Below are positions 1 to 64,000 of a stretch of 64,000 nt of DNA, in pieces. Origin of the DNA: Alphaproteobacteria bacterium MedPE-SWcel (GTDB lineage: Bacteria; Pseudomonadota; Alphaproteobacteria; Rhodobacterales; Rhodobacteraceae); the NCBI GenBank assembly GCA_001874255.1, contig MPDC01000009.1, positions 30,490 through 94,489 of the forward strand, read 5' to 3'. How positions within the stretch are numbered: the stretch's first letter is position 1; the number at the start of each line of letters is the position of its first letter. The notes beneath the pieces are model-generated. The model made no database searches, was not told the DNA's origin, and worked only from the letters and a program-made list of their open reading frames with translations. A program made the position numbers and the translations under genes.

Positions 1-1122
1 GAGATCGAGGCCGGCGACACCACCCGCGTGACCGGTGAGAAATTCCTGATCGCCACCGGCACCCGCACCTATCGTCCCGACTATGTGCCCTTCAACGGCA
101 GCACCATCGTGGACGGGGACGAGTTCCTCGAAATGGAGGAAATCCCGCGCTCGCTGATCGTGGTCGGTGCCGGCGTCATTGGCGTCGAATACGCCACCAT
201 GTTCTCTGCCCTGGACGTGCGCGTCACACTGATCGAGCCGCGCGACAGTTTTCTCGATTTCATCGACCGCACGCTGATTCAGGAATTCACCCATCAGATC
301 CGTGAAAACGGTGTCGATCTGCGCCTCGGTTCGGCGATCGAGACGATCGATGACGAAGACGACCACATCGAAGTGACACTGGAGAACGGCCGTCATGTGC
401 GGGGCGATATGCTCTTGTTCGCGGCCGGTCGCATGGGCAACACGGATCGGTTGAATCTCAAGGCGGTGGGATTGGAAACCGACCACCGCGGCCGCCTGCA
501 GGTCGAACGCAAGACCTATCAGACCAAGGTTGGCCATATCTACGCCACCGGCGATGTGATCGGCCACCCGTCGCTGGCCTCCACATCGCTGCAGCAGGGC
601 CGTGTTGCCGCCTGCCACGCGATGGATGTCCCGACCGTACCGGAAAGCCCCTGGTTCCCGTATGGGATCTACTCCGTGCCGGAAATGTCGACCTGCGGCA
701 TGTCAGAGGAAGAGCTGAAAGAGCGTGGCGTGCCCTATGAGATCGGCATTGCGCGGTTCCGCGAAACCTCGCGCGGACACATCATGGGATTGGAGCACGG
801 CATGCTGAAGATGCTGTTCTCGCTGAAAACCCGCCGTGTCCTTGGCGTGCAGATCGTCGGCGAAGGCGCGACCGAGCTGATCCATATCGCACAGGCGGTG
901 CTGAACCTGAAGGGCACGGTGGACTATTTCGTCCAGAACACCTTCAACTATCCGACCCTGGCAGAAGCCTACAAGATTGCAGGCCTCGACGCGTTCAACC
1001 GGATGCCGATCCCGGATGAATACAAGGACAAGAAACCCGCGAAAGACAAAAAAGCACCCGTGAAAAAAGCCGCGCCGAAAGCCGGACCCAAGGGCGGTGC
1101 CAAGGACAAGTCGGACGGGTGA
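1..1122 (+). CDS. sthA: Soluble pyridine nucleotide transhydrogenase (Si-specific NAD(P)+ transhydrogenase), 5'-truncated by window edge
   Basis: Frame open from base 1 ([20 protein letters not shown]). Motifs [25 protein letters not shown] and [13 protein letters not shown] are typical of the SthA branch of flavoprotein disulfide reductases. Confidence 0.88.
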
Positions 1123-1574
1123 GCGCACTATATATTGACGCGGATGCCTGCCCGGTGAAGGCAGAGGCAGAGCGGGTGGCGACCCGCCACGGGCTGACCA
1201 TGTATGTGGTCTCCAACGGTGGGCTGCGCCCTTCTCAGAACCCTCTGGTGGAAACCGTGATCGTTGCGGCAGGGGCCGACGAGGCCGATATGTGGATTGC
1301 GGATCGCTGCGGCCCGGGCGATATCGTCGTGACCGGCGACATCCCCCTGGCGGCCAAATGCATCGAGGCGGGCGCTCGGGTGCTGCGCCACAATGGCGAG
1401 GCCTTCACGGCGACCAATATCGGCCAGCAACTTGCCATGCGCGACTTGATGGCCGATTTGCGGGCGGCAAACCCTTTGGGGATGCAGGGGGGCGGCAAGG
1501 GCTTCGGCAAGGCGGACCGGTCGCGTTTTCTCGACACGCTTGAGCGGGAAATCCGGGCTGCCAAGCGCGTTTGA
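1119..1574 (+). CDS. YaiI/YqxD family protein (UPF0178, PIN-like)
   Basis: N-terminal [11 protein letters not shown]-like motif, DEADMWI and VVTGDIPLA; GTGA overlap with sthA stop. Confidence 0.88.
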
Positions 1575-1778
1575 GCGCCCTGGGTCCCCTGTCGCAGGCC
1601 GAAATGCAGCCGCTCCGTTTCGGCACGCGGCCTCTCTGCGCCGGGCCTTGGCCTCCGGTCGGCCTTGCCTGAAAACTGAACCAAGCGGAAATTGGTACAC
1701 TTCTGTATTGTATCCCACTGCCAATCTGTTTGCCCTCGGGCAGAGCATGGGCCACAACCGCCGGGAAGGAGCCCGGAA

Positions 1779-2741
1779 ATGCGCACAACCTTGGTCAGTT
1801 CCAATACATTGGGCATTCTTGCAGCCATCGGCGCGGCTGCGGCTTTCTCTGTCATTGATGTGACCTTCAAATTTCTGTCTGACAGCTATCCGCTCTATCA
1901 GGTCGTGTTCTTCCGGTCCGTTGTGGCGCTCCTTTTGCTGCTGGTCATCATCATTCCGCTGGAAGGCGGCTATAGCGTCCTGCGGACCCGCAACATAAAG
2001 CTCCATCTGTTGCGCATCGCGGCCGTGACCTTCGCCAACATCTGCTTCTTTTCCGGTTTGGCGATGCTGCCCCTGGCCGAAGCGATCGCCATCGCCTTTG
2101 CCACGCCGTTGATTGTCACGACACTGTCAGTTCTGTTTCTTCATGAAAAAGTGGGGCCATGGCGCTGGGGGGCGGTTCTGGTCGGGTTTCTGGGCATCCT
2201 CGTCATCGTGCAGCCCGGGGCGCAGACCTTTCAACCCTATGCTTTGCTGCCCTTCTTTGGCGCCTGCGGCTATGCGACCCTGCATGTTCTCACCCGCCGC
2301 GCTGGCGGATCGGACAAAGCCTCCACCCTGTCCTTCTATCCAACCCTCGGGTTCCTGGTCATCAGCGCGCTGGCCGGAGTGCTGTTCGGCCATGGCGCAT
2401 GGGCGACGGGTGCTCCGGTTGCCGATTTGATCTTGCGGGCCTGGGCCTGGCCGCATGGGGCGGAATGGGGCTTGTTTGCCATCGCCGGGGTATCAGGGGC
2501 CATTGGCGGCTATCTGGTGGGCCAAGCCTACCGGCAATGCGAAGCAGGCCTCGTTGCCCCATTTGAATACATTGCCATGCCACTTGCCGTTTTCTGGGGC
2601 GTGATCGTCTTTTCCGAATGGCCTGATCGCTCGGTCTGGCTCGGCTCGGCCTTGATTATCGGGGCCGGTCTTGTTTCAGTCTGGCGTGAGACCCGCACAC
2701 CCGGGGCACCGACACGCCCCCGACCCAGATCCTCCGGCTAG
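1779..2741 (+). CDS. DMT/EamA family transporter
   Basis: About 10 hydrophobic segments; LPLAEAIAIAFATPLIVT, LHEKVGPWRW and APFEYIAM motifs. Start placed at ATG 1779 after GGAAGGAG. Confidence 0.9.
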   Translation: MRTTLVSSNTLGILAAIGAAAAFSVIDVTFKFLSDSYPLYQVVFFRSVVALLLLLVIIIPLEGGYSVLRTRNIKLHLLRIAAVTFANICFFSGLAMLPLAEAIAIAFATPLIVTTLSVLFLHEKVGPWRWGAVLVGFLGILVIVQPGAQTFQPYALLPFFGACGYATLHVLTRRAGGSDKASTLSFYPTLGFLVISALAGVLFGHGAWATGAPVADLILRAWAWPHGAEWGLFAIAGVSGAIGGYLVGQAYRQCEAGLVAPFEYIAMPLAVFWGVIVFSEWPDRSVWLGSALIIGAGLVSVWRETRTPGAPTRPRPRSSG

Positions 2742-2753
2742 AAAGGCCAGCCC

Positions 2754-3374
2754 ATGCCCATAACCGCCGTCGTTTTCGACATCGGACGAGTCCTGATCGA
2801 GTGGGAGCCGGAGCGCTTCTACGACAATCTCATTGGCGAAGCGCGCCGCAAAGCTCTCTTTGACGAGGTGGATCTGCATGGCAGCAATCTCGACGTTGAC
2901 CGAGGCGCGCCCTTTCGCGCAACGATCTACGCGCTGGCGGATCGCCATCCCGAATGGTCCGATGAAATCCGGCACTGGCATGACAGCTGGATCAAGATGG
3001 CGAGCCCGGGCATTCCGCATTCGGTGCGTCTGCTGCGCGCGCTGCGGGCAAAAGGGGTGCCGGTCTACGCGTTGACGAATTTCGGCGCCGAGACATTTGT
3101 CATTGCCCAGACCACCTATCCGTTCCTGCGGGAATTCGACCAGAGTTTTGTCTCGGCGCATCTTCGCTGCATCAAACCGGAGGCCGAAATATATTCGGAG
3201 CTGGAGGTCGGAACCGGGCGCCGTCCGGACGAGCTGCTGTTCACGGATGACAAGCCGGAAAACATCACGGCCGCAGCCGTGCGGGGCTGGAAAACGCATT
3301 TGTTCGACCACCCGGAGACCTGGGCCGCCCGCCTGGTCGCGGAGGGGCTGCTGACCGAGGAGGAAGCCCGATGA
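2754..3374 (+). CDS. HAD-superfamily phosphatase (DxGxV type)
   Basis: VVFDIGRVL motif I, ALTN motif II, KPEAEIY and LFTDD motifs III/IV. Confidence 0.88.
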   Translation: MPITAVVFDIGRVLIEWEPERFYDNLIGEARRKALFDEVDLHGSNLDVDRGAPFRATIYALADRHPEWSDEIRHWHDSWIKMASPGIPHSVRLLRALRAKGVPVYALTNFGAETFVIAQTTYPFLREFDQSFVSAHLRCIKPEAEIYSELEVGTGRRPDELLFTDDKPENITAAAVRGWKTHLFDHPETWAARLVAEGLLTEEEAR

Positions 3375-4288
3375 GCCTGGTTCAGATCGGGTTTGACGAG
3401 GGCGAGGCCCTGCTGGACTGGATCTCATTGACCGAGGCGCTTGCGGCCGGGCACGCGCGCCCCAGGGCAGAAGTGGGGGATACGTTTCTCTATCGCGGGA
3501 CCGACACGCTGTTGTCCCGTTCGGCCTGGATCGACGGGTTGGGAATAGCGGTAAAATCCGCAACGATCTTTCCGGGCAACAGCCGCCATGACCTGCCGGG
3601 GGTCAACGGCAGCGTATCGCTGTTTTCCGACGCCACAGGGCAATTGGAGGCGCTGATCGATTTCCATCTTGTCACCAAATGGAAGACCGCAGGCGATACG
3701 CTGCTCGGAGCGCTGCGGCTTGCCAACCCCGACACGCGTGAAATCCTGATCATTGGCGCAGGCACCGTCGCCGCAACGTTGATCGAGGCGTTTTCATCGG
3801 CCTATCCCGATGCACAGATCCGGGTGTGGAATCGCACCCGCGCCACGGCCGAGACCCTGGCCGCGAAATACCCCGGCACGCTGGTCGCAGAGGACCTCGA
3901 ACAGGCCGTGCCCGCGGCCGATATTGTCCTGACCTGCACGATGTCCACAACGCCGGTGATCCGTGGCGAATGGCTCCGGCCGGGCCAGCATGTGAACCTG
4001 ATCGGCGCCTACCGTCCCGACATGCGCGAAGCCGATGACACCGCGCTGGCGCGATCGAGCATCTACTGCGACAGTTTCGACACCACGCTGGACCACATCG
4101 GAGACTTCAGGATCCCGCTGGAAACCGGGGCCTTGGCGCGCGAGGACGTGCTGGCGGATTTCTATGCGCTCGACCGGTTCGCGGCCTACGACCCGACAGC
4201 GATCACCCTGTTCAAGAACGGCGGCGGCGGCCATCTGGACCTGATGACAAGCCGATATATCCTTGATCTGTGGACCAAGGCTGCATGA
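3371..4288 (+). CDS. Ornithine cyclodeaminase / mu-crystallin family protein
   Basis: TKWKTAG, IIGAGTVA Rossmann motif, HVNLIGAYRPDMREAD and LFKNGGGGHLDL; ATGA overlap with upstream gene. Confidence 0.88.
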   Translation: MSLVQIGFDEGEALLDWISLTEALAAGHARPRAEVGDTFLYRGTDTLLSRSAWIDGLGIAVKSATIFPGNSRHDLPGVNGSVSLFSDATGQLEALIDFHLVTKWKTAGDTLLGALRLANPDTREILIIGAGTVAATLIEAFSSAYPDAQIRVWNRTRATAETLAAKYPGTLVAEDLEQAVPAADIVLTCTMSTTPVIRGEWLRPGQHVNLIGAYRPDMREADDTALARSSIYCDSFDTTLDHIGDFRIPLETGALAREDVLADFYALDRFAAYDPTAITLFKNGGGGHLDLMTSRYILDLWTKAA

Positions 4289-5220
4289 TCTGGCTGCTGA
4301 TCCCTGCCTTCCTCGCAGTCGGAATACTGTCCTTGCCCTCGGTTCAGGAGGCGTTTCGCAGACCGATCACGGAAACGATGCGCCGCTCTGCCCCGGGCAG
4401 CTTTGCCGAACTGACGCAGGGCGTGACCCATTTTCGTTGGATCGGCCCGGCTCGCGGACCTGTTGCGGTCTGCGTGCATGGAATCACGACGCCATCAGAA
4501 GGGATCGTTCCACTGGCGCAGCAGCTCTCGGAGATGGGGTATCGAGTCCTGATCTACGATCTGTATGGGCGCGGCTATTCCGACTATGTGCCCGGTCCGC
4601 AGAACCGCGCATTTTTCCATCAGCAGCTGCAGGATTTGCTGGCGCATGAAGGCATCGTCGGGGATTTTATCCTGATCGGCTATTCCGTGGGTGGCTGCAT
4701 TGCCAGCTCTTTTGCGGCCGAAAACCTATCCCGGGTGCGGCAGTTGATCCTGATTGCCTCGGTCGGCTTTCATACCCCCCGGACACCCGTCGCAGCCTAT
4801 ATAGAAGAACATCCGTGGCTTCGGGACATCATCCTGAAATGGACCTACCCCATGGTCGCGCGGCGCTATATCAACACTGAACTGGCAGATGGCGACACCC
4901 CGGCGGCGGTCACCGCTGCGCAGCGCGCGCAGATCAGGCGGCGCGGGTTCCTGCCGTCCAATCTGGCTGTGATGCGAGGCCTGTTGCGCGAACCTTTTGA
5001 TGAGGACCATCGCGTTTTCAACCGAAAGGGGCTTGCGGTTCTCGCCATCTGGGGAGGTGCCGACAAAATAATCCCCGCCAACGTGATTGGACGTATGGCC
5101 GTCTTGAACCCGTCAGCGAAACAGACGGTGATCGAAGGCGCGGGCCATGGGATCGTCTATACCCATCCGCAGGAGGTGGCCAAATTCATCCACCAGAACC
5201 ACAGCAAGGGACGCTATTGA
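4285..5220 (+). CDS. Membrane-anchored alpha/beta hydrolase
   Basis: N-terminal hydrophobic anchor; HGIT oxyanion segment, GYSVGG nucleophile elbow, WGGADKIIP and GAGHG; ATGA overlap. Confidence 0.85.
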   Translation: MIWLLIPAFLAVGILSLPSVQEAFRRPITETMRRSAPGSFAELTQGVTHFRWIGPARGPVAVCVHGITTPSEGIVPLAQQLSEMGYRVLIYDLYGRGYSDYVPGPQNRAFFHQQLQDLLAHEGIVGDFILIGYSVGGCIASSFAAENLSRVRQLILIASVGFHTPRTPVAAYIEEHPWLRDIILKWTYPMVARRYINTELADGDTPAAVTAAQRAQIRRRGFLPSNLAVMRGLLREPFDEDHRVFNRKGLAVLAIWGGADKIIPANVIGRMAVLNPSAKQTVIEGAGHGIVYTHPQEVAKFIHQNHSKGRY

Positions 5221-5247
5221 TCAGCTCCTCCCGCGCGGCGCGGCGGC

Positions 5248-6486
5248 TCAGGCGACGGCCTCGGCCAGCGGCCGTTCTCGCACCGGCAAGTGGACAATCG
5301 CACTGAAGGCGCCAACCCCCACGCCAATCCACCAAACCATGGTGTAGTCGCCGTAGATGTCATACATGCGGCCCCCGAGCCAAACGCCGAGGAAACCACC
5401 GATCTGGTGGCTCAGGAACACAATGCCATAGAGGGTCCCCATGTAGCGCAACCCATAGATATGCGCGACCAGACCAGAGGTCAGTGGCACGGTCGCCAGC
5501 CACAACGACCCCATCGCGACCGAGAACAAAATGACGGATAACGGCGTAATAGGCAGCAGGATAAAGGCACCGGCAACAATCGTCCGCGCCGTGTAGATGC
5601 CCGCCAGCAGGTATTTCTTGGCATAGTATTTCCCCGCCCAGCCCGCCAGCAAGGTTCCCGCGATATTGGCCAGCCCGATGAGCGAAATCGACACCGCCCC
5701 CAATGCCGAGGTCGTGGTGATCCCCAGACCATGCAGCATCCCCCCCGGCATGATCGGCCCGCACATTTCGGTCACAAAGGCCGGGAAATGCGCGGTGACA
5801 AAGGCAAGCTGATAACCGCAGCTGAAGAAACCCAGAAAAATCAACGTATAGGAAGGGTCACGAAAAGCCTTCCCGAGGATCTGCCCCAGGCTCTCCTCCA
5901 GTTCCGCCTTGCCCACGGGCGTCGGGGCCCGCATCAGCGGCAAGGACAGGATCAGCGCAAGGACGATGCCTGCAAAGACCAGAAACACGGATTGCCATGG
6001 CATCAGCCCCAGCAGAAATTCAGCGGTGGGGGCGCCGATGACCTGCCCCGCCGACCCGGCCGCTGTCACGATGGCCAGCGACATGGAGCGGTTTTCGGAG
6101 TAACTGGCCCGCCCCACAACGGCCAGCACGACGCCAAAGCCCGTGCCTGCGACACCAAAGCCCACCAGCCACTCGTAGCTCTGCATTTCAAAGGGCGTGG
6201 TGGCGCCCGCACTCAGCACCAGCCCGGCCGCGTAAACGACCGCTCCGATGATTATTGCCTTTCGGTCGCCAATTTTCTCGGCAATGGCTCCAAAAATGGG
6301 CTGGCCGATCCCCCAGGCCAAATTCTGGATCGCAATGGCCAGCGAAAACTCGCTCCGCAGCCATCCGAAATCCTCGGCGATCGGGATCTGAAAGACGCCA
6401 AAGGACGCCCGCACCGCGAAACTGACCATGATGATCAGACAGCCCACGAGCAGAACGGGGGTGAACAGGGGGGCCTGACGGTCCAT
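5248..6486 (-). CDS. MFS transporter (YbfB/OFA-like)
   Basis: About 12 TM segments; GAIAEKIGDR loop motif. Confidence 0.9.
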   Translation of the reverse strand: MDRQAPLFTPVLLVGCLIIMVSFAVRASFGVFQIPIAEDFGWLRSEFSLAIAIQNLAWGIGQPIFGAIAEKIGDRKAIIIGAVVYAAGLVLSAGATTPFEMQSYEWLVGFGVAGTGFGVVLAVVGRASYSENRSMSLAIVTAAGSAGQVIGAPTAEFLLGLMPWQSVFLVFAGIVLALILSLPLMRAPTPVGKAELEESLGQILGKAFRDPSYTLIFLGFFSCGYQLAFVTAHFPAFVTEMCGPIMPGGMLHGLGITTTSALGAVSISLIGLANIAGTLLAGWAGKYYAKKYLLAGIYTARTIVAGAFILLPITPLSVILFSVAMGSLWLATVPLTSGLVAHIYGLRYMGTLYGIVFLSHQIGGFLGVWLGGRMYDIYGDYTMVWWIGVGVGAFSAIVHLPVRERPLAEAVA

Positions 6487-6566
6487 GGCGGGTCTCCGGG
6501 AACGAGGGTTTGCGGCAGTGTCGCCATTCCCGCGCCCGCGTCAATTCAGGAGTTTTGTGTCCACAC

Positions 6567-6581
6567 ATCAGAAAAATTGAT
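6567..6581. promoter_or_regulatory. Putative LysR-type operator (ATCA-N7-TGAT)
   Basis: ATCAGAAAAATTGAT is an inverted repeat with T-N11-A geometry in the divergent MFS/zapE intergenic region. Confidence 0.35.
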
Positions 6582-6648
6582 CCGCCCCGTTCATGCCGGG
6601 CTGTCCTGTGGCTTTCCTTTGGAAAATCATCCGGCTATGGCTTTGCCT

Positions 6649-7716
6649 ATGACACATATGAGCACCCTTTATCAGACCCGCGTCGCCGCCGGGCAGATCC
6701 AGCCCGATGCAGCGCAACAGGCGGTCCTGCCAGAGTTCGATCGTATTGCCGATGGCCTGCAGGCCGAGCCGGTGAAAAAGGGGCTGTTTCGCAAAGCCGT
6801 GAGGCCCGATGTCAAAGGGCTCTATCTGTGGGGCGGTGTCGGGCGCGGGAAATCGATGCTGATGGATCTGTTCGTCGAAAGCCTCGACGAGATTCCCAGC
6901 CGCAGGGTGCATTTCCACGCTTTCATGCAGGAAATCCACGCAAAGATGCATGTCGCCCGGGAACAGGGTGTCCAGGATACGCTGGCCCCCGTCGCGGCAG
7001 AGGTGGTCGCCTCGGTCCGGTTGCTCGCCTTTGATGAAATGCAGATTACCGACATCACCGATGCGATGATTGTCGGGCGCCTGTTCGAAGCCCTGTTCGA
7101 GGCCGGCGTGACCGTTGTCACGACCTCCAACCGGGTGCCTGACGACCTCTACAAAGATGGCCTGAACCGCCAGCTTTTCCTGCCGTTCATTGACCTCATC
7201 AAACAGCAGATGCACGTCCATGAAATGGTCAGCCCTCATGATTATCGCCAAAACCGACTGACCGGGAACCGCGTGTATTTCACGCCCCTGAACGCCGAAA
7301 CACGGGCCGAAATCCAGGCAATCTGGCGCGATCTTTCCGGCGGCTCGGCAGAGCCCCTGTCGCTGTCCGTCAAAGGGCGCACGGTCACCCTGCCCGCGTA
7401 TCGCAACGGCGTCGCCCGGGCGAGCTTCTTTGATCTCTGCGGCACCATGCTGGGGCCCGGTGACTACCTCACCATTGCCGATGCGGTAAAGGTTCTGGTG
7501 CTGGAGAACATTCCCAGCCTCGGGCGCTCGAACTTCAACGAGGCCAAACGGTTTGTGACACTTGTCGACGCTCTCTACGAAGCCCGCGTGCGGTTGATCT
7601 GTTCCGCCGCCGCCGAGCCCGAGTACCTCTATATGGAAGGGGACGGCGCATTTGAATTCGAACGCACGGCCTCCCGCCTGCGTGAAATGCAGGACAAGGA
7701 TTGGGCACAGACCTGA
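6649..7716 (+). CDS. zapE: AFG1/ZapE family ATPase
   Basis: Walker A LWGGVGRGKS, HFHAFM, Walker B LAFDEMQI, TTSNRVPDDLY and FERTASRLREMQ. Start could be 6637, 6649 or 6658. Confidence 0.92.
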   Translation: MTHMSTLYQTRVAAGQIQPDAAQQAVLPEFDRIADGLQAEPVKKGLFRKAVRPDVKGLYLWGGVGRGKSMLMDLFVESLDEIPSRRVHFHAFMQEIHAKMHVAREQGVQDTLAPVAAEVVASVRLLAFDEMQITDITDAMIVGRLFEALFEAGVTVVTTSNRVPDDLYKDGLNRQLFLPFIDLIKQQMHVHEMVSPHDYRQNRLTGNRVYFTPLNAETRAEIQAIWRDLSGGSAEPLSLSVKGRTVTLPAYRNGVARASFFDLCGTMLGPGDYLTIADAVKVLVLENIPSLGRSNFNEAKRFVTLVDALYEARVRLICSAAAEPEYLYMEGDGAFEFERTASRLREMQDKDWAQT

Positions 7717-7848
7717 GCTGAACACCGACCAGTGTCAGGCTCTGGCGCAGACGGCGGCAGCCCCGGCGCGACAGGGCTGCCAGAGCTGCTCGGGCTGCTC
7801 GGGGGCGCCCCATGGGCCGACCCGACGCGCCTCCCCGCCACAATGACT

Positions 7849-9120
7849 TCAGCCGTTTTCCCGCAGGATATGTCCGGCAAGGTACAGGGAGCCGCAAATC
7901 AGTACCCGGCACTCAGGATCCCGGGTCAGGATCGCCTGCAGCGCCGCCGCCACACTCTCCGCCACGTGACTGGTCAATCCCACCGACCGTGCCGCGGTCT
8001 CCGTCTCTGCCGCGGAAAGGGTCGCCGCCTCGCCGGGTATGGATACCGCCGTCAGGCTCAGCGCCTCAGCTGCAAGCGGCCGCAGATACCCGGTCACATC
8101 CTTGGTGTTCAACATGCCGCAAATCAGATGCGTGGGGCGTTTCGGCAATCGGGCCAACACCTCCGCCAGAGCAAGCCCCGCCGCCGCATTGTGCCCCCCG
8201 TCGAGCCAGAGCTCTGCCGCGCCTGCGGCCGCCACCAAGGGACCGGTCCTCAGGCGTTGCATCCGGGCAGGCCATACGGCGTTTGCCAGTGCCGCCTCGC
8301 AGCCCATCTCGGAGGCGCCCAGATGGCGCAGAACAGCCAGCGCAGCGCCTGCATTCTGCACCTGATGCGCCCCGATCAGCGCAGGCAGCGGTAAATCCAG
8401 CAGCCCCCGTTCGTCCTGATAGACCAGTCGCCCGGCCTCTTCGGTGACATGCCAATGCTGGCCATATGCAATCAGCGGCGCTCCGAGTCGCGCGGCGGTG
8501 TTCTCGATCACCTCCATCGCTTCGTCGGGCTGCGGCCCCACGACAACAGGCACGCCGCGTTTGATGATCCCCGCCTTTTCGGCGGCAATTTTGGCCAGCG
8601 TATCGCCCAGGAATTGCTCATGGTCGATGGAGACCGGGGTAATCACCGAAATCGCGGGCGAGATCACATTGGTTGCATCCAGCCGCCCGCCGAGCCCCAC
8701 TTCCAGCAGCGTGAAATCCGCAGCCCTGCGCGCAAACGCCAGCAAGCCCGCCACGGTGGTGATCTCGAAATAGGTGATCGTCTCGCCGCCATTGGCGCGA
8801 TAGCATTCGTCGAGGATGTCGCTCAGATCCGGTTCGCTGATAAGCGTCCCCGCCAGACGAATACGTTCATGAAACCGCGCCAGATGGGGCGAGGTATAGG
8901 CGTGCACGGATTTGCCCCAGCCCTCCAGACCGGCCCGGATCATTGCCTGGGTCGATCCTTTGCCGTTGGTGCCCGCGATATGGATCACCGGAGGCAGCTT
9001 TTCCTGCGGATTGTCCAATGCCGCCAGCAGGCGCCAGACCCGATCCAGCGTCAGATCCATGATCTTCGGGTGAAGCGCCATCATGCGGGCAAGAATGACA
9101 TCGGATGTGTCGTGGTTCAT
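7849..9120 (-). CDS. folC: Bifunctional folylpolyglutamate/dihydrofolate synthase
   Basis: HIAGTNGKGST, YTSPHL, EVGLGGRLDATN, WPARMQ and LDGGHN; follows accD as commonly seen. Confidence 0.95.
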   Translation of the reverse strand: MNHDTSDVILARMMALHPKIMDLTLDRVWRLLAALDNPQEKLPPVIHIAGTNGKGSTQAMIRAGLEGWGKSVHAYTSPHLARFHERIRLAGTLISEPDLSDILDECYRANGGETITYFEITTVAGLLAFARRAADFTLLEVGLGGRLDATNVISPAISVITPVSIDHEQFLGDTLAKIAAEKAGIIKRGVPVVVGPQPDEAMEVIENTAARLGAPLIAYGQHWHVTEEAGRLVYQDERGLLDLPLPALIGAHQVQNAGAALAVLRHLGASEMGCEAALANAVWPARMQRLRTGPLVAAAGAAELWLDGGHNAAAGLALAEVLARLPKRPTHLICGMLNTKDVTGYLRPLAAEALSLTAVSIPGEAATLSAAETETAARSVGLTSHVAESVAAALQAILTRDPECRVLICGSLYLAGHILRENG

Positions 9121-9232
9121 ATCGGCGGTCATAACAAGTCTCGGCCTCGGGATCAAAAAAGGCCCGCCCTGCGCCCGCCGGGCATCTCCGGTGGTGGCAA
9201 AGGCAGGCCCGTTGGCGCAAAGTGTTGCGCCG

Positions 9233-10186
9233 CTACTCCGGTTTTGCGTCTGCCTCTGCAGCAGGTTCGGGCGGGGTATCGTCCTGTTCAATCGCCGCCA
9301 CCGGCTCTGGCGCGGGCAGGTCGCCATGCACCTGTGGCGGCAGGTTCAGCAACATGCGGAGGATGGTGATCAACTCGTCACGCATGTCCGTGCGCGCCAC
9401 CACCCGGTCCAGCATCCCGTGGTCCAGCAGATACTCCGCCCGCTGAAATCCATCCGGCAGTTTTTCGCGGATGGTCTGTTCAATCACGCGCGGCCCCGCA
9501 AAACAGATCAGCGCATTGGGTTCCGAAATATGGACATCCCCAAGCATCGCATAGGACGCCGTAACGCCGCCGGTCGTCGGATGCGTCAGCACAACGATAT
9601 AGGGCAGACCGGCTTCTTTCAGCATCTGCACGGCAACCGTGGTGCGCGGCATCTGCATCAGCGACAGAATCCCTTCCTGCATGCGCGCGCCCCCGGCGGC
9701 CGAAAACAGCACCAAGGGACGGTGCAGTTTCACGGCCTCCTGTGCGGCCGCGATGATCGCATTGCCCACATACATCCCCATGGAGCCGCCCATGAATGAA
9801 AAATCCTGCGCACAGGCCACGATCGGCGTGCGGCCGATTTCACCCGTGGCAACCAGCATCGCTTCTTTTTCGCCGGTTTTCTTCTGTGCCGCGCGCATCC
9901 GGTCCGGATAGCGTTTCTGGTCGCGGAACTTCAGCGGATCGACAACCGGCTCCGGCACTTTGACCTCGGCAAAGATACCGGCATCGAACAGCGCCACGAA
10001 CCGGTCTCGCGGCGTGATGTGCATATGGTGGCCGCAGTTGGTGCAGACGTTCTGATTGTCGCTCAACTCGCGGTGAAACAGCATGGTGCCGCATTCATCG
10101 CATTTCTTCCACAGGTTCTCGGGCACTTCGCGACGCGAAAAGATCGAGTTGATCCTGGGGCGGACGTAGTTGGTGATCCAGTTCAT
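9233..10186 (-). CDS. accD: Acetyl-CoA carboxylase carboxyltransferase beta subunit
   Basis: Zn finger CDECG...[37 protein letters not shown] and [10 protein letters not shown]. Confidence 0.97.
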
Positions 10187-10219
10187 CTATTGGCCTCTGC
10201 CTCGGTGGCGGTTTGCCCT

Positions 10220-10248
10220 CAGATAAGGGGACTTGGCGTCAATTGCAA
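10220..10248 (-). promoter_or_regulatory. Putative sigma70 promoter of accD
   Basis: Minus strand TTGCAA-N17-TATCTG about 35 bp upstream of accD start. Confidence 0.4.
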
Positions 10249-10392
10249 TCAGGCCTTCTGCGTCAACCCTATCGACGCAATGTTGCGCTTTTCGAACGGG
10301 CCGGTGGCGATGCCCCGCAACGGGCCCTTTGTCTGGCTCCGAACCCGGACAGCGGCCGCGGGACGGCCCTCAGACACGCCTAGCACCCTCGA

Positions 10393-13300
10393 CTATGATC
10401 CCGGCGGGTCGGGGTCGGGGTCCGCGCGGCCAAGGGAACCTGTCTGCACCGCGCGGGCTTCCTGCAACGCCACAGCCGCACCCGAGAGATGGCCGGACAC
10501 CATCTGCAGCAATTGCAGCGCCACCGAAATGTCGCTTTCAATGACGGTTCGGTATTCTTCGGCGCCGATCCGCAGGAAAACGCAATCCTCTGCCGCGATC
10601 AGATCCAAGCGGCGCGGCTCGTCCACGATGACCGCCAGATCACCGATCAGCCGACCGGGGCCAACCATGTTCAGATGGCCCTGCTCTCCTGGAAAGCGGA
10701 GCTCCGCCTGACCCGACAGGCACAGATATACCGCATCGCCGGCCTCGCCCGCGCGAAAGACCGCCGCCCCGGTCGGAACGCGGACCCAGGACGCCGAAAA
10801 CGCCAACAATCGCCGGTGCCGGGCGTCCAGAGGCCGGAACAGCTCCACATCGCTGACGACCGCCAGCTTTCTGTCGAAATCGTCGCCCGCATTTTCGGCG
10901 GCGTTCCACTGTGGCCCGGCGCCGCTCCCGGTGCCGCTTGCCACCGCGTCAAGCGGGCCCTGCATGCAGCCGTCCAGACGGCCGTCCTTCAGCTCCAGAA
11001 AAAGATCGTAGCGATCCGGGTTTTCAAAATGGTTCTCGATGTGGATCATTGTGGTTTTCGGCAACAGGGTCTGTAGTCTCTTCCGGGTTTTCAGGCGACT
11101 GTCTGCATCGTGGCTCGCCAGCACCCGTTCGAGAATCAGCACATCCGGGCGTTTGATCGCCGCGCGCGTAAAGGCGGCGCGTTCGCGAAAGACCGGGGCC
11201 AGCAGCGCACCACCAAGGCCCGTCGGCAGATCATAGATCGTCAACGCAAGCCGGGCTTTCAGATCGTGATCCGCCATCACATCGGCGACCACATCCTCCA
11301 CGGCCTGCCCCTTGGCCCCGGCATGGGTGGCCACGCGGCCAAAGAGGGCGTTTTCAAGCACCGTCAGCTTGCGCGCGTACTCATCCGCCCGCAGGCGACG
11401 AAAGACACCGGCGCAGTCGGACAGCAACAGGTCACCGCGCCGGGCCCGCAGCTGCAGGATCCGGTTCTTGAAGGCCCGCGGCAGGCCGGGGCCGATCTGT
11501 TCCTCGGTCAGCAGGAACGGAAGCGTACAGAGCAGCGCGCGATCCTCCCGGCTTGGAATGTGCCCGGCTCCGTGGCGATCCGCGGCCTGCGCGATGCGCA
11601 GATAGAGATCCTCATCCAGGCCCAGCCGCTGAAACAGCGGATGTCCGGTCTCGCCCCTGCCGAAGGTTCGCTGCAATGTGTCCAGCAGCTCCAGGCTGAT
11701 GCTGCGTGTCTCCTCCTCCAGCCCTTCGGCACGCAAGACACGCTGAAACGGGCCGTCAGGATCCGTGAACAGGGCCGACGGGACCGGTTCCACCGCGAAG
11801 GCGAACATCATGTTCTCGGCCAGCGGCAAGGCCGGGTTGTAGCGGTCCGGCAGAAATCTGTAGACCACATCGCGCAGGCCCTGCTCCACCAGCCGCGCCT
11901 CGATCCGAGGACGCAAGGCGGTAATCTGGGCCTCCAGCGCCCTGTGGCGATCATGCAGCCGCGCATGCAATGTGCGATGAAAGAGCTGACCATCGACCCC
12001 CATCGCCTCGACGAGTTGAAACCACCAGTCGCGCAGATCCTGTTCGGAGCCCAATCCGGCGAGATCCGGATTGACCCAATCGGCATGGAGCGCATCCGGG
12101 CTGTTTCCCGCCCGCAGGGATTCGGCGCGCTCCGGTGCGTCCAGTTCCAGGTCAGAGGCGCGGGGACGGCTGCGCAGCGGCATCAGCACATTGTCGCCCA
12201 AAGAGCCGTCGAACAGATAGGGGGCGCTGAAGGCATAGCCGATCCGCGCGGCGATGACCCCCTGATGCAGCTCCTGCAGCGGTCGGCCCGCAATCACAAC
12301 CTCGCCGCGCGCGGGCAACACCTCCCGTGTCAGCACCTGCGCCAGCGCCTGACGTTCCGAGGCCGATGTGCTCTGGATCGCCACCTGCGCGCCCGCCGGA
12401 ATAGTGAGTGTCAGCCCATCGAGGATCGGCTTTCCCTCTGCGTCCTTGACCGTGACATCGCGCAACTCGATGGCGCCGCGCAGATGCGGCAGCTCTGGCG
12501 GCTCTCCTTCAAAAAGCCGTTCGTCGATCATGCCGGGAGGGGCAAATTTTTCTGCCATCACCTGCCAGCGCAGCGACATGTCCTGCACCTGATTGTAGTA
12601 GGTCAGCAGCTCTTTCCACGGCCCCGACAGATCCTTGTAGGCCGCCAGCGCCGCCACCAGCGCACCGACAGTGATCTCCCCCCGGATCGCCAGAACCCCG
12701 CCGACGGAATAGAAGAAAAACGGCGTCAGATGACCGATCAGGTTGTTCAGAAACTTCATGAAGAATTTCTTCGCAAAGATACGGCGGCGGATTTCGAACA
12801 AGCGGCCGAGGCGGGCCGAGACCTGCGCCAGGCGGTAGCGCCAGCCGCCATTGTTGCGCAGGTCGCTCAGCCCGGCTGCCGTTTCGCCGATCTCTGCTGC
12901 CAGTGCCCGAACCTCGGCGATACGATCCTTGTTCAGCAGGTTTATCTGACGTTGCATCATCGGAATGAGCCAGGCCTGCAGCGGAATCAGCGCAACGGAG
13001 GCAAGACCGAACCAGACACTCTGGACAAAGAGAAAGGACACGATCGTCAGCATTTGCCCGGCCTGAAAGACAGGCTGTGCCACCGCATCGCCCATCAATC
13101 CGCCCATAGGCTCTGATTCGGAGGTGATCATCGACACCATTTCGCCCTGACTGGTGGTGCGAAAGTAGCCCGACGGGAACCGCATCATCCGCGCGATCAT
13201 CTGATAGCGCAACCGGCGCAGCAGGCGCTCTGACATGATGCCTTTCACCGTGTTCAACCGCATCTTCATGATGCCGCTGGCCACGACCGCGCCAAGAAAG

Positions 13301-13515
13301 GCAAAGCACAACAGCAGCAGATAATCCTCGGAGGACAGCCACCGCCCCCACAGCTCGACCATCTCGGTCGGTGAGCCGATGGCATCGTTCACAATCCGTT
13401 TGGGCAGTTCCAGCGTGGCATAGAGAAACGGAAAAGTCAGCACGGTCAAAAGCAAGAGACCCAGCTGCTGCCGTTTTGAATACCGCCAGATGAAGGCAAA
13501 CAGGCTCGGCTCCAC
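10393..13515 (-). CDS. ABC exporter-like protein: TMD + degenerate, interrupted NBD + C-terminal cyclic-nucleotide-binding domain
   Basis: N-terminal ABC transmembrane domain; NBD-like segments split by a large insert; C-terminal VFRAGEAGDAVY...IGDLAVIVDEPR cNMP fold. Confidence 0.85.
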   Translation of the reverse strand: MEPSLFAFIWRYSKRQQLGLLLLTVLTFPFLYATLELPKRIVNDAIGSPTEMVELWGRWLSSEDYLLLLCFAFLGAVVASGIMKMRLNTVKGIMSERLLRRLRYQMIARMMRFPSGYFRTTSQGEMVSMITSESEPMGGLMGDAVAQPVFQAGQMLTIVSFLFVQSVWFGLASVALIPLQAWLIPMMQRQINLLNKDRIAEVRALAAEIGETAAGLSDLRNNGGWRYRLAQVSARLGRLFEIRRRIFAKKFFMKFLNNLIGHLTPFFFYSVGGVLAIRGEITVGALVAALAAYKDLSGPWKELLTYYNQVQDMSLRWQVMAEKFAPPGMIDERLFEGEPPELPHLRGAIELRDVTVKDAEGKPILDGLTLTIPAGAQVAIQSTSASERQALAQVLTREVLPARGEVVIAGRPLQELHQGVIAARIGYAFSAPYLFDGSLGDNVLMPLRSRPRASDLELDAPERAESLRAGNSPDALHADWVNPDLAGLGSEQDLRDWWFQLVEAMGVDGQLFHRTLHARLHDRHRALEAQITALRPRIEARLVEQGLRDVVYRFLPDRYNPALPLAENMMFAFAVEPVPSALFTDPDGPFQRVLRAEGLEEETRSISLELLDTLQRTFGRGETGHPLFQRLGLDEDLYLRIAQAADRHGAGHIPSREDRALLCTLPFLLTEEQIGPGLPRAFKNRILQLRARRGDLLLSDCAGVFRRLRADEYARKLTVLENALFGRVATHAGAKGQAVEDVVADVMADHDLKARLALTIYDLPTGLGGALLAPVFRERAAFTRAAIKRPDVLILERVLASHDADSRLKTRKRLQTLLPKTTMIHIENHFENPDRYDLFLELKDGRLDGCMQGPLDAVASGTGSGAGPQWNAAENAGDDFDRKLAVVSDVELFRPLDARHRRLLAFSASWVRVPTGAAVFRAGEAGDAVYLCLSGQAELRFPGEQGHLNMVGPGRLIGDLAVIVDEPRRLDLIAAEDCVFLRIGAEEYRTVIESDISVALQLLQMVSGHLSGAAVALQEARAVQTGSLGRADPDPDPPGS

Positions 13516-13814
13516 GCCTTGTCCTTTCAGTCAGTCAGGGACGCCGTGGGGCGCGGGGCATTTGCTTCAGATGACACAATCCCGCGTTCAAAGGAAACTG
13601 AAACTCCGGGCATCGGGCATCGGACACAGGGTCAGGGCAGTGTCACGTGAAGGGGCGTCAGGTAAGCGTGTTCTCGCCTCAATTCAAGGGATCGTCGGCC
13701 AGTCTCGGATAGGCCTTGTCCCATTTCAAGGCTGCGTTTACACCTTTTGGGTAAGCAAAACAGGGCGTCCGACCTCCGTTGGGACAATATCGGTCGCCGG
13801 CCACGAGGACAGAT

Positions 13815-14618
13815 GTGATCGACACGCGGATACAGACAGCAGGCGGAGCCTCGCTCCACGGCATATTGCAGCGGGCGGGCGTAGTCCTGCTGCGCGCGAT
13901 TGCGCTCTGTATCGCGCCCCTTGTTCTGGTGGGATGCATGGAAGGCAATCGGCTGGCCTTCGCCCCACCCGGAGAGGAGCTGTCGCATCCCGGGCTGACC
14001 CGGGGCCGTGCGCTGACTGCTGTTTTCGGCGAGGGAAAGCTCATTCTGGCAGCGCCCAACGGGTTCTGCTTTGACGCCCAAATGGAGGAACATACCTCCA
14101 CCGGTGGGTTCGCCCTGCTGGCTCGCTGCGAACGGCTCAGCGCGTTCGGACGGCTCCGCGCGAATGAGGGTGCATTGCTCACCGCGACCGTTGGCTCGGT
14201 AGCAGAAGACACCCCCACTCCCTCGGCCGAGGCCTTGCGGACGGCCTTCACCGCCTCCCGCACGGCTGCACGGGTTCTGGAAACGCGCCGGGACACCGAA
14301 ATTCCGCTGGTCAAAGTGCATCTGGACGGCCATTCCGCTGCCGGCGCCAGCGGCACCCATTGGCGCGGTGCATTTGTGGTGCGCGGCCATCTGGTCTCGG
14401 TGGCGCTGTATGCGCCGGACGGCAGCAGTTTTCTGGGCGAAAAAGGGGCTCGGCTGATCCGGGAATTCATGCGCGCGACGCGCAACGCCACCCAGTTGGC
14501 CAAGGTCACGACACCAGCGTCGCCGGGAGAGTCGGCTCCTTTGCGCAGCAAACGCCCCCTCGCCCGGACAGCCCCCCAAAGCACCACCACCCAAGCCGCC
14601 ATCGCGGCCAAAGGGTGA
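13815..14618 (+). CDS. Uncharacterised probable lipoprotein
   Basis: Hydrophobic segment ending in lipobox LVG-C; GAGGA before GTG 13815 (TTG 13866 is an alternative start); occupies an otherwise empty 800 bp. Confidence 0.6.
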   Translation: MIDTRIQTAGGASLHGILQRAGVVLLRAIALCIAPLVLVGCMEGNRLAFAPPGEELSHPGLTRGRALTAVFGEGKLILAAPNGFCFDAQMEEHTSTGGFALLARCERLSAFGRLRANEGALLTATVGSVAEDTPTPSAEALRTAFTASRTAARVLETRRDTEIPLVKVHLDGHSAAGASGTHWRGAFVVRGHLVSVALYAPDGSSFLGEKGARLIREFMRATRNATQLAKVTTPASPGESAPLRSKRPLARTAPQSTTTQAAIAAKG

Positions 14619-14751
14619 TTGCACCTCGCAGAGCGGCAAAGGCCGTGGCGCAGAAACGGCTTTGTGCATAGCCTCTAATTGTTTAATATGGCAAACAAAA
14701 CCGGGCGAAACGCACGGGCAGAACACGCGAGAACGCAACCCCGGGGGCAGC

Positions 14752-15513
14752 ATGGGCAGACTCCTTGAACGACTGTTGAACGCGGGCACATTGCGCCGCT
14801 GGCAGACGGCCGCCCGCGGGGCAGCCACGGCACCGCTTTCCCGCCTGCGCAGGCAGCGCAACCAGGCCCGCAAATTGCGCCTCCATCTGGATCAGCTCAT
14901 CCATACTGCCGACAGCCGACTGGCATTGCCGCTCATCGGGTCGTCCTATTTCCCGCGCCCCCAGGGCACCGAATGGTCCTGGCGGCCAGAGCTGTGGCGC
15001 GGCCCGCTACCGGTTCCCGGCCTGTCCTCGGTGCCCAGCAAGACCCGGCTTGGCAATGAGGTGCAGTTGTTTCATGACTGCGCGATTTCCGAACTGACCC
15101 TGCGGCAATTGCGCAACCTGCGCGAAGAAGATCTGGCTCCCTTCGGCCTGCGCATGGATGTGTTCAAATTCGATGGCTCTTTTCTGTCCCTCGTTGTGGA
15201 TATCCCTGTCGAGGCGGCCATCGGTCTGACCCGTCAACACCTGTTCCGAATGGACTGCATTGTCGAAACCGAGCAACCGATCGAGATTTTCGCCCGCCTC
15301 AATGTCAAACACGGTCCCAATACCGAACAATTGGTCAGAGAATTGCCTCCGGGCGAGAAAAACGTCACCGTTGAATACGATCTGGCCTATTCGAGGTTGA
15401 ACGAGAAGCGGATCGAGAAAATCTGGATGGATCTGATCTTTGAAGCCCCTGATCTGAACCAGGTCATTCTGCGTGACGTGACCTTCGCCCGCTATCGCCG
15501 CGCCAATATCTGA
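14752..15513 (+). CDS. Uncharacterised protein (resembles DUF6478-type Rhodobacterales proteins; family call from memory)
   Basis: 253-aa ORF with natural composition, helical N-terminus and beta-rich C-terminal domain. Confidence 0.75.
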   Translation: MGRLLERLLNAGTLRRWQTAARGAATAPLSRLRRQRNQARKLRLHLDQLIHTADSRLALPLIGSSYFPRPQGTEWSWRPELWRGPLPVPGLSSVPSKTRLGNEVQLFHDCAISELTLRQLRNLREEDLAPFGLRMDVFKFDGSFLSLVVDIPVEAAIGLTRQHLFRMDCIVETEQPIEIFARLNVKHGPNTEQLVRELPPGEKNVTVEYDLAYSRLNEKRIEKIWMDLIFEAPDLNQVILRDVTFARYRRANI

Positions 15514-15535
15514 TCGCCACGTCTGGAGACCCATC

Positions 15536-15913
15536 ATGAGCGCCCTGACCCTCAGCAAGATCCGCTTTTGCAACGGCACCTGGGAAGGCCAGATCGACGG
15601 CGCACCGGCATCCGGTGCCCCTCCCGCGATTTCAGTCCGGCTGCTGGACCGAATAGTCGACACCGTTTCTGTCAGTGAGGGCGAGGCGCCGGGCACCTGG
15701 ACCCTCGCCGTTGAAATCCCGCCCGACGCAATCGGGGATGGGGTGCAGACCTTTGTCATCTACGACGCCAAGGCCGACCGGAAACTGGGAGATTTCACCC
15801 TGATTGCCGGTGATCCGCTGACCGACGACCTGCGCGCCGAGGTGGCCTTGCTGCGGGCGGAACTGGATATGCTGAAACGCGCGTTTCGCCGTCACTGCCT
15901 CGAAACCACCTGA
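15536..15913 (+). CDS. Uncharacterised protein (beta-rich N-terminus, C-terminal coiled coil)
   Basis: GGAG before ATG; 22 bp after upstream gene; C-terminal DDLRAEVALLRAELDMLKRAFRRH heptads. Confidence 0.75.
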   Translation: MSALTLSKIRFCNGTWEGQIDGAPASGAPPAISVRLLDRIVDTVSVSEGEAPGTWTLAVEIPPDAIGDGVQTFVIYDAKADRKLGDFTLIAGDPLTDDLRAEVALLRAELDMLKRAFRRHCLETT

Positions 15914-15948
15914 AACGCGCCACGCGGTACAGACAGTGCCGCCTGCGG

Positions 15949-17019
15949 CTACGCGCTCTGCACGGATCGCACAAAGCTGCGTTCGATCTCGATCAGGCGC
16001 TGCTTGCGCCACAGCCCGCCCCCGTAGCCGGTCAAGGCACCATCCGCCCCCAAAACCCGGTGGCAGGGGATCATGACCGCGATCTGATTGGCCCCATTCG
16101 CCCGCGCCACTGCCCGGCTTGACCCCGGACGCCCAAGGTCTTTGGCCAGCGCGCCATAGCTGCGCGTTTCGCCGGGCGGGATCTCCCGCAGCGCCCGCCA
16201 GACCTCGGCCTCAAACGCGGTTCCGTGATAGGCGAGCGGCGTTTCGAATTGCGCCCTCTCGCCCGCAAAATAGCGCGAGAGCTCCTCTGCGGCCTGATCG
16301 GTCACGGCCGGGCGGCCAAAGCCTATTCCGCCGGGTTGTCGCTTTTGCAGTTTCGCCACTTCGCGCGGCAGCGCCTTGCGGTCCGCGAACTCGAGAAGGT
16401 GCAACTGATGCTGGCAGGCCACCGCCACCATCGCGCCAAGAGGCGTCTCGATCCAGTCGGCAAGCAACTGCGCGTCCCTGCGGAACATCCCCGGCGCGAT
16501 CCCGACCCGCCGGGCAAAGGCGGCGCGAAACGCACTGGCGCTTTCGAACCCCGCATCGATCTGCGCTGCAACCACCGATTCGCCTGCGCTGAGCGTCGTG
16601 AAACCTTCGCGTAGTCGCCGTTGCCGGGCCATCTCCAGAAAGGTCATGCCGAATTGCCGTTTGAAAGCCCGGCGCACCGTGGACGGATCCGCCCCCGTCG
16701 CGGCAACATCCGCTTCGGTCCAGCGATGGGCGGGGCGGCGGTCCAGCGCCACCAGCAGATCCCGGACGACCGGGTCGTTTCCCGCCGCCGCATTCAGCGG
16801 GTGGCAGCGTTTGCAGGCCCGAAAACCCGCCTCGATACAGGCCCCCGGTGTCGGAAAGAACTGACAGTTTTCATACTTCGGTTTTCGCGCCGGACAGGTC
16901 AGGCGGCAGAAGATACCAGTCGAGGTCACGCCCACGTAAGCGCGCCCGTCATAGGCGGCGTCCCGCTTCAGAAGCGCGGCGTAGAGGGTCGGGGAATCGG
17001 GCAGGTCAAACATCGTCAT
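15949..17019 (-). CDS. ada: Ada-type transcriptional activator / methylphosphotriester and O6-methylguanine DNA methyltransferase
   Basis: Zn ligands FCRLTC...CKRCH, AraC-type HTH region, and C-terminal PCHRV active site. Confidence 0.92.
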   Translation of the reverse strand: MTMFDLPDSPTLYAALLKRDAAYDGRAYVGVTSTGIFCRLTCPARKPKYENCQFFPTPGACIEAGFRACKRCHPLNAAAGNDPVVRDLLVALDRRPAHRWTEADVAATGADPSTVRRAFKRQFGMTFLEMARQRRLREGFTTLSAGESVVAAQIDAGFESASAFRAAFARRVGIAPGMFRRDAQLLADWIETPLGAMVAVACQHQLHLLEFADRKALPREVAKLQKRQPGGIGFGRPAVTDQAAEELSRYFAGERAQFETPLAYHGTAFEAEVWRALREIPPGETRSYGALAKDLGRPGSSRAVARANGANQIAVMIPCHRVLGADGALTGYGGGLWRKQRLIEIERSFVRSVQSA

Positions 17020-17105
17020 GCCTCTGTTTTAGACGGATACATCCCACCGTGCCGCCGAAATTCGGGCGCCTATTCTGAAATTCCGTCACCGCATGCGCTG
17101 AGGTC

Positions 17106-17134
17106 AAAAAAGGCCGCCCCGACGGGGCGACCTT
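17106..17134 (-). terminator. Rho-independent terminator of ctpA
   Basis: Minus strand AAGGTCGCCCC-GTC-GGGGCGGCC followed by TTTTTT. Confidence 0.8.
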
Positions 17135-17195
17135 CTGGAAAGACAATGAACCGGTCCCCATCAGAGGGGAATTCCGGGAGAGGCAGTCCGGGAGA

Positions 17196-18533
17196 TCAGT
17201 CTTTCGGACCCAATGCCGACAACCCTTTGAGGATATCGATCGCATAGGCCAGCTGGTAGTCGTCCTCACGCAGCTGCGCCGCTTTCTCGGCTTTTTCGCG
17301 GTCGGCCTCGATCTGACGGACCTCATCCTCGGACAGGCTGTCATTGTTCAGGCTGCCCCTCAGATCTGCCTCGGAGCGCTGACTGAAAACGCTGCTGGCA
17401 GGTTCTTCCTCCTCGGTCTCGGGACGGCGGCGCGGTTGCTCCACAACGATGTCAGGGCTGACGCCCAGTGCCTGGATCGAACGGCCGGACGGCGTGTAAT
17501 ACCGCGCCGTGGTCAGGCGCATGGCACCATCGCCGCGCAATGGCATCACCGTCTGCACAGAGCCCTTGCCGAAGGATTTGGTGCCGACCACGATCGCCCG
17601 GCGGTGATCCTGCAGGGCCCCCGCGACGATCTCGGATGCCGAGGCCGATCCCCCGTTGATCAGCACGACAACAGGCTTGCCCCCGACCAGATCGCCCGGC
17701 GTGGCGTTGAAGCGTTCGCCATCTTCGGGGTTGCGTCCCCGCGTCGAGACGATCTCGCCGCTTTCCAGGAAACTGTCGGCAACGCTGATCGCCTGATTGA
17801 GCAACCCGCCCGGATTGTTGCGCAGATCCAGCACGATACCGTTGACACTGTCCATGCCGCCCAGTTCCTCGATCTGCTCGCGCAGGCTTTCCTCGAGGTT
17901 GGGCGTGGTCTGTTCGTTGAAGGTGGTGACGCGCAGCACCACGGTGTCGCCCTCGGTGCGGGCCCGCACAGCCGTCATGGTGATGGTGTCGCGGATGATC
18001 GAGATGTCGAACGGCTCATCCTCGCCTTCGCGCACCACGGTGATGATGATCTCGGAGCCCACCGGGCCGCGCATCAGCTCTACCGCCTCGTCCAGCGACA
18101 GGCCCAGAAGGCTCTCGCCATCGACGTGGGTGATGAAATCGCCCGCCTCGACCCCGGCCTCATCTGCCGGGGTGCCGTCCATCGGCGAGACCACCTTGAC
18201 GAAACCGTCTTCCTGAGTGACCTCGATGCCAAGCCCGCCGAATTCGCCCCGGGTCTGGACGCGCATCTTGCTGGCGTCATCCGGCGACAGGTAGCTGGAA
18301 TGCGGATCAAGCGATTGCAGCATGCCCCCGATGGCCGCCTCGATCAGCTCGGTTTCATCCACGTCTTCGACATATTGCGCGCGGATACGCTCAAAGATGT
18401 CGCCGAACAGGTCAAGCTGCTCGTAGACGCTCGTCTCGTTGCTTTCCTGAGCCAGCAAGGGGGCCGCCACATAGGTCGTCGCCACAATGCCCGCAAGCGT
18501 GCCGCCCAGAGCCGCCATCGCAAATTTCTTCAT
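17196..18533 (-). CDS. ctpA: S41 carboxyl-terminal processing protease
   Basis: Signal peptide, PDZ region (GGLGIEV), LDLRNNPGGLL, SASASEIVAGALQD and GKGSVQ. Confidence 0.93.
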   Translation of the reverse strand: MKKFAMAALGGTLAGIVATTYVAAPLLAQESNETSVYEQLDLFGDIFERIRAQYVEDVDETELIEAAIGGMLQSLDPHSSYLSPDDASKMRVQTRGEFGGLGIEVTQEDGFVKVVSPMDGTPADEAGVEAGDFITHVDGESLLGLSLDEAVELMRGPVGSEIIITVVREGEDEPFDISIIRDTITMTAVRARTEGDTVVLRVTTFNEQTTPNLEESLREQIEELGGMDSVNGIVLDLRNNPGGLLNQAISVADSFLESGEIVSTRGRNPEDGERFNATPGDLVGGKPVVVLINGGSASASEIVAGALQDHRRAIVVGTKSFGKGSVQTVMPLRGDGAMRLTTARYYTPSGRSIQALGVSPDIVVEQPRRRPETEEEEPASSVFSQRSEADLRGSLNNDSLSEDEVRQIEADREKAEKAAQLREDDYQLAYAIDILKGLSALGPKD

Positions 18534-18540
18534 CTCTTGC

Positions 18541-19704
18541 CTATCCACCTTGCCCGGTCCGGAACCACGTCTCAGGGTCCACGGGACTGTTTTCCATTCT
18601 GACCTCTATATAGAGCGTTTCTGTCCGGCCAGTTCCACCCCCTTCACCGCTAAGTGACAAAATCGCGCCGCTCGGCGCCGATTTGCCGCCCATCAGACCG
18701 ATGGGCGTGCCCTCGGGGATCACCTGCCCGGTCTCGCCAAAGACCTCTGCCATCCCGGAGAGAATGAACAATGTATCCGGCTGCGGTTCAAGGACGGCCA
18801 CGCGCCCCAGATCCAGAAGCGGGCCGAGATAGCGGATGGTGGCGGCCGTCGGGCTGACCACGAGCGCCCGAGGCCGGGTCGCCACCAAAATGCCGGACCG
18901 CACAACGCCCGCGGCATCGCGCTCGCCGTAGCGGCGCAGCAGCAGCCCTTCGACCGGCAGCGGCACCGCGCCGCGCTGATCCGAAATATCGGCCGAGCTG
19001 GTCTCAACCCCGTTGGCCTCTGCAATCAGGGCCAGGCCGTCGGCAAACCCGGTCAGGGTCTCGGTCGAGGAAATCAGAATCGCCGTCTGCACCGGGTCGT
19101 CCGTAAAACGTTTGGGCAGATCCTGCCGATCTGCGATTGCGGTCGACAAGGCGGCACGGGCTGCCTGCACGCCCTGCAATCCCTCTTCGAGACGCTGCGC
19201 CGCGCTTTGCTGCAGGAGGCGCAGATCGCGGACCTCCTGCAGATCGTTGCGCAGTGCATCTGCACGCGCCTGCAGCCCTGGCGTGACCTCGGCCAGCATC
19301 ATCGCCGAACGGGCCGCCCCCAAAGGGCCCGAGGGGTGCAGCATCAACACCGGCGGGGTCGAGGTTTCGATGGTGGTGATGATCCCCAGAAGGTCGGCCA
19401 CCTCATCCTCGCGCGCCTTCAACTGGGTGGTGAGCTGGGTGTCGCGCCGCGCAACCCGGCGCAATCCGTCGCGCATGGCCTGAAGACCCGCCTCATAGGC
19501 GCGCACGGTTTCGGTCAGGGCCTTGACCCGATCCCCTGCGCTCTCGGCCTGATCCATCCGCTCCGAGGCGGCCTCGAGCGCGCGCGCGGCTTCGGCGGCG
19601 GCCTCTGTCGGGGATGGAGCCGCCGCCTGCGTCGACACAGGCGCGGCCAGTCCCAGTGCCAATGCCAGTCCCAGTGCCACGATCAACGCGCGGAGGTGCA
19701 TCAT
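18541..19704 (-). CDS. envC: Murein hydrolase activator EnvC family (coiled coil + degenerate M23)
   Basis: Signal peptide, long coiled coil, C-terminal LPVEG...LYIEVR; lies between gpmI and ctpA as in the conserved cluster. Confidence 0.82.
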   Translation of the reverse strand: MMHLRALIVALGLALALGLAAPVSTQAAAPSPTEAAAEAARALEAASERMDQAESAGDRVKALTETVRAYEAGLQAMRDGLRRVARRDTQLTTQLKAREDEVADLLGIITTIETSTPPVLMLHPSGPLGAARSAMMLAEVTPGLQARADALRNDLQEVRDLRLLQQSAAQRLEEGLQGVQAARAALSTAIADRQDLPKRFTDDPVQTAILISSTETLTGFADGLALIAEANGVETSSADISDQRGAVPLPVEGLLLRRYGERDAAGVVRSGILVATRPRALVVSPTAATIRYLGPLLDLGRVAVLEPQPDTLFILSGMAEVFGETGQVIPEGTPIGLMGGKSAPSGAILSLSGEGGGTGRTETLYIEVRMENSPVDPETWFRTGQGG

Positions 19705-21221
19705 GCCAGCAGGCTCTTTCCGGTCATTTCCGCAGGCTGCGGCAACTGCATCAGCTCCAGCAGGGTCGGCGCCAGATCCGCCAGACGCCCATCCCGCAGG
19801 GTGGCTCCCTCCGGCCCGTTCACCAGCGCCACGGGCACGAGGTTTGTGGTATGCGCAGTATGTGCCCCGCCGGTGACCGGATCCACCATCAGCTCGCAAT
19901 TGCCGTGGTCGGCGGTCACGATCATGGTGCCGCCCGCCTTTTTCAAGGCTTCCACCACCTGCCCGAGGCCCTGGTCCACGGCCTCGCAAGCCTTGATTGC
20001 GGCCTGCAGGTCACCGGTGTGCCCCACCATGTCGGGGTTGGCGTAATTCGTCACGATCAGATCATAGCCGGCCGCGATCGCCTCGACGAATTTTTCGGTC
20101 ACCTCGGGCGCCGACATTTCCGGCTGCAGGTCGTAGGTCGCGACCTTGGGCGATTTCGGCATGGCCCGGTCTTCGCCGACTTCGGGGGTTTCCTTGCCAC
20201 CATTGAGGAAGAACGTCACATGCGGGTATTTCTCCGTCTCGGCCAGACGGAACTGACGTTTGCCCTGCTTTGCCACCCATTCGCCCAGCGTGTTGACGAT
20301 CGCCGTCTTGGGATAGGCCGTCGTCATATAGGCATTGTGGCCGTCGGAATATTCGACCATTCCCAGCAGCGCCGCCAGATTGGGGCGTGGGCCTGTGTCA
20401 AATTCGGCGAACTCGGGTTCACCAATGGCCCGCAGGATTTCCCGCGCCCGGTCGGCCCGGAAATTGAGGCAAAAGACTCCGTCGCCGTCCTGGATACCGT
20501 TGAAATCGCCGATCACCGTGGCTTTGACAAATTCATCCAGCTCATCGCGACCGTAGGAGGCCTCGACCGCTGCTGTTGCAGTGTCAGCCGTGAACTGGCC
20601 CCTGCCATGGACCATCGCCTCGTAGGCCTGCGCAACCCGGTCCCAGCGGTTGTCGCGATCCATCGCGTAGTAGCGCCCGGTGACGGTCGCAATCCTGGCC
20701 CCGGCCGCCATGCCCGCCTCAACCTGATCCAGATAGCCAAGCGCCGATTTCGGCGCCACGTCGCGCCCGTCGGTCATCGCATGCAACCAGACCGGCACGC
20801 CCGCGTCCGCAATCGCCCTGATCGCGGCGAGGATATGGGTCACATGGCCATGCACGCCGCCATCGGAAACCAGCCCCATCAGATGCGCCGCGCCACCGGT
20901 CTTTTTCAGCGTCGCGATGAACGCCTGCAGAGCATCATTCTCGAAAAACGACCCATCCTCGATCGCGAGGTCGATCTGACCGAGATCCATCGCCACCACC
21001 CGGCCCGCGCCGATATTGGTATGCCCCACCTCGGAGTTGCCCATCTGCCCGCGCGGCAGGCCCACATCGGGGCCATGCGTGATCAGCCTGGCCATGGGGC
21101 TCTCGACCGTGATCGCATCCAGCGTCGGGGTCTTCGCCAGATAGGGCGCATTTGCGGGGCCCGGCTCGGCACTGCCCCAGCCATCGAGAATGCAAAGGAC
21201 AACGGGTTTGGGTGCGGGCAT
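19701..21221 (-). CDS. gpmI: 2,3-bisphosphoglycerate-independent phosphoglycerate mutase
   Basis: ILDGWG, GQMGNSEVGH, GRYYAMDRD, AETEKYPHVTFF, NPDMVGHTG and TADHGN. Confidence 0.97.
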   Translation of the reverse strand: MPAPKPVVLCILDGWGSAEPGPANAPYLAKTPTLDAITVESPMARLITHGPDVGLPRGQMGNSEVGHTNIGAGRVVAMDLGQIDLAIEDGSFFENDALQAFIATLKKTGGAAHLMGLVSDGGVHGHVTHILAAIRAIADAGVPVWLHAMTDGRDVAPKSALGYLDQVEAGMAAGARIATVTGRYYAMDRDNRWDRVAQAYEAMVHGRGQFTADTATAAVEASYGRDELDEFVKATVIGDFNGIQDGDGVFCLNFRADRAREILRAIGEPEFAEFDTGPRPNLAALLGMVEYSDGHNAYMTTAYPKTAIVNTLGEWVAKQGKRQFRLAETEKYPHVTFFLNGGKETPEVGEDRAMPKSPKVATYDLQPEMSAPEVTEKFVEAIAAGYDLIVTNYANPDMVGHTGDLQAAIKACEAVDQGLGQVVEALKKAGGTMIVTADHGNCELMVDPVTGGAHTAHTTNLVPVALVNGPEGATLRDGRLADLAPTLLELMQLPQPAEMTGKSLLA

Positions 21222-21354
21222 GTCACATCTCCGTGCGGTGATCGTGGTTTACGGCCGGTTCTACAGGCAGACGCGCGGTTGGGAAACCGGGGATGCGCGT
21301 GTTTGGCAGCCTTTTGCGCGCCATGGACACCGCCGGGGGCCTGTCAGACGGTCA

Positions 21355-24258
21355 TCAGCTGCCCGGCGGTGTCAACCGATCCCGAAGCAGGGCCAGAGGA
21401 TGCGCCTTCAGGCTGAGGCGCATGGCGACATAGTCCTCCACCACTTCCTCGCCGAGGGTCATCTTCGGCAGGTTGGCCTCAGGCTCATCGATGATTTCGC
21501 CATCAATCTCGCGCGAGAACAGCGGCAGGGGCTTTGCCGCCGACACCGCCTTGGCCGCCCAGAGCGCCTCTCGACGGTTCAGGCCCAAGCTGGCAAAGGC
21601 GTCCGCCTCTGCCAGCCGCTCGATCACCCGTGGCGCCAGCCCTGCCTTGCGCCAGACATCCTCTACCGTGTGATAGCCATTGCCGCGGGCCGCCGTCAGC
21701 CAGCCCGCGTCCTCTTCCGATATCCCCTTGATCTGCCGGAACCCCAGCCGCAGAGCCAACCCGCCACGCGCGTCGGGCTCCATCACATTGTCCCAATAGG
21801 AGCTGTTGATGCAAATCGGCCGGACATCGACCTGATGTTCCCGCGCATCCCGCACGATCTGCGCCGGGGCGTAAAATCCCATTGGCTGCGCATTCAGCAA
21901 CGCACAGGCAAAGATGCCGGGGTGATGGCATTTGATCCAGGCCGAGGCATAGACCAGCAGCGCGAAACTTGCCGCGTGACTTTCGGGGAAACCGTAGGCG
22001 CCGAAGCCCTCGATCTGGGAAAAACATCGCTCGGAAAATTCCGCGTCATAGCCGTTTTTCGCCATGCCCCGCAGAAACAGGGAGCGGAATTCGCTGACCG
22101 AGCCGTGTTTCTTGAAGGTCGCAAGCGACCGGCGCAGGCGATCGGCCTGTTCCGGTGTGAAACCCGCACCGACCATGGCAATCTGCATTGCCTGCTCCTG
22201 GAACAGCGGCACGCCAAGGGTCTTTCCAAGCACCTCGCCCAACGCATCCGACGGGAAAGAGACCGGCTCCTCGCCATTGCGACGCCGGATATAGGGATGC
22301 ACCATATCGCCCTGGATCGGCCCCGGACGGATGATCGCAACCTCGATCACCAGATCATAGAAATCCCGTGGCCGCATCCGTGGCAAGAAGTTCATCTGCG
22401 CCCGGCTTTCCACCTGAAACACACCGATGCTGTCGGCGCGACAGAGCATGTCATAGACTCGCGGATCTTCTGTCGGCAGGGTGGCGAGGGTGAAATCCTG
22501 CCGCAAATGCTGGTGCATCAGGTCAAACGCCTTGCGGATGCAGGTCAGCATGCCGAGGCTCAGCACGTCGACCTTGAGAATGCCCAATGCGTCGATATCG
22601 TCCTTGTCCCAGCAGATGACTGTGCGCCCCTCCATGCTGGCATTCTCGATCGGGACCAGTTCATCCAACCTGCCTTCGGTAATGACGAAACCGCCCACAT
22701 GCTGGCTCAGGTGACGGGGAAAGCCGATGATCTCCTCGACCAGCGCCATGGTCTGGATCAGTCGCCGGTCGGTGGGATCAAGGCCGATTTCACGCATCCG
22801 CTCCGCTTCGAGTCCCTGCGTCGTGAAAGACCCCCAAAGCTGGGAAGACAGCGCCGAGATGGTATCCTCGCTCAGCCCCATGGCGCGGCCCACCTCGCGA
22901 ATGGCGCGTTTGCCACGATAGTGGATCACCGTGGCACAGAGCCCCGCGCGGTGGCGCCCGTAGCGGTCATAGATCCACTGGATCACCTCCTCGCGCCGCT
23001 CGTGTTCGAAGTCCACGTCAATGTCCGGCGGCTCGTCGCGGGCTTCGGAAATGAACCGTTCGAAGACCATGGTGCCGATCTCGGGCGAGATGGAGGTGAT
23101 GCCGAGACAATAGCACAGGACCGAATTCGCCGCCGAGCCGCGCCCCTGGCACAGAATATCGCGGGAGCGGGCAAAGGCGACAATATCATTGACGGTGAGG
23201 AAATAGGCTTCGTATTTCAGCTTCGCGATCAGGGCCAGCTCGTGAGACAGCATCTGCTGCACCTGGGGGGTTGCCCCGCCCGGATAGCGCCATTTCAGGC
23301 CCGCATGCGCAAGGCGATGCAGGCGGTCGGCCGGGGTCTCGCCCTGACCTTCATCCGGATAGTCATAGCGCAGTTCATCCAGGCTGAAATTCAGCGTGCC
23401 CGCAAGGTCAGCAGCGCGGGTCACAGCCTCCTCGTAGCCTGCAAATATCCGGTACATCTCCGCTTCCGACCGCAGGCGCTGCTCCGCATTGGCCAGTGCA
23501 TTTCGCCCCAGGGCCTCGACCCGGAGACCGAGCCGGATGGCCGACAGCACATCCCCCAGACGGCGGCGGCTGCCGTGATGCAGGCGCGGTGCGGCCGCCG
23601 CCAGCGTCGGCAGGCCAAGCCGCCCGGCCACCTCTGTCAGCGCCGCAAACCGCTCCGTATCGGCGCCATCGTAGCCGGGCGCCATCAACAGATGCATGCG
23701 CCCGGCAAAGCGGCGCGTCAGAGCGCCCATATGCGGCCCCCATCCATACGCGCCGCATGGCAAGGGATGCGATTGTGGCACCAGAAGCAGGTGGAGATCC
23801 TGCGCGTGATCCAAAAGATCCTGCACGTTCAATATGCAAGACCCCTTCTCCGCCCGCAGCCGCCCCCTGGACACAAGCCGTGAGAGCCCTCCCCAGCCAA
23901 TGCGGGTCCGGGGCAGGACAATCACATCGGGTGCGTCTGTGAACACCAGCCGGGCGGCGGGAATCAGACGCGGCACCGCATGGATCGGGAAGCTCTCGCC
24001 ACCGGACCCATTCGCAAGAGGGTCAGGGCAGGGCGGACCAATCATCGTATGCGCACGCTCCCAGGCTTGTCGCTCCTGAACTCGCCGCGCGATGTCGCGC
24101 ACCGCCACATGCGCCCGCACAATCCCCGCAACCGAGTTCTCATCCGCGATTGCCACCCCTGCAATGCCAAGCTCCAGCGCCCGCGTCACGTACTCCTCGG
24201 GATGAGACGCCCCAGTCAGGAACGTGAAATTGGAAAGACAGGCGAACTCGACAAACAT
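21355..24258 (-). CDS. dnaE2: Error-prone DNA polymerase DnaE2 (ImuC), C-terminally short
   Basis: SNFTFLTGASHPEE PHP start, GRGSAANS, PPDIDVDFEHERRE, KVDVLSLG and YGFPESHAASFA. Confidence 0.93.
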   Translation of the reverse strand: MFVEFACLSNFTFLTGASHPEEYVTRALELGIAGVAIADENSVAGIVRAHVAVRDIARRVQERQAWERAHTMIGPPCPDPLANGSGGESFPIHAVPRLIPAARLVFTDAPDVIVLPRTRIGWGGLSRLVSRGRLRAEKGSCILNVQDLLDHAQDLHLLLVPQSHPLPCGAYGWGPHMGALTRRFAGRMHLLMAPGYDGADTERFAALTEVAGRLGLPTLAAAAPRLHHGSRRRLGDVLSAIRLGLRVEALGRNALANAEQRLRSEAEMYRIFAGYEEAVTRAADLAGTLNFSLDELRYDYPDEGQGETPADRLHRLAHAGLKWRYPGGATPQVQQMLSHELALIAKLKYEAYFLTVNDIVAFARSRDILCQGRGSAANSVLCYCLGITSISPEIGTMVFERFISEARDEPPDIDVDFEHERREEVIQWIYDRYGRHRAGLCATVIHYRGKRAIREVGRAMGLSEDTISALSSQLWGSFTTQGLEAERMREIGLDPTDRRLIQTMALVEEIIGFPRHLSQHVGGFVITEGRLDELVPIENASMEGRTVICWDKDDIDALGILKVDVLSLGMLTCIRKAFDLMHQHLRQDFTLATLPTEDPRVYDMLCRADSIGVFQVESRAQMNFLPRMRPRDFYDLVIEVAIIRPGPIQGDMVHPYIRRRNGEEPVSFPSDALGEVLGKTLGVPLFQEQAMQIAMVGAGFTPEQADRLRRSLATFKKHGSVSEFRSLFLRGMAKNGYDAEFSERCFSQIEGFGAYGFPESHAASFALLVYASAWIKCHHPGIFACALLNAQPMGFYAPAQIVRDAREHQVDVRPICINSSYWDNVMEPDARGGLALRLGFRQIKGISEEDAGWLTAARGNGYHTVEDVWRKAGLAPRVIERLAEADAFASLGLNRREALWAAKAVSAAKPLPLFSREIDGEIIDEPEANLPKMTLGEEVVEDYVAMRLSLKAHPLALLRDRLTPPGS

Positions 24259-24268
24259 GCCCCATTGT

Positions 24269-24283
24269 ATTCCCGTTTTGTTC
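24269..24283 (-). promoter_or_regulatory. LexA (SOS) box upstream of dnaE2
   Basis: Minus strand GAAC-AAAACGG-GAAT, one mismatch to alphaproteobacterial GAAC-N7-GAAC, 10 bp upstream of the dnaE2 ATG. Confidence 0.8.
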
Positions 24284-24313
24284 CGTTCGCGAGTCCCGCC
24301 ACGATCTCCCCTT

Positions 24314-24386
24314 CAGCGCGCCGCAGGCGCGCTGCCAAGCCCAACGGGCGAGGTTGCATTTTCAATGCAATCGAGACGGGCGGGAG
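24314..24386 (+). repeat. Dispersed palindromic (REP-like) element, copy 1
   Basis: Hairpin CAGCGCGCC-GCA-GGCGCGCTG followed by GCCCAACGGGCGAGGTTGCATTTTCAATGCAATCGAGACGGGCGGGAG, near-identical to 62234-62280. Confidence 0.85.
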
Positions 24387-24470
24387 AGCAACCGAACCCG
24401 CAGGATCCGGGTCGATCCTTTGGATTTCTGCGTTGATACTCAAAGCGTAACATCACCGAAGGTCTCTCAC

Positions 24471-24932
24471 ATGCCCCATATTGTCGCCATGCCCACCGAA
24501 ACCGTCCGCGCATATCAGGCAGGTCAGCCAGACGCCCATGGCCAAACACCGGAACGCGCCCTGTCCGATGGCGGCGGCAATCCCTGCCGCCATTGCCTCC
24601 GGTATATTCCCAAGGGGGCAGAGATGCTGATTCTCGCCCATCGCCCGTTTCCCACGCTGCACCCATACGCCGAAACCGGGCCAATCTTTCTCTGCGCCGC
24701 GGCCTGCGCGCGTCACAATGGAGACAGCCTGCCAGAGGTATTCACCCGTTCGCCTGACTATCTGATCAAGGGCTACTCGGCAGAGGACCGCATCCTATAC
24801 GGCACAGGTGCCGTGATCGCAAAAGACCGAATACTGAACGCCGCCGAAGAGATCTTTTCCGACCCCAAGGTGCGCTATATCCATATCCGATCCGCGCGGA
24901 ACAACTGCTATCAGGCCCGGATCGAACGATAG
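24471..24932 (+). CDS. DUF1203 domain protein
   Basis: GNPCRHCL, AHRPF, PYAETGPIFLC and YIHIRSARNNCY motifs. Confidence 0.85.
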   Translation: MPHIVAMPTETVRAYQAGQPDAHGQTPERALSDGGGNPCRHCLRYIPKGAEMLILAHRPFPTLHPYAETGPIFLCAAACARHNGDSLPEVFTRSPDYLIKGYSAEDRILYGTGAVIAKDRILNAAEEIFSDPKVRYIHIRSARNNCYQARIER

Positions 24933-25028
24933 GCGTCGCGCCAGCTGCAGGCCGCGCGATTCAGCGAGGTCAAAACGCAGCCCCCTCGGGCAGCATCGCC
25001 ATCACCGGAACCGGCGGCCTGCACGGTG

Positions 25029-25958
25029 TTATCTGGATTTGGTCAATGCGAGGAAGACATCCTCGAGATCGGCCTCTTCGGTTTTGACGTCCCGAATGGA
25101 AATACCCGCAGCCCGCACCGCTTCCAGCACGGCCTCGGCGCTGGTTTCATTGCTGTGGTAGCGCAGAACGACGGCACCGTCAGCGCGCGTCTCGGCCTCG
25201 ATGCCGGGTCCGATCGGCAGCGTGCTCACGCGCGCGGCCGGCTGCACCACCATGGCCCGCGCATCGAGACGACCAAGCAGGTTGACGGTCGAATCCCGCG
25301 CCACCACTTCGCCCTGGTTGATGATGGCGATTTCGTCGCACATCTCCTGCGCTTCTTCGAGGTAATGGGTGGTGAGAATGATCGTCATGCCCTGCGCGTT
25401 CAATTTGCGCACGTTTTCCCAAAGCATCTGGCGCAGCTCAATGTCAACGCCAGCCGTCGGCTCGTCAAGGACGAGGATATTGGGCCGGTGGACAAGCGCC
25501 TTGCCCAGGAGCAGGCGCCGCCGCATACCGCCGGACAGGGTCCTGGCATAGGCCTCGGCCTTGTCTTCCAGACCGATCAGCTTCAGGATGCCGTCGCTGT
25601 CACGCTCGGCTTTTGGCACTCCGTAAAGTCCCGCCTGGACCTCCAGCGCGCCACGCGGAGTGAAGAATGGATCGAGGTTCAGCTCCTGCGGCATCACTCC
25701 GATGGAGGCGCGGCTTTGACGCGGGTTTTCATCCTGGTCAAAGCCCCAGATGGTGACCTTGCCTGCCGTTTTCAGTACCAGACCCGCAAGAATATTGATC
25801 AGCGTCGACTTTCCCGCACCATTCGGCCCCAACAGGCCAAAGACCGATCCGCGCGGCACGGTCAGATCGATGCCTTTCAGTGCGTTTTTCTCCGGCTGAC
25901 CTTTGCGCCCCCTGTAGGTTTTACGCAAAGCTTCTATTCGGATTGCCTCGTCAGTCAT
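25029..25958 (-). CDS. ABC-2 type transporter ATP-binding protein
   Basis: Walker A GPNGAGKS, signature LSGGM and Walker B ILVLDEP are all intact. Confidence 0.92.
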
Positions 25959-26028
25959 CGCGGCTCTTGCCCCCGGTTTTGCCATGGCTCATAAAGCCAC
26001 TACCGCATTAGCCAGAGGACTGCCAGCG

Positions 26029-26208
26029 ATGACCATTGAAGCGCCGGAAACCAAAATCGTGGACAGTTACCGCGTCGCCTGCGACGGCAGCGAAGGCGCA
26101 TTGGGCCACCCCCGGGTCTATCTTCAGATCCCGGAAGACAGCGGGTTCGTGGAATGCCCCTATTGTGACTGCAAATTCGTGCACAGGGATTTTGAAGGCA
26201 AAGCCTGA
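26029..26208 (+). CDS. Small zinc-finger protein (zf-CHCC / NDUFS6-like)
   Basis: VACDG...LGHPRVYL...ECPYC; GAGGA before ATG 26029. Confidence 0.88.
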
Positions 26209-26256
26209 ACGCTCAGCCCGTGTTTCACAAGACCTGCCAACGGTCGGGAACCGGCA

Positions 26257-26316
26257 GGGGGCTCTGCCCCCTCGGCTGACGCCTTCACCCCCGAGGTATT
26301 TCCCGTCAGGTGAAAG
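26257..26316. repeat. REP-like double-hairpin element (single copy in window)
   Basis: GGGGGC-TCT-GCCCCC hairpin, then CCTCGG...CCGAGG stem and TATTT...GGTGAAAG tail; resembles an intergenic repeat I recall from Rhodobacteraceae genomes. Confidence 0.55.
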
Positions 26317-26421
26317 GGTGAGGCTGTGATATTGGCACCGTTGAGCGATTGCATGCGCGTCAGGGATCACGGATAAGGTGGACCGGACCAATTGGGAAAC
26401 GACCTTGGGGGCGCGCGATCC

Positions 26422-29241
26422 ATGACAACTGCTGACACCACGGGCACATTCGGCAAGGGGTGCCACCTGCACCTGATCGACGGCTCCGCCTTTATCTTTC
26501 GCGCCTACCATGCGCTGCCCCCGTTGACGCGGAAATCGGATGGCCTGCCGATTGGCGCGGTTGCCGGGTTTTGCAATATGCTGCACCGCTATGTGGAGGG
26601 CAATACCGGCCCCGATGCGCCGACCCATGCAGCGGTGATATTCGACCATTCCGGCAAGTCCTTTCGCAACGATCTCTATGATCTGTACAAGGCCAACCGC
26701 CCGCCCACACCAGAAGATCTGGCGCCCCAGTTTCCGCTGACGCGCGATGCCACCCGCGCCTTCAATATCTCCTGCAAAGAAGTCGAAGGCTATGAGGCGG
26801 ATGACATTATCGCCACATTGGCCTGCCGCGCGCGCGAAGCCGGGGGCCGTGTGACCATCATCTCGTCCGACAAGGACCTGATGCAACTGGTTGGCGGCGG
26901 CGTCGAAATGCTGGACGCCATGAAGAACCAGCGCATCGACTCGGACGGGGTGCATGCGAAATTCGGTGTTGGACCGGAACGGGTTGTGGACGTGCAGGCT
27001 CTGGCGGGGGACAGCGTCGACAATGTCCCCGGCGCCCCCGGGATCGGGATCAAGACTGCGGCCCTGCTGATCAATGAGTTCGGCAGCCTCGAAGAGCTGC
27101 TGGACCGTGCCGGGGAGATCAAGCAACCCAAGCGCCGCCAGACCCTGATTGAAAAACGCGACCAGATCGAAATGTCCAAAACACTGGTTCAGCTTGACTG
27201 CGACATGGCGTTGGATTTCACCCTAGAGGAACTGGCGGTTCAGGATCCCGATCCTGACACCCTGTTGGGTTTTCTGTCGGAAATGGAGTTTCGCACCCTG
27301 TCCAAACGGCTGGCCACCCAGCTCGGGGTGGAGGCGCCAACTATTGCGGACGCACCAGCGCAAAGCGCGACGGCCCCGACCGCACCAGAATCTCCGGGTT
27401 TCGATACCGCCAGCTATACGACTGTCCGCGACGCCAAAACGCTGCAGCAATGGATCGACCAGATCCGCGAGCATGGCTATGTCGCCGTGGATACCGAGAC
27501 GACAGGGCTCGACGAAATGGTCGCGGATCTGGTGGGGATTTCGCTCTGTGTCCTGCCGGGGCAGGCCTGCTATGTGCCGCTCACCCACAAGGCCGGCAGT
27601 TCGGACGACCTGTTCGGCTCCGACGACCTGGCCGACGGGCAGATGCCCCTCGCGCAAGCGCTGGAGATGCTGAAACCGGTGCTTGAGGATGACGCCATCC
27701 TCAAGATCGGGCAGAACATGAAATACGATGCCAAGATCTTTGTACGCAATGGCATCGAAGTGGGCCCCATCGACGATACCATGCTGTTGTCCTATGCCCT
27801 CAACGCAGGGCTTCATGGCCACGGCATGGACACCCTGTCCGAGCGCTATCTCGACCATCAGCCGATCCCGATCAAATCGCTGCTGGGGAGCGGCAAATCG
27901 GCGATCACTTTTGACCGGGTGCCGGTTGCGGACGCAGCGCCCTATGCTGCGGAAGATGCCGACATCACCCTGCGGCTCTGGCAGCACTTCAAACCGCAAT
28001 TGCATCAGAAACAGGTCACCACTGTATACGAGACGCTGGAGCGGCCCCTGGTGCCGGTCCTGGCGCAGATGGAGCGGCACGGGATCAAGGTTGACCGGGA
28101 CACGCTCAGCCGCATGTCAAACGCGTTTTCTCAGAAAATGGCGGCGTTGGAGGATGAAATCCACGGGCTGGCGGGCGAGAGCTTCAACGTCGGCTCACCA
28201 AAGCAATTGGGCGAGATCCTCTTTGACAAGATGTCCCTGCCCGGTGGCAAGAAGGGTAAGACCGGAGCCTATGCCACCGGCGCCGATATTCTCGAAGATC
28301 TCGCGACCGAACATGAACTGCCGGCGCGGATACTGGACTGGCGGCAATTGTCGAAATTGAAGTCGACCTATACCGACGCCCTGCAGGACCACATCAATCC
28401 CGACACGGGCCGCGTGCACACGTCCTATTTGCAGACCGGCGCCAATACGGGCCGGATGGCCTCCTCCGATCCCAATCTGCAGAACATCCCCGTGCGCAGC
28501 GAAGAAGGTCGCCGCATCCGCGAGGCTTTTGTCGCGGAAGAGGGCAACGTGCTGCTGTCGCTTGACTATTCACAGATCGAGTTGCGAATCCTGGCCCATG
28601 TGGCAGGGATTGGCGCGCTGAAACAGGCCTTTGCCGACGGCCACGACATTCACGCCATGACCGCCTCCGAAGTGTTCGACGTGCCGCTGGAGGAGATGAC
28701 GCCGGATATTCGGCGCAAGGCAAAGGCAATCAACTTTGGCGTGATCTATGGCATCTCGGGCTTCGGGCTGGCCCGCAACCTTCGCATTCCGCGCAGCGAG
28801 GCGCAGGGGTTTATCGACCGCTATTTCGAACGCTTCCCCGGCATTCGTCAGTATATGGATGACACCGTCGCCTTCGCCAAGGACCACGGCTATGTGCAGA
28901 CGCTGTTTGGCCGCAAGATCCACACACCTGAAATCGCCGCCAAAGGCCCGCGCGCCAGCTTTGCCAAACGGGCGGCGATCAACGCGCCGATCCAGGGTAC
29001 GGCGGCCGATGTGATCCGGCGCGCCATGGTGCGTATGCCCGAGGCCATTGCCCATCTTCCTGCGCGGATGTTGTTGCAGGTTCACGACGAATTGCTGTTC
29101 GAGGTGCCCGAAGACCACGTCGAGGAGACGATCGAGACCGCGCGCAAGATCATGGAAGGCGCAGCGGATCCCGCGGTTCATATGGATGTGCCGCTGGTCG
29201 TCGAGGCCGGTCGTGGCAAGAACTGGGCCGAGGCGCACTGA
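26422..29241 (+). CDS. polA: DNA polymerase I
   Basis: 5' nuclease LIDGSAFIFRAYHA, 3'-5' exonuclease VDTETTGL, polymerase motifs DYSQIELR, KAINFGVIYG and QVHDEL. Confidence 0.98.
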   Translation: MTTADTTGTFGKGCHLHLIDGSAFIFRAYHALPPLTRKSDGLPIGAVAGFCNMLHRYVEGNTGPDAPTHAAVIFDHSGKSFRNDLYDLYKANRPPTPEDLAPQFPLTRDATRAFNISCKEVEGYEADDIIATLACRAREAGGRVTIISSDKDLMQLVGGGVEMLDAMKNQRIDSDGVHAKFGVGPERVVDVQALAGDSVDNVPGAPGIGIKTAALLINEFGSLEELLDRAGEIKQPKRRQTLIEKRDQIEMSKTLVQLDCDMALDFTLEELAVQDPDPDTLLGFLSEMEFRTLSKRLATQLGVEAPTIADAPAQSATAPTAPESPGFDTASYTTVRDAKTLQQWIDQIREHGYVAVDTETTGLDEMVADLVGISLCVLPGQACYVPLTHKAGSSDDLFGSDDLADGQMPLAQALEMLKPVLEDDAILKIGQNMKYDAKIFVRNGIEVGPIDDTMLLSYALNAGLHGHGMDTLSERYLDHQPIPIKSLLGSGKSAITFDRVPVADAAPYAAEDADITLRLWQHFKPQLHQKQVTTVYETLERPLVPVLAQMERHGIKVDRDTLSRMSNAFSQKMAALEDEIHGLAGESFNVGSPKQLGEILFDKMSLPGGKKGKTGAYATGADILEDLATEHELPARILDWRQLSKLKSTYTDALQDHINPDTGRVHTSYLQTGANTGRMASSDPNLQNIPVRSEEGRRIREAFVAEEGNVLLSLDYSQIELRILAHVAGIGALKQAFADGHDIHAMTASEVFDVPLEEMTPDIRRKAKAINFGVIYGISGFGLARNLRIPRSEAQGFIDRYFERFPGIRQYMDDTVAFAKDHGYVQTLFGRKIHTPEIAAKGPRASFAKRAAINAPIQGTAADVIRRAMVRMPEAIAHLPARMLLQVHDELLFEVPEDHVEETIETARKIMEGAADPAVHMDVPLVVEAGRGKNWAEAH

Positions 29242-29299
29242 CGAACCGTCAACCGTGCCGATGTCGCGGTGCAAGGGGGCGTCCTGCCCGTGCAGGCGA

Positions 29300-29427
29300 C
29301 CTGTCAGTCTCGGCTTCCTGTCAGTCTCGGCATCCTGTCAGTCTCGGCATCCTGTTAGTATAGGCATCCGGTCAGTGTCGGGATGATTGGTGCCAATCCC
29401 CAGCCGCACAGCTCCCCAGCCGCACAG
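29300..29427. repeat. Tandem arrays: 5 x 17 bp (CCTGTCAGTCTCGGCAT) plus 2 x 16 bp (TCCCCAGCCGCACAGc)
   Basis: Units start at 29300, 29317, 29334, 29351 and 29368 (last two degenerate); second array at 29397 and 29413. Confidence 0.92.
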
Positions 29428-29517
29428 ACTCATTGATGGTTGCAGGTAGACGCTTGCGATGGCTGCGTTTGCCAGCCGCGACCTATGGGCCGCGGCCTGG
29501 CTCTTTCACAGGAGTCC

Positions 29518-30285
29518 CTACGCGGCCTGAAGTGCGCGCATCCATCGCAGGCTGTCCTCGGTTCGAGGGGTGCTGGGGGTGTATTCCGCACTGACCCAGC
29601 CGCTGTATCCGCTGGCATCGATCGCGGCGAAAAGCTCGGTGAAATCCAGCGGCCCGCGCCCCGGCTCACACCGCGACGGTGCGGCCGCGAATTGCACATG
29701 AGCCGCGCGATGCCCGAAAGTTTCCCAGACCTTGAGCGCATCACCATGGATCAATTGGGCATGATAGGCATCGAATTGAAGCGCGACATTATTGCAGCCG
29801 ACCTCGTCCAGGATGTCCACCGCGAGATTGTAGTCATCCAGGAAATAGCCGGGGAAGTCGCCCGAGTTCAGGGGCTCGATGGTGAAGTTCTGATAGGGTG
29901 CCGCTTCGGCCGCAGCCTGTAGATTTCGCACGAAGGTCCTGCGCGCCTCTTCGCCCTTTGCAGGCCCCGCCATCACATGGATATGGCCCGCCTTCAACGC
30001 CTCTGCATAGCGCAGCACCCGGCGAATATCGCGCTGAAACCGGTCGGCCAACTCAGGCACCGCCGCATACCCTGGATCACCGCCTGTGTAGTTTGGCGGC
30101 GGCGCATTGATCAAAACCAGCTCCAACCCGTTGGCCAGCAGCGCGCGCTGCGTTTCCTTTGCTGCGAATTCATAGGGAAACAGCACCTCCACCGCCTCGA
30201 AACCAGCCTGGGCCGCAGCCGAAAACCGGTCCAGAAATGGCAGCTCTGCAAAGAGCATGGATAGATTCGCCGCGAACCTTGGCAT
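29518..30285 (-). CDS. Hydroxypyruvate isomerase (Hyi) family TIM-barrel protein
   Basis: MPRFAANLSMLFAE, IHVMAG, IEPLN, QFDAYHAQ and GWVSAEY; AGGAGG RBS. Confidence 0.9.
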   Translation of the reverse strand: MPRFAANLSMLFAELPFLDRFSAAAQAGFEAVEVLFPYEFAAKETQRALLANGLELVLINAPPPNYTGGDPGYAAVPELADRFQRDIRRVLRYAEALKAGHIHVMAGPAKGEEARRTFVRNLQAAAEAAPYQNFTIEPLNSGDFPGYFLDDYNLAVDILDEVGCNNVALQFDAYHAQLIHGDALKVWETFGHRAAHVQFAAAPSRCEPGRGPLDFTELFAAIDASGYSGWVSAEYTPSTPRTEDSLRWMRALQAA

Positions 30286-30535
30286 TCTCACCTCCTGTTG
30301 CGCGTGCAGTCCCTGCACCGCACCCTACCACAGTCAGGCAGCTGCTGCGGCAAGGTTTACTTTAATTTTGAACTGCATCAGTTCTCTCACCAATCGATAT
30401 GACCCTGTTGCGGACAAAAGAAAATGCCTGTGATTTGCGCAATTTTAACGGCTCGGCCCAGCCGTGCCAATGTCTGCGCCCACGGTCCGGAAAAACTGGC
30501 CGCTGCCTCCGAAACAGGCAAGCGATTTGCCGCGC

Positions 30536-31129
30536 TCAGGCGAGATCCAGCTCAGCTGCCGGGATCATGCGGAAGAATTGACAACCGGACCACAGCCCGA
30601 ACCAGCCGTCAACGGTCTCGCCACGCTCGACCAGGCGATAAAAGCTCTTGCGATCTATCAAGGCCTCCAGATCCGCCCGCACATGCACATAAGGGGCGGG
30701 TTCGCCAGTGGAGGCATCCCGCTCCACCCGGATCGGGTGGTCGGGTCCTGCGGAAACATGATCGCCGACATGGGTCTGAAAGGTCAGAACCTGCGCTGCG
30801 CCCGCTCCAGTCGCATTGAAATCCACCGCAACAAACGGCGCATCATCGACGGTGATTCCGACCTTTTCCACCGGTGTGACGAGGAAATATTTGCCGTCTT
30901 CCTTCTTCAGGATCGACGAAAACAGCTTTACCAGCTCAAAGCGACCAATCGGCGTGCCAAGGTAAAACCAGGTGCCATCCCGCGCGATACGCATGTCGAG
31001 ATCACCGCAAAAGGGCGGATTCCACAGGTGAACCGGCGGCAATCCGCCTTTTCCGGCAGCTTTTGCACTCGCCACAAGGGCATCTGCGGTCGGGGTCACG
31101 GCTTTTTGTCCATTCATTGCTTTTGCCAT
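30536..31129 (-). CDS. DUF1285 domain protein
   Basis: PPVHLWNPPFCGDLDMRIARDGTWFYLGTPI and TPVEKVGITVDDAPF. Confidence 0.88.
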   Translation of the reverse strand: MAKAMNGQKAVTPTADALVASAKAAGKGGLPPVHLWNPPFCGDLDMRIARDGTWFYLGTPIGRFELVKLFSSILKKEDGKYFLVTPVEKVGITVDDAPFVAVDFNATGAGAAQVLTFQTHVGDHVSAGPDHPIRVERDASTGEPAPYVHVRADLEALIDRKSFYRLVERGETVDGWFGLWSGCQFFRMIPAAELDLA

Positions 31130-31181
31130 TTCATCTCTGCGCGGTACACTCAAACCATATAAGCCCAGGGGAAGGGAAGTC

Positions 31182-32189
31182 ATGAGCGAGCCACAGGATC
31201 TTTTGTCCGACATCGAGACGCTGGAAATCAAGCTTCAGGAGGCGCGCCAATCGATCACCCGCCGGTTCATCGGTCAGGAGCGGGTCGTCGACCTCACCCT
31301 CGCGACGCTGCTCTGCGGGGGGCACGGGCTGCTGATCGGCCTGCCCGGCCTCGGCAAAACGCGGCTTGTCGATGCCCTGTCGACCGTGATGGGCCTGAAA
31401 GGCAACCGGGTGCAGTTCACTCCGGATCTGATGCCTGCGGATATTCTGGGCTCCGAGGTGCTGGACACCGCGCCGGATGGCACCCGCGCGTTCCGCTTTG
31501 TCGAAGGCCCGATCTTCTGCCAACTGCTGATGGCAGATGAAATCAACCGGGCCAGCCCCCGAACGCAATCCGCCCTGCTTCAGGCCATGCAGGAGAAAAC
31601 CGTGACCGTCGCCGGCGAGGATCGGCCATTGGACGCCCCCTTCCACGTGCTGGCAACCCAGAACCCGATCGAGCAGGAAGGCACCTATCCGCTGCCCGAA
31701 GCCCAGCTTGACCGGTTCCTCCTGCAGATCGACGTCACCTACCCGGACCGCGACACGGAGCGCGCGATCCTGCTGGCCACCACCGGCGCCGAAGAAGAAG
31801 AGGCCCACCAGGTCTTCACCACGCAAGAGCTGATCGCGGCGCAGACCCTGTTGCGCCGGATGCCTGTCGGCGAGTCCGTGGTGGAGCTGATCCTGGATCT
31901 GGTCCGCGCCTTCCGGCCCGAGGAGCCAGGTGTTTCTGACCGGGTGGCGCAGACCGTCGCCTGGGGACCGGGACCGCGCGCGGCGCAGGCGCTGATGCTG
32001 GCGGTTCGGGCACGGGCGCTCTTGCAGGGGCGGCTGGCCCCCAACCCGGAGGATGTGATCGACATGGCCCGCCCCGTCCTGAGCCACCGCATGCAGCTGA
32101 ACTTTGCCGCGCGGGCGCGGGGCGATACCCTGGCCGAACTGATTGATGACACCGCCGCAGAACTGGTCCGGTCTGAGGCCGCCGCGTGA
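31182..32189 (+). CDS. MoxR family AAA+ ATPase
   Basis: Walker A GLPGLGKT, RVQFTPDLMPADI, Walker B ADEINRA and NPIEQEGTYPLPEAQLDRF. Confidence 0.95.
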   Translation: MSEPQDLLSDIETLEIKLQEARQSITRRFIGQERVVDLTLATLLCGGHGLLIGLPGLGKTRLVDALSTVMGLKGNRVQFTPDLMPADILGSEVLDTAPDGTRAFRFVEGPIFCQLLMADEINRASPRTQSALLQAMQEKTVTVAGEDRPLDAPFHVLATQNPIEQEGTYPLPEAQLDRFLLQIDVTYPDRDTERAILLATTGAEEEEAHQVFTTQELIAAQTLLRRMPVGESVVELILDLVRAFRPEEPGVSDRVAQTVAWGPGPRAAQALMLAVRARALLQGRLAPNPEDVIDMARPVLSHRMQLNFAARARGDTLAELIDDTAAELVRSEAAA

Positions 32190-33094
32190 GTCTGGCCGCA
32201 ACCTCCAGGTCACTTGCCGCGCGCGGCCCCGCCGGTCAGTTGAGATCGCGCGCCGAAGAGGCCGCGAGCGTCCTGCCCCCGCTCTTGGTGCAGGCACAGC
32301 AACTGGCCGGGGCCGTTCTGCTGGGGGACCACGGCCGACGGCGCTCGGGTGTGGGCGACGATTTCTGGCAGTATCGCCCGGTTCAGCAAGGCGACAGCCG
32401 CCGTATGATCGACCATCGCCGCTCCGCCAGAGGCGATCAGCAATTTGTCCGCGAGCGGGAATGGCACATCGCCCAGACCGTCCATCTCTGGGTGGATCAG
32501 GGCCAATCGATGCGCTTTGCCTCCGACCCCGGCCTGCCACAGAAAATCGAACGGGCGCGGCTTTTGGCGCTGGCGGCTGCGGTGCTGATGGTCCGTGGTG
32601 GCGAACGGGTGGGTCTGACTGGCGGGGTATTGCCCCCGCGGCGCGGCAACGCCCAGATCCTGCGCATCGCAGAGCACTTCACCACCGACGAGACGGCCGC
32701 CTATGCGCCGCCCGAGCATCGCGGGCTGATTCCGCATGCCCGGGCCCTGTTCATTTCCGATTTCCTCGGCCCGTTCGAGGAGCTGGAGATCGCCCTGACC
32801 AAAGCCGCTGACCGCGGATTGCGCGGCGTGTTGCTACAGGTTCTGGACCCGAGCGAGGAGCTGTTTCCCTTTGCCGGCCGCACCCGATTTGAGAGCATGA
32901 CCGCAGATGTCCGCCACGAGACCCTGAAAGCCTCGGCACTGCGCGATCGCTATCTGGACCGGCTGGCAGAACGGCGGGATGCGCTGAACGCGCTCTGCAG
33001 AGCGGCCGGCTGGACCCTCGGTCTGCATCACTGTGGCGACAGCGCCCAATCCGGTCTGTTGTGGCTCTATCATGCATTGGAGCGACGCCCATGA
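32186..33094 (+). CDS. DUF58 domain protein (MoxR partner)
   Basis: HGRRRSGVGDDFWQYR...GD...ID...SAR motif; GTGA overlap with MoxR. Confidence 0.9.
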   Translation: MSLAATSRSLAARGPAGQLRSRAEEAASVLPPLLVQAQQLAGAVLLGDHGRRRSGVGDDFWQYRPVQQGDSRRMIDHRRSARGDQQFVREREWHIAQTVHLWVDQGQSMRFASDPGLPQKIERARLLALAAAVLMVRGGERVGLTGGVLPPRRGNAQILRIAEHFTTDETAAYAPPEHRGLIPHARALFISDFLGPFEELEIALTKAADRGLRGVLLQVLDPSEELFPFAGRTRFESMTADVRHETLKASALRDRYLDRLAERRDALNALCRAAGWTLGLHHCGDSAQSGLLWLYHALERRP

Positions 33095-35862
33095 CCCTGA
33101 TCGCGGGCATCGGTTTCACCAGTCCCTGGCTCTTGCTGGGGTTGCTGGTCCTGCCGCTCCTGTGGCTGCTGCTGCGGGCAATTCCCCCGGCGCCGAAACG
33201 CCAGCCTTTTCCTGCCGTCACCTTGCTTCTTGGACTGCGTGACGACGAAAGCCTGTCGGATCGCACCCCCTGGTGGTTGCTGCTGCTGCGTATGCTGGCT
33301 GTCGCGGCGGCGATTATCGGCCTGTCCGGTCCGGTCTTGAACCCGGCTCAGGACTACGGCGGACGTGGACCTTTGCTGATTGTTCTGGATTCAAGCTGGG
33401 CCGGCGCGCCGAGATGGGATCAGAACCGCACCCAGATCGAAGCGGAGCTGTCCGAGGCCGGCCGCGCCGGGCGGCCCGTGGCCCTGCTGCGCCTGACCGC
33501 ACCGGAACCGTTGCAATTCCTCTCCGCCCCGCAGTGGACCCGTCAGCTCGCCGGGATGCCCCCGCACCCCTGGACGCCCGGCCCGGCTCAGCTCGCACAG
33601 GCACAGACCATGATCGCGGCAACCGAAGGCGGCTTTGATACGCTCTGGCTCAGCGATGGGCTGGCGATGGAGGGGCGCGCAGATCTGGTGGCTGCCCTGT
33701 CGGATCACGGCGAGATCGAGGTCTATGAAAGCGCCACACCGACGCTCGGATTGCTGCCTGCCACCTACGACGACGGGGCGATCGTCCTGCGCGCCCAGCG
33801 CAGCACCTCCGGCTTGCCGCAGGACATCACCGTGCAGGCCGTCGGACCCGACCCGGCTGGCGTGGAGCGGGCATTGGCCGCCGCCACGCTGGCCTTTGAC
33901 GCAAACTCGACCCATGCCGAGGGCAGGCTGACCCTGCCGATGGAATTGCGCGCCCGGATCAGCCGCTTCGAGATCCTGAACAGCCGCTCCGCCGGGGCCG
34001 TGTCGCTCACCGATGACCGCCTGCGCCGACGCGAAGTCGCCCTGATCTCGGCCCAGAGCAGCAACGAAGGTCTCGCCTTGCTGTCTCCGCTACACTACCT
34101 GCGACAGGCGCTGATACCGTCCACGGAACTGCTGGAAGGGGCCCTGACCGATCTTTTGCCCGCGAATCCGGACGTGGTTATTCTCGCCGATGTGGCGCGG
34201 CTGGCCCCGGATCAGGAGGCGGCTCTGGTGGATTGGGTCGAACAGGGCGGGCTGTTGCTGCGGTTTGCTGGCCCCCGTCTGGCCGCCAGCGATACCGCCC
34301 GCGACACCGAGGAACCCCTGATGCCGGTTCGCCTGCGGATCGGCGGTCGCAGCATCGGCGGCGCCATGAGCTGGGGAGAGCCCAAGTCGCTGGCCCCCTT
34401 TGCCGAGGGCACCCCGTTTTATGGCCTGGAGATTCCCGATGAGGTCACCATCGGGTCGCAGGTCATGGCGCAGCCGGACCCGGAACTGGCAAATCGTGTC
34501 GTGGCCGAGTTGAACGACGGTACGCCATTGGTCACCCGCAAGGCCCTTGGGCAGGGGCAGGTGATCCTGTTTCACGTCACCGCCAATGCGGAATGGAGCA
34601 CCCTTCCCCTCTCCGGTCTCTTTGTCGAGATGCTGGAGCGGCTCGCCATCTCGTCTGTCGCGAAACCTCCCGAAGCGGAGGATCTGGACGGCACTACATG
34701 GCAGGCGACGGCGGTGCTGGATGGGTTCGGCCGCCTGGTGGATGCGGATAGCCTCGCGGGCGTAGCCGGACCGGAGCTGATCGCAGGCGCTGCCGGACCC
34801 GAGCTGCAACCCGGTCTCTATACCAGCGGCAAACGCGCCTATGCCCGAAATGTCCTGCGCGACGGCGATGAGCTTCTGCCGGCCCGCTGGCCCGCCTCGG
34901 TGCCGGTGCAGCTCTACGAAGCGGCAAAGGAACGGCCCTTGGCTGGCGCATTGATCGGGCTTGCCCTGCTGTTGATGGCCGTTGATGTGGTGGCGGCGCT
35001 GCTGGTCTCCGGGCTCTGGTCTCCGGCACGGGTCGCGGGTCTGGCCTTGGCCTGTGCGCTCGGGCTGATCCTCGGTGTCGCCCCACAGAGCGGACAGGCC
35101 CAATCCACGCGGACGGCAACGGATCTGACCGCGAACCTCACCCTCGCATTCGTGAAAACCGGACAGGCCGACGCGGATCGGATCGCCGAAGAAGGCTTGC
35201 GGGGCCTCGGGAATGTGCTCAGCCTGCGGACCTCGGTCGAGCCGGCCGCCCCCTACGGAGTTGACCTCGAAACCGACGAGCTGTCGTTTTTTCCCTTTCT
35301 GTACTGGCCTGTGACCGATGCGCAGCCGATGCCCTCGTCCGATGCCTATGCCCGTCTCAACGATTATCTGCGCACCGGTGGAATGATCCTGTTCGATACC
35401 CGTGATGCCGACCTTGCCCAGGCCGGAGCCACCAGCAGCGCGGCGCGGCGCTTGCAGCAACTGGCATTGCCGCTCGATATTCCGCCTCTGGAACCCATGC
35501 CGGCCGACCACGTGCTGACCCGCGCCTTCTATCTGCTGCAGGATTTTCCGGGCCGTTTTCCACGCGGGCAGATCTGGGTCGAAGCTGCGCCGCCGGATGC
35601 CGAACAGGTAGAAGGGCTGCCGTTTCGCAACCTCAACGACGGCGTCACTCCGGTGGTCATCGGCGGCAACGATTGGGCCGCGGCCTGGGCCGTCGACGCA
35701 GACAATGTGCCGCTCTACCCGGTCGGGCGCGGCTTTTCCGGCGAACGCCAGCGCGAGCTGGCCCGGCGCTTTGGCGTCAACCTTCTGATGCATGTGCTGA
35801 CCGGCAACTACAAATCCGATCAGGTGCATGTCCCTGCCCTGCTTGACCGGCTGGGGCAATAA
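33091..35862 (+). CDS. BatA N-terminal / vWA-like / GATase-like / DUF4159 membrane protein
   Basis: N-terminal FTSPWLLLGL...FPAVTLL (BatA), LIVLDSS and LWLSDG vWA-like motifs, C-terminal FGVNLLMHVLTGNYKSDQVH; ATGA overlap. Confidence 0.85.
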   Translation: MTLIAGIGFTSPWLLLGLLVLPLLWLLLRAIPPAPKRQPFPAVTLLLGLRDDESLSDRTPWWLLLLRMLAVAAAIIGLSGPVLNPAQDYGGRGPLLIVLDSSWAGAPRWDQNRTQIEAELSEAGRAGRPVALLRLTAPEPLQFLSAPQWTRQLAGMPPHPWTPGPAQLAQAQTMIAATEGGFDTLWLSDGLAMEGRADLVAALSDHGEIEVYESATPTLGLLPATYDDGAIVLRAQRSTSGLPQDITVQAVGPDPAGVERALAAATLAFDANSTHAEGRLTLPMELRARISRFEILNSRSAGAVSLTDDRLRRREVALISAQSSNEGLALLSPLHYLRQALIPSTELLEGALTDLLPANPDVVILADVARLAPDQEAALVDWVEQGGLLLRFAGPRLAASDTARDTEEPLMPVRLRIGGRSIGGAMSWGEPKSLAPFAEGTPFYGLEIPDEVTIGSQVMAQPDPELANRVVAELNDGTPLVTRKALGQGQVILFHVTANAEWSTLPLSGLFVEMLERLAISSVAKPPEAEDLDGTTWQATAVLDGFGRLVDADSLAGVAGPELIAGAAGPELQPGLYTSGKRAYARNVLRDGDELLPARWPASVPVQLYEAAKERPLAGALIGLALLLMAVDVVAALLVSGLWSPARVAGLALACALGLILGVAPQSGQAQSTRTATDLTANLTLAFVKTGQADADRIAEEGLRGLGNVLSLRTSVEPAAPYGVDLETDELSFFPFLYWPVTDAQPMPSSDAYARLNDYLRTGGMILFDTRDADLAQAGATSSAARRLQQLALPLDIPPLEPMPADHVLTRAFYLLQDFPGRFPRGQIWVEAAPPDAEQVEGLPFRNLNDGVTPVVIGGNDWAAAWAVDADNVPLYPVGRGFSGERQRELARRFGVNLLMHVLTGNYKSDQVHVPALLDRLGQ

Positions 35863-35906
35863 CCCATGGCTGATGGACCCATCCCGCAGCGAGGAGCGCC
35901 ACCGCG

Positions 35907-37949
35907 ATGACGCAAACGATCCTTTTTGATCCCCTGGTGCCCTGGCCGGTTCTGGCTGCGCTGACGGTGATCAGCCTTTTTGCGCTCGCACTCGCGCTCT
36001 GGCGCCGGCTGAAGGGGTGGGGACTGCGTGCGGGGGCAACGCTCGTTTTGCTGGCGGCCCTCTGCGGACCAGTGATCCAGCAGGAAGATCGCAGCCCCTT
36101 GCGCGATATTGTCATCGTCGCCGAGGACCACACCGCCAGCCAGCGCCTCTCCGATCGCCCGGATCAAATGGCGCAGGCCCGGTCGGAACTGGAAGACGCC
36201 CTTGCCAGCCGCCCGAATACCGAGGTGCGCTGGGTGACGGTCGATGACAGCCCCGACGATGGTGGCACCATGTTGCTCGATGCGATTTCGCGGGCGCTGG
36301 CGGACGAGCCGCGGGCGCGGGTTGCAGGCATCATTGCCCTGTCAGACGGGCAGGTCCACGATATTGAGCGCACTCCGGATCTGCCTGCGCCCCTGCATCT
36401 CTTGCTGACCGGTCGCGCCGATGACTGGGACCGCCGCCTGATCGTGAAGAATGCGCCGTCCTTCGGCATTATCGGCGAACCCATTACCCTGACGCTGCGG
36501 ATCGAGGATCAGGGCGCCGTTCCTGATGGTCAACGGCAGACGGACCTGCAGATTTCGGTCGATGGGGGCGCGGCGCAGAGCTTTCGCCTTCCCGTCGGCG
36601 TTGATTTCGACTTGCCCCTGACCCTGCCCCATGGCGGGCGCAACGTGATCGAGTTCCGCGTTCCCGAAGCCGAAGGAGAACTGACCCCACGCAACAATTC
36701 GGCTCTTCTGCAGATCAACGGCGTGCGCGACCGGCTGCGGGTGCTTCTGGTGTCCGGTGCCCCCCACCCGGGCGGCCGCACATGGCGCAACCTGCTAAAG
36801 TCCGATAGCGCCGTCGATCTGGTGCATTTCACCATTCTGCGACCGCCCGAGAAACAGGACGGGGTGCCGGTGGATGAATTGTCGCTGATTGCCTTTCCCA
36901 CCCGCGAACTGTTCCTCGAAAAGATCGAGGATTTCGACCTGATCATCTTTGATCGCTACAAGCGGCGCGGCATCCTGCCGTCGGTTTACCTCGATAATGT
37001 GGCCAATTATGTCCGGTCCGGCGGCGCTGTGCTGGTTGCCGCCGGACCGGACTTCGCGAGCGCCGACAGTATATTCCGCACGCCGCTCGCCGAAGTTCTG
37101 CCCGCGCGCCCCTCGGCCCGGGTGATCGAAGAACCCTACCGCCCGGCGCTCAGCGCCATCGGCCTGCAGCATCCAGTGACAGCCGAACTGACCGGAGCCG
37201 AAGACTGGGGCCGCTGGATGCGCCAGATCGAACTGGAACCGACCAGAGGGTCGATCCTGATGGAGGGCGTGGACCAACGCCCGCTGCTTCTGCTGGACCG
37301 GGTCGGAGAGGGCCGCGTGGCGCTTCTCGCCTCGGATCACGCCTGGCTCTGGAGCCGAGGCTACGACGGCGGCGGGCCACAGCTCGAATTGCTGCGTCGG
37401 CTTGCCCATTGGATGATGAAAGAGCCCGAACTGGAGGAAGAAGTCCTGACAGCCAATGCCACCGGAAAACGCATGCACATCCGGCGGCGCACGCTTGGCC
37501 AGGAGATGGGCACCGTCACCGTCACAGCGCCGGATGGCAGTGTCGCGGATGTGACCTTGTCAGAGACAGGTCCGGGCCTGTGGGAAGGCCAGTATGAAAG
37601 CGATCAGATCGGTCTCTATCGTCTTGAGGAAGGCACCGAAACCGCCGTGATCGGCCTCGGCCCCGCCGCACCGCGCGAATTCGAACAGACAATCGCGACG
37701 GCCCAGGTGATGGATCCCGCGATCCGCCTCCTGCGCGGTGGCGCATTGGCGTTGGAACAGGGCCTGCCAGTGTTGCGGAACATCCGGCAGGGCCGACCTG
37801 CGGCAGGCAGGGGCTGGATCGGTCTGGTTCCCCGCAACGCCTATGAAACAACCGCCGTCACCCAAACCGCGCTGATGCCGCCCTGGCTGATCTTGCTGCT
37901 GGCTACAACCCTTGTGATCACCGCCTGGCTTCGCGAAGGACGGGGCTAG
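35907..37949 (+). CDS. Membrane protein with vWA-like and class I glutamine amidotransferase-like domains
   Basis: Two N-terminal TMs, EDHTAS and LSDGQVHD, FPTRELF...FDLIIFDRY, and a C-terminal TM. Confidence 0.8.
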   Translation: MTQTILFDPLVPWPVLAALTVISLFALALALWRRLKGWGLRAGATLVLLAALCGPVIQQEDRSPLRDIVIVAEDHTASQRLSDRPDQMAQARSELEDALASRPNTEVRWVTVDDSPDDGGTMLLDAISRALADEPRARVAGIIALSDGQVHDIERTPDLPAPLHLLLTGRADDWDRRLIVKNAPSFGIIGEPITLTLRIEDQGAVPDGQRQTDLQISVDGGAAQSFRLPVGVDFDLPLTLPHGGRNVIEFRVPEAEGELTPRNNSALLQINGVRDRLRVLLVSGAPHPGGRTWRNLLKSDSAVDLVHFTILRPPEKQDGVPVDELSLIAFPTRELFLEKIEDFDLIIFDRYKRRGILPSVYLDNVANYVRSGGAVLVAAGPDFASADSIFRTPLAEVLPARPSARVIEEPYRPALSAIGLQHPVTAELTGAEDWGRWMRQIELEPTRGSILMEGVDQRPLLLLDRVGEGRVALLASDHAWLWSRGYDGGGPQLELLRRLAHWMMKEPELEEEVLTANATGKRMHIRRRTLGQEMGTVTVTAPDGSVADVTLSETGPGLWEGQYESDQIGLYRLEEGTETAVIGLGPAAPREFEQTIATAQVMDPAIRLLRGGALALEQGLPVLRNIRQGRPAAGRGWIGLVPRNAYETTAVTQTALMPPWLILLLATTLVITAWLREGRG

Positions 37950-38093
37950 GGCCCCCCTCCCATCCAGGCCGGGCCCAACCGCCTACGGCAGAGACAGCGT
38001 GAGACCGCATCGGAAGCGCAATACTTGAACCGGTACATTGCGGATATCCCCGCGATGGGCTGCCCCCGGTCGTGCTGTTCCGTGAACACCAGC

Positions 38094-40286
38094 TCAGCCA
38101 GCCTCGTCGATCTCGACGGTCACAGCAGCCGACTGCCCCTCCTTGTCGATCACCACAAACGTGACATGGCCCGGCCCGGGGCTCGGCAGGTTGACACTCC
38201 GGGACCTCAGACCCCGGGCCACCGGTTTTCCATTCGCAAGAACGGTGAAAGGAGAACGACCGCCCCGCAGCTTCAACGCCACCGCCCCCTCCTGCAGCGC
38301 TATTTTCGCCCGATCAGGAGGAAAGACCACCTCTGGCGCCGTGGGTGCATCGCCCAGGAACGCCGTGTCGCGCCCGCGGAACCGCTGCAGCGGCAGCGGG
38401 AGCTCCGCCGAGCCCAAGATCAGGGCATTTGCAGGCGGCGGCGGCAACGGCTCCAATGCGGGCTTCAGAATGGCAAAGGCTTCAAACAACAGCGGCGCCG
38501 CGAGATCCGCTCCGAAGACGCCCGGCACCGGGGTGCCATCCGCGCGCCCGAGCCACACGCCGATCACATGCCGCCCATCCCAGCCCACGGCCCAGGCATC
38601 TCGGTGCCCGTAGGATGTCCCGGTCTTGTAGGGCAAGGCCCCAGCGCGGCTCCCCTGCGGCACCGGCAAGTCCCGCAGAATGTCGCTCAGATACCAGGCC
38701 GCAACCGGTGAAATCACCCGATCGGTGGTCCCTCCTGTCTCAAAAGACGTCCTCAGGACAGGCCCCGATCCCCCGGCCGCCAACACCGCATAAAGCTGGA
38801 CCAGATCGCGCAGACTGACCCCCACGCCCCCAAGGCTCACCGCCAGCCCTGCCTTGCCACCGGGCAAAACGGGCTCCATCCCGGCCCGCCGCATGGCGGC
38901 CATCAGCCGCGACGGACCGAGCGCTTCGGTCAATGTCACAACCGGCGTGTTCAGCGACATCTGCAATGCATCGCGCACCCGCACATCGCCGCGAAACCGG
39001 CCGTCGAAATTCTGTGGCGCATAGCCGCCAAAAGACACCGGCGCATCCGACATCAGCGTATCCGGATGCACCAGACCTTCGTCAAAGGCCAAGGCATAGA
39101 TCAGTGGCTTGAGCGTCGACCCCGGCGAGCGGATTGCCTTGGTCATGTCAATGAAACCACGCCGTGCCGTATCGGTATACTCTGGCGCTCCAAGCTCGGC
39201 GAGGATCTCTCCGCTCCGGTAGTCAGCCACGATCATCGCGGCTCCCAAACGGGGCTCAACCGCCTGCGCCCTCCGCCTCAGGACCGCTTGCAGCCGCTGC
39301 TGAAGGCCAGCATCCAAAGTCACATCGAACCGGCCTTGCGTGGGGGCAAGAGCCCGGAGATGGTCGCCAAGGTGCGGCGCCAGACGCGGGAACGGCTGGC
39401 GTTCCGTCGGCAGCGGTTCACGTTTGGCCCGAGAAGCGACTTCCTCCGTGAGCAGACCGGCGTATAGGCTCCGCGCCAGCACCCGGTCGCGCGCCGTTCG
39501 CGCAGCACTTACCGATAGGTCAGGACGACGGCGTTCCGGAGATTGTGGCAACGCCACGAGCAGGGCGCTTTCGGCCGCTGTCAACCGGTGCGGCTCTTGT
39601 CCGAACCAGGCATGGCTGGCTGCGCGGACCCCTTCGAGATTGCCACCGAACGGGGCATGCGTGAGGTAGAGCGAGAGGATCTCCTCCTTGCTCAGCCGCT
39701 GTTCCAGTGCCAGTGCCACACGCATCTGGCGCAGCTTTCCGGCCAGCCGCCCCGTGGATCCATTCTCCAGCAGCCGTGCGACCTGCATTGTCAGGGTTGA
39801 CCCACCGGACAGTGTGCGCCGATGCCGAAGCGCCTGTCCCGACGCCCGCAGAATTGCCGCTGGATCAATGCCGTTGTGCGCGAAGAATCGCTTGTCCTCA
39901 TAGGCAATCAGCATCTTCAGGTAGGCAGGGTCCACATCGGCAACCCTCGTGCGGAGCCGCCATAGACCATCCTCGACCGGATAGGCCCGCAACAGCCGAC
40001 CATTGCGGTCCCTGACCTCGACCGAGGTGGCCAAAAGCGTGTTTGGCAGGACAGCCGCCCCGACCCAGTGATTGACGGCTTTGCCCCCCAAGACCAGCAG
40101 TATCAAAATGAACAATATCCACGTGCGCCACCGCGACAGGATGTCCCCATCGGAGCGCCCCGCGCTCCGGCCCGACCCTGCGGTCGGGCTGCGCCCGGTC
40201 CCGGCAGGGGCCGGGCGCCCCCGCCCGCGGCGGCACCCTCCCGGACCGGGAACGGGCAGGGAGCGAAATGGCAGGCGGCGTGTCAT
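38094..40286 (-). CDS. pbpC: Penicillin-binding protein 1C (transglycosylase + transpeptidase + C-terminal domain)
   Basis: EDKRF, GGSTLTMQVAR, SPGSTLKP, SLN and KTGTS motifs; ATGA overlap with upstream alpha-2-macroglobulin. Confidence 0.93.
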   Translation of the reverse strand: MTRRLPFRSLPVPGPGGCRRGRGRPAPAGTGRSPTAGSGRSAGRSDGDILSRWRTWILFILILLVLGGKAVNHWVGAAVLPNTLLATSVEVRDRNGRLLRAYPVEDGLWRLRTRVADVDPAYLKMLIAYEDKRFFAHNGIDPAAILRASGQALRHRRTLSGGSTLTMQVARLLENGSTGRLAGKLRQMRVALALEQRLSKEEILSLYLTHAPFGGNLEGVRAASHAWFGQEPHRLTAAESALLVALPQSPERRRPDLSVSAARTARDRVLARSLYAGLLTEEVASRAKREPLPTERQPFPRLAPHLGDHLRALAPTQGRFDVTLDAGLQQRLQAVLRRRAQAVEPRLGAAMIVADYRSGEILAELGAPEYTDTARRGFIDMTKAIRSPGSTLKPLIYALAFDEGLVHPDTLMSDAPVSFGGYAPQNFDGRFRGDVRVRDALQMSLNTPVVTLTEALGPSRLMAAMRRAGMEPVLPGGKAGLAVSLGGVGVSLRDLVQLYAVLAAGGSGPVLRTSFETGGTTDRVISPVAAWYLSDILRDLPVPQGSRAGALPYKTGTSYGHRDAWAVGWDGRHVIGVWLGRADGTPVPGVFGADLAAPLLFEAFAILKPALEPLPPPPANALILGSAELPLPLQRFRGRDTAFLGDAPTAPEVVFPPDRAKIALQEGAVALKLRGGRSPFTVLANGKPVARGLRSRSVNLPSPGPGHVTFVVIDKEGQSAAVTVEIDEAG
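40151..40250. repeat. Array of back-to-back GC-rich hairpins inside the pbpC 5' end
   Basis: CGGAGCGC-CCC-GCGCTCCG; GCCCGACC-CTGC-GGTCGGGC; GCGCCCGGTCCC-GGCA-GGGGCCGGGCGC; CCGCC-CGC-GGCGG. Confidence 0.8.
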
Positions 40287-43200
40287 TCCACCTGCAATCG
40301 GCCAGCGGCTGTATTCGCGCGGTAGGTCGGCCGATACATGTCCTCGACCGAGGCTGCGGGGTGATGAAACATGCCCGGGCTGACGGCGCGAACCATATAG
40401 GCGAGGGTGATGGTCTCGTCACCCGTGCTGGTCACCGCCGCCAGAAACCGGTCGGACCGGAACTCCACGTGATCCGCCTCCCAAAGGGACAACCAATCCA
40501 GATCCCGCAGATCCCCGGAGCGCAGCAAGCTGGGATTATCAATCTCCAGCCCCGCCGGCAGCGGGTCATTCACCATCAGCCGCGCCCCAATATCCTCAAC
40601 CGGGCGCACCCGCAGAACGGCCACCAGACGCGTTCCGACCCTGACCGAAGCCAGATCGACCGGCTCACCCTCTGGCGTGTAGTAGTCCCGGGTCAGCGAA
40701 AACCCATAGCCCCGGGCCACCGGTGCGACCACGGGCACGCCGATCCGCGTCAGGGTGATCTCCGTCCCGCGCCCCGCCCGTGCGGAAATGGATAATTCGC
40801 GCGCATTGGCGCCCTCCATCACCTCGACGAAAGCTCCGGTAACGGGCTGGCCATTGACCAGAAGGCCGGACTCCTCCGGGTGGCTCACCAAGGCCTGCGC
40901 CGCCATCAAGCTCCAGGCCGCTTCCTGGGTCGAGCGGCGACCATCGGTCGCGCTCAGCCGGGCTACAAGCGCGTCCCGGTCGACCGCCAGGCTGCCCGCT
41001 TCAGTGGCCAGAGCCAGCACTGCGGCGCTGTCGCGCAACTGCGTGCCGTAGTCCACGCGCAAGAGCGCTGTTTCGTGCGCCTGTCCCGGCCCTGATTCTT
41101 GCGCGGCGATCATCCGTGCAGCATGCCCGAACATCCCGTCTGCCCGGCGCTGATCGCCATAGGCCGCCAGAGCCGCGCCCAATTGAGCAGCGGCCATGGG
41201 CGTGGAAAATGCATCGGCCTTCACATCGGCGTAGTAGCGCAAATCCCCCATTGCCGCCGCCCCCTCGCGTGCCAGGACAAGCAGGGCATAGGCGATATCC
41301 TCGCCGCCATTGTCAAAATCGGGGGCGTAGTTCAACCGGTTCCGCAGATTGTCCATCGCCCGCGCAAAGGCCTGATCCGGAACGCCGTAGCCCTGCGTTC
41401 GCGCCCGGCTCAGGAAGTCGGACACATAGGCATCCAGCCACAGGTCACCGCTCTCGGCGCGCCAGAGCCCAAAGGCGCCGTTGGCCGCCTGCCGCGTCAG
41501 AACCTTGCGAATGGCATCGTCGATCCGCGCATCGACCCGAGGGCCGCCACCCAGGCCTGCGGCCTCTGCCACCGACGACAGATACAAGAGCGGCATCGCC
41601 TTGGATGTGACCTGCTCGGTGCAGCCATAGGGGTAGCCATCAAGCTGGCTGAGCAGCCCCGGAACGTCAAACTGCGCCAGAGGACCGGCCGACATCACCG
41701 CCCGCGCACTGCCGGAGCGCAGCCCGTCAAATACATCCGCGCCAAAGTGAAAGCTATCCCCACCCGCGAGCGAAAAACGGCGCGTCTCGGACACTTCGGG
41801 ATCATTGGCCCGCACCGGCAGACGCAGGATCTGATGCAGCGCCTTTCCCCCCGGCGGCGTCACCGTCAACCGCACCTCAGGATCGCCCAGCGCGGTTGCG
41901 CTGACGGGAAGGTCCAGCATCACACGGCCCTGCTCTGCGAGAGTAACGAACGCCGGCAGTTCGCCAAGATCAAGGCCCGCACCGACGACTTCGGCCAGCA
42001 GTTCAACCTCACCCGCCGGGCCGTCAGCATGGGTGATCTCCAGCCGGATGCGACTGCGGTCTCCCGGCGCCAGAAAGCGCGGAAGCGACGCCGTGACCAC
42101 CACCGGATCGCGTATGATCATATCCGCTTCAGCCTGCCCTATCGATCGGTCAGACCATGCGACAGCCATCAGCCGAACGGTGCCGTTGAAGTCCGGCACG
42201 GCAACAGGCACCACCGCATGACCCTCCGCGTCCAGCCGCACAGGGCCACGAAACACCGCCATCAGGTCCTGCGTCGGGGGCGGAGACTGGAATTGCGCGC
42301 CCAGACCGGCATCGCCACCGGAACGCACACGGCCCAGCGCGCCATTGCCCGGATCAATCAATCGCCCGTACAGGTCCCGCACCTCCATTCCCAGTCGCCG
42401 TTGCCCATGGAAATACCCCACGGGATCAGGGCTTGTGAAACCGGTCAGGTTCAAAATGCCCACGTCCACAGCGGCCAGGGTCAACCAGATCTCATCACCC
42501 GGCAGAGCCCCGTTGACCTGCACGGCTGCATCGATGGTCTGACGCGGGCGCGCCACTTCTGGTACGTCAATGGCAACGGTCAGCTCCTGTCCGGGCTGCA
42601 CCACGGTCGCATGGGCAATGCCCAGCGCGCGCACGGGCGTCCGCTCCTCGCGATCGACAGCGCGATCGACGGCCGGTTGAAGGACCGACGCGGTGACATA
42701 GGCGCCGCTGCCCCAGTCGGAACTGACCGCCAGCGGGATCACATTTTCCCCCGCCGTGACCTCGACCGCCTGACGGTCGATCAGCCTACTGCCGATCACC
42801 GAGATCAACGCAGTGCCCGGTGCCTGCGCCACGATCCGCAACCGCGCAGTATCGCCGGGACCGTAGGCATCGGCGTCCAGCGACAGCTCCAGCCGGTCCG
42901 GCGTTGCCGCATCTGATGCGGGCATATACCAGCCCGCATAGAAATCCTGCGCGGCGGTCACATAGTCCCCGTCGAGCCGTTCGACCACCAGCTCGTAGCG
43001 GCCCCACTCCACGGGCGCTGCGACAGATAGCGGATCCTGACCCAACAGAGCCTGCCCGCTGGCAATGCGTTCGCGCCGCGTGATCGGCTCCCACTCCCAG
43101 TTGCCATAGAGCTGATACCACTGGTAGCGGGTCTCGACGCGGTTCAGCACCCATTGCACCTGCATCGGCGTCGGTGACAAATCAGCGTCGAGTGCAATCA

Positions 43201-45760
43201 GATCGAAACCAGCTTCGGTGCCTTCGGCCACCACATCGTCGGCAAAACGCGGCTTTATGCCAATCACCGGAGTGGCCGGGCGCAGTGGGGCCGTCAGCTC
43301 GCGCTCGACCGGCCGGGCAGAGCCATCAGACAGCCGGGTGCGCAGCCGTGCCTCCAGCGGCAAGCCTTCGGTTTCGATGTCAGGCAGATCGCCGACGGCC
43401 AGAGCCTGACCTTTTGCATCGGTGTCTTCGGCGCTGAAATACCGGGTCTGACGAATGACCTCGGCGTCATAGCGGCCAAAGCGGTACCCCGGCCAATCTG
43501 CAAGGCGACGTACAGGCTGCACCGACACGTCACCTTCGATCGCCAACCCGGCCCCCGGCGCGCCAAACAGGAAGCGCGCCTCTATATCGACAAGAATCTG
43601 ACCGCCCGGGCGCAGCCGTGCCGGGTCCCGGATTGCCTGTTCGAAATCAATACGCTCCGGCAGGAAATCCTCGACCAATACGGTTTCCCGGCTCAACGGA
43701 TCAGCTGTGGGATCGGCATAGATTTCCACCGCCCAGGATCCACGCGGCGCGCTGTCGCCCACAGGCAGCGCAAAGACATGCCCCCCGGCCTGTCCCCCAT
43801 CCGAGACATGGCGCGAATATTCTACCCCATCGGGCCGTTTCAAAATCGCAATCAACGGCAGCTCTGTGATCGCCTGCGCCCGTGTGTCGCGTGCAAGGGC
43901 CGTGGCATGGATTGTTTCTCCGGCGCGATAAGCCCCGCGGTCTGTGGTCAGGAACACATCCACCGGGCCGGGTGCGACGCGGCCTTCGACCCCACGATCA
44001 GACAAATCAAACCCGGCATCCCGCAGGGACAAAAAGGCAAAATCCTCCTCTGCAGCCCGAACAACGAGCATCGCCGGCACAGCACTGCCCCGGCCGCGCG
44101 TCAAGCCCGGGGCGAAATGCGCATAGCCCGTTGCATCGGTCACGGACCGGGAAATCACCGCGTTGGCCTCGGATATCAGCTCCACCGTGATACCGGCCCG
44201 CGGCTTGGCATCCGATAACCCCATGACCTGCACATGCAGCCCATCCGCACCGGCCATCGAGCTCACCCCCAGATCCGTCAGGATGAACCATTGCATTGCC
44301 GCCGGATCGTCATAGGGATCGGCGCCAGGAATCGCCGCGCTGAGGGCATAGATCCCGACCGGCTGATCCCGCAGCACATCGTCGAGCGGCAACCGGGTGG
44401 TCACATCGCGGTTCAGATCCTGTACCACATCGGCGGTTCCGGACCACAGGTCTTCGGCCATCGTCTCGTCAAAGCTCTCGCTCTGCCAATAGCTGAGCGG
44501 GCGTGCGAAATAATCTTCCTGCATGCTGCGCAGAAGATTGCGGTCGCTGATGCGGAACAGTTTCAGGTCGAGCGCATCGGTGTTGACCGTTTCCACCGGC
44601 AGCGCGGTAATCGCGCTGCGTGCGAGCACATAGGCCCGGCCGGGAAACCGCACCGAAGGGCTGCGGTCGCGGATATACTGGCTGAGGCTCACATCCTTGA
44701 TCAGGGTTTCTCCGCTTTCGGCAGGCAGGCCCCGGCGCAGGGTCAGACGCAGGTGCTGACCATGATCCAGCCCGGACAAACACAGCTCGCGCCCGTTGGC
44801 TTCTGTCGCCAGACCGGTGACATCGGATTTCAGATAATCGCCATAGGTGACATCGGTTCTGGCCAGCTCTTCGGAGAATTCAATGCAGAGCCGTGGCTCC
44901 GCGCCGTCGGCCTCAACCCGGGTGTCGCTGACGCGAAAACCGTATTTGGCAATCGCCGCATCCAACATAACGGAAGTGTCGTGACGCGGCGCGATCTCTT
45001 CTGCAACCCGCAACAGGGAAATCATGTCACGGCCCCGGTTCAGCTTCTCCAAGAGCTGCGCCGCCTCGGCAAGCGCCGTCACCTGCAAGCCCGGTGCATC
45101 CGCCCGCAGATATCCGTTCAGGGACGCCGCCAGCCCCTCGGCGAAATTGCGCCGGGTTTCGCTGTCCGAAGATGCTGGCACGGCGGCAATGAACCGCGCG
45201 TATTCCACCCAAAGATCAGCCGCGTCACTCAGGGCCACCGCCTCGCCCATCCAACGTGCGGCCATGGTCGCATTGTCGCCCGCGAACAATTTCCGCGCCT
45301 CATCGATCAACACGTCGAGGCTCCGACCGCTCAGCCGGTAGCGTGTGCCAATGTCGGCCGCCAGGTTGCGCGCTGCATCAATATCCGATGCGGTGAGGCC
45401 CTCCAATCGCGCCTTGCGTTCGATCGCACGCAAGGCAAGCCTTGGGTCAGGCTGCAGTTTTCGCAGGGTCAGCGCCCCTGCGAACGGCGAAGGGTCGCGC
45501 AGCTCCGATTTTGGGAAACACGCATTGGACTTCACGTTGTAGACAAGCCCGACACAGGCCACCTGAGAGCGGCAGGCCCGCTGACAGGCCTGTAGCGAGG
45601 TGTCGAATATCGCCTGAAGGTCCGCCCCGAAATGATCCGTATCCGGTTGAGTGACAAAGCGGGCATCCGGCAGGACCTCTGGTGTGTCATCGGCTGCGTT
45701 CACCAGAGGAGCGAAAATAAGTGAAAAAATAAATGTGAATGAAATCAACAGCTGCCGCAT
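40283..45760 (-). CDS. Bacterial alpha-2-macroglobulin (YfhM/MG2 family) with N-terminal PAN/Apple-like domain
   Basis: About 1825 aa with signal peptide; thioester motif YPYGCTEQ; C-terminal YMVRAVSPG...VEDMYRP; N-terminal Cys pattern CQRAC...C...YN....C; paired with pbpC. Confidence 0.93.
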   Translation of the reverse strand: MRQLLISFTFIFSLIFAPLVNAADDTPEVLPDARFVTQPDTDHFGADLQAIFDTSLQACQRACRSQVACVGLVYNVKSNACFPKSELRDPSPFAGALTLRKLQPDPRLALRAIERKARLEGLTASDIDAARNLAADIGTRYRLSGRSLDVLIDEARKLFAGDNATMAARWMGEAVALSDAADLWVEYARFIAAVPASSDSETRRNFAEGLAASLNGYLRADAPGLQVTALAEAAQLLEKLNRGRDMISLLRVAEEIAPRHDTSVMLDAAIAKYGFRVSDTRVEADGAEPRLCIEFSEELARTDVTYGDYLKSDVTGLATEANGRELCLSGLDHGQHLRLTLRRGLPAESGETLIKDVSLSQYIRDRSPSVRFPGRAYVLARSAITALPVETVNTDALDLKLFRISDRNLLRSMQEDYFARPLSYWQSESFDETMAEDLWSGTADVVQDLNRDVTTRLPLDDVLRDQPVGIYALSAAIPGADPYDDPAAMQWFILTDLGVSSMAGADGLHVQVMGLSDAKPRAGITVELISEANAVISRSVTDATGYAHFAPGLTRGRGSAVPAMLVVRAAEEDFAFLSLRDAGFDLSDRGVEGRVAPGPVDVFLTTDRGAYRAGETIHATALARDTRAQAITELPLIAILKRPDGVEYSRHVSDGGQAGGHVFALPVGDSAPRGSWAVEIYADPTADPLSRETVLVEDFLPERIDFEQAIRDPARLRPGGQILVDIEARFLFGAPGAGLAIEGDVSVQPVRRLADWPGYRFGRYDAEVIRQTRYFSAEDTDAKGQALAVGDLPDIETEGLPLEARLRTRLSDGSARPVERELTAPLRPATPVIGIKPRFADDVVAEGTEAGFDLIALDADLSPTPMQVQWVLNRVETRYQWYQLYGNWEWEPITRRERIASGQALLGQDPLSVAAPVEWGRYELVVERLDGDYVTAAQDFYAGWYMPASDAATPDRLELSLDADAYGPGDTARLRIVAQAPGTALISVIGSRLIDRQAVEVTAGENVIPLAVSSDWGSGAYVTASVLQPAVDRAVDREERTPVRALGIAHATVVQPGQELTVAIDVPEVARPRQTIDAAVQVNGALPGDEIWLTLAAVDVGILNLTGFTSPDPVGYFHGQRRLGMEVRDLYGRLIDPGNGALGRVRSGGDAGLGAQFQSPPPTQDLMAVFRGPVRLDAEGHAVVPVAVPDFNGTVRLMAVAWSDRSIGQAEADMIIRDPVVVTASLPRFLAPGDRSRIRLEITHADGPAGEVELLAEVVGAGLDLGELPAFVTLAEQGRVMLDLPVSATALGDPEVRLTVTPPGGKALHQILRLPVRANDPEVSETRRFSLAGGDSFHFGADVFDGLRSGSARAVMSAGPLAQFDVPGLLSQLDGYPYGCTEQVTSKAMPLLYLSSVAEAAGLGGGPRVDARIDDAIRKVLTRQAANGAFGLWRAESGDLWLDAYVSDFLSRARTQGYGVPDQAFARAMDNLRNRLNYAPDFDNGGEDIAYALLVLAREGAAAMGDLRYYADVKADAFSTPMAAAQLGAALAAYGDQRRADGMFGHAARMIAAQESGPGQAHETALLRVDYGTQLRDSAAVLALATEAGSLAVDRDALVARLSATDGRRSTQEAAWSLMAAQALVSHPEESGLLVNGQPVTGAFVEVMEGANARELSISARAGRGTEITLTRIGVPVVAPVARGYGFSLTRDYYTPEGEPVDLASVRVGTRLVAVLRVRPVEDIGARLMVNDPLPAGLEIDNPSLLRSGDLRDLDWLSLWEADHVEFRSDRFLAAVTSTGDETITLAYMVRAVSPGMFHHPAASVEDMYRPTYRANTAAGRLQVE

Positions 45761-45798
45761 GGAATCCTCCCTGACACTGCCGAAAGGCTGGCACGCAC

Positions 45799-45851
45799 TT
45801 AACCTCATAGCAAGGACCGGCGTCTTAACAGCGACGCTAAAGCCAAATTAA
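45799..45851. promoter_or_regulatory. Putative CtrA-binding sites
   Basis: CTAA-N7-TTAA at 45837-45851 (1 mismatch to TTAA-N7-TTAA) plus TTAAC half-sites at 45799 and 45825. Confidence 0.45.
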
Positions 45852-45912
45852 GAATTGCCTGCAAAAGTGTGGCTACAGGTGTGGATGACGAAAAAAGCTG
45901 GAGTTGGCGCGA

Positions 45913-48174
45913 ATGTCGCTTGCTGAAAAACTGGCACAGGAGCGCAGGGCCCGGCTGGCGGCAGAGCGTCTTCTGGAGCTCAAACAAGCAGAGTTGACCG
46001 ATGCGAACCGCAAGCTCGGTCGGCATGCCCTTGCGCTGACCAAACGGATCGGCGCCACGCAGGCGGAAATAGCCACCTTTCGCAATGAGAATGAAAAGGT
46101 CAAAAGCGACCTGAACACCGCGAACGAAAAGGTCGAACAGGCCGAGCGGCGTCTTTGGCACTCCATACAGGCCTTTCAGGACGGCTTTGCGTTTTTTGAC
46201 AGCAACAGCAAGTTGATAGGGGCCAATACCGCCTATCTGAATATCTTTGAAGGCGTCGAAGAGGTCGCTCCGGGCGTCTCCTATGTCCGCATCCTTCAGA
46301 TCCTCACCGACGAGGGATTGATCGACACCGAGGAGCTGTCCGCTGATGCCTGGCGCGCGATGATGACCGAACGCTGGATGTCACCCGCGCCCGAAGCCAC
46401 GGTGATCAGACTGTGGAACGACCGCTACGTCAAACTGATCGACCAACGCGGGTTTGATGGCGACATCGTCAGTCTGGCCCTCGATATCACCGCAACTGTG
46501 CATTACGAGGAAGAGCTGCGCACAGCCCGGGAACGTGCCGAAGCCGCGAACCGCGCAAAGTCGGCTTTTCTGGCCAATATGAGCCACGAGATTCGCACCC
46601 CCATGAACGGTGTCGTCGGCATGGCTGAGCTGTTGAATGACACCTCGCTGACCGAGGAACAGCGCCTCTACGCCGGCACGATCAAAAACTCGGGCGAAGC
46701 GCTGCTGGTGATCATCAATGACGTGCTCGACTATTCCAAGATCGAGGCGGAAAAACTGGTTCTGAACCCTGAAACTTTCGACCTCGAAGCCTGCATGCAC
46801 GAGGTTGTCATGCTGCTGCAGGCAAACGCCCGTGACAAGGGGCTGACCCTGCTGGTGGACTACGATCTTTTCATGCCCACCAATTTCATCGGCGATCCGG
46901 GGCGCATCCGCCAGATCCTGACAAACCTGATCGGAAACGCGGTCAAATTCACCAACCAGGGCCACGTCACCGCACGTGTCACCGGCGTGCCGCATCCGGA
47001 AGACAATACCGTGATGCTTCACATCGCCATCGAAGATACCGGAATTGGTATCCCGGAGGAAAAGATCAAGCATATCTTCGGCGAGTTCAATCAGGTTGAA
47101 GATGCCACCAATCGTGAGTTTGAGGGCACCGGACTTGGTCTCGCGATCACGGAACGGCTGATCAAGATGATGGATGGCGAGATCTGGGTCGAAAGTGATT
47201 TCGGGGCCGGATCCTGTTTTGGATTCCGATTGCCGTTGGTGGTCGCAGATGGCAACAAAGTCAGCGCACCGGACATGCCGCAGAACCTGCGCCATGTGAT
47301 GATCGTTGACGACATGCAAATCAACCGCGAGATTCTGAACCGCCAATTGCAGCGGCTCGGGCTTCAGGTGACGCCGGTCTCCAGTGGGGCCGAAGCACTC
47401 GAACATATGTCAGAAGACATCGATCTGGTGGTCACAGACCGGAACCTGCCGGGTATGGACGGCGTGAAACTTGCGCGCAGCCTGCGCCATGACTGGCAGG
47501 ATGTCCCGGTCCTGCTGTTATCGTCGGATCCGGCCGACATGCGCGACTTGTCCATTCAGGATATCTTCGCAGGTGTGTTGCAAAAACCGCTGCCGCGCGG
47601 CGCCCTGTTTTCCGCGCTTTCCTCTCTGGGCAAACCGGAGCTCGCCCTCCCCGCCACGGGTCCCGATACCGGCGAGGCGGCCGCGGTTGCGCCGGAGCCG
47701 TCGGCGGAGTGTCCGGCTTCGGACCAACAGGACGGCTCGCATTTGCCGCGCATGCGTGTGATGGCCGCCGAGGACAACCGCACGAACCAGCTTGTGTTTC
47801 GCAAGATGGTCAAGGACCTGAACATTGACCTGCGTTTTGCGAACAACGGTCAAGAGGCCGTTGACCTCTACCAAAGCTTCTTACCGGATCTGATATTCAT
47901 GGATATTTCCATGCCCAAGATGGACGGCAAGGAAGCCACTGGAGTCATTCGGGAATTGGAAAAAACGGCGCCATCACGCGTGCAGATTGTCGCCCTGACC
48001 GCCCATGCGATGGATGGGGATTCCGAAGGAATCCTCGCTGCAGGCCTGGACGATTATCTGACCAAGCCGCTGCGAAAAGGGCTCATTCACGAGCGGATCA
48101 TGAACAATCTGCCGTCTGGCGCCGCGCCGCTGGTGATCGAACGCGACAGTAGTGATCTGCGCGCAACCGCCTGA
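45913..48174 (+). CDS. Cytoplasmic hybrid sensor histidine kinase (coiled coil, PAS-like, HisKA, HATPase, two REC domains)
   Basis: H-box FLANMSHEIRTPMNG, NLIGNAVKFT, DTGIGI, GTGLGLAI; REC domains VTDRNLPGMDG and FMDISMPKMDG; no TM segment. Confidence 0.93.
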   Translation: MSLAEKLAQERRARLAAERLLELKQAELTDANRKLGRHALALTKRIGATQAEIATFRNENEKVKSDLNTANEKVEQAERRLWHSIQAFQDGFAFFDSNSKLIGANTAYLNIFEGVEEVAPGVSYVRILQILTDEGLIDTEELSADAWRAMMTERWMSPAPEATVIRLWNDRYVKLIDQRGFDGDIVSLALDITATVHYEEELRTARERAEAANRAKSAFLANMSHEIRTPMNGVVGMAELLNDTSLTEEQRLYAGTIKNSGEALLVIINDVLDYSKIEAEKLVLNPETFDLEACMHEVVMLLQANARDKGLTLLVDYDLFMPTNFIGDPGRIRQILTNLIGNAVKFTNQGHVTARVTGVPHPEDNTVMLHIAIEDTGIGIPEEKIKHIFGEFNQVEDATNREFEGTGLGLAITERLIKMMDGEIWVESDFGAGSCFGFRLPLVVADGNKVSAPDMPQNLRHVMIVDDMQINREILNRQLQRLGLQVTPVSSGAEALEHMSEDIDLVVTDRNLPGMDGVKLARSLRHDWQDVPVLLLSSDPADMRDLSIQDIFAGVLQKPLPRGALFSALSSLGKPELALPATGPDTGEAAAVAPEPSAECPASDQQDGSHLPRMRVMAAEDNRTNQLVFRKMVKDLNIDLRFANNGQEAVDLYQSFLPDLIFMDISMPKMDGKEATGVIRELEKTAPSRVQIVALTAHAMDGDSEGILAAGLDDYLTKPLRKGLIHERIMNNLPSGAAPLVIERDSSDLRATA

Positions 48175-48244
48175 GGGGCCGGGTCAAGACGGTTCCGTGG
48201 GCTGTGAAACTGCGTCCCTCTCCGGAGGCCTCGTGGCCGGGTAT

Positions 48245-48292
48245 GATTGGCCCTGGGTACGAATGGCCCTGTGAACGAATGACCCTGTGAAC
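48245..48292. repeat. Tandem array 3 x 16 bp (GAATGGCCCTGTGAAC-like)
   Basis: GATTGGCCCTGGGTAC / GAATGGCCCTGTGAAC / GAATGACCCTGTGAAC. Confidence 0.8.
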
Positions 48293-48434
48293 AACAGCCG
48301 CCATCCCGTCATTCCAGTGTAGAGCAGCATGTTTCGCATCAATCCGCAGCGCGGCAACCTGCCTGACCCGCGAAAGATGGCATCATTGCGCGCGCTTTAT
48401 ACAAACCGCGCCCCTCGCTGCCGGATGACGGTTC

Positions 48435-49190
48435 TCAGGACCGTACGAATACCGGCTGCCCCGGCGTCGACGCGGCCGCATCAAAGGCATATCCTCCGAC
48501 AGTAAAATCCACGATGTCAGAGGCGGTTGCGACACCGGTTTCGAGGACCCAGCGCGCCATTGCACCGCGGGCGCGTTTTGCAGCCATGCCAATGACGCGC
48601 CGCACGCCTGCGCGATCTTCTTCAAAGCGCGGGCTGACCATCGACAGTCCCGCCAGGGCGTCCCGGCTCACGGCTTTGCCATATTCCTCGGATGCGAGAT
48701 TGAGCACGGTTTCGGTTCCCAATGCGGCGGCGTCCTGCACGATGGCCTCGGCGATCTGTGTGCCCCAAAACTTGTAAAGCGTGCCCGCTGCATGGCCGGG
48801 ACATTTGCGCCCCATCTCCAGACGATAGGCGCAGACCCCATCAGAGGGGCGCAGCAGGCCATACAGACCCGACAGCAGCCGCAAGCGACGGGGCGCATCC
48901 CGGCGCGCGACATCGTTCAAGGTTGCAAATTCAAGCTCCTTGTAGACATCCCCGTCGAACATCAACCCGGCCGCGCAGTCTCCGTCGCGCGTCCAGCTGA
49001 GAAACCGCTCTCGGTTCAACTTGGCAATCGCCGGAGAGACTTTCATGATTGCGCTGATCTCGTCCTCGGACCAGTGGCGCGCCACGGACACCAGCTCTTC
49101 CGCCTGATCGAGGAACCGCGGCACCGTTGTCGCCTGCCCGGCAGCCCTTTGTTCGTTCACATTCTTGGCGGGCGAAAGCAAAATAATCAC
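48435..49190 (-). CDS. yaaA: YaaA (UPF0246) peroxide-stress DNA-binding protein
   Basis: LLSPAK, FDGDVY, LSGLYGLLRP, YRLEMG, NLASEEY and AKRARGAMARW; GTG start at 49190. Confidence 0.9.
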   Translation of the reverse strand: MIILLSPAKNVNEQRAAGQATTVPRFLDQAEELVSVARHWSEDEISAIMKVSPAIAKLNRERFLSWTRDGDCAAGLMFDGDVYKELEFATLNDVARRDAPRRLRLLSGLYGLLRPSDGVCAYRLEMGRKCPGHAAGTLYKFWGTQIAEAIVQDAAALGTETVLNLASEEYGKAVSRDALAGLSMVSPRFEEDRAGVRRVIGMAAKRARGAMARWVLETGVATASDIVDFTVGGYAFDAAASTPGQPVFVRS

Positions 49191-49326
49191 CGGGTGGTCT
49201 CCGTTGTTTTGTGCGGTTCGGAAAGACGGGTCTCTTTCCGGGGGATACAGGTGGACTAGCCTCTTTTGCACCGACAAGGCAACCGGAATGGCAAGCGCCA
49301 GACCGCCAAATGACCGCAGAGCCAAC

Positions 49327-51366
49327 CTACCCTGCGCCGCGCAGGACATCCAGAAACGCCAACGCGAAACGTTCGGCGCGGCGCTCCCCCAGGAGGCGCT
49401 CCAACCCGGTCTGATCGTCACTGCGCATCTGAGCCACCTTCGCCAGCATCGACGCCGAGCACGTCAGCGGTTTCTGCGTCCCACACGTGCCGCGCTGCAA
49501 TTGCGCCTGAACCTCAAGCAGCGTGTCATAGATCGATCCCTGTTCGCGGCCCGCCAACTTGCGCCGCGCCGGATGCAGCGCGGCGGCCTCTCCGGTGATG
49601 ACGTTCAGGAAATCATCGCCGTAGCGGTCCAGCTTTTTGGCCCCAACTCCGCTGATCCGCGCCATTTCATCAAGCGTTTGCGGCCGTCGCTCTGCCATTT
49701 CGATCAAGGTCCGGTCCGGGAAGATCACATAGGCCGGCACCTTCTGCGCCTCTGCAAGCGCCCGGCGTTTGGCCTTGAGTGCCGACATCAGCGGGGCGTC
49801 CTCTTCCGAGACCAATTCCCTGACCGCCGGGCGGCGCGTGGCGGATTTCACCGTGTCCCTGCGCAGCGTTATCCCGGCTTCGCCCTTCAGGATCGGAAGA
49901 GCCGGCTCGGTCATCCGCAGCGCCCCGTGACGTTCGGGATCAGGACGCACCAGATCACGGCCCATCATCTGCCGAAAGATTGCCTGCCATTGCGGTTTGG
50001 AATGCTCCTTGCCACAGGCAAAGACGGACAAATCGTCGTGCTTTTTCTGCCGCACCCGCTCCGTGGAGTTCCCCACCAGGATATCGATCAGATGACCGGC
50101 GCCGTAGGTCTCGTCGGTGCGCAACATCGCCGACAAGGCCTTGCGCACGGCCACGGTGCCGTCAAATGTCGCCACCGGCGTATCGCAGAGGTCGCAATTG
50201 CCGCATGGCCCGGTCTCTTCGCCAAAATACCCCAGCAATGTCTGGCGACGGCACGTCATCGCTTCGGCCAACCCGAGAAGCGCATTCAGCCGGGCATGAT
50301 CCGCCGTGCGCCGTTCCGGCGGTGCCAGTCCTTCGTCAATTTGCGTCCGGCGCAGACGTATGTCTTCGGGACCAAACAGCGTCATCGTTTCCGCCGGAGC
50401 GCCATCACGCCCCCCCCGACCGATCTCCTGATAATATGCCTCGATGGATTTCGGCAGATCTGCATGGGCCACCCAACGGATGTCCGGCTTGTCGATACCC
50501 ATGCCGAAGGCCACGGTCGCCACGACAATGAGCCCGTCTTCGCGGGCAAAGCGGGTCTCGACCCTGCGCCGATCTTCGGCTTCCATGCCGCCGTGATAGT
50601 GACATGCCACATGGCCGGACGCGTCCAGCGCACGCGCAATATCTTCGGTCTTGGCGCGGGTACCACAATAGACGATGCCCGACTGGCCCCTGCGGGCATC
50701 GGCAAAATCGAGGATCTGCTTGCGCGGGCTGTCCTTGGCGGCGAAGGCCAGGTGGATATTGGGCCGGTCAAAACCGCGCAGGAAGGCGCGCGGCGCGGCG
50801 CCATCGAACAGTTTCTGGACGATTTCTTCCTGCGTTTCCTGATCTGCCGTCGCGGTAAAGGCCGCCAGTGGCACGCCCAATGTGCGACGCAGCTCGCCTA
50901 TCCGCAGGTAATCAGGCCGGAAATCATGGCCCCACTGGCTGACGCAATGGGCCTCGTCCACGGCGATCATCGACGCCCCGATGCGCCGCAACATGCCCAT
51001 GGCGCTCCCCGCCGCCAGACGCTCCGGCGCCATGTACAGCAGCTTCAGCTCGCCCGCTTCGATTGCGGCCCACACCGCTTCTGTTTCTTCATCGGTGTTG
51101 CCGGAGGTCAGCGCCCCCGCACAGACACCGGCTTCCTGCAGCGCCCGGACCTGGTCGCGCATCAGGGCGATCAGCGGCGAAATCACCACCGTGATGCCCT
51201 CGCGGCGCAGGGCGGGCAGCTGAAAACACAGGGACTTGCCACCACCTGTCGGCATGATCGCCAGAACGTTTTCCCCCGCGGTCACAGCTTCGACGATCTC
51301 TTCCTGACCGGGACGAAAGCCGTCGAAGCCGAAGATATCGCGCAACAGGGGGATTGCGTCGGTCAT
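49327..51366 (-). CDS. recQ: ATP-dependent DNA helicase RecQ
   Basis: MPTGGGKSLCFQ, VDEAHCVSQWGHDFRP, QEIGRGGRDG, Zn-binding CRR...CGNCDLC, RQC and HRDC regions. Confidence 0.97.
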   Translation of the reverse strand: MTDAIPLLRDIFGFDGFRPGQEEIVEAVTAGENVLAIMPTGGGKSLCFQLPALRREGITVVISPLIALMRDQVRALQEAGVCAGALTSGNTDEETEAVWAAIEAGELKLLYMAPERLAAGSAMGMLRRIGASMIAVDEAHCVSQWGHDFRPDYLRIGELRRTLGVPLAAFTATADQETQEEIVQKLFDGAAPRAFLRGFDRPNIHLAFAAKDSPRKQILDFADARRGQSGIVYCGTRAKTEDIARALDASGHVACHYHGGMEAEDRRRVETRFAREDGLIVVATVAFGMGIDKPDIRWVAHADLPKSIEAYYQEIGRGGRDGAPAETMTLFGPEDIRLRRTQIDEGLAPPERRTADHARLNALLGLAEAMTCRRQTLLGYFGEETGPCGNCDLCDTPVATFDGTVAVRKALSAMLRTDETYGAGHLIDILVGNSTERVRQKKHDDLSVFACGKEHSKPQWQAIFRQMMGRDLVRPDPERHGALRMTEPALPILKGEAGITLRRDTVKSATRRPAVRELVSEEDAPLMSALKAKRRALAEAQKVPAYVIFPDRTLIEMAERRPQTLDEMARISGVGAKKLDRYGDDFLNVITGEAAALHPARRKLAGREQGSIYDTLLEVQAQLQRGTCGTQKPLTCSASMLAKVAQMRSDDQTGLERLLGERRAERFALAFLDVLRGAG

Positions 51367-51546
51367 GCTGGGGGGCCTGTGGGTTTGGTGCTCATGATTT
51401 GAGCGGCACAATCCCACAGGTCGAATCGGCGCACAAGGGCAACCAGATCAGATCCCGCAATGAGAAGGCCCTCAGGCCGCCACCCGCCACAAACGCGGCA
51501 GCTCTCTCGCCTGCTCTGTCTCCAGCGCGGGACCGTCGCTGTCGCG

Positions 51547-51834
51547 TCAGTAGAATGCAGCGGCGTTGTTGGTCAGGATGATGCGCAGCGCATAGACCGC
51601 GATCAAAACCACCAGCGGTGCCAGATCCACGCCCTGCATATTGGGCATGAGGCGGCGCACGGGGGTGTAAATCGGCTCCAGAATGCGGTTCAGACCATAC
51701 CAGATCTGCGCCACGAACTGTTGGTTGAGGTTCAGAACCTGAAAGTTGATCAACCAGCTCATGATGACGTGGGCAATAATGAAGAACCAGACAACGTCCA
51801 GAACCAGCATCAGGATTTGAAACAGCGACTGCAT
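51547..51834 (-). CDS. YggT family membrane protein
   Basis: IMSWLINF, EPIYTPVRRLMP and DLAPLVVL. Confidence 0.9.
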   Translation of the reverse strand: MQSLFQILMLVLDVVWFFIIAHVIMSWLINFQVLNLNQQFVAQIWYGLNRILEPIYTPVRRLMPNMQGVDLAPLVVLIAVYALRIILTNNAAAFY

Positions 51835-51966
51835 CTTGCGAACTTCCTTTTTCGGACGTGTAACAGGTAGGCAGGAGATGCCGATTTCGCAACCCTTCCG
51901 CAAGGTCCCTGGTTGACGTGATGTGAACAGGTGGCATCTAGGAGACAAGTAAACCGGAGCGTTCAG

Positions 51967-52545
51967 ATGTACCCGATTGTCCGCCTGCTGAAAGACGCAG
52001 CCCTCGCCAGCCGCCAATCGCCTCTGGCGCCGCTGGATACCCATGTATCGCGCCATCGCTGCTGGCCCTGGGATATCGACATCTGGATGGAGCTGAACAA
52101 CGGCCGCACGCTGACGCTCTATGATCTCGGACGCACCATGCTGACCCTGCGCACGGGCCTCGCCACGGTGCTGAAGCGGGAAAAATGGGCGGTGGCGGTC
52201 GCCGGCACCTCAATCCGCTATCGCCGCCGCATCAAGGCGTTCGAGACCTTCGAGATGAAAACCCGCGCCATCGGATGGGATGACCGGTTTATCTACGTCG
52301 AGCAGGGCATGTGGAAGGCAAGCGGCGAATGCGCCAACCACGCCCTGTTGCGTACCGTCGTGACCGACAGCTCCGGGATCGTGGCTCCGGCCCGCGTGAT
52401 CGAGGCCTGGGGCGCCGGGATTGACAGTCCGCAACTGCCGGAATGGGTCCTCGCCTGGTGCGCCGCAGAGGACAAACGCCCCTGGCCGCCCATGGGGGAC
52501 GCACCGCAAAGCCTGCGTGATGAAAGGCTTGCCAGCGCCTCCTGA
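51967..52545 (+). CDS. Acyl-CoA thioesterase (4HBT-like hotdog fold)
   Basis: WPWDIDIWMELNNGRTLTLYDLGR motif. Confidence 0.82.
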   Translation: MYPIVRLLKDAALASRQSPLAPLDTHVSRHRCWPWDIDIWMELNNGRTLTLYDLGRTMLTLRTGLATVLKREKWAVAVAGTSIRYRRRIKAFETFEMKTRAIGWDDRFIYVEQGMWKASGECANHALLRTVVTDSSGIVAPARVIEAWGAGIDSPQLPEWVLAWCAAEDKRPWPPMGDAPQSLRDERLASAS

Positions 52546-52590
52546 GGCCTGCCATACCTTGGCCGGATCAGAACGGTCCCGGGGGCAGAC

Positions 52591-53973
52591 ATGGCGGAAC
52601 TCAGCACGGCACAAACGTCCCTGCGCAAACGCATCTGGGGGTGGTGGTTTTTCGACTGGGCCAGCCAACCGTACCACACATTGCTGGTCACATTCGTGTT
52701 CGGCCCCTTCTTTGCGGCAACCGCGACGCAGTATTTCCTAGGCACCGGACTCGACGGCGAGGCCGCCCGTGCACAGGCACAATCGAGCTGGTCGCTCTGC
52801 CTCACGATCACGGGTCTGATCATCGGCCTCTCGGCTCCATTCCTCGGGGCTCTGGCCGATCTCGCAGGGCGGAAATTGCCGTGGATCATAGGGTTTTCCG
52901 CCGCTTACGTGCTGGGATCCGCAGGGCTATGGTTCATGGATCCGGACGGCAGCAACCTGTGGTGGATGTTGATCAGCTTTGGCATCGGCTTTATCGGAGC
53001 GGAGTTCGCGCTGGTCTTTGTCAATGCGCAATTGCCGTCGCTCGGCACCAAGGAAGAGCTGGGACAAGTCTCGGGATCCGGCTTTGCCTTTGGCTACCTC
53101 GGCGGCGTCATTTCGCTGTTCATCGTACTGTTGCTGTTCGTCGAGCAGGACAGCGGCAAGACATTGATCGGCCTGGATCCGGTGCTGGGTCTGGACGCCA
53201 CCAAAAAGGAAGGCACCCGCGCCGTCGGACCCTTTGTGGCGATCTGGTTTGCGGTCTTCATGCTGCCCTATTTCCTTTGGGTGCGCGAGCCACGAACCGC
53301 CAGACAGGGCCGCGCGAGCCCGGGACGGGCGATCGCCATGGTGGTCGCCTCGGTCAAGGGCTTGGCGCATCGCCGGAGCATGGCAAACTACCTCGTCTCC
53401 TCCATGTTGTACCGCGACGCGTTGAACGGTCTCTATGGCTTTGGCGGCGTCTATGCCGGGTTGGTCCTGGATTGGTCGATCACGCAGATCGGCATCTTCG
53501 GCATCATCGCCGCGATTTCGGCCGCCGCCTTCAGCTGGGTCGGGGGGCTGCTGGATCGCCGATTGGGTCCGAAACCAGTGATCATCGCGGCCATATTGGT
53601 GCTGAGTTGTGTCTGCCTGATCGTGGTCAGCATGTCCCGGGTCCAGATCTTCGGGATTGCCCTTGCCCCCGGATCCAGCCTGCCGGACCAGATCTTTTTT
53701 GCCTGCGGCGTGCTGATCGGAGGCTTCGGCGGAATATTGCAGGCCACCAGTCGCACCTTGATGGTGCGGCACACCTCCCCCGAAACCGAGACCGAAGCCT
53801 TTGGTCTCTATGGGCTTTCCGGGCGCGCAACCGCCTTTCTCGCGCCCGCATTGATTGGCGTGATGACAACACTGACGGGAAATGCGCGCCTCGGGATCAC
53901 ACCGGTGATTGCGCTCTTTGCCCTCGGTCTGCTTTTATTGGCATGGGTGGACGGCGAAGGAGATCAGGATTGA
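52591..53973 (+). CDS. MFS transporter (UMF1 family)
   Basis: WWFFDWASQPY, GRVSG-like GQVSGSGFAFGYLGG, and FGLYGLSGRAT; about 12 TM. Confidence 0.88.
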   Translation: MAELSTAQTSLRKRIWGWWFFDWASQPYHTLLVTFVFGPFFAATATQYFLGTGLDGEAARAQAQSSWSLCLTITGLIIGLSAPFLGALADLAGRKLPWIIGFSAAYVLGSAGLWFMDPDGSNLWWMLISFGIGFIGAEFALVFVNAQLPSLGTKEELGQVSGSGFAFGYLGGVISLFIVLLLFVEQDSGKTLIGLDPVLGLDATKKEGTRAVGPFVAIWFAVFMLPYFLWVREPRTARQGRASPGRAIAMVVASVKGLAHRRSMANYLVSSMLYRDALNGLYGFGGVYAGLVLDWSITQIGIFGIIAAISAAAFSWVGGLLDRRLGPKPVIIAAILVLSCVCLIVVSMSRVQIFGIALAPGSSLPDQIFFACGVLIGGFGGILQATSRTLMVRHTSPETETEAFGLYGLSGRATAFLAPALIGVMTTLTGNARLGITPVIALFALGLLLLAWVDGEGDQD

Positions 53974-54890
53974 GGTTCATTCGACATATCACCCTCGCGG
54001 CATTGTTGCTCGCGGCCTGTGCTCCCGCGCAGGACAGCCGCCGGACCACCCCGGCGGCCTTCGCCAATAAAGCGGCGGCATCGGGACCCGCGAAGCAGTT
54101 GTTCGGGGCCAAGCGCAGCGCCTCTGCCCAGCGCCCGGCGCCTTTCGGATCCTACGCCAAGGGCTGTGTTGCCGGCGCGGCGCAATTGCCGGAGACCGGT
54201 CCGACCTGGCAGGCCATGCGCCTCAGCCGAAATCGCAATTGGGGGCACCCGGAAACCATCGGTTTTATCAGCGATCTGAGCCGTGTGGCAGCGCGCATGC
54301 CCGGCTGGCAGGGCCTCTATGTGGGTGATATCAGCCAACCCAGAGGCGGGCCCATGCTGTCGGGCCACCGCAGCCATCAGATCGGGCTGGATGCGGATAT
54401 CTGGATGCTGCCGCCTGAACGGCTCGATCTCAGCCGCGAAGCGCGGGAGAATATCTCATCCATCTCGCTGCGGCGCTCCAACGGGGCCTATGTGAACAGC
54501 AACTGGAGCGCCCAGCACCACGCCATTCTCAAGGCGGCTGCCGAGGATCCCCGTGTCGCGCGGATCTTTGTCTTCCCCGGCGCGAAGGTCAAAATGTGCG
54601 ATACGGAAACCGGTGATCGCAGCTATCTGCGCAAGATCCGGCCCTGGTGGGGACATCATTATCACTTCCACGTCCGGCTGAACTGTCCGCGCGGGGCGCG
54701 GGGCTGCGTTGACCAGGCTCCGCCGCCACCGGGGGATGGCTGTGACGATGCGCGCCAGTGGGTGGCCGACATCCTTGATCCGCCGCCGCCGAAACCCGCC
54801 GATCCGAATGCGCCAAAGCCCAAACCCCGCAGGGACTACACACTCACGGATCTCCCACAGCAATGCGCAGCCGTCCTATCCTCCGACTGA
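53970..54890 (+). CDS. mepA: Penicillin-insensitive murein endopeptidase (lipoprotein)
   Basis: TTG start overlapping MFS stop; lipobox LAA-C; GDISQPRGGPMLSGHRSHQIGLDADIW and GHHYHFHVRL. Confidence 0.92.
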   Translation: MRFIRHITLAALLLAACAPAQDSRRTTPAAFANKAAASGPAKQLFGAKRSASAQRPAPFGSYAKGCVAGAAQLPETGPTWQAMRLSRNRNWGHPETIGFISDLSRVAARMPGWQGLYVGDISQPRGGPMLSGHRSHQIGLDADIWMLPPERLDLSREARENISSISLRRSNGAYVNSNWSAQHHAILKAAAEDPRVARIFVFPGAKVKMCDTETGDRSYLRKIRPWWGHHYHFHVRLNCPRGARGCVDQAPPPPGDGCDDARQWVADILDPPPPKPADPNAPKPKPRRDYTLTDLPQQCAAVLSSD

Positions 54891-55786
54891 TCTCGCTCGC
54901 CATTGCGGCTTTGTTCATGCTCTACGCCGCGGCCTGGGCCGCGACTGCCGTGTGGAACGTCAGCAGGGCCGCGACCAACACGGCCGAATTCATCGGCAGC
55001 TACAGGTGGAATGTATCGGCGCCGTGGTTTGGTGGTCTCTCCGGCCTCGAAGTCACAGAGGACGGCACCGGGTTCACCGCGATCACCGACCGGTCCCATA
55101 GGGTCGAAGGGATCTTCCGGCGTCGGGATGGCCAGGTCTATGACATTCAGATCACGCGCGACCGGCGGCTGGCGGACCACGACCGGCAGCAGATCGCCAC
55201 CAGCAGAGAAGATAGCGAAGGTTTGGCCGTTGCGGCGGACGGGACAACCTATATCTCTTTTGAAAGCCCGCACCGAGTGGTCGAATACACGGAGAGCGGC
55301 ACACGCCAACTTCCGCATCCGCCCGACTTCACCACGTTCCGTTTCAACAAATCCTTTGAAACGCTGGCCGTGGACACGTCGGGCCGACTGCTTCTGGTCG
55401 CGGAAAAACCGTCATCGCAGCCAGGCGTGTCCCAGGTCTGGGTCTGGCAGGAAACAACCGGATGGCAAGGACTGGGCGCCTACCCCGGCCACAATGGATT
55501 TTTGCCGGTTGGCGCTGATTTTGGACCGGATGGGGGTTTGTATGTGCTGGAACGGAAATTTGGCTCCGTCGGATTTCGCACCCGCCTCCGACGTTTTACG
55601 CTCTCACGAGAGGGGCTTGCCGGGGGACAAATTCTGCTGAACACCGCTCTCGCACAGCATGACAATCTCGAAGGCCTGAGTATCTGGCGAGACGCGGCAG
55701 GGGCGCTGCGGGCGACGATGATATCGGACGACAACTTTCTCTGGATACAGCGCACGGAAATCGTAGAGTACCGCCTGCCGGAGTAA
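54863..55786 (+). CDS. Exported esterase-like/phytase-family beta-propeller protein
   Basis: N-terminal hydrophobic segment; FGGLSGL, DSEGLA, DNLEGL and ISDDNF. Confidence 0.8.
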   Translation: MRSRPILRLISLAIAALFMLYAAAWAATAVWNVSRAATNTAEFIGSYRWNVSAPWFGGLSGLEVTEDGTGFTAITDRSHRVEGIFRRRDGQVYDIQITRDRRLADHDRQQIATSREDSEGLAVAADGTTYISFESPHRVVEYTESGTRQLPHPPDFTTFRFNKSFETLAVDTSGRLLLVAEKPSSQPGVSQVWVWQETTGWQGLGAYPGHNGFLPVGADFGPDGGLYVLERKFGSVGFRTRLRRFTLSREGLAGGQILLNTALAQHDNLEGLSIWRDAAGALRATMISDDNFLWIQRTEIVEYRLPE

Positions 55787-55812
55787 CACCGCCCGGCCGA
55801 GTGGCGAATCGC

Positions 55813-55841
55813 TTGCATTTGCATCTGTGGCCCACTAGACG
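55813..55841 (+). promoter_or_regulatory. Putative sigma70 promoter of the riboswitch-VUT transcript
   Basis: TTGCAT-N17-TAGACG ending 30 nt upstream of the aptamer. Confidence 0.5.
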
Positions 55842-55871
55842 CAACGATCATTTGCGTCCTTCCACGGGTGC

Positions 55872-55903
55872 ACAAGTCTCCGCGACCTTGTCTAAAAAAC
55901 GGA
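55872..55903 (+). promoter_or_regulatory. Class I preQ1 riboswitch aptamer (predicted)
   Basis: P1 ACAAG/CUUGU; 10-nt loop UCUCCGCGAC; tail CUAAAAAACGGA; pseudoknot UCCG/CGGA; ends 7 nt before the ATG of a queuosine-precursor transporter. Confidence 0.8.
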
Positions 55904-55910
55904 TCCAGAT

Positions 55911-56543
55911 ATGACCCGCACTTATCTTCCTGGCATTCTTGCCATGGCCGCCGTTGTTGTGGCCTCCAATATCCTCGTTCAGTTTCTCTTCGGCAACTGG
56001 CTGACCTGGGGCGCCTTTACCTACCCGGTCGCCTTTCTCGTCACCGATGTCATGAACCGCGTCTACGGCGCCACCGCGGCACGCCGCGTTGTTCTGGCGG
56101 GCTTTGCCGTCGGCGTGATCTGCTCCCTTGTCGGCACTCAGATCATGGGCGAATTCGGCCCCCTCGTCACCCTGCGCATCGCCATCGGCTCCGGCGTGGC
56201 CTTCCTCGTGGCGCAACTGTCAGACGTGGCAATCTTTTCCGCATTGCGCGGGGGGAAATGGTGGCGCGCGCCGCTGGCCTCGACATTGGTCGGCTCCACG
56301 CTGGACACCGCCATCTTCTTTACAGTCGCCTTCTCCGGCGCCCTGACGGCGCTGGAACCGGCCAACGATGTCTCCTGGGCGGGCGAAATGCTGCCGCTTC
56401 TGGGTGCCGGACCTGTGGCGCCGCTCTGGGTGTCTCTGGCCGTGGCCGACTGGGGCGTAAAGCTCTCTCTGGCACTTGTCGCGCTCATCCCGTTCCGCCT
56501 GATCGTTGCCCGTCTGGCGGGCAGCCAGACCACCACGGCCTGA
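55911..56543 (+). CDS. VUT family (YhhQ/DUF165) queuosine-precursor transporter
   Basis: ASNILVQF, LTWGAFTYPVAFLVTDVMNRVYG, IAIGSGVAFLVAQLSDV and DTAIFFTVAF. Confidence 0.9.
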   Translation: MTRTYLPGILAMAAVVVASNILVQFLFGNWLTWGAFTYPVAFLVTDVMNRVYGATAARRVVLAGFAVGVICSLVGTQIMGEFGPLVTLRIAIGSGVAFLVAQLSDVAIFSALRGGKWWRAPLASTLVGSTLDTAIFFTVAFSGALTALEPANDVSWAGEMLPLLGAGPVAPLWVSLAVADWGVKLSLALVALIPFRLIVARLAGSQTTTA

Positions 56544-56627
56544 TTTCGCGCGAATTTCATTTGGCGATCCTCCGCATCCGTGCCAGTCTCAGGACTATCG
56601 GAAACAATGAGTAAAGGAGGTGATCCA

Positions 56628-56684
56628 GTGTCAAGAAAGGTATTGGAACAAGGCGCAGCAACAACCGGAGCGGCCCACCCCTGA
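56628..56684 (+). CDS. Candidate 18-aa peptide MSRKVLEQGAATTGAAHP
   Basis: GTG start 7 nt after GGAGG within AAAGGAGGTGATCCAG; TGA at 56682. Translation unproven. Confidence 0.4.
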   Translation: MSRKVLEQGAATTGAAHP

Positions 56685-56761
56685 GGCAGCCCTCGTTGGC
56701 AGAGGCCGCACCGGCCGGGTTGGAATGCCCTCACCTGCCTTTGTTCTCAACAGACCTTCGG

Positions 56762-56791
56762 AAGGGCCGCTCCAGATCGGGCGGCCCTTTT
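56762..56791 (+). terminator. Rho-independent terminator
   Basis: AAGGGCCGCTC-CAGATC-GGGCGGCCCTT followed by TT (T-run 56788-56791). Confidence 0.8.
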
Positions 56792-56876
56792 CCCGTCCAC
56801 AGAGCTTCCCGTCCACAGCTTCCTGTCCAGAGCGTCCTGTCCAGAGCGTCCTGTCCAGAGCGTCCTGTCCAGGGGC
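56791..56876. repeat. Tandem array about 6 x 14 bp (TCCTGTCCAGAGCG)
   Basis: Perfect units at 56821, 56835 and 56849; variant units at 56791, 56807 and 56863. Confidence 0.92.
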
Positions 56877-57076
56877 CAGCATGTCAGGCTGCCTTTCATG
56901 TCAGGGATCTCTTCCGGCTATCCGGCGACACATCCGAAAACGGGTTCGCAATGCCAATAGCAGACCAGATTGACGCTCCGCGATCTCCCCCGCGATCTCC
57001 GACTTGCGTACAATAGATCGGTCCAGGCTGCGGTTCTGGCTTTGCCCTGCCGCAACAACGCCCTATTGTCCGCCCC

Positions 57077-57496
57077 ATGCTGCAGATTAGCGATGATATC
57101 ACCCTTCAGGACTGGGAACTGACCGAGAGCTTCATGCGCGCCTCCGGGCCGGGCGGGCAGAACGTCAACAAGGTGTCCTCCGCCGTCGAGCTGCGGTTCG
57201 AGGCAGAGCGATCCCCGCATTTGCCCGCCCCTGTCAAAACCCGCCTGCGGCGGATCGCCGGTCGGCGCTGGACCAAGGACGGCGCGGTCATCCTGCAATG
57301 CGACGAAACCCGGTCTCAGGTGCGCAATCGCGAAATCATACGGGAACGGCTGGCCGATCTGATCCGGCAGGCCTTGGTCAAACCGAAACGCCGCATTGCG
57401 ACCAAACCCACCCGCGGCAGTGTCGAACGTCGCATCAAGGCGAAAAAGACCCGCGCCGGCGTCAAATCCCTGCGCGGCCGTGTCGACGGGGAATGA
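57077..57496 (+). CDS. arfB: Alternative ribosome rescue factor B (peptidyl-tRNA hydrolase)
   Basis: RASGPGGQNVNK, RSQVRNR, and basic C-terminal tail KPKRRIATKPTRGSVERRIKAKK. Confidence 0.95.
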   Translation: MLQISDDITLQDWELTESFMRASGPGGQNVNKVSSAVELRFEAERSPHLPAPVKTRLRRIAGRRWTKDGAVILQCDETRSQVRNREIIRERLADLIRQALVKPKRRIATKPTRGSVERRIKAKKTRAGVKSLRGRVDGE

Positions 57497-57578
57497 TCTG
57501 CCGACCGCAGCCCCCTTGCACAGGACACATCTCCGCGTCATCCTCCCGCAAAAGACGATTTGAACGGGAGGACATGCC

Positions 57579-58325
57579 ATGCGGCTCAGAGGTAAAACGG
57601 CGATTGTGACCGGCGGAGCATCCGGTTTCGGCAAAGGCATCGTCGAGGCCTTTTTGCGCGAAGGGGCTCATGTGATGATCGCAGATATCAACGGACCAGC
57701 TGCCGCCGATCTGGCACTGTCAGCCGGCGGCGCGGCGCATGCGCAGACCGTCGATGTCAGCAACCGCGCCTCGGTCCAGGAGATGGCAGAGGCCGCGCTT
57801 GCGCAATTCGGCCACGTCGACATCCTGGTCAACAACGCAGGCGTCACCCACCTGCCCACGCCGCTGGATCAGGTCTCCGAAGAAGATTTTGACCGCGTCG
57901 TGAACGTCAACATGAAATCGGTCTACCTGACCGCACAAGCGCTTGTTCCCCATATGAAACAACGCGGAACAGGCGCCATCCTGAACGTTGCCTCCACCGC
58001 CGGGGTGTCCCCGCGCCCGAACCTCAACTGGTACAATGCGTCCAAGGGCTGGATGATCACAGCCACCCGCACCATGGCCGTGGAACTCGCCCCCGCAGGC
58101 GTGCGCGTCAATGCGCTCAACCCGGTTGCAGGCGACACCCCGCTGCTGAAATCCTTCATGGGCGAGGACACCCCGGAGATGCGGGCGAAATTCCTGTCGA
58201 CGATTCCGATCGGTCGTTTCTCAACCCCCGAGGACATGGGCAATGCCGCGCTGTATCTATGTTCGGACGAGGCCAGCATGGTCACCGGCGTCTGCATGGA
58301 GGTCGATGGCGGGCGTTGTATCTGA
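57579..58325 (+). CDS. Short-chain dehydrogenase/reductase (FabG-like)
   Basis: TGGASGFG, NNAG, and catalytic S...YNASK. Confidence 0.92.
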   Translation: MRLRGKTAIVTGGASGFGKGIVEAFLREGAHVMIADINGPAAADLALSAGGAAHAQTVDVSNRASVQEMAEAALAQFGHVDILVNNAGVTHLPTPLDQVSEEDFDRVVNVNMKSVYLTAQALVPHMKQRGTGAILNVASTAGVSPRPNLNWYNASKGWMITATRTMAVELAPAGVRVNALNPVAGDTPLLKSFMGEDTPEMRAKFLSTIPIGRFSTPEDMGNAALYLCSDEASMVTGVCMEVDGGRCI

Positions 58326-58449
58326 CGACGACGGCCGCATCGTGCCAAACGGCGCGTCAGCGCTGAACCTGCGCGGCCCGGCACGGGCCGCACCGCTGGA
58401 AAACCTGCAACCTTGCCCCGCCCACCGCAAAAAGGAAGGACTCCCCCTC

Positions 58450-59469
58450 ATGACGCCCGGCCCCAGGAACCTGATCACCGATGTCACCGGCCTGCGCGTC
58501 GGAAACGCCGCCGATGCCGCGCTCAAATCAGGCACCACGGTCCTCACCGCCGATCACCCCTTCACGGCGGCGGTCCACATCATGGGCGGCGCCCCCGGCA
58601 CCCGGGAAACCGACCTTCTCGCGCCGGACAAAACGGTACAGGCGGTGGATGCATTGGTGCTTTCCGGAGGCTCCGCCTATGGGCTTGACGCCTGTTCCGG
58701 CGTTGTGGCGGGGCTGCGTGCCATGGGGCGCGGCTTTCGCCTCGGGCCGGCCATCGTGCCCATCGTGCCCGGTGCCATCATCTTTGACCTGCTGAACGGC
58801 GGCAACAAGGACTGGCAGGAAAATCCCTATCCGGCGCTCGGACGCGCGGCACTGGAGGCCGCCACCGAGACGTTCGCCCTTGGCTCCACCGGCGCAGGCA
58901 TCGGTGCACTGACAGGCATGCAAAAGGGCGGCCTTGGCTCCGCATCTCTGGTGCTGGACAGCGGCCACACTGTCGGCGCGCTGGTGGTGGCCAATCCGAT
59001 CGGCTCCGTCACCACCCCCGGTGAACGCCATTTCTGGGCCGCTCCCTTTGAAATCGGAGATGAGTTCGGAGGGCTCGGTCCCGATCCCTCCGGCGGGCTT
59101 GGCCGCAGTCTGCGCAGTCGCAAGCTGGAGGCCATGGCAGATCTGGCCGGACAGCCGATTTCCTCGGACGGATCCAATACCACCATCGCAATTGTCGCCA
59201 CGGATGCGATCCTCACCAAGGCCGAGGCCCAGCGCATGGCGACCGCCGCTCATGACGGTATGGCCCGGGCCATCGTCCCCTCGCACGGGCCGCACGATGG
59301 CGATCTTGTGTTCACCGCCGCCACCGGCACCCGGCCGCTTGCGGATCCGGCATCCGAGATGCTGGGCCTGTGCCACGCAGCGTCGCTCTGCCTTGCGCGG
59401 GCCATTGCACGGGCCGTTTTTGCAGCCCGCCCCGCCGAAGGCGACATCCTGCCCTGCTGGACTGCCTGA
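58450..59469 (+). CDS. P1/S58 (DmpA-like) aminopeptidase
   Basis: GGAPGTRETDLL, LSGGSAYGLDA, N|TTIAIVATDA autoprocessing site and DGDLVF. Confidence 0.88.
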   Translation: MTPGPRNLITDVTGLRVGNAADAALKSGTTVLTADHPFTAAVHIMGGAPGTRETDLLAPDKTVQAVDALVLSGGSAYGLDACSGVVAGLRAMGRGFRLGPAIVPIVPGAIIFDLLNGGNKDWQENPYPALGRAALEAATETFALGSTGAGIGALTGMQKGGLGSASLVLDSGHTVGALVVANPIGSVTTPGERHFWAAPFEIGDEFGGLGPDPSGGLGRSLRSRKLEAMADLAGQPISSDGSNTTIAIVATDAILTKAEAQRMATAAHDGMARAIVPSHGPHDGDLVFTAATGTRPLADPASEMLGLCHAASLCLARAIARAVFAARPAEGDILPCWTA

Positions 59470-59511
59470 TCTGCCGGAGTGACCGATCTGCCAGACTGCC
59501 TGATCTGCAAG
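59461..59511. repeat. Tandem array 3 x 17 bp (ACTGCCTGATCTGCCRG)
   Basis: ACTGCCTGATCTGCCGG / AGTGACCGATCTGCCAG / ACTGCCTGATCTGCAAG; first unit contains the peptidase stop codon. Confidence 0.8.
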
Positions 59512-59639
59512 TCTTTTGGCACGATCTGCAATTGATATCCAATACTGCGCTCACCAGCTGTCTGTTATGTCGCGTTGACTTTGCTTCGGGATCACTCCGA
59601 ACCTGAAACCAGCCACAAGACCACACAGGAGCCAGTTTT

Positions 59640-60089
59640 ATGACACGTTTTTCAGCTGCCGCAGTGCTCGCCTGCCTCGCGAGCGCCGCTCTGGCAGACG
59701 GCGACGCCGCCAAGGGCGAGAAAGCCTTCAACAAATGCAAGTCCTGTCACCAGATCGTCTCTGACGCAGGGGACACTATCGTCAAGGGCGGCAGGACCGG
59801 CCCCAATCTTTTTGCCATCACCGGCCGCAGCGCCGGCACGGTTGAGGGATTTCGCTACGGGGACGATCTGGTCGCTGCAGGCGAGGTCGGCCTCACCTGG
59901 ACCGAAGCGCAATTTGTCTCCTACCTCGAAGACCCCCGCGGGTTCCTGAAATCCTATCTCGACGACAGCAGCGCCAAGTCGAAAATGTCCTTTCGCCTGA
60001 AAAAGGGCGGCGCGGACGTCTACGCCTACCTGTCTCAATTCGGCACGACACCAGCGGGCGAAGAGGCGCAAGACGGCGCCACCGACTAG
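59640..60089 (+). CDS. Periplasmic cytochrome c2/c550
   Basis: Signal peptide ALA-D, heme motif CKSCH, GRTGPNL, and axial Met in KSKMSF. Confidence 0.92.
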   Translation: MTRFSAAAVLACLASAALADGDAAKGEKAFNKCKSCHQIVSDAGDTIVKGGRTGPNLFAITGRSAGTVEGFRYGDDLVAAGEVGLTWTEAQFVSYLEDPRGFLKSYLDDSSAKSKMSFRLKKGGADVYAYLSQFGTTPAGEEAQDGATD

Positions 60090-60280
60090 AGCCGACGCCA
60101 ACTAGCCCACGCCAACCGCCCCCCCTCGGCTCTGTCCGATGCACGCCGCGCAGTCAGGATCGCGGCGTGTTGCATCACGGTCCGTGGCCTTGAGTTCTGT
60201 CCTGTTTTGCCCTAGATGACCGCCTTTCCGCGCCACCTTGAGCCACTCAGAAGGGTGCCAGACATGCAAACAGGATCATC

Positions 60281-60835
60281 ATGCCAGACCGTCGCCGCGA
60301 TCTGATCCCCGCCTGGGTCAATGGAGAGCTGACCCCTGTGGACAAGCTGCGCGCCCACCAGCAGGGATTGCGACACAAGGCGGTCTCCGTTTTCGTGGTG
60401 CAGGGGCGCGAAATCCTGATGCAACGGCGTGCGATGGGAAAATACCACACACCCGGCCTCTGGGCGAACACCTGTTGTACGCATCCCATGTGGCAGGAGG
60501 CCTCTGACATCTGCGCCCGGCGACGGCTGCAGGAGGAGCTCGGCCTGAGCGGCCTGCAGCCGCAATACCGTCACAGGCTGGAATATCGCGCCGATGTGGG
60601 CGGCGGGTTGACCGAGCATGAAGTGGTCGATGTCTATCTTGCGCATATGCACGCGCCCATCGACATGACCCCGGACCCCGAAGAAGTGATGGAGACCCGC
60701 TGGGTGGACTATCACGACCTACTGGCCGAGGTGGCCCGCCATCCGGATCGGTTCACCCCCTGGCTGAAGATCTACCTGGCCGATCATGCGGATGTCATTT
60801 TCGACCCGGATCTGATTGTCGCAAAAGGGCCCTGA
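60281..60835 (+). CDS. idi: Isopentenyl-diphosphate delta-isomerase (type I, Nudix-like)
   Basis: GLRHKAVSVF, KYHTPGLWANTCCTHP, RRLQEELG, EHE and FTPW. Confidence 0.93.
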   Translation: MPDRRRDLIPAWVNGELTPVDKLRAHQQGLRHKAVSVFVVQGREILMQRRAMGKYHTPGLWANTCCTHPMWQEASDICARRRLQEELGLSGLQPQYRHRLEYRADVGGGLTEHEVVDVYLAHMHAPIDMTPDPEEVMETRWVDYHDLLAEVARHPDRFTPWLKIYLADHADVIFDPDLIVAKGP

Positions 60836-60894
60836 GCCCCGCTTGCCTTTCCTGCGCAGAGCGTGATTTGATATCGCTCGGGAGGACAGACAAC

Positions 60895-62151
60895 ATGACG
60901 GTATTGATTGCAGGCGGCGGCATCGCGGGCCTCACGCTCGGGCTGACGTTGCACCAGATCGGCGTCCCGTTTCGCGTCTTCGAGGCGACGCAAACGCTGA
61001 AACCCATGGGCGTGGGCATCAACCTGCAACCCAACGCCGTCCGCGAGCTGTTCGACCTTGGGCTGGAGGCCGATCTGGACGCCATTGGCGTTCGCACCCG
61101 CAGTCTCGGTTTCTACTCCAAACTCGGCCACACCATCTGGGAGGAACCCCGCGGTATGGCCGCAGGCTACGCCTGGCCTCAGTTCTCGGTTCATCGGGGC
61201 GCATTGCAGATGCTGCTCTACAGGACGCTGGTCGCGCGCGCCGGCGCCGAGGTGATCGAAACCGGCGCGCGGGCCACCGGTTGGGAAGATGCAGGAAACC
61301 GTGTGATCCTGCATCTCGACGGCAGACGCCAGGAGACCGGGAGCCTCCTGCTGGCGGCCGATGGCATTCACTCCGCCCTGCGTGCGCAGATCTGTCCGCA
61401 GGAAGGCCCGCCGATCTGGGACGGTCGCATCCTGTGGCGGGCCACCACCCGGGCGCCTTTGGTGCGCGGCGAAGGCGCCATGATGATGATTGGCCACGAC
61501 GCCCTGCGGTTTGTCTCCTATCCGATTTCCGCGCCCGACGAGAATGGCATCGCGACCCTGAACTGGATCGCCGAAAAGCGGTTCGATCCCGACAGCGCCT
61601 TCCAGCGCGAGGATTGGAACCGGGCCGTCGAGGCCGAGCGTTTTATCGACGAGTTTTCAAAGTGGCGTTTTGACTGGATCGATGTGCCCGCCCTGATCCG
61701 CGGTGCTGCGCGTATCTACGAATATCCGATGGTGGACCGCGATCCGCTGCCGCAATGGACGTTCGGGCGCTGCTCGCTGATGGGGGATGCGGCGCATCCG
61801 ACCTATCCGATTGGCTCCAACGGCGCGAGTCAGGCTATCCTCGACGCCCGCGTCATCGGCGCACGATTGCTGGAACACGGGATCACCAAAGCCGCACTGG
61901 ACGCCTACGAGCGCGAAATGCGCCCGGCGGCGACCCGCATCGGCCTTGCGAACCGCTCCGGCAACGGACCCGACGCCGTGCTGCAACAGGTGGAAACCCT
62001 CTGCGGCGGCGATTTTGAGATCATCGACAGCATTATCCCTCGGGCTGACCTTGCCGCCCATGCAGCCAAATACAAGGCGATCTCCGGCTTCTCCATCGAC
62101 GAGCTGAATGCCCAGCCCCGTACGATTGCAGAGGGCCTGCGTCTGACCTGA
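60895..62151 (+). CDS. FAD-dependent monooxygenase/oxidoreductase (salicylate hydroxylase-like)
   Basis: IAGGGIAG, AADGIHS, GDAAHPTYPIGSNGASQAI; GGAGGA RBS. Confidence 0.88.
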   Translation: MTVLIAGGGIAGLTLGLTLHQIGVPFRVFEATQTLKPMGVGINLQPNAVRELFDLGLEADLDAIGVRTRSLGFYSKLGHTIWEEPRGMAAGYAWPQFSVHRGALQMLLYRTLVARAGAEVIETGARATGWEDAGNRVILHLDGRRQETGSLLLAADGIHSALRAQICPQEGPPIWDGRILWRATTRAPLVRGEGAMMMIGHDALRFVSYPISAPDENGIATLNWIAEKRFDPDSAFQREDWNRAVEAERFIDEFSKWRFDWIDVPALIRGAARIYEYPMVDRDPLPQWTFGRCSLMGDAAHPTYPIGSNGASQAILDARVIGARLLEHGITKAALDAYEREMRPAATRIGLANRSGNGPDAVLQQVETLCGGDFEIIDSIIPRADLAAHAAKYKAISGFSIDELNAQPRTIAEGLRLT

Positions 62152-62202
62152 CGACTGAGACGATGCGCTGACCCGGGCCCGAAATCATTCGCGGACCCAG
62201 TG

Positions 62203-62290
62203 CCGGGTGCCCCCGCCGCGCCAGCGGCGCCCGGCCCAACTGGCGAGGTTGCATTTCAATGCAATCGAGACGGGCGGGAGCCCCCCGCCC
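62203..62290 (+). repeat. Dispersed palindromic (REP-like) element, copy 2
   Basis: 62234-62280 matches 24339-24386 with one substitution and one T indel; flanked by hairpins CCGGGTGC...GCGCCCGG and GGGCGGG...CCCGCCC. Confidence 0.85.
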
Positions 62291-62394
62291 TTCTCCGTTT
62301 TCGCGCTCCAGTCTGCCTCCCGGTGTGGTCCCCCAGGTGGGCGTCAGTGTCCCCCGTCGCGCGCCTGCCGCCCACCTGCGATCCTCGCCTGCCG

Positions 62395-63879
62395 TCAGAC
62401 CCCGATCACCGCCTGAACCGTGCGTTTCCAGCGGGCATAGGCCGCCTCGCGACGCTCCTCTTCCAGCATCGGTTTGAACTCTCGGTCCAACGCCCAGGTC
62501 GCCGCAAACCCGGCCTGGTCGGGATAGACACCCGCCTTCATACCCGCCAGCCACGCCGCGCCCAGCGCGGTGGTTTCCTGCATCACTGGCCGATCCACTT
62601 CGGCGCCCAGAATATCCGCCAGGCTCTGCATGGCCCAGTCGCTGGCACTCATGCCGCCGTCCACCCGCAGCGTGACATGAGTGTCGCCGTCCCAATCCGC
62701 CCGCATTGCCTCCCAGAGGTCCCGGGTCTGATAGGCGACGCTCTGCAGGGCGGCCCGGGCAAATTCTGCCGGACCGGAGTTCCGCGTGAGGCCAAACATG
62801 CCGCCGCGACATTCCGGCTCCCAATAGGGGGCACCAAGACCGGTAAAGGCGGGCACCAGGATCACATCCTGCGCCGGATCCGCCTTGTCGGCCAATACGC
62901 CGGACTCGCTGGCCTTGCCGATAATCCCGAGACCATCACGCAGCCATTGAACGGCAGCCCCCGCGATGAAAATCGACCCTTCCAACGCATAGGTCGGCAC
63001 CCCGTCCAGCTGATAGGCGATGGTCGTCAGCATACGGTTTTTCGACAGAACCGGCGTATCCCCGGTATTAAGCAGCGCGAAACATCCGGTCCCATAGGTG
63101 GATTTCATCATCCCCGGCTGGAAACACGTCTGCCCTACAGTCGCCGCCTGCTGATCGCCTGCGACACCCAGGATCGGCACCGCCCCACCCAGCACTTCAT
63201 CGGTCGTGACCCCAAAATCGTCGGCACAATCGCGCACATCGGGCAACATCGACTGCGGCACGCCGAGCATCTCGCAGATCTCGGCACTCCATTCCCCCGC
63301 GCGAATATCGTACATCAGGGTACGGGCGGCATTGGTCGCATCCGTCACATGTGCCGCGCCGCCGGTCAGCCTCCAGATCAGGAAACTGTCAATGGTGCCG
63401 AACAACAACTCGCCCGCCTGTGCCTGGCTCCGGGCGCCGTCAACGGTGTCCAGAATCCACTTCACCTTGGTGCCTGAGAAATACGGATCGAGCAGCAGGC
63501 CGGTGGTTTCGCGCACCATCTCCTCCTGCCCGTCGTCGCGCAGGGATTCGCAGATCTGTGCGGTCCGGCGATCCTGCCAGACGATGGCGTTGTGGATCGC
63601 CTTGCCGGTCGATTTCTCCCAGACGACCGTGGTTTCGCGCTGGTTGGTGATGCCGATACCGGCGATGTCAGACGCCGAGATCCCTTTGTCCGCCAGTACC
63701 TTGCGGCAGGTTGAAACCGTTGTGGACCACAGATCCTCGGGGTCATGTTCAACCCATCCGGCCTGCGGATAGTGTTGGGGAAACTCCTCCTGAGCGAGTG
63801 CTGCAACCTGCATATCGGCATCAAACAGAATTGCGCGGGTCGAGGTCGTCCCCTGATCGATCGCAAGAATATATGTCAT
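62395..63879 (-). CDS. glpK: Glycerol kinase
   Basis: [41 protein letters not shown] and RVDGG. Confidence 0.97.
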
Positions 63880-64000
63880 CGGCTCGCCTCCTGGTCATCC
63901 GTTGGAGCGGAGATTAGACATAAATCGGCGAGCGCGGCCAGACCTGAGTCGGACCCCTGCCGACAGGTGTCCGACAAGGGCGGCGGCTCAGACAGGAATA

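What the first reader, a model, noticed from the sequence alone, without database searches (positions are those of the whole stretch)
10393..13515. ABC exporter whose ATPase looks dead, is split by a large insert, and is fused to a cNMP-binding domain
Where Walker A (GxxGxGKS/T) should be, the protein reads AIQSTSASERQ. The signature region reads LGGALLAPVF instead of LSGGQ, and Walker B reads VLILER instead of hhhhDE. Roughly 350 residues separate the Q-loop region (IGYAFSAPYLF) from the signature region. The C-terminal domain keeps the phosphate-binding cassette pattern (G-D-L-A...P-R). This suggests a pseudo-ATPase transporter or sensor gated by a cyclic nucleotide rather than by ATP hydrolysis. 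No second ABC subunit is encoded next to it.
Basis: partly seen in the sequence, partly recalled or inferred. Interest (0 to 1): 0.68.

Follow-up and report, generated by a model that had tools for sequence, protein, structure and literature searches.

The report
ATP-dead ABC exporter look-alike with cNMP sensor
This is a real, strongly conserved membrane protein built like an ABC exporter, but every ATP-handling motif has been replaced by other conserved residues, part of its ATPase domain has been triplicated, and a cyclic-nucleotide sensor is fused on; its relatives belong to a poorly understood envelope-sugar ("PPP/red") pathway of Alphaproteobacteria.

Summary
ORF 10393-13515 (-) encodes a 1040-aa protein with a 6-TM ABC-exporter membrane domain, an NBD-like domain and a C-terminal cNMP-binding fold.

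- **Dead motifs.** Walker A, Q-loop, signature, Walker B-Glu and H-loop are all non-canonical. The replacement residues are themselves near-invariant in 89 orthologues (E387-R388, S430, GLGG..E778-R779, E827). This is remodelling, not decay.
- **The "insert".** It is an internal triplication of the NBD helical-subdomain unit (hhalign E 1e-14, 2e-6 and 1e-5; column-shuffled controls score far lower). Folded alone it has no look-alike in the PDB.
- **A wider superfamily.** There are at least 524 clusters at 50% identity. Only 29 of the 121 clusters aligned keep the P-loop Lys, and none has the H-loop His at its aligned position.
- **Split forms.** Relatives without the sensor domain have a separate cNMP-binding gene next door (4 of 4 examined).
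- **Pathway.** Members sit beside a GT-GT4-GT4-histidine-phosphatase-GT cassette, which corresponds to S. meliloti redA/redB of the "PPP" cluster. There the family member SMb21269, also lacking the P-loop Lys, is needed for phazolicin tolerance in published Tn-seq.
- **This genome.** It carries that cassette plus a 50%-identical, equally dead paralogue 15 kb from it. The query is the unlinked copy.

Most likely it is an ATP-independent, cNMP-responsive exporter or regulator for that glycan. Ligand binding and transport are untested.

The parts
10393..13515 (-). Whole gene: 1040-aa pseudo-ABC exporter fused to a CNB domain ('paralogue A')
   Evidence: ORF and translation. 1792 homologues, all about 1030-1075 aa.
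12526..13515 (-). Transmembrane domain, res 1-330. Six hydrophobic segments: 17-35, 65-83, 149-167, 166-184, 259-277, 274-292
   Evidence: PF00664, E 5e-19. Hydropathy. Most conserved region, 80% mean pairwise identity among orthologues. Foldseek matches TmrAB, TM287/288, Pgp and BmrCD.
12181..12483 (-). N-terminal half of the NBD-like domain (res 345-445), with the degenerate P-loop and Q-loop
   Evidence: ABC_tran profile positions 1-80 only, 15.8 bits. TM288 alignment. AF2 pLDDT about 90.
12346..12381 (-). Former Walker A, res 379-390: A-I-Q-S-T-S-A-S-E-R-Q-A in place of (A-L-V-)GxxGxGK[ST]. E387 is kept in 88/89 and R388 in 89/89 orthologues
11956..12243 (-). Repeat R1 of the helical-subdomain unit (res ~425-520): IGYAFSAPYLFDGSLGDNVLMPL ... 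WWFQLVEAMGVDGQLF. The Q-loop Gln is replaced by S430
   Evidence: hhalign R1 region vs R3: probability 89.9, E 1.7e-6, score 36.1 against a shuffled maximum of 15.7.
11404..12180 (-). The 'insert' (res 446-704): all-helical, conserved in length (about 300-335 aa between res 447 and 760) across the superfamily
   Evidence: length. AF2 of res 445-716 alone: pLDDT 87.8. Foldseek against the PDB: best E 1.1. Pfam and PDB sequence searches find nothing.
11686..11865 (-). Repeat R2 (res ~551-610): VYRFLPDRYNPALPLAENMMFAFAV ... FQRVLRAEGLEEETRSI
   Evidence: hhalign R2 region vs R3: probability 98.3, E 1.3e-14, score 79.5 against a shuffled maximum of 15.6.
11158..11403 (-). Repeat R3 plus the degenerate signature (res 705-786): FRRLRADEYARKLTVLENALFGRV ... 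DLPTGLGGALLAPVFRERAAFTR
   Evidence: NCBIfam PhnT profile 94-197 matches res 716-827. G766, G768, G769, E778 and R779 are kept in 89/89 orthologues.
11107..11151 (-). Former Walker B and D-loop (res 789-803): RPDVLILERVLASHD. Position 796 is D in 83/89 (E here). Position 797 is mostly K, R, N or Q; E is not among its four commonest residues
11026..11055 (-). Former H-loop (res 821-830): TTMIHIENHF. E827, invariant in 89/89, sits at the aligned His position
10876..10965 (-). Variable Gly/Ala-rich linker (res 851-880)
   Evidence: 26% identity among orthologues. pLDDT below 50.
10486..10875 (-). Cyclic-nucleotide-binding-fold domain (res 881-1010)
   Evidence: PF00027, E 1e-13. Best PDB sequence matches are PKA-R and PKG CNB domains, E 2e-14. 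27% identical (E 2e-16) to the stand-alone cNMP protein next to S. meliloti SMb21269.
10591..10659 (-). Phosphate-binding cassette (res 953-975): PGRLIGDLAVIVDEPRRLDLIAA. G958 88/89, D959 87/89, R968 89/89, D971 85/89

Best explanation
The gene encodes a functional inner-membrane protein of a large superfamily derived from type-I (MsbA/TmrAB-like) ABC exporters. No Pfam or NCBIfam model describes this superfamily.

**Architecture (shown).** It has a 6-TM exporter domain and an NBD-like domain whose helical-subdomain unit (strand, then LF..TVxENLLFG, then a helix) has been triplicated. The extra copies are the 'insert'. A C-terminal CNB-fold domain follows.

**ATP site (shown by sequence; loss of function inferred).** In this protein's clade every ATP-contacting motif has been swapped for other, themselves invariant, residues. 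ATP binding and hydrolysis are therefore very unlikely. The domain is kept under purifying selection as a structural or transducing module.

**Mechanism (inferred).**
- It acts as a dimer, either with itself or with the 50%-identical, equally ATP-dead paralogue B encoded on contig C52.
- Binding of a cyclic nucleotide to the CNB domain changes how the pseudo-NBDs pack. The genome has five class-III cyclases.
- That change alters the conformation of the membrane domains.

**Pathway (shown by association; role inferred).**
- The superfamily's partner is the conserved GT-GT4-GT4-histidine phosphatase-GT(-deacetylase-methyltransferase) cassette, orthologous to S. meliloti redA/redB of the 'PPP' envelope-polysaccharide cluster.
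- The cluster's own member of this superfamily, SMb21269, has a neighbouring cNMP-binding gene and is genetically required for the same phenotype as the glycosyltransferases.
- The query is therefore most likely a second-messenger-controlled, ATP-independent exporter, flippase or gate for that glycoconjugate, or a regulator of it.
For: **Architecture and motif states.**

**Purifying selection.** Mean identity among 89 orthologues is 80% in the TMD, 69% in the NBD N-half and 68% in R3 plus signature and Walker B. The substitute residues E387, R388, E778, R779 and E827 are kept in 88-89 of 89.

**Triplication.** hhalign E 1.3e-14, 1.7e-6 and 1e-5 (scores 79.5, 36.1, 35.2). The highest score in 40 column shuffles was 15.7.

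**Fold.** AF2 gives mean pLDDT 77.5, with about 85-95 over res 340-760. Foldseek matches TmrAB, TM287/288, Pgp and BmrCD.

**Clade-wide loss of the P-loop.** On a tree built from TMD columns only, the query lies in a supported clade of 48 representatives, all without a P-loop Lys.

**State of the whole superfamily.**
- GK is present in 29 of 121 representatives.
- GK together with Walker B D-E occurs in 2.
- No representative has His at the H-loop column.

**Split and fused forms.** Four of four sensor-less relatives examined have a separate 149-164 aa cNMP-binding gene immediately downstream: L082, L084, L085 and S. meliloti.

**Link to the cassette.**
- The cassette is adjacent in L082, L084, L086 and L087.
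- The whole cassette lies in this genome at C52:1355-6630, 15 kb from paralogue B.
- All 30 genomes of the same bacterial family with a superfamily member have a redA-type GT, against 8 of 121 genomes without one (Fisher 1e-24).

**Experimental anchor.**
- The GT is 45% identical to SMb21264 (redA) at its annotated position.
- The query aligns colinearly with SMb21269 over res 125-812, 30% identity, E 2e-95.
- Published Tn-seq log2FC in phazolicin is -4.0 to -5.4 for SMb21269, like redA and redB (PMC10128002 Data Set S1).
- SMb21269 itself has no P-loop Lys (GGTSGGGE) and no Walker B D-E.

**Cyclases.** Five class-III cyclase genes are present in the genome.
Against: - No binding, ATPase or transport data exist for this protein or its clade.
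- The PBC departs from the canonical pattern: Asp replaces the ribose-binding Glu, and R-x-L-D replaces R-[ST]-A. cNMP binding is therefore uncertain.
- The query copy is not linked to the cassette. It sits between ctpA/DUF6478 and accD-folC, a backbone region (DUF6478 is in 124 of 151 family genomes). Its tie to the glycan pathway rests on homology, on strict genomic co-occurrence and on paralogue B.
- The co-occurrence test is not corrected for phylogeny.
- Dimerisation with paralogue B is inferred only from co-occurrence.
- How a glycan would be moved without ATP is unexplained.
- The product of the PPP/red cluster is chemically unknown.
- The S. meliloti Tn-seq phenotype shows a requirement, not export.
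Confidence: 0.55

Rival explanations
1. It does not move anything. It is a membrane-anchored cNMP receptor or scaffold. The ABC-exporter fold and the triplicated helical subdomain serve as a docking and allosteric platform that switches the glycosyltransferases, paralogue B or another partner on or off. This would be analogous to second-messenger receptors such as PelD or Alg44 in polysaccharide systems.
For: - All energy-coupling motifs are gone in both paralogues.
- Some relatives add a GGDEF domain after the CNB domain, a signalling-type architecture.
- The extra helical-subdomain copies are surface-rich helical modules with no known fold match.
- The query is a second, unlinked copy, as a regulator might be.
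Against: - The membrane domain is the most conserved part: 80% identity among orthologues, with many residues invariant across 22 diverse superfamily members. That fits a conserved substrate path or conformational cycle better than a mere anchor.
- No interaction data exist.
Confidence: 0.25
2. It is still an ATP-driven exporter. Either ATP is bound by a non-canonical pocket, or the protein pairs with a canonical ABC half-transporter that supplies one working site, as in heterodimers with one degenerate site.
For: - Heterodimeric exporters with one degenerate site are well known (TM287/288, TmrAB and BmrCD are the best structural matches).
- About a quarter of the superfamily keeps a P-loop Lys.
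Against: - In this clade Walker A has lost all three Gly and has Lys replaced by Arg.
- The Q-loop Gln, the signature Ser/Gln, the catalytic Glu and the H-loop His are all replaced, in 89 of 89 orthologues.
- The only close paralogue is equally degenerate.
- Other ABC exporters in the genome are only 20-31% identical, over partial lengths.
- No ABC gene is adjacent.
Confidence: 0.08
3. The C-terminal domain has the CNB fold but does not bind cAMP or cGMP. It binds another small molecule, or serves only as a dimerisation or latch module.
For: - The PBC Glu is Asp in 87 of 89 orthologues, and the [ST]-A after the Arg is replaced by x-[LM]-D.
- Many bacterial CNB-fold domains bind other ligands (general knowledge of the CRP/FNR superfamily).
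Against: - The PBC Gly and the phosphate-binding Arg are invariant.
- Paralogue B and more distant relatives keep the canonical GEL..PR[ST]A.
- The genome has five class-III cyclases.
Confidence: 0.3
4. It is a decaying relic of an ABC transporter with no function.
For: All catalytic motifs are non-canonical.
Against: - The reading frame is intact in every genome examined.
- Identity across genera is 57-85%.
- The substitute residues are invariant.
- The TMD is 80% conserved.
- A P-loop-Lys-less relative is genetically required in S. meliloti.
Confidence: 0.02

Closest known systems
S. meliloti SMb21269 plus the adjacent cNMP-binding gene, in the red/PPP (phazolicin-protecting polysaccharide) cluster smb21252-smb21271 on pSymB (PMC10128002)
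   Same: - Same superfamily: colinear alignment over res 125-812, including all three repeats, 30% identity, E 2e-95.
- The P-loop Lys and Walker B D-E are also absent.
- A cNMP-binding partner is present, homologous to the query's CNB domain.
- The same GT cassette (redA/redB orthologues) is present in this genome.
   Different: - In S. meliloti the sensor is a separate protein with a canonical PBC, and the signature (..LTSGQRQK..) is still recognisable.
- The query is a fused, unlinked second paralogue with the signature, Q-loop and H-loop also replaced.
- Only Tn-seq and MIC phenotypes are known there. Neither the product nor the mechanism has been defined.
Heterodimeric type-I/IV ABC exporters with one degenerate ATP site (TM287/288, TmrAB, BmrCD)
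   Same: Best sequence and structure matches for the TMD and NBD core. They share the concept of a non-catalytic nucleotide site.
   Different: Those keep one fully canonical site and bind ATP at both. Here every site would be degenerate, even in an A/B heterodimer. The helical subdomain is triplicated and a CNB domain is fused.
CFTR and SUR1/2 (ABC proteins that act as a gated channel or as a regulator rather than a pump)
   Same: The ABC-exporter fold is used for gating or regulation, and control comes from a cyclic-nucleotide pathway (indirectly, through PKA, in CFTR).
   Different: CFTR and SUR still bind ATP, and CFTR hydrolyses it at one site. Their regulation is by phosphorylation or by a partner channel, not by a fused CNB domain. 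They are not specifically related beyond the fold.
Cyanobacterial cNMP-domain ABC exporters (HetC, NHLM_micro_ABC2/TIGR03797 type)
   Same: An ABC exporter carrying a cNMP-binding-type domain. TIGR03797 is a weak partial hit. HetC paper: PMC10986499.
   Different: There the CNB-type domain is N-terminal, the NBD is canonical and uninterrupted, and the substrates are peptides.
Second-messenger receptors of polysaccharide secretion systems (PelD, Alg44, BcsA-PilZ)
   Same: The functional idea is shared: a membrane protein senses a nucleotide messenger and licenses synthesis or export of an envelope glycan. Some relatives even carry a GGDEF domain.
   Different: The folds are unrelated, and those receptors sense c-di-GMP rather than cNMP. 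No evidence here goes beyond gene association.

Membership tests
ABC transporter, type-I exporter (PF00664 + PF00005) | Six-helix ABC_membrane domain | tested here: met
   PF00664 E 5e-19, 69 bits against a cut-off of 28. Six hydrophobic segments. Foldseek matches exporters.
ABC transporter, type-I exporter (PF00664 + PF00005) | ABC_tran domain scoring above the Pfam gathering threshold | tested here: not met
   15.8 bits against 25, and only profile positions 1-80 of 137.
ABC transporter, type-I exporter (PF00664 + PF00005) | Walker A GxxGxGK[ST] | tested here: not met
   S-T-S-A-S-E-R-Q aligned to G-P-T-G-S-G-K-T of TM288. The same state in 89 of 89 orthologues.
ABC transporter, type-I exporter (PF00664 + PF00005) | Signature LSGGQ and Q-loop Gln | tested here: not met
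   G-L-G-G plus a 4-5 residue insertion, then E-R in place of Q-R. The Q-loop Gln is Ser in 86 of 89.
ABC transporter, type-I exporter (PF00664 + PF00005) | Walker B hhhhD-E and H-loop His | tested here: not met
   VLILE-R in the query and hhhhD-[KRNQ] in most orthologues. E827 sits at the His column in 89 of 89.
ABC transporter, type-I exporter (PF00664 + PF00005) | ATP binding and hydrolysis | not testable with these tools
   Needs purified protein.
cNMP_binding (PF00027) / CNB fold | Domain match above the curated threshold, and similarity to solved CNB domains | tested here: met
   51.6 bits against 27.5. PKA-R and PKG CNB domains, E 2e-14.
cNMP_binding (PF00027) / CNB fold | Canonical phosphate-binding cassette G-E-L-A-L...P-R-[ST/A]-A | tested here: inconclusive
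   Gly and Arg are invariant. Glu is Asp in 87 of 89, and R-x-[LM]-D replaces R-[ST]-A.
cNMP_binding (PF00027) / CNB fold | Binds cAMP or cGMP | not testable with these tools
   Needs ITC, DRaCALA or a structure.
red/PPP-cluster pseudo-ABC protein (SMb21269 type) | Colinear homology including the triplicated helical subdomain | tested here: met
   30% identity over res 125-812, E 2e-95. The distance between Q-loop and signature is kept at about 300-335 aa across 121 representatives.
red/PPP-cluster pseudo-ABC protein (SMb21269 type) | Dedicated cNMP-binding partner, fused or adjacent | tested here: met
   Fused in the query. Adjacent gene in L082, L084, L085 and pSymB.
red/PPP-cluster pseudo-ABC protein (SMb21269 type) | Located in or beside the redA-redB glycosyltransferase cassette | tested here: not met
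   The query is on contig C54 between DUF6478 and accD. The cassette is on C52:1355-6630. Paralogue B, not the query, lies 15 kb from it.
red/PPP-cluster pseudo-ABC protein (SMb21269 type) | Genome also carries the cassette | tested here: met
   30 of 30 genomes with a superfamily member have a redA-type GT, against 8 of 121 without.

The most novel reading that the evidence does not exclude
This clade would be a class of ABC-fold membrane machines that no longer use ATP at all.

- The ATP 'glue' between the two nucleotide-binding domains has been replaced by conserved Glu/Arg pairs at the former P-loop (E387-R388), signature (E778-R779) and H-loop (E827) positions.
- Closure and opening of the dimer are driven instead by cyclic-nucleotide binding to the fused CNB domains.
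- The triplicated helical subdomain is a docking platform for the red/PPP glycosyltransferases.
- The A/B paralogue pair forms a heterodimeric, second-messenger-gated conduit for an envelope glycan.
Probability: 0.2. Interest if true: 0.85.

Novelty: new variant of a known kind. Interest (0 to 1): 0.63.

Why it matters
ABC exporters are defined by ATP-driven alternating access. This is a large, conserved family in which all ATP-site motifs are replaced by new conserved residues. One P-loop-Lys-less member, S. meliloti SMb21269, is nevertheless genetically required. If confirmed, the family would show that the exporter fold can be re-powered or re-purposed by a second messenger.

It would also give a handle on the still uncharacterised PPP/red envelope glycan. 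That glycan affects antimicrobial-peptide tolerance and symbiosis in rhizobia, and the cassette is present in roughly a fifth of the sampled genera of the query's bacterial family (30 of 151 carry both a superfamily member and the redA-type GT).

The triplicated helical subdomain is, as far as I could find, an undescribed elaboration of the NBD.

Tried and rejected
- **Functional linkage to the immediate neighbours (lipoprotein, DUF6478, orf125, accD, folC): rejected.** The order is conserved in about 60 of 80 Roseobacter-group loci but absent from the roughly 50%-identical Granulosicoccus copies. DUF6478 is in 124 of 151 family genomes against 30 of 151 for the pseudo-ABC. The synteny reflects the vertical chromosome backbone.
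- **Identity of the insert as a known domain: nothing found.** Pfam found nothing (E at most 10) and PDB phmmer found nothing. Foldseek of the insert-only model gave a best E of 1.1.
- **A named family for the superfamily: none.** No NCBIfam model reaches its cut-off, even for members that keep Walker A.
- **Literature on the protein family.** Three searches found nothing. Two further searches on redA/redB and on the Agrobacterium pyocyanin screen added nothing. The only anchor is the S. meliloti Tn-seq paper.
- **Pseudogene reading: rejected** on conservation.
- **Context of two other relatives.** L083 and the Granulosicoccus locus L074 showed no cassette nearby, so linkage is frequent but not universal.
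- **Dimer modelling (A-A, A-B).** Not possible with the single-chain tool.


Full report
**1. Observation**

The ORF at 10393-13515 (-) is real: 1040 aa, GTG start preceded by AGGA. Pfam finds ABC_membrane (res 65-291, E 5e-19) and cNMP_binding (911-994, E 1e-13). ABC_tran is sub-threshold (15.8 bits against 25) and covers only profile positions 1-80. NCBIfam models of MsbA-type exporters stop matching near res 445-460, and a PhnT ATPase model picks up again at 716-827.

phmmer against the PDB aligns TM288 residues 83-461 to query 74-458, and 487-567 to query 767-847. It places VAIQSTSASERQA opposite VALVGPTGSGKTT. The Q-loop-to-signature distance is about 340 residues instead of about 60. No ABC gene is adjacent; the neighbours are accD, folC, DUF6478 and an Ada-like gene.

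**2. The protein is conserved, and its 'dead' motifs are conserved too**

The word-indexed search found 1792 homologues. The best 120 are 57-85% identical, all about 1020-1100 aa, from Tritonibacter, Phaeobacter, Ruegeria and other Roseobacter-group genera. They are annotated only as 'ABC transporter transmembrane domain-containing protein' or 'cyclic nucleotide-binding domain-containing protein'.

Mean pairwise identity among 89 orthologues, by region:

| Region | Identity |
|---|---|
| TMD (1-330) | 80% |
| NBD N-half (345-445) | 69% |
| Two extra repeat regions | 54% and 51% |
| R3 + signature + Walker B | 68% |
| Linker | 26% |
| CNB domain | 62% |

The residues that replace the catalytic ones are near-invariant:

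| Position | State in 89 orthologues |
|---|---|
| E387 / R388 (P-loop Gly/Lys positions) | 88/89 and 89/89 |
| S430 (Q-loop Gln) | 86/89 |
| G766, G768, G769 ... E778, R779 (signature) | 89/89 |
| 796 (Walker B Asp) | D in 83/89, E in the query |
| 797 (catalytic Glu position) | mostly K, R, N or Q; E not among the four commonest |
| E827 (H-loop His) | 89/89 |

This is remodelling under selection, not decay.

**3. The 'insert' is a triplicated piece of the NBD**

Three segments share the pattern strand - (F/Y)xP..(S/T)(V/L)xEN(L/M)(L/M)F(G/A) - helix '..L...GL':
- R1, about res 425-520.
- R2, about res 551-610.
- R3, about res 705-767, which runs into the signature.

Profile-profile comparison of sub-alignments from 126 diverse family members gave the following:

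| Pair | Probability | E-value | Score | Highest score in 40 column shuffles |
|---|---|---|---|---|
| R2 region vs R3 region | 98.3% | 1.3e-14 | 79.5 | 15.6 |
| R1 region vs R3 region | 89.9% | 1.7e-6 | 36.1 | 15.7 |
| R1 region vs R2 region | 82.6% | 1e-5 | 35.2 | 12.9 |

AlphaFold2 models the whole protein with mean pLDDT 77.5, and about 85-95 across res 340-760. Residues 445-716 folded alone give pLDDT 87.8, all-helical. The full model matches TmrAB, TM287/288, P-glycoprotein and BmrCD. The insert alone matches nothing in the PDB (best E 1.1) and nothing by sequence.

**4. A wider superfamily that has been losing its ATP site**

An exhaustive search of 1.8 billion representatives found 524 clusters at E below 1e-30. 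They fall into forms of about 1000-1080 aa with the CNB domain and forms of about 840-900 aa without it. All keep the 300-335 aa spacing between Q-loop and signature.

Of the 121 representatives retained from the 126 aligned (five with garbled C-termini dropped):
- 29 keep a P-loop 'GK'.
- 6 keep the strict GxxGxGK[ST].
- 2 combine GK with Walker B D-E, and 13 have N-E.
- None has His at the H-loop column.

On a tree built from TMD columns only, the query lies in a supported clade of 48 representatives, all without the Lys. Retention elsewhere is patchy, requiring at least 14 changes on the tree. Distant CNB-bearing members have a canonical PBC (GELALL..PR[ST]AT). The query's orthologues have G-D-L-[AS]-[VI]-I...P-R-x-[LM]-D. 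Some relatives add a GGDEF domain after the CNB domain. No NCBIfam model reaches its cut-off for any form.

**5. A paralogue**

The same genome encodes a second full-length copy at C52:20116-23245. It is 50% identical over res 1-1014 (P0270) and equally degenerate: IAAPSEEDRRA, VAVGGQGLGASFAEP, ILILEG, LIFLEPSF. Its PBC keeps the Glu (GELGLIRKEPRALS).

In 151 genomes, one per genus of the same bacterial family, 30 have a superfamily member. Of about 17 with the query type (at least 53% identity), about 14 also have the B type. On the tree, A and B are sister groups. A heterodimer is possible, but it would still have no canonical ATP site.

**6. Pathway context**

The query's own neighbourhood is uninformative. 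The gene order is conserved only within the Roseobacter group, and DUF6478 is present in 124 of 151 family genomes.

Earlier notes of this scan on GGDEF-bearing relatives prompted me to look at distant members. This gave four results.

- **Split sensors.** Three of three sensor-less relatives have a separate 149-164 aa cNMP-binding gene immediately downstream.
- **Adjacent cassette.** L082, L084, L086 and L087 lie beside a cassette of Glyco_tran_28_C, GT4, GT4, His_Phos_1 and Glyco_tran_28_C. Depending on the locus it comes with a Methyltransf_17 gene and an Opp/Dpp-type importer.
- **This genome.** tblastn finds the whole cassette at C52:1355-6630, the importer at C52:10833-16777 and two Methyltransf_17 genes. 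All lie 3-15 kb from paralogue B. The same layout is annotated on the Ruegeria sp. TM1040 megaplasmid, where a polysaccharide deacetylase and a SAM methyltransferase end the operon.
- **Co-occurrence.** The redA-type GT is present in 30 of 30 genomes that have a superfamily member and in 8 of 121 that do not (Fisher 1e-24, not corrected for phylogeny). B-type copies lie 15-34 kb from it in seven of the ten genomes tabulated (99 kb in one, a different contig in two). More distant members lie 4-7 kb away in three of four genomes checked. A-type copies are unlinked.

**7. Experimental anchor**

The cassette's first GT is 45% identical to the ORF at pSymB 837165-838310 of S. meliloti 1021. That position is SMb21264 (redA) in Data Set S1 of PMC10128002, followed by SMb21265 (redB, GT4) and SMb21266.

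Just downstream lies SMb21269, annotated 'PPP-biosynthesis; ABC exporter' at 842345-844435. It is a member of this superfamily: E 2e-104 against paralogue B, and 30% identity, E 2e-95 and colinear over res 125-812 against the query. Next come a separate cNMP-binding ORF (27% identical to the query's CNB domain, E 2e-16) and a methyltransferase, SMb21271.

The paper reports that genes between smb21252 and smb21271 are needed for an uncharacterised surface polysaccharide, 'PPP'. It also reports that insertions strongly reduce fitness in phazolicin. In its data set SMb21269 scores -4.77, -5.38 and -4.03, like redA (-4.8) and redB (-5.2).

SMb21269 itself has no P-loop Lys (GGTSGGGE) and has Walker B FYVFNQ. 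A member with a defective ATP site is therefore functionally required in vivo.

**8. Interpretation**

*Shown:*
- The architecture, the clade-wide replacement of ATP motifs by conserved residues, and the internal triplication.
- The CNB fold with its Gly and Arg retained.
- The paralogue, and the split and fused relationships with cNMP-binding proteins.
- Genomic association of the superfamily with the red/PPP cassette.

*Inferred:*
- Loss of ATP binding and hydrolysis.
- cNMP binding. The genome has five class-III cyclases.
- Dimerisation, possibly with paralogue B.
- A role as an ATP-independent, messenger-controlled exporter, gate or regulator for the cluster's glycoconjugate.

The query's own tie to the pathway is weaker than that of paralogue B, because the query is unlinked. 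The main rival is that it is purely a receptor or scaffold. A cryptic ATPase and a relic are unlikely.

**9. Novelty**

The family is visible in databases and one member carries a Tn-seq phenotype. I found no description of the pseudo-ATPase state, the triplicated helical subdomain, the obligatory cNMP partner or the A/B paralogy. I class it as a new variant of a known kind. The same superfamily has been flagged repeatedly elsewhere in this scan. That supports its reality but is not independent evidence for the mechanism.

Noticed in passing
window 10187-10392; compare L003:9216-10094: In Arenibacterium sp. and most other Roseobacter-group loci about 1 kb separates the pseudo-ABC gene from accD. 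In L003 that gap holds a 292-aa CPBP/CAAX-type intramembrane protease-like ORF (EEILFRGYL..FGFGHY..HFVNN). In this window the gap is only about 200 bp and the gene is absent.
   Followed up: partly
L091:1062-1775 vs L091:1525-3813 (S. meliloti 1021 pSymB 841684-844435): The N-terminal TMD part of SMb21269 (MEPRLSRYIWTHTRKQQL...) reads in a different frame from the rest of the gene in the 1021 record. The annotated CDS starts later, at 842345. This is either a real frameshift or a sequencing error. The Tn-seq phenotype shows that the locus matters.
   Followed up: no
L072, L074, L075, L077, L079, L081: Granulosicoccus and Granulosicoccaceae (Gammaproteobacteria) carry full-length copies 48-50% identical to the query, in unrelated gene contexts (metH, FKBP, MFS). 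This suggests horizontal transfer among marine bacteria.
   Followed up: partly
G000 contig C52 (L088:7006-9390 +); TM1040_RS03910 in L089: A large ORF of 794 aa here sits between the importer/CoA-transferase genes and the glycosyltransferase cassette. In TM1040 the equivalent gene is annotated as a mechanosensitive (MscS-family) channel. I did not scan the ORF in this genome against Pfam.
   Followed up: no
G000 contig C52: L088:95-670 (-) and L088:17137-17628 (+): Two Methyltransf_17 (PF12692) paralogues flank the glycan/importer region. The same family sits next to the pseudo-ABC and cNMP genes in L082.
   Followed up: partly
window 13643-13650: A perfect 8-bp palindrome, TCACGTGA, lies about 130 nt upstream of the GTG start, in the divergent intergenic region shared with the lipoprotein/DUF6478 genes. 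It could be a regulator site.
   Followed up: no
P0250 (representative, 1195 aa): One superfamily member carries a TctC-like (PF03401) solute-receptor domain at its C-terminus instead of a CNB domain.
   Followed up: no
L084:3846-5102 (-): In one sensor-less relative a class-III nucleotide cyclase gene lies 3 kb from the pseudo-ABC and cNMP-binding gene pair, alongside type-IV-pilin-like (N_methyl) genes.
   Followed up: no

Follow-up and report, generated by a model that had tools for sequence, protein, structure and literature searches.

Introduction

Is a dnaE2 gene that stops just where its OB domain should begin, and that lies apart from imuA and imuB, a polymerase that works without this domain, a decaying gene, or one part of an enzyme whose remainder is encoded elsewhere? 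DnaE2 drives damage-induced mutagenesis in many bacteria, and the question is raised by an ORF in a stretch of 64,000 nucleotides (hereafter the window) of an alphaproteobacterial draft genome of 54 contigs. A sequence-only reading had described this ORF as a stand-alone, SOS-regulated DnaE2 lacking both its C-terminal OB-fold region and its imuA/imuB partners. The features considered here are collected in Table 1.

Table 1. Features of the dispersed dnaE2 system in the genome containing the window (G000); positions without a contig prefix refer to the window
Feature	Position	Strand	Description
gpmI	19701-21221	(-)	Downstream neighbour of core
dnaE2 core	21355..24258	(-)	967 aa ORF; PHP, palm/thumb/fingers and (HhH)2/beta-binding domains; stops at pre-OB linker
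Putative LexA-type operator	24269-24283	(-)	GAACAAAACGGGAAT (GAAC-N7-GAAT); exactly 10 nt before core ATG
Extra GAAC half-site	24285-24288		Beside the LexA-type box of the core
OB gene	C20:31761-32273		170 codons; other contig of the same genome
imuB	C54:24929-26668		580 aa, whole; IMS, IMS_C and DUF6504 domains
imuA homologue	C6:12545-13339		Homologous to cassette imuA (E 1e-21 to 1e-28)

Results

The polymerase gene and its end point

The product of the ORF scores 1206 bits against the NCBIfam model NF004225 'error-prone DNA polymerase' (cut-off 939) versus 467 bits against the DnaE1 model NF004226, and a separate DnaE1 is encoded on contig C52 of the same genome. The catalytic aspartates (PDxDxDF; K-x-D-x-L) are present in the translation as PPDIDVDF and KVDVLSLG. 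Pfam domains DNA_pol3_alpha, DNA_pol3_finger and HHH_6 were found, and residues 204-927 align with residues 182-932 of Escherichia coli Pol III alpha. The match to NF004225 covers positions 6-938 of the 1047 in the profile (5-938 in the genome search), a Pfam scan of the 967 residues did not find an OB domain, and the C-terminal residues are ...AMRLSLKAHPLALLRDRLTPPGS, followed by the stop codon. Between this stop and gpmI lie 133 bp (21222-21354), and the upstream neighbour is a divergent DUF1203 gene. Relative to other alphaproteobacterial DnaE2 proteins there is an insert of ~40 aa in the PHP domain; it is unrelated to the truncation, since full-length DnaE2 of the same bacterial family carries it too.

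Most of what the sequence-only reading had described was thus borne out, namely truncation at the OB boundary, loss of the terminal DnaE2 tail (SRDFH in full-length relatives), absence of a frameshifted remnant in the gap before gpmI, intact catalytic motifs, a GAAC-N7-GAAT box directly upstream of the start codon, neighbours other than imuA and imuB, and the PHP insert. Its description of the gene as a stand-alone DnaE2 holds insofar as the gene is truncated, intact and unlinked from imuA and imuB, but not in the claim that the OB domain and the partners are lacking.

A separate gene for the OB domain

A gene on another contig (Table 1), behind a LexA-type box of its own, encodes the OB domain in trans. 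Its segment C20:31920-32231 matches NF004225 positions 942-1044 (E 1e-30) and so directly continues the 5-938 match of the core; the single-chain PHP-Pol3-(HhH)2-OB architecture without CTD is absent here, the chain stopping at profile position 938 and the OB domain lying elsewhere. The protein corresponds to the Pfam tRNA_anti-codon OB domain. Since a sequence search of the PDB gave no match at E <= 0.01, the fold was established by structure prediction: AlphaFold2 produced an OB barrel (mean pLDDT 75; 82-94 over most of the barrel), and with this model Foldseek matched the OB folds of Stn1, RPA32 and AspRS. The conserved part opens with a nearly invariant Cys in the motif WPRPPxCL and is preceded by a leader of variable length (24-60 aa), which is near neutral in pairwise dN/dS and is modelled as disordered. 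OB proteins terminate in ...DPAFAPPxDMG or shorter. The conserved ...FPSRDFH tail, which ends all full-length relatives, is found neither in the core nor in the OB protein; for this reason the two-gene complex may differ from canonical DnaE2.

The current annotation of the small gene is only 'OB-fold nucleic acid binding domain-containing protein'; taken by itself, the core resembles a truncated or orphan DnaE2.

imuB, imuA and predicted LexA-type operators

A genome search also located the supposedly missing partners. An intact imuB lies ~4 kb before the start of the window and 25 kb from the core. The imuA homologue reaches only 35.7 bits on NF033429 (cut-off 150), a model that gave just weak matches in this genome, one of them probably recA and the other this gene; its identity was confirmed only by its resemblance to the imuA genes of cassettes. 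Another candidate for imuA, an ORF of 200 codons that overlaps the start of imuB (L045 2025-2627), was rejected: it has no family match, and it encloses the conserved TTGACC promoter and the LexA-type box of imuB. Both imuA and imuB are therefore co-present with dnaE2, though not as a contiguous cassette or operon: the four genes are spread over three contigs.

All nine genomes of the genus with the split have the GAAC-N7-GAAT box in the same position before the core. A perfect GTTC-N7-GTTC box is found upstream of the OB gene in 9/9 species, where it overlaps a TTGCCx-17-TATATT promoter. In the genome containing the window imuB and imuA each stand behind a perfect GAAC-N7-GAAC box, and perfect boxes precede both genes in the seven other split genomes examined as well. 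GAAC/GTTC-N7 boxes are thus conserved before all four genes in 8-9 species; recA carries tandem boxes. Genome-wide, the bare GTTC/GAAC-N7 motif is not enriched (105 perfect sites against 99 expected), so the case for these predicted operators rests on their conservation and position.

Conservation and selection

Both pieces recur, each in syntenic surroundings, in eight other species of the genus. At dS 0.2-1.4, pairwise dN/dS values span 0.07-0.17 in the core and 0.06-0.24 in the OB part; purifying selection acts equally on the two (dN/dS about 0.1 at dS up to 1.3). The core has the same end point in these nine genomes and in 24 other genera.

The wider distribution was analysed across the family with about one genome per genus (401 in total). 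All of the 150 top-scoring OB matches fall in short frames (101-431 aa), and a stand-alone OB gene is present in at least 150 of the 401 sampled genera. A truncated core, ending at profile positions 938-962, was found in every one of the 24 re-checked genomes with a stand-alone OB gene, while none of 15 genomes with full-length DnaE2 has such a gene; common descent from a single event accounts for part of this co-occurrence. Core and OB gene are 0.2-2.3 Mb apart and never adjacent, and the split is also seen in complete single-contig genomes. Among 18 genomes without a strong OB match, 13 are without any DnaE2. One complete genome (G303) has only short, decayed remnants of both pieces, and in one 99%-complete draft (G093) the core is present and the OB gene was not detected. 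A class-wide search beyond the family (300 genomes) returned almost only full-length frames and a few sporadic short ones.

Two genome forms and the origin of the split

A compact imuA-imuB-dnaE2 cassette and the dispersed set of imuA, imuB, core and OB genes are alternatives, and no genome has both; G006 has neither the cassette nor any of the four dispersed genes. The sequence-only reading had held that a full-length gene in close relatives, as a sign of recent pseudogenisation or an assembly error, would refute its proposal. Formally this is the case, since full-length dnaE2 does exist in some species of the same genus, but it belongs to a different DnaE2 clade and is part of a compact cassette. 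In the nearest relatives the gene has the same truncation and is under purifying selection, so neither recent decay nor an assembly error accounts for it.

Gene order in the related genome G210, which keeps an intact gene, shows that the OB gene occupies the ancestral dnaE2 locus: the intact imuB-dnaE2 pair of G210 precedes the very gene block that here comes after the OB gene. In G022 the flanks of the full-length sister gene have nothing in common with either locus, nor do those in G394 apart from the adjacent imuB, and G210 is the only genome informative for the synteny of the ancestral locus.

Discussion

A DnaE2 probably encoded as two genes

We consider it likely (probability roughly 0.75) that this lineage encodes its DnaE2 as two genes, of which the ORF is the catalytic-core half, and that the OB domain is supplied in trans. 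The system would then consist of four dispersed genes (core, OB, imuB and imuA), each behind its own LexA-type operator, the stand-alone OB-fold gene of this lineage having about 140-170 codons. DNA damage would lead to LexA cleavage and derepression of all four. ImuB would bind the core through the PHP and (HhH)2 domains, which the core retains, and tether it to the beta clamp, and the OB protein would serve as a non-covalent small subunit giving single-stranded-template binding in trans. The ImuB contacts in published AlphaFold models (PMC12926913) are in line with this mode of ImuB binding. The core ends in a variable tail, in which no conserved docking motif could be recognised. We infer transcription and SOS induction of these genes, physical association of the two halves and a role in induced mutagenesis.

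The core might instead work without any OB domain, the detached OB gene having a separate SOS function such as ssDNA protection; we regard this as unlikely. E. coli alpha cut at residue 917 (the PDB 2HNH construct), without its OB domain, is an active polymerase, which counts for an OB-independent core, and G093 retains the core with no OB gene detected. Structurally, the OB protein comes closest to ssDNA-binding OB proteins that stand alone, such as Stn1 and RPA32. In those AlphaFold models ImuB contacts DnaE2 solely at the PHP and (HhH)2 domains and does not touch the OB domain (PMC12926913), and DnaE2 proteins without an OB domain were listed by Timinskas et al. 2014 (PMC3919608). However, an independent OB function predicts frequent loss of a single piece, which was seen at most once; the two pieces co-occur in 24/24 genomes and in all nine of the genus that have the split, go missing or decay jointly, share the same dN/dS and both have conserved SOS-type operators.

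Within the two-gene arrangement, it is a still more tentative idea that the OB domain, once split off, became a separately regulated licensing subunit of DnaE2. The OB subunit would then come later than the core, or only with severe damage, because the operator of the core is imperfect (GAAC-N7-GAAT) and that of the OB gene is perfect and overlaps the -10 element; docking through the newly conserved WPRPPxCL would make the ImuB-bound core translesion-capable.

That the gene is a pseudogene broken by rearrangement, with both pieces decaying, or an artefact of assembly, is highly improbable. The draft state of the genome and the full-length dnaE2 of some congeneric species could suggest it, but the conservation data already refute this reading: each breakpoint falls within a long contig, complete single-contig genomes have the same split, every frame is open, dN/dS is about 0.1 where dS is around 1, the split is found in at least 150 genera, and real decay, as in G303, looks quite different. 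Rejoining of the halves by a split intein or by RNA trans-splicing can be practically dismissed in spite of the precedent in cyanobacterial DnaE and the nearly invariant Cys with which the conserved part of the OB protein opens, because the 0-12 variable residues after the last conserved core residue leave no room for an N-intein, the OB leader is variable, near neutral and modelled as disordered and has no C-intein His-Asn before the conserved Cys, and the 133-bp gap before gpmI leaves no room for an intron half.

Relation to known systems

The two-gene DnaE2 resembles the canonical LexA-regulated imuA-imuB-dnaE2 (ImuC) cassette of Caulobacter, Mycobacterium, Pseudomonas and Myxococcus in having DnaE2, a catalytically suspect Y-family ImuB with an ImuB-C/DUF6504 domain, an ImuA homologue and alphaproteobacterial GAAC/GTTC-N7 direct-repeat boxes as predicted operators. 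It differs in that the genes occupy at least three loci with an operator each, and in that DnaE2 is two polypeptides without the ...FPSRDFH tail. Natural division of a C-family polymerase gene into two distant genes is also known from cyanobacterial DnaE (Wu et al. 1998, as cited in PMC5054071); there, however, the split lies within the replicative DnaE1 and is mended by protein trans-splicing through a split intein, whereas in the present case intein blocks are absent and the cut falls exactly at a domain linker. In DnaE2X systems, too, two genes separated at a domain boundary encode one mutasome component, but it is the accessory ImuB that is divided, into an inactive PolY and a stand-alone ImuB-C (PMC12926913; PMC6511836), while here ImuB is whole and the polymerase is split. 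E. coli alpha 1-917 (PDB 2HNH) can be compared with the present core, which aligns to alpha up to about residue 932, and PolC, with its N-terminal OB domain, is a case of the positional mobility of this domain in the C family; the former is a laboratory truncation and the latter a circular permutation within one chain, whereas the enzyme proposed here would be a natural product of two genes.

The OB-less DnaE2 proteins in the architecture survey of Timinskas et al. 2014 (PMC3919608) are probably the same or similar truncated proteins; no mention of a separate OB gene, of an SOS box or of co-occurrence with the core was found in it. A 2026 survey discarded truncated sequences (PMC12926913). Our literature searches found no description of a split DnaE2 or of a trans-encoded OB gene, and a conserved two-gene split of DnaE2 across this large family of marine bacteria is apparently undescribed.

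Implications

Surveys that discard truncated sequences will misjudge this system, owing to the generic annotation of the small gene and the truncated or orphan appearance of the core. The split is a natural domain dissection, stable across a large and experimentally tractable family of marine bacteria, and the natural separation of the OB domain makes its function testable by clean gene deletion rather than by protein engineering. Mutasome genes need not adjoin, and four separate LexA-type operators may replace one operon. If the OB protein does act as a licensing subunit, it would constitute a timing checkpoint in SOS mutagenesis that single-chain DnaE2 lacks.

The OB domain of DnaE2 is encoded by a separate gene

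The sequence-only reading had described, in the window, a DnaE2 lacking its OB-fold region, and the gene is indeed truncated. Its product scores 1206 bits against the NCBIfam profile 'error-prone DNA polymerase' (NF004225; cut-off 939), the match being limited to profile positions 6-938 of 1047; among Pfam domains, Pol III alpha, finger and HHH_6 are recognised, an OB domain is not. The translation contains the catalytic motifs (PPDIDVDF and KVDVLSLG), intact as claimed, and the LexA-type box and the 133-bp spacer between the core stop and gpmI were likewise confirmed. The insert of ~40 aa in the PHP domain is genuine but not peculiar to the truncated form, being also present in full-length DnaE2 of the same family (Rhodobacteraceae). 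Alignment of the core with E. coli Pol III alpha extends to about residue 932, which in the alpha structure we take to be the linker between the beta-binding and OB domains, hence the site of the cut.

The OB part, however, is encoded elsewhere. A search of the whole assembly (54 contigs, with the window at C54:30490-94489) with NF004225 gave three matches: the core (profile positions 5-938), DnaE1 on contig C52 and a segment of contig C20 within a separate OB gene (see the table). AlphaFold2, run on 40 homologues of the OB protein, yields an OB barrel of five strands plus a C-terminal helix (mean pLDDT 75, most of the barrel 82-94) and a disordered N-terminal leader; Foldseek matches the model to single-stranded-nucleic-acid-binding OB folds, e.g. 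those of Stn1, RPA32, AspRS and ExoVII. A nearly invariant WPRPPxCL motif opens the conserved part and has no counterpart among the full-length DnaE2 proteins compared; it is modelled confidently as packed on the barrel and, speculatively, may be a docking element. Database members, from Phaeobacter, Leisingera, Tritonibacter, Cribrihabitans, Pseudooceanicola, Salipiger and other genera, are annotated as 'OB-fold nucleic acid binding domain-containing protein'.

Coordinates of features (no prefix, window position; C, contig; L, extracted locus; G, comparison genome)
Feature	Position	Strand	Description
dnaE2 core ORF	21355-24258	-	967 aa; C-terminal end ...LSLKAHPLALLRDRLTPPGS, stop
Box upstream of core	24269-24283		GAACAAAACGGGAAT, 10 nt before ATG
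DUF1203 gene	24354-24932	+	divergent from core
Element between core stop and gpmI	21259-21268		CTGTAGAA (gene strand)
OB gene	C20:31761-32273 (L034:2842-3354)		170 codons from first ATG after box; Pfam tRNA_anti-codon OB domain
NF004225 match in OB gene	C20:31920-32231		profile positions 942-1044, E 1e-30
OB box	C20:31697-31711 (L034 2778-2792)		divergent intergenic region
[2Fe-2S] ferredoxin gene	L003 845-1246	-	true start probably MAKITY...
imuB	C54:24929-26668		580 aa; IMS, IMS_C, DUF6504 domains
imuA homologue	C6:12545-13339		265 aa; homology to imuA of compact cassettes
Decayed remnants, G303	C1:2743817-2744029 and C1:2913198-2913368		170 kb apart
Intact core, G093	C77:37815-40715		
Short frames outside the family	G668:C13:51526-51783; G036:C1:3120422-3120682		G036 fragment spans profile positions 760-1038

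Conservation and selection within the genus

The same two pieces occur in eight other species of the genus, 2.3 Mb apart in one near-complete genome; in the remaining DnaE2-carrying species the gene is full-length and its product ends in ...FPSRDFH. All nine cores end 0-12 residues past ...LLRxxLTP, the OB frame is open in all nine species, and both loci are syntenic (ABC ATPase, DUF1203, core, gpmI; ferredoxin, OB gene, conserved downstream block). dN/dS ratios (Nei-Gojobori; split-type genomes of the genus) are 0.07-0.17 for the core (dS 0.17-1.2), 0.06-0.24 for the OB domain (dS 0.37-1.4) and about 0.2-1.5 for the variable leader of the OB protein. Judging by these ratios, both halves are under selection.

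Some features flank the core. The neighbourhood of the divergent DUF1203 gene is kept within the genus, and the gene could share an upstream regulatory region with the core. The element CTGTAGAA is kept in six or more of the nine species in an otherwise diverged spacer and is a possible promoter or regulator site of gpmI. GC-rich palindromic units (ggccgataggccgggcagcgcccgaccc...) that look like REP-type elements from their sequence lie just 3' of the core stop in three genomes (G001, G010 and G011; L035, L036 and L039) and are missing from the spacer after the core in the source genome.

Distribution of the split

The family was surveyed with the 102-aa OB core in 401 genomes, about one per genus. 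The best 150 of the matches are 65-93% identical and all lie within frames of 101-431 aa; at least 150 of the 401 genera sampled have a stand-alone OB gene. When 43 mostly complete genomes were re-scanned with NF004225, the core ended at profile positions 938-962 in every genome with a stand-alone OB gene (24/24), and none of the 15 with full-length DnaE2 had such a gene. Core and OB gene lie about 0.2 to >2 Mb apart in the re-scanned genomes and are adjacent in none. DnaE2 is entirely absent from 13 of 18 genomes without a strong OB match. The complete genome G303 holds short decayed remnants of both pieces, which shows what real decay of the split system looks like; in the draft G093, 99% complete, the core is intact and no OB gene is detectable. 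In a class-wide set of 300 genomes, OB matches are almost always within frames of >1000 aa, so the split is essentially a trait of the family. Sporadic short frames with a DnaE2-type OB outside it suggest independent splits or fragments elsewhere in Alphaproteobacteria.

Dispersed imuA and imuB and putative LexA operators

The partners imuA and imuB, held to be missing in the sequence-only reading, are both in the genome, and neither adjoins dnaE2, as that reading had it: imuB is separated from the core by 25 kb and falls outside the window by about 4 kb, and the imuA homologue is on another contig. The stand-alone imuB (region C54:24929-26709, L045) comes with a perfect GAAC-N7-GAAC box and a TTGACC promoter, the latter overlapped by a 200-codon ORF that is unlikely to be a real gene. 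Among split-type genomes, dispersed imuB is 66-90% identical over its full length (16-25 kb from the core where measured) and imuA 63-82%. Full-length-type genomes carry a contiguous imuA-imuB-dnaE2 cassette, whose imuB and imuA are 50-54% and 38-46% identical to the proteins of the source genome. The dispersed form and the compact cassette are mutually exclusive in the genomes examined, a pattern that fits with functional equivalence. One genome (G006) has no imuA, imuB, dnaE2 (core or full-length) or OB gene.

A perfect GTTC-N7-GTTC box lies 2-70 nt upstream of the OB ATG in all nine species and, as we read the sequences, overlaps in most of them the -10 of a TTGCCx-17-TATATT promoter directed at the OB gene. 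GAAC-N7-GAAT precedes the core in all nine. In the source genome there are boxes at imuB (GAACAAATACGGAAC at -41) and imuA (GAACGAACTAGGAAC at -32) and tandem boxes at recA; all seven other split genomes examined have perfect boxes upstream of imuB and imuA. Since the bare motif is not enriched across the genome (105 sites observed, 99 expected), the operator evidence is that each box is kept at a fixed position amid diverged DNA. The OB box lies in an intergenic region common to the ferredoxin gene, which adjoins the OB gene in all nine species; ferredoxin might therefore also be SOS-controlled.

Origin of the split

The split cores are monophyletic (support 100/100, long stem), sister to the full-length DnaE2 of another genus and apart from that of their own genus. 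In G210 the genes that come after an intact imuB-dnaE2 pair are collinear with C20:34.6-41.1 kb, which in the source genome lies downstream of the OB gene; it follows that the OB gene is the portion of the ancestral gene left in place. A rearrangement that broke the gene in the inter-domain linker detached the core, and the OB part acquired its own promoter and operator. In three genera (G141, G243 and G370) the core is on one strand and the OB gene on the other, about 205 kb away, a layout that may go back to the original rearrangement, which could have been an inversion.

A probable two-subunit DnaE2 in a dispersed mutasome

The best reading of these sequences is a two-subunit DnaE2 within a dispersed four-gene SOS mutasome. 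Its main rival, that the OB protein has taken on an independent SOS function, we consider unlikely. Pseudogene decay is excluded by the open OB frames, dN/dS, shared synteny and family-wide co-occurrence of both pieces, and assembly error by breakpoints internal to long contigs and by complete genomes with the same split. There is no space for an N-intein or intron half, which excludes a split intein or trans-splicing; the OB leader is moreover disordered and variable, and the conserved Cys of WPRPPxCL lacks a preceding His-Asn.

DnaE2 proteins that lack an OB domain are listed by Timinskas et al. (2014, PMC3919608). No description of a trans-encoded OB gene for DnaE2 was found in the searchable literature, and a 2026 survey (PMC12926913) left out truncated sequences. 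AlphaFold models in the latter place the ImuB contacts on the PHP and (HhH)2 domains of DnaE2, which the core retains, so that ImuB could still recruit it. In a two-subunit DnaE2, ImuB would recruit the core through these retained domains, and the OB protein would then provide single-stranded-template binding in trans.

Follow-up and report, generated by a model that had tools for sequence, protein, structure and literature searches.

Class I preQ1 riboswitches (preQ1-I) form the smallest riboswitch class known, and they serve as a model system for RNA-ligand recognition. The definitions of the preQ1-I types and the taxonomy of the class reportedly originate from McCown et al. 2014. Two characterised type II aptamers, Tte (Thermoanaerobacter tengcongensis) and Bsu (Bacillus subtilis queC), have the sequences CUGGG-UCGCAGUAAC-CCCAG-UUAACAAAA-CAAGG (PMC7641330, PMC10639078) and AGAGG-UUCUAGCUACAC-CCUCU-AUAAAAAA-CUAAGG (PMC10639078), respectively. 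In class I, the specificity cytosine located just before the 3′ strand of P1 reads preQ1 (PMC11625349, PMC7641330), and the O6 of G in the closing G-C pair of P1 makes contact with the aminomethyl group of preQ1 (PMC11625349). The pocket is capped by a Watson-Crick ceiling pair, which is G11-C30 with C7 in Tte, and U6 and the adenine ending L3 are common to class I aptamers (PMC11625349, PMC7641330). Types II and III are recognised by the dinucleotide AC directly ahead of the P1 3′ strand (PMC11625349).

For the Rhodobacterales, the RegPrecise survey of 2013 covered 15 genomes and recorded one preQ1 site, in front of queCDEF of Roseovarius sp. 217, and no preQ1 site for yhhQ (PMC3766115, supplement 1). 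A search of the full-text literature for preQ1 together with alphaproteobacteria, Rhodobacter (as a word stem), Rhodobacterales or Roseobacter gave nothing relevant; the type II set of McCown et al. 2014 may include some examples from this group.

The element in the yhhQ leader

The window analysed here is a stretch of 64,000 nucleotides from one contig of a bacterium that the initial annotation had placed among the alphaproteobacteria from the letters alone, and its recorded lineage is indeed Rhodobacteraceae. In our reading, the yhhQ leader within this window most likely holds a translation-repressing preQ1 riboswitch of class I, type-II-like in its build. The features of the locus, from the putative promoter to the end of the gene, are as follows.

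55812-55817, + strand: putative -35-like box CTTGCA of the yhhQ promoter, of which CTTG is conserved
55835-55840, + strand: putative -10-like hexamer CTAGAC, 17 nt after the -35-like box
55853-55872, + strand: P0 hairpin, UGCGUCC/GGGUGCA with loop UUCCAC, from RNAfold of the 32 nt upstream of P1
55872-55876, + strand: 5′ strand of P1, ACAAG, as read from the sequence; G55876 is G5, the pocket floor
55877-55878, + strand: L1, made of U55877 (U6, invariant in 68/68) and C55878 (C7)
55879-55882, + strand: 5′ strand of P2, UCCG (anti-SD); G55882 is G11, and CCG is invariant
55883-55886, + strand: L2, CGAC; A55885 is A14, and C55886 is the specificity cytosine C15 (invariant in 68/68)
55887-55891, + strand: 3′ strand of P1, CUUGU, read likewise; C55887 is C16
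55892-55899, + strand: L3, the A-rich tail CUAAAAAA; A55899 corresponds to the ligand-contacting A29 of Tte
55900-55903, + strand: 3′ strand of P2, CGGA, holding the sole SD-like GGA (55901-55903); CGG is invariant
55904-55913, + strand: 7-nt spacer UCCAGAU followed by the ATG (55911-55913); orthologues align from residue 1
55911-56543, + strand: yhhQ, encoding a 210-aa queuosine-precursor (preQ0/preQ1) transporter of the VUT family (PF02592, TIGR00697)

The assignment of the downstream gene to the VUT/YhhQ family, proposed at first reading, was confirmed by profile search, in which the open reading frame 55911-56543 matched PF02592 Vut_1 with an E value of 2.3e-29 and NCBIfam TIGR00697, 'queuosine precursor transporter', with 91.6 bits (cut-off, 50.95). 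The genome of the window encodes queC and queF in one cluster, plus tgt. With these three genes present the genome makes preQ1 itself, and the repression of salvage at abundant preQ1 makes sense; E. coli represses yhhQ likewise, with a type III switch (PMC10622847).

The initial annotation had described a preQ1-I-like fold of 32 nt, and this description was borne out base for base at 55872-55903, where the P1, the loop, the A-rich tail and the UCCG/CGGA pseudoknot all match the sequence. The loop between the two strands of P1 (55877-55886) is the 10-nt sequence UCUCCGCGAC; it keeps U6, C7, G11, A14 and C15 of the Thermoanaerobacter aptamer as had been claimed, and C9 is common to both as well. 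The pseudoknot consists of 4 bp, U55879-C-C-G55882 with C55900-G-G-A55903. As also claimed, P2 buries GGA (55901-55903), the sole SD-like triplet ahead of the start codon, 7 nt before the ATG. The 5-bp P1 of the initial annotation comes with a caveat: the pair A55872-U55891 can form in the window, but this outermost pair is not conserved, being possible in 18 of 68 relatives and impossible in the other 50 (37 of the first 48). As seen in the fold given by RNAfold, A55872 can alternatively close the upstream P0 hairpin. The single-strand MFE fold was uninformative (z = -0.8), as expected for an element that is a pseudoknot.

Upstream of the element, 68 of the 81 orthologous leaders have a CTTG box 45-75 nt before P1, placed at -61 in the window, and hexamers containing TA are found at the same spacing in the relatives. 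This arrangement suggests a promoter with the start of transcription near 55847; the putative promoter was not called by a simple sigma-70 consensus scan. The P0 stem in the window has 7 pairs, 2 of them G.U, and the hairpin ends exactly at P1. Among 100 distinct leaders, P0 ends at the base before P1 in 64 and within 2 nt in 87, with stem sequences that differ among genera. In the 81 leaders CGG lies 7-12 nt from the ATG, too close for a terminator to fit between aptamer and start codon. A terminator-like match on the minus strand (55919-55899) was rejected, as it is just the A-tract read on the opposite strand, next to a weak hairpin, and no minus-strand gene lies there.

Conservation, distribution and covariation

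For the analysis of conservation, the 80 YhhQ loci closest to that of the window were taken from a collection of species-representative genomes. All of these best 80 belong to Rhodobacteraceae (Roseobacter, Sulfitobacter, Phaeobacter, Marivita, Dinoroseobacter and others, under NCBI names), and the element stands directly before the ATG of yhhQ in 80/80. A lack of loop and tail conservation in orthologues, which the initial annotation had named as a refuting outcome, was not what this set showed. The general form of the element is (N)CAAG-U-N(0-3)-CCG-N(2-4)-C-CUUG-N(0-3)-A(4-7)-CGG-N.

A covariance model, R1, was built from 23 relatives of one length class, with the window's own sequence left out. 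In the 4.08-Mb genome of the window, R1 found the element with 32.8 bits (E value, 1.8e-5) as the only credible match, the next best reaching 15.3 bits. Since the model did not contain the window's sequence and the runner-up scored so far below, the element is more than a chance resemblance. In the que cluster of the same genome, neither a second copy of the element was found with R1 nor a match to RF00522, the Rfam model of PreQ1.

R1 was then applied to one genome per genus for 151 genera of the GTDB family Rhodobacteraceae, and gave matches in 120 of them; yhhQ itself was found in 144 of the 151 genomes. Out of 124 R1 matches in total, 120 lie 6-95 nt upstream of yhhQ on the same strand, 118 of these within 21 nt, and the 4 matches away from yhhQ are the weakest ones (23 bits or less). 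Inspection by eye of 20 yhhQ leaders missed by R1 revealed recognisable variants in 8, with P1 sequences such as GGAAG/CUUCC, CGAG/CUCG and CCAAG/CUUGG, and no motif in about 12. About 85-90% of the Rhodobacteraceae genera having yhhQ carry the element.

Beyond the family, R1 gave only matches of 18-24 bits on 301 alphaproteobacterial genomes, none of them near yhhQ, and the yhhQ leaders of 28 other alphaproteobacterial families showed no such motif. An exact-pattern scan over 185,579 species gave 80 listed matches, of which 73 belong to Rhodobacteraceae/Paracoccaceae. The remaining 7 were set aside: 6 have no yhhQ nearby and fall mostly within other coding sequence, and 1 is a MAG with yhhQ. 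As judged from these scans, nothing convincing exists in other alphaproteobacterial families and the element is confined to one family.

Covariation was analysed on an alignment of 68 distinct sequences (A6), hand-registered and N-padded under a register rule that favours P1 pairing, against a structure of 4-bp P1 plus 4-bp P2. A plain MAFFT alignment (A1) misplaced the 3′ tail and an alignment made with the covariance model (A4) misplaced some bases of L2 and P1, and the hand-registered alignments (A2, A5, A6) were used instead. In A6, 96.7% of the cells pair canonically, and 4 of the 8 pairs, three in P1 and one in P2, have changed on both sides. The covariation score was reached by 0 of 500 shuffles, a count that is not a probability because the aligned sequences are related, and sliding the 3′ partners by one column halved the pairing. 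The H-type pseudoknot, for which covariation in orthologous leaders had been proposed as a check, is thus supported, with an outer P2 pair that alternates.

The P1 core CAAG/CUUG is paired to 99.6% in the 68 sequences. Its first pair is C-G in 58, G-C in 7 and A-U in 2, the second A-U in 63, G.U in 4 and G-C in 1, and the third A-U in 67 and U-A in 1, while the closing pair (G5-C16) is G-C in 68/68. In P2 the core CCG/CGG never varies, and it is for this reason that only a single P2 pair covaries: the outer one, which is U-A in 36, C-G in 8, G.U in 4, U.G in 3 and unpaired in 17. G.U pairs thus occur in P1 of 4 sequences and in P2 of 7 and, together with the strand-asymmetric loop and tail, they indicate an RNA element rather than a DNA palindrome.

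In 68/68 sequences the floor is G5-C16, the ceiling is G11-C, and U6, C15 and the adenine preceding P2 are unchanged, while the neighbours in P1 vary. Each of these unchanging positions corresponds to one that contacts preQ1 in the solved class I structures. Apart from two ACA variants and one AUA variant, all sequences have four A's ahead of CGG, and C15 follows an A in most sequences but a C in the Sulfitobacter group. Most relatives are compact: their P1 has 4 bp, their L3 has 6 nt and a P0 hairpin abuts P1; a sample relative with 4-bp P1 is CCAAGUCUCCGCAACCUUGUCAAAACGGA. L3 has a mean length of 8.0 nt where the fifth P1 pair exists and of 6.3 nt where it does not, which fits L3 having to span the P1 groove. 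Across the relatives CGG is followed by A, G or U, so that GGA is not conserved, and with U in the Sulfitobacter group no real SD is hidden there.

Rfam models, proposed control and rival readings

Rfam 15, in which RF00522 has a curated cut-off of 39 bits, gave no match to PreQ1 (RF00522), preQ1-II or PreQ1-III in the window at gathering score. The PreQ1 families also failed to match in a 181-nt slice round the site even at E<=10, and near the site in a scan of the whole 4.08-Mb genome. The RF00522 search that the initial annotation had put forward as a check was hence negative at the site, the permissive threshold included. RF00522 gave no match in 18 orthologous leaders, and none above cut-off in the 151 related genomes of the family. 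The sole Rfam match within the coordinates of the element, flavivirus cHP with 13 bits, was discarded as meaningless.

The best RF00522 match in the related genus G422 is ACCGG-UCGCAGCCUAC-CCGGU-CAACAAAAC-AAGGG, located 8 nt before the start codon of queC (MKTLVICSGGLDS...), with 28.7 bits against the cut-off of 39. This queC-leader element reads as a textbook Tte-like preQ1-I aptamer, and the G422 genome carries both this canonical preQ1-I before queC and the yhhQ-type element. Because the textbook aptamer scores under the cut-off too, RF00522 is insensitive to short, G+C-rich proteobacterial sequences, and its silence reflects an insensitive model and not a refutation. Model R1, for its part, fails to recognise two canonical preQ1-I-like sites. 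Since RF00522 misses the element and R1 misses canonical sites, what ties the element to the class is its architecture and its key bases, and not a profile match.

In the control that we propose, the mRNA would start near 55847, fold P0, and then directly form a 31-32-nt H-type pseudoknot aptamer. Abundant preQ1, and probably preQ0 too, would stack onto the G55876-C55887 floor, beneath the G55882-C55900 ceiling, and pair with C55886, its other edge being read by U55877 and A55899. Binding would secure the A-rich tail in the P1 groove and bring P2 (UCCG/CGGA) to closure, which in turn would mask GGA and set a compact knot 7 nt ahead of the AUG. With the 30S subunit then unable to load, the salvage transporter would not be produced; when ligand is missing, P2 and the A-tract would stay open, allowing translation of yhhQ. 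In the clades with U after CGG, steric occlusion of the ribosome landing site together with the lost single-stranded A-tract may outweigh the hiding of the SD.

A more far-reaching proposal, which we regard as tentative and on balance doubtful, is that the Rhodobacteraceae elements constitute a fourth class I subtype and the smallest natural preQ1-type aptamer (26-29-nt core, 4-bp P1, 6-nt L3), with an obligatory P0 stacking coaxially for the missing P1 pair and with an all-G/C P2 and an altered L2 perhaps favouring preQ0.

It is improbable that the element is a specificity variant, in which the same fold would have its pocket tuned to another 7-deazapurine such as preQ0, queuine or another salvaged base. 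YhhQ imports preQ0 over preQ1, and class I subtypes differ in the discrimination between the two (PMC10622847); L2, the composition of P2 and the lengths of P1 and L3 differ from the characterised aptamers, and A14 is replaced by C in one clade. However, every ligand-reading base of the solved structures is unchanged, G5 included (PMC11625349), and the presence of queF in the genome implies that preQ0 is converted to preQ1.

We give still less weight to a conserved leader structure that is no metabolite sensor, be it a protein or sRNA site (of the GGA-binding CsrA type), a stabilising 5′ hairpin with an A-rich standby site, or a CAAG-N10-CTTG DNA operator. The shortness of the element, the resemblance of ACGGA to A(N)GGA sites and the lack of a profile match to any Rfam family would agree with such a reading, and symmetric changes in an inverted repeat would look compensatory too. 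On the other hand, the G.U pairs in P1 (4 sequences) and P2 (7) are meaningful only in RNA, the conserved loop and A-tail are strand-asymmetric, the invariant positions are those of the preQ1 pocket one for one, and the element lies downstream of the conserved -35-like box. A CsrA-type site is further contradicted by the base after CGG, which may be A, G or U, leaving GGA unconserved. On the G.U pairs, the strand asymmetry and the non-conserved GGA, the DNA operator and the CsrA site were rejected. Chance resemblance in an ordinary intergenic spacer has a negligible probability: a 5-bp hairpin plus an A-run readily turns up and Rfam gives no match, but this reading is refuted by conservation, as in 120/151 genera the element is present a single time per genome and always in front of yhhQ, and was found at E 1.8e-5 by a model free of the window's sequence.

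With the element read as a preQ1-I riboswitch, an unannotated form of this class would stand on the queuosine-salvage transporter across the family, in the Roseobacter group as well as in Rhodobacter/Paracoccus relatives, and the internal preQ1 pool is predicted to throttle the uptake of queuosine precursors in Rhodobacteraceae. RF00522 systematically under-calls examples from proteobacteria that are rich in G+C, and it could be re-seeded with the present alignment. The natural variants, namely the 4-bp P1, the 6-nt L3, the G/C-only P2 and the change of A14 to C, test the lower limits of P1 and L3.

Comparison with preQ1-I types and other small riboswitches

The SAM/SAH riboswitch (RF01727) resembles the element in being a very small H-type pseudoknot that hides the SD and in being found largely in Rhodobacterales (PMC6411933). 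It differs in that its sequence is unrelated and that it precedes metK, and the likeness is an analogy only; a relationship was rejected, as no match to Rfam RF01727 was obtained here.

Closer by gene is the type III switch in the yhhQ leader of E. coli (PDB 8fza; PMC10622847), with which the element shares the gene yhhQ and a proteobacterial host having de novo preQ1 synthesis. Both have AC at the specificity position and an SD that is Watson-Crick-paired in P2, and the E. coli element is a translational OFF switch, as is predicted here for Rhodobacteraceae. Type III, however, has UU behind P1 and a loop that is shorter and rich in pyrimidines; its P1 contains three conserved G-C pairs, its ceiling is U-A, its tail is AAGG and its linker is long and variable, and it is nearly restricted to gamma-proteobacteria (PMC10622847). 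None of these traits is found here: P1 is followed by U-C, the loop reads UCUCCGCGAC, the ceiling is G-C, the tail is AAAACGGA and the core of P1 is CAAG/CUUG. Type I is marked by UC before the 3′ strand of P1, UU after P1 and a conserved tail C for a second ligand, whereas the element has AC and U-C at the first two places. The AC of type II is present in the window (A55885, C55886) and in most relatives, with CC in the Sulfitobacter group. On this AC, and lacking the UC and UU of type I and the listed traits of type III, the element is placed with type II.

Type II (Tte, Bsu queC; RF00522) and the window have the H-type pseudoknot in common. In both, a G-C pair closes P1, U6-C7 comes next, AC stands ahead of the P1 3′ strand, the ceiling is G11-C and the A-rich L3 ends in A-C. 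The loop of Tte (type II) equals that of the window in its length of 10 nt and is identical at 6 of 10 bases (U6, C7, C9, G11, A14, C15). The tail of Bsu, AUAAAAAAC, is identical at 8 of 9 bases to CUAAAAAAC of the window, which is L3 plus C55900 (PMC10639078). The P2 of Bsu, like that of the window, is a continuous Watson-Crick helix, and Tte resembles the control predicted for the window in that it is translational, with the SD in P2.

In contrast to type II, P1 of the Rhodobacteraceae elements is A/U-rich and has only 4 bp in most relatives, against 5 in the characterised aptamers, a difference that counts against the assignment, and L3 is 6 nt in most relatives, against 8-9 nt in type II. 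Further differences are the G+C-rich P2, CCG/CGG without the two non-canonical pairs of Tte, the P0 hairpin abutting P1, the association with yhhQ and not with queC or queT, and the occurrence in one alphaproteobacterial family only. Taken together, the Rhodobacteraceae element is most likely a lineage-wide, uncatalogued member of the preQ1-I class that has a type-II-like architecture and is compact in most relatives.

Surroundings of yhhQ in the window

The yhhQ gene, which encodes the queuosine-precursor transporter, lies between two genes, neither of which shows a visible link to queuosine:

54863-55786, + strand: phytase-like esterase, 307 aa (PF13449)
57077-57496, + strand: RF-1-domain protein, 139 aa, with a GGQ motif, like ArfB-type peptidyl-tRNA hydrolase

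About 60 nt past the yhhQ stop codon, the stretch at 56605-56788 (+ strand) was matched by RF01867, the model for the Caulobacter sRNA CC2171, at 34.1 bits (E 1.6e-5), which is below the threshold of 75. The box AAAGGAGGUGAUCCAGUGUC is common to this stretch and the sRNA, as is a terminal G+C hairpin. RF01867 matches of 25-40 bits were also detected 3′ of yhhQ in 17 of the 18 related loci.

yhhQ genes lacking the intact leader element

In about 12 genera of Rhodobacteraceae, yhhQ is retained (at most 79% identity) while the putative preQ1 leader element is gone or left only as remnants, for example ...GCAACGGA. The leaders without an intact element are L120 (genome G093, contig C35), L294, L296, L297, L300, L301, L303, L304, L306-L308, L310 and L311, and this group provides natural "riboswitch-less" controls.

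In several other alphaproteobacterial families, the yhhQ start was found 0-40 nt downstream of an ORF (loci L122, L127, L133, L139, L141 and L147), the product of which ends C-terminally in ...GLDxFLxKA...LKRxV.K.... This arrangement suggests a conserved gene pair in these families, the upstream partner possibly being a ribosomal protein gene.

RF00522 matches away from yhhQ

Genome G335, which is without yhhQ, carries a match to RF00522, the Rfam PreQ1 model, below threshold at 25.5 bits (CGCGGUCGCGCUUAAUCCGCGAUAAAAAAUAGGG; locus L173 on contig C75, ~199174-199216, minus strand), upstream of an ORF with the product MTHHRAQIMS.... In G422, a related genus also carrying the yhhQ element, a preQ1-I aptamer of textbook form, like that of Thermoanaerobacter tengcongensis, was identified 8 nt before the start codon of queC (ACCGGUCGCAGCCUACCCGGUCAACAAAACAAGGG; locus L172 on contig C33, ~2321-2363, minus strand). 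Since this textbook aptamer scores just 28.7 bits against the cut-off of 39, the curated RF00522 threshold overlooks bona fide G+C-rich examples.

Follow-up and report, generated by a model that had tools for sequence, protein, structure and literature searches.

An rreR small mRNA gene with an extended, probably self-masked Shine-Dalgarno sequence between yhhQ and arfB in an alphaproteobacterium

The genome of Alphaproteobacteria bacterium MedPE-SWcel (GCA_001874255.1) carries, between a transporter gene (yhhQ) and the ribosome-rescue gene arfB, a short element in which a sequence complementary to the 3' end of 16S rRNA runs directly into a very small open reading frame. What kind of gene this is, and what so strong a ribosome-binding site might do there, are the questions addressed here for a single stretch of 64,000 nucleotides (MPDC01000009.1:30490-94489), which we refer to as the window and from the first letter of which all positions are counted. 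A first-pass annotation had presented the element as a hidden transcript with a Shine-Dalgarno (SD) sequence that its own 3' region can lock away. The feature is real and its anatomy had been read accurately, but the family and the exact anatomy were published in 2016 under the name rreR, and the Caulobacter RNA CC2171 is a distant relative, so the suggestion of a new transcript does not hold. Its value as a discovery is small, being that of a rediscovery, and the instance in the window adds comparative detail only.

The rre genes ('ribosome-regulated expression') encode small mRNAs, of which rreR is the Rhodobacterales type (Hahn et al., RNA Biol 2016/17, PMC5711450). rreR was named and aligned for 16 species of Rhodobacterales, including Paracoccus denitrificans, Dinoroseobacter shibae and Rhodobacter sphaeroides, and its hallmarks are an anti-16S complement of at least 16 nt that ends in the G of a GTG codon, a small open reading frame (sORF) of 18 codons, and occurrence in the Rhodobacter/Roseobacter clade (PMC5711450). 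The experiments of Hahn et al. were confined, among the rre genes, to rreB of Bradyrhizobiaceae, whose mRNA of 165 nt has a 14-codon ORF and an SD of 17 nt that extends over the first base of GTG (PMC5711450). The rreB RNA co-sediments with the 30S subunit, the 5' extension of its SD driving localisation to ribosomes; it is weakly translated, the long SD and the GTG holding translation low, and its turnover depends on the start codon, replacement of which by a stop codon stabilises the RNA (PMC5711450).

We regard it as very likely that the window element is a stand-alone rreR gene of approximately 195 nt, placed between yhhQ and arfB and equipped with a promoter and a terminator of its own, whose RNA engages ribosomes and masks itself. 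No stronger natural ribosome-binding site is known from these bacteria than that of rreR, which is kept as a single copy in most Rhodobacteraceae and represented by other forms across the Alphaproteobacteria; standard annotation overlooks it, its Rfam score being sub-threshold and its peptide belonging to no protein family. Handles for finding its function are the conserved mimic of the anti-SD that masks the SD, an ORF length conserved above the peptide, the constant frame of the mimic in the CC2171 branch, and the yhhQ-rreR-arfB neighbourhood with its probably leaderless arfB.

Identity of the element

The extended SD, AAAGGAGGTGATCCAG, occupies positions 56613-56628 of the plus strand and is, by direct reading, a perfect 16-nt complement of the 16S rRNA 3' end (CUGGAUCACCUCCUUU), as had been claimed. 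It occurs once in the window, where shuffling gives an expectation of 0.02 matches at two mismatches or fewer, and once in the 4.08-Mb assembly, which does not contain the 16S 3' end. In each of two complete genomes from this genus the 16S 3' end, CTGGATCACCTCCTTTC, is present 5-6 times, and hence the 16-mer of the window is complementary to the real 16S tail of the genus; the same two genomes also carry the antisense of their own rreR element's complement. Complementarity stops at 16 nt because position 56612 is T where G is required. The duplex of SD and 16S tail has a predicted energy of -28.1 kcal/mol, against -8.7 kcal/mol for GGAGG alone. Two partial copies with two mismatches each, CGAGGAGGTGATCCAG and ACAGGCGGTGATCCAG, are found on the minus strand at 22978-22993 and 30072-30087; they apparently fall within coding sequence (..EEVIQW.. 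and ..GGDPGY..), with neither an ORF start nor a hairpin nearby, and look incidental.

The last base of the complement, G56628, is also the first base of a GTG start codon (56628-56630), from which a plus-strand sORF of 18 codons can be read directly to a TGA stop at 56682-56684 (56628-56684; GTG TCA AGA AAG GTA TTG GAA CAA GGC GCA GCA ACA ACC GGA GCG GCC CAC CCC TGA), in agreement with the ORF first described. The predicted peptide, MSRKVLEQGAATTGAAHP, shares 8 of its 18 residues with that of the P. denitrificans copy, MSRVILERGVGTVRGAVA, which belongs to a species in Fig. 8 of Hahn et al., has the same architecture and aligns with the window element. The host, too, is of the appropriate clade, a roseobacter, the closest named relatives of its ArfB being those of Chachezhania, Ruegeria, Marinibacterium and Pseudodonghicola. 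On its sequence, then, the window element is an rreR orthologue and hence already known (described in 2016), since it has each of the sequence hallmarks given by Hahn et al. 2016. It resembles published rreR (PMC5711450) in complement, GTG, codon number, clade and a peptide of the MSR..LE.G..T type, and the terminator-ended transcript of ~190 nt described there is what would be predicted here. The peptide of the window's genus is divergent, with EQGAATTG where most genera have ERGVGTV. Neither an anti-SD mimic in the 3' part of rreR nor the position between yhhQ and arfB was found in the main text of PMC5711450, which discusses only the hairpin of rreB as an SD structure.

The first-pass annotation had asked for an Rfam search, the outcome of which depends on the threshold. 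At gathering thresholds no family was found anywhere in the window; a permissive search returned a full-length match (1-159) to RF01867 (CC2171) at 34.1 bits, E ~1e-5, where the gathering score is 75 bits. The P. denitrificans copy scores alike (33.7 bits) and other rreR copies reach 30-53 bits, so that annotation based on Rfam misses rreR because it scores below the RF01867 threshold. By this comparison the window element is a distant, below-threshold relative of RF01867, a Caulobacter sRNA (Landt et al. 2008) whose consensus opens with the same 5' motif, GAAAGGAGGUGAUCCAGUGUC, and which has the same terminator placement and is likewise single-copy. The two types differ in that CC2171-type members have ORFs of 20-26 codons (MSHCH...TWIVAS) with the anti-SD/anti-spacer mimic inside the ORF, whereas the mimic of rreR lies after the ORF. 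CC2171 was confirmed by Northern blot in Methylorubrum, the authors having identified no condition that affects it (bioRxiv 10.1101/2022.01.24.477521). Six rre peptides had no match in NCBIfam and Pfam, and an exact look-up of six peptides in a collection of 15 billion proteins returned none. Among the literature searched, Hahn et al. are cited after 2016 only in later papers of the same authors, which give no function.

The element is widespread. A DNA search recovered it from 12 of 20 genomes within the genus, and from other genera the SD with the ORF start; the window element aligns throughout with those of 74 other genera. The 17-mer GGAGGTGATCCAGTGTC, allowing one mismatch, is present in 219 of 301 genera of the family, as a single copy in nearly every genome, and a diverged copy stands at the same place in 10 of 12 genomes that lack the 17-mer pattern. 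RF01867 at E <= 0.001 reaches 72 of 401 genomes across the class, in many families. Approximately 40% of the 17-mer copies listed carry GGAGGTGGTCCAG, an A to G change that gives the common SD variant GGTGGTCC; this variant does not covary with 16S, which stays GGAUCACC (CTGGATCACC) wherever its end is assembled, so that the duplex of SD and anti-SD would contain a central G-U wobble, its predicted energy being -27.5 kcal/mol vs -28.1. A subclade within the window's own genus has a relaxed complement (GAAAGGAGGTGCTCTAGTG, GGAGGTGCTCTAGTG) and a differing 18-codon peptide, MSIGNLENGVGTVWETQH, and retains through U-G pairs the hairpin around the start codon that is described below.

Fold of the RNA and masking of the Shine-Dalgarno sequence

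A candidate promoter precedes the element on the plus strand at 56561-56589, placed by position, with a -35-like TTGGCG (56561-56566), a 17-nt spacer and a -10-like CAGTCT (56584-56589); were it used, transcription would start near 56597. Approximately 65 of 85 other genera have TTGACA 51-53 nt upstream of GGAGG and CAnCCT 17 nt further on, a motif that is weaker in the window's genus. An E. coli-style scanner, based on the E. coli consensus, called neither promoter nor terminator on the plus strand. The rreR promoters of most other genera show TTGACA at -52 without a mismatch, and an unusually conserved spacer, AACACAAAATCTGTG, within which an inverted repeat CACA-N5-TGTG, a possible operator, can be seen; this repeat is lost in the window's genus. 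The putative transcript opens with a short, A/C-rich leader, AUCGGAAACAAUGAGU (56597-56612, plus strand), the 5' end of which is mostly unpaired in the minimum free energy (MFE) fold, and homologous GAAAC/CAACAA leaders are present in all relatives. It would end at an intrinsic terminator on the same strand (56761-56794), predicted in the MFE fold as a G+C-rich stem of 12 bp, formed by 56761-56772 and 56779-56790, that leads on its 3' side into UUUU. The strong terminator first proposed is well supported by comparison, the corresponding helix 7 being 98% paired in a 75-genus alignment with both-sided or compensatory changes in 8 of 10 stem pairs.

Between these ends the RNA is predicted to form a rod. 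The MFE of 56597-56795 is -84.7 kcal/mol (z = -2.9), a stability equalled by none of 200 shuffled sequences, and in this fold 56612-56623 pairs with 56731-56743 (12 bp, one bulged G) and 56608-56611 with 56746-56749. The 3' masking strand, UCACCUGCCUUUGUUCUCA (56731-56749, plus strand), is thus the predicted partner of 56608-56623, as the MFE fold and the comparison between genera indicate, and spans the whole SD, consistent with the occlusion that had been put forward; the internal duplex has a predicted energy of -20.6 kcal/mol. Within the rod the SD is followed by a start-codon hairpin (56624-56647, plus strand), in which UCCAGUGUC (56624-56632) pairs with GGUAUUGGA (56639-56647) and GUG lies inside the stem, and then by a central rod (56652-56729, plus strand) made of an inner stem and an apical hairpin (56682-56695) with the stop codon at its base. 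The inner stem, CCGGAGCGGCCC/GAGGCCGCACCGG, pairs 56665-56676 with 56702-56714 in the MFE fold, much as had been drawn from the sequence. One element of the earlier drawing has to be replaced: TCCAG (56624-56628) was thought to extend the masking helix by pairing with a distal TTGGA (56721), which is unconserved even within the genus, and it pairs instead with the nearby TTGGA (56642-56646) in the start-codon hairpin. The comparative data favour this local hairpin, since the corresponding helix 2 has 97% of its cells paired across the 75 genera. When the SD is blocked in folding, the 3' strand re-pairs with GAACAAGGC (56646-56654), close to the alternative partner at 56647-56654 that had been suggested.

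Conservation of the pairing among homologues was assessed on the 75-genus alignment. The consensus structure is 90.7% paired there, against 41-57% when the pairing is slid, and none of 500 shuffles reached the observed values. Helices 3-6, the homologues of the central rod, show compensatory changes in other genera. The SD helix (helix 1) is 84% paired and its changes are one-sided, from G-C to G-U; its support thus comes from one-sided changes and not from true compensatory pairs, because the SD side is invariant, which is to be expected where one strand must also match 16S. In most genera the masking strand reads C(A/G/U)CCUCC, imitating the 16S anti-SD, and the masking helix covers only GGAGGUG; in the window's genus it reads UCACCUGCCUUUG and the helix covers more of the SD, spanning the whole complement. 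By partition-function folding the SD core pairs with the distal strand with P > 0.5 in 72 of 76 genera, and with P > 0.9 in 67; constrained folding puts the cost of opening the SD at ~11 kcal/mol on average.

These values suggest how such an RNA could work. The 16 bases ending in the G of GUG would match the free 3' tail of 16S rRNA over its full length, and with the whole of that tail paired the grip of rreR RNA on a 30S subunit could be far tighter than that of an ordinary mRNA. Near the 3' end of the RNA, a strand that imitates the 16S tail would fold onto the SD and close the molecule into a rod, so that the 30S subunit and the internal mimic would compete, both binding the same SD bases. 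Where the 30S subunit wins, the 18-codon ORF would be read, probably inefficiently. That it can win thermodynamically follows from the predicted energies (~-28 kcal/mol for the 16S duplex, -20.6 for the internal one). In the MFE fold of this genus all 16 nt of the complement are base-paired, none being left single-stranded as a seed, so that access would most plausibly be gained co-transcriptionally, ahead of synthesis of the 3' strand. In this respect there is a difference from rreB, whose complement offers a seed of five unpaired bases at its 5' end, and invasion by the 30S subunit is less obvious in the window's genus than in rreB. We infer, by analogy, that rreR behaves like rreB, and from the folding models that masking gates ribosome access to rreR and that a co-transcriptional interval is when the 30S subunit enters. 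The rreB gene resembles rreR in its extended SD with the first base of GTG, its tiny ORF and an SD partly enclosed in a conserved hairpin, and differs in its 14-codon ORF, in its unrelated peptide and in its location between a tRNA-Gly gene and a sensor kinase gene. Of the options offered by the first-pass annotation, that of a ribosome-binding RNA or small mRNA is the one that matches the experiments on this sister gene (PMC5711450).

Locking of an SD by 5'-3' pairing until the RNA is processed is also how a type I toxin mRNA would be described, and the predicted long-range sequestration and the very small ORF of the window element would suit one. The peptide MSRKVLEQGAATTGAAHP, however, is hydrophilic, with no hydrophobic or membrane segment, and no promoter-like site for an antisense RNA was called by the E. 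coli-style scanner on either strand of 56300-57200; the first-pass annotation had advised a search for such an RNA. Furthermore, rreR is single-copy, chromosomal and syntenic across the family where toxin loci are patchy, and overexpression of rreB constructs was not toxic, having no effect on growth in B. japonicum (PMC5711450). The doubt already voiced about this reading was well founded, and we consider a toxin extremely improbable.

Conservation of the reading frame

If rreR is a small mRNA, selection might act on its peptide, on its translation, or on neither. The frame has exactly 18 codons in 83 of 91 genera and starts with GTG in 88, and its stop is TGA in 40, TAG in 28 and TAA in 23. 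Ser2 varies synonymously only (TCT, TCG, TCA, TCC), Arg8 is AGA, CGA or AGG, Leu6 is TTG or CTG, and Gly9 and Gly11 show third-position changes only. The N-terminal 13 residues are conserved and the C-terminal five are free to vary. Read from the sequences, this codon usage shows selection on the reading frame and, within the main rreR type, favours some selection on the peptide.

Diverged subtypes of the Rhodobacteraceae retain an ORF of 17-18 codons, yet the peptides it encodes, MSSDRSEKMVRFQEEQLV and MIIGKQEQMAKVTSGEMF among them, are unrelated, so that the length of the ORF is better conserved than the sequence of its peptide. Comparison of these subtypes argues that the act of translation matters and not the peptide; a conserved length with a replaceable sequence would likewise favour translation as such. 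ORFs of the CC2171 branch contain a sequence that is complementary to the SD spacer and covaries with it (CCGG/CCGG, CTCG/CGAG, CCCG/CGGG), and the mimic stands in one reading frame in 21 of 21 cases despite indels that shift it between codon positions 11 and 14. In other alphaproteobacterial families, ORFs of the CC2171 type hold CUGGAUC(GU)CGCCUCC, an imitation of the 16S 3' end, and a GACAAUG immediately ahead of the terminator is the partner of their codons 3-5 (CAUUGUC), a pairing that shows compensatory changes.

A purer form of riboregulation is possible, though we hold it to be the less probable reading: the RNA would be a 30S decoy that occupies or senses free anti-SD tails, its peptide functionless and its ORF acting in cis only, by loading, clearing or degrading the RNA. 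Such a role would explain an SD far stronger than translation can use, which in rreB lowers translation while driving 30S binding, and it accords with the unstructured state of the synthetic RreR and RreB peptides (PMC5711450), with the unrelated peptides of the diverged copies and the freely varying last five residues, and with the fact that what is constant across the family is SD and mimic rather than peptide. It is weakened by the 13 conserved N-terminal residues, whose synonymous variation, including first-position changes in Arg and Leu codons, is typical of selection on amino acids. A small mRNA that engages ribosomes and is masked by its own 3' strand remains our preferred description of rreR.

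Neighbourhood of rreR and the question of arfB

The flanking genes were correctly named at the outset. Upstream lies the gene for YhhQ, a transporter of queuosine precursors (TIGR00697, 91.6 bits; PF02592), and downstream that for ArfB, which matches NF006718 at 179.5 bits. yhhQ lies upstream in 80 of 91 genera and arfB downstream on the same strand in 75 of 91, the gap from terminator to arfB having a median of 47 nt and measuring 40 nt or less at 28 of 65 loci. Judged by gene order, yhhQ-rreR-arfB is a conserved synteny of three translation-related genes. Before yhhQ, at 55872-55913, a candidate class I preQ1 riboswitch was considered, for which no Rfam family was found at gathering threshold.

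The position of arfB invites the view that rreR is its leader, a ribosome at the extended SD deciding whether the terminator is read through into arfB, and this was the reading we favoured at first for that proximity. Besides the close spacing and shared strand, the U-tracts of the terminators are short, and Hahn et al. speculate that a ribosome trapped on rreB leads to cleavage and ribosome rescue (PMC5711450). Attenuators of the trpL type likewise have a short ORF and then an intrinsic terminator just upstream of a gene. They differ from rreR, which has no predicted antiterminator, stands before a gene with a promoter signal, and occurs also away from arfB. The pair probability of the terminator across 75 genera is 0.96 in the free RNA, 0.97 with the SD blocked and 0.95 with the ORF blocked; being predicted in every folding state, it has no antiterminator. 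A pairing of GGAGCGGCCC with GGGCCGCTCC that had been picked out by eye in the window as an antiterminator is not conserved in other genera.

Linkage and transcription point the same way. rreR stands apart from arfB, with yhhQ still upstream, in Paracoccus denitrificans, P. shandongensis, Marinibacterium, Szabonella and Rubrimonas, and two genomes of the window's genus have arfB with neither rreR nor yhhQ upstream of it. yhhQ is at least as tightly linked to rreR as is arfB (80 of 91 genera), and rre genes in other orders have no conserved neighbour. When 70 regions upstream of arfB were anchored at the ATG they showed TT at -35/-34, T/A at -12/-11, T at -7 and C at -1, and no signal of a purine-rich SD. 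In the window (57042-57079) the candidate arfB promoter comprises TTGCCC (57042-57047), a 16-nt spacer and TATTGT (57064-57069), followed after 7 nt by ATG at 57077, again with no SD. A signal of sigma-70-type geometry that fires at the start codon, with no SD, suggests that arfB is probably leaderless and separately transcribed. In many genera the -35 region of arfB overlaps the U-tract of the rreR terminator.

Neither an exclusive pair of terminator and antiterminator nor obligate linkage to a promoterless regulated gene was found, and the attenuator was rejected on the constrained folding, the unlinked cases and the promoter signal of arfB; we judge it improbable. The regulatory link to arfB that the first-pass annotation had implied likewise finds no support, the terminator being constant, some loci unlinked and arfB provided with its own promoter signal.

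A looser connection with ribosome rescue, one that involves no attenuation, can be imagined, though we rate it as unlikely. rreR would be a switch that reads the pool of free anti-SD tails of 30S subunits and would form, with arfB and yhhQ, a module that tunes the quality control of translation. It would be a closed rod where 30S subunits are scarce, and opened, weakly translated and destroyed where there is a surplus of them; with an SD that traps ribosomes, it would be well suited to act as a substrate of rescue or as a sensor for it, and the adjoining, apparently leaderless arfB would need no anti-SD. The self-masked, stand-alone small mRNA is the reading that we retain for the locus.

Away from the yhhQ-arfB setting the family takes other forms. 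Among ~40 arfB loci of other orders, an rre gene was found nearby only in genomes of the Hyphomonas type. Hyphomonas and a metagenome-assembled genome of the Caulobacterales carry a 26-codon rre (MSSEKP...GVWLEQP..) 0.8-0.9 kb upstream of arfB, on the opposite strand and without yhhQ. A few Rhodobacteraceae have this 'MSS...EQPL' type as well, at sites not adjoining yhhQ or arfB, and in Rubrimonas it stands just downstream of yhhQ.

In the window itself a 14-nt tandem repeat begins right at the rreR terminator (56790-56872), with 5-6 copies of the units CAGAGCGTCCTGTC / TTCCCGTCCACAGC. The closest relative, whose element is 96% identical, is without the repeat and has a gap to arfB that is ~200 nt shorter; the repeat is a recent, variable insertion.
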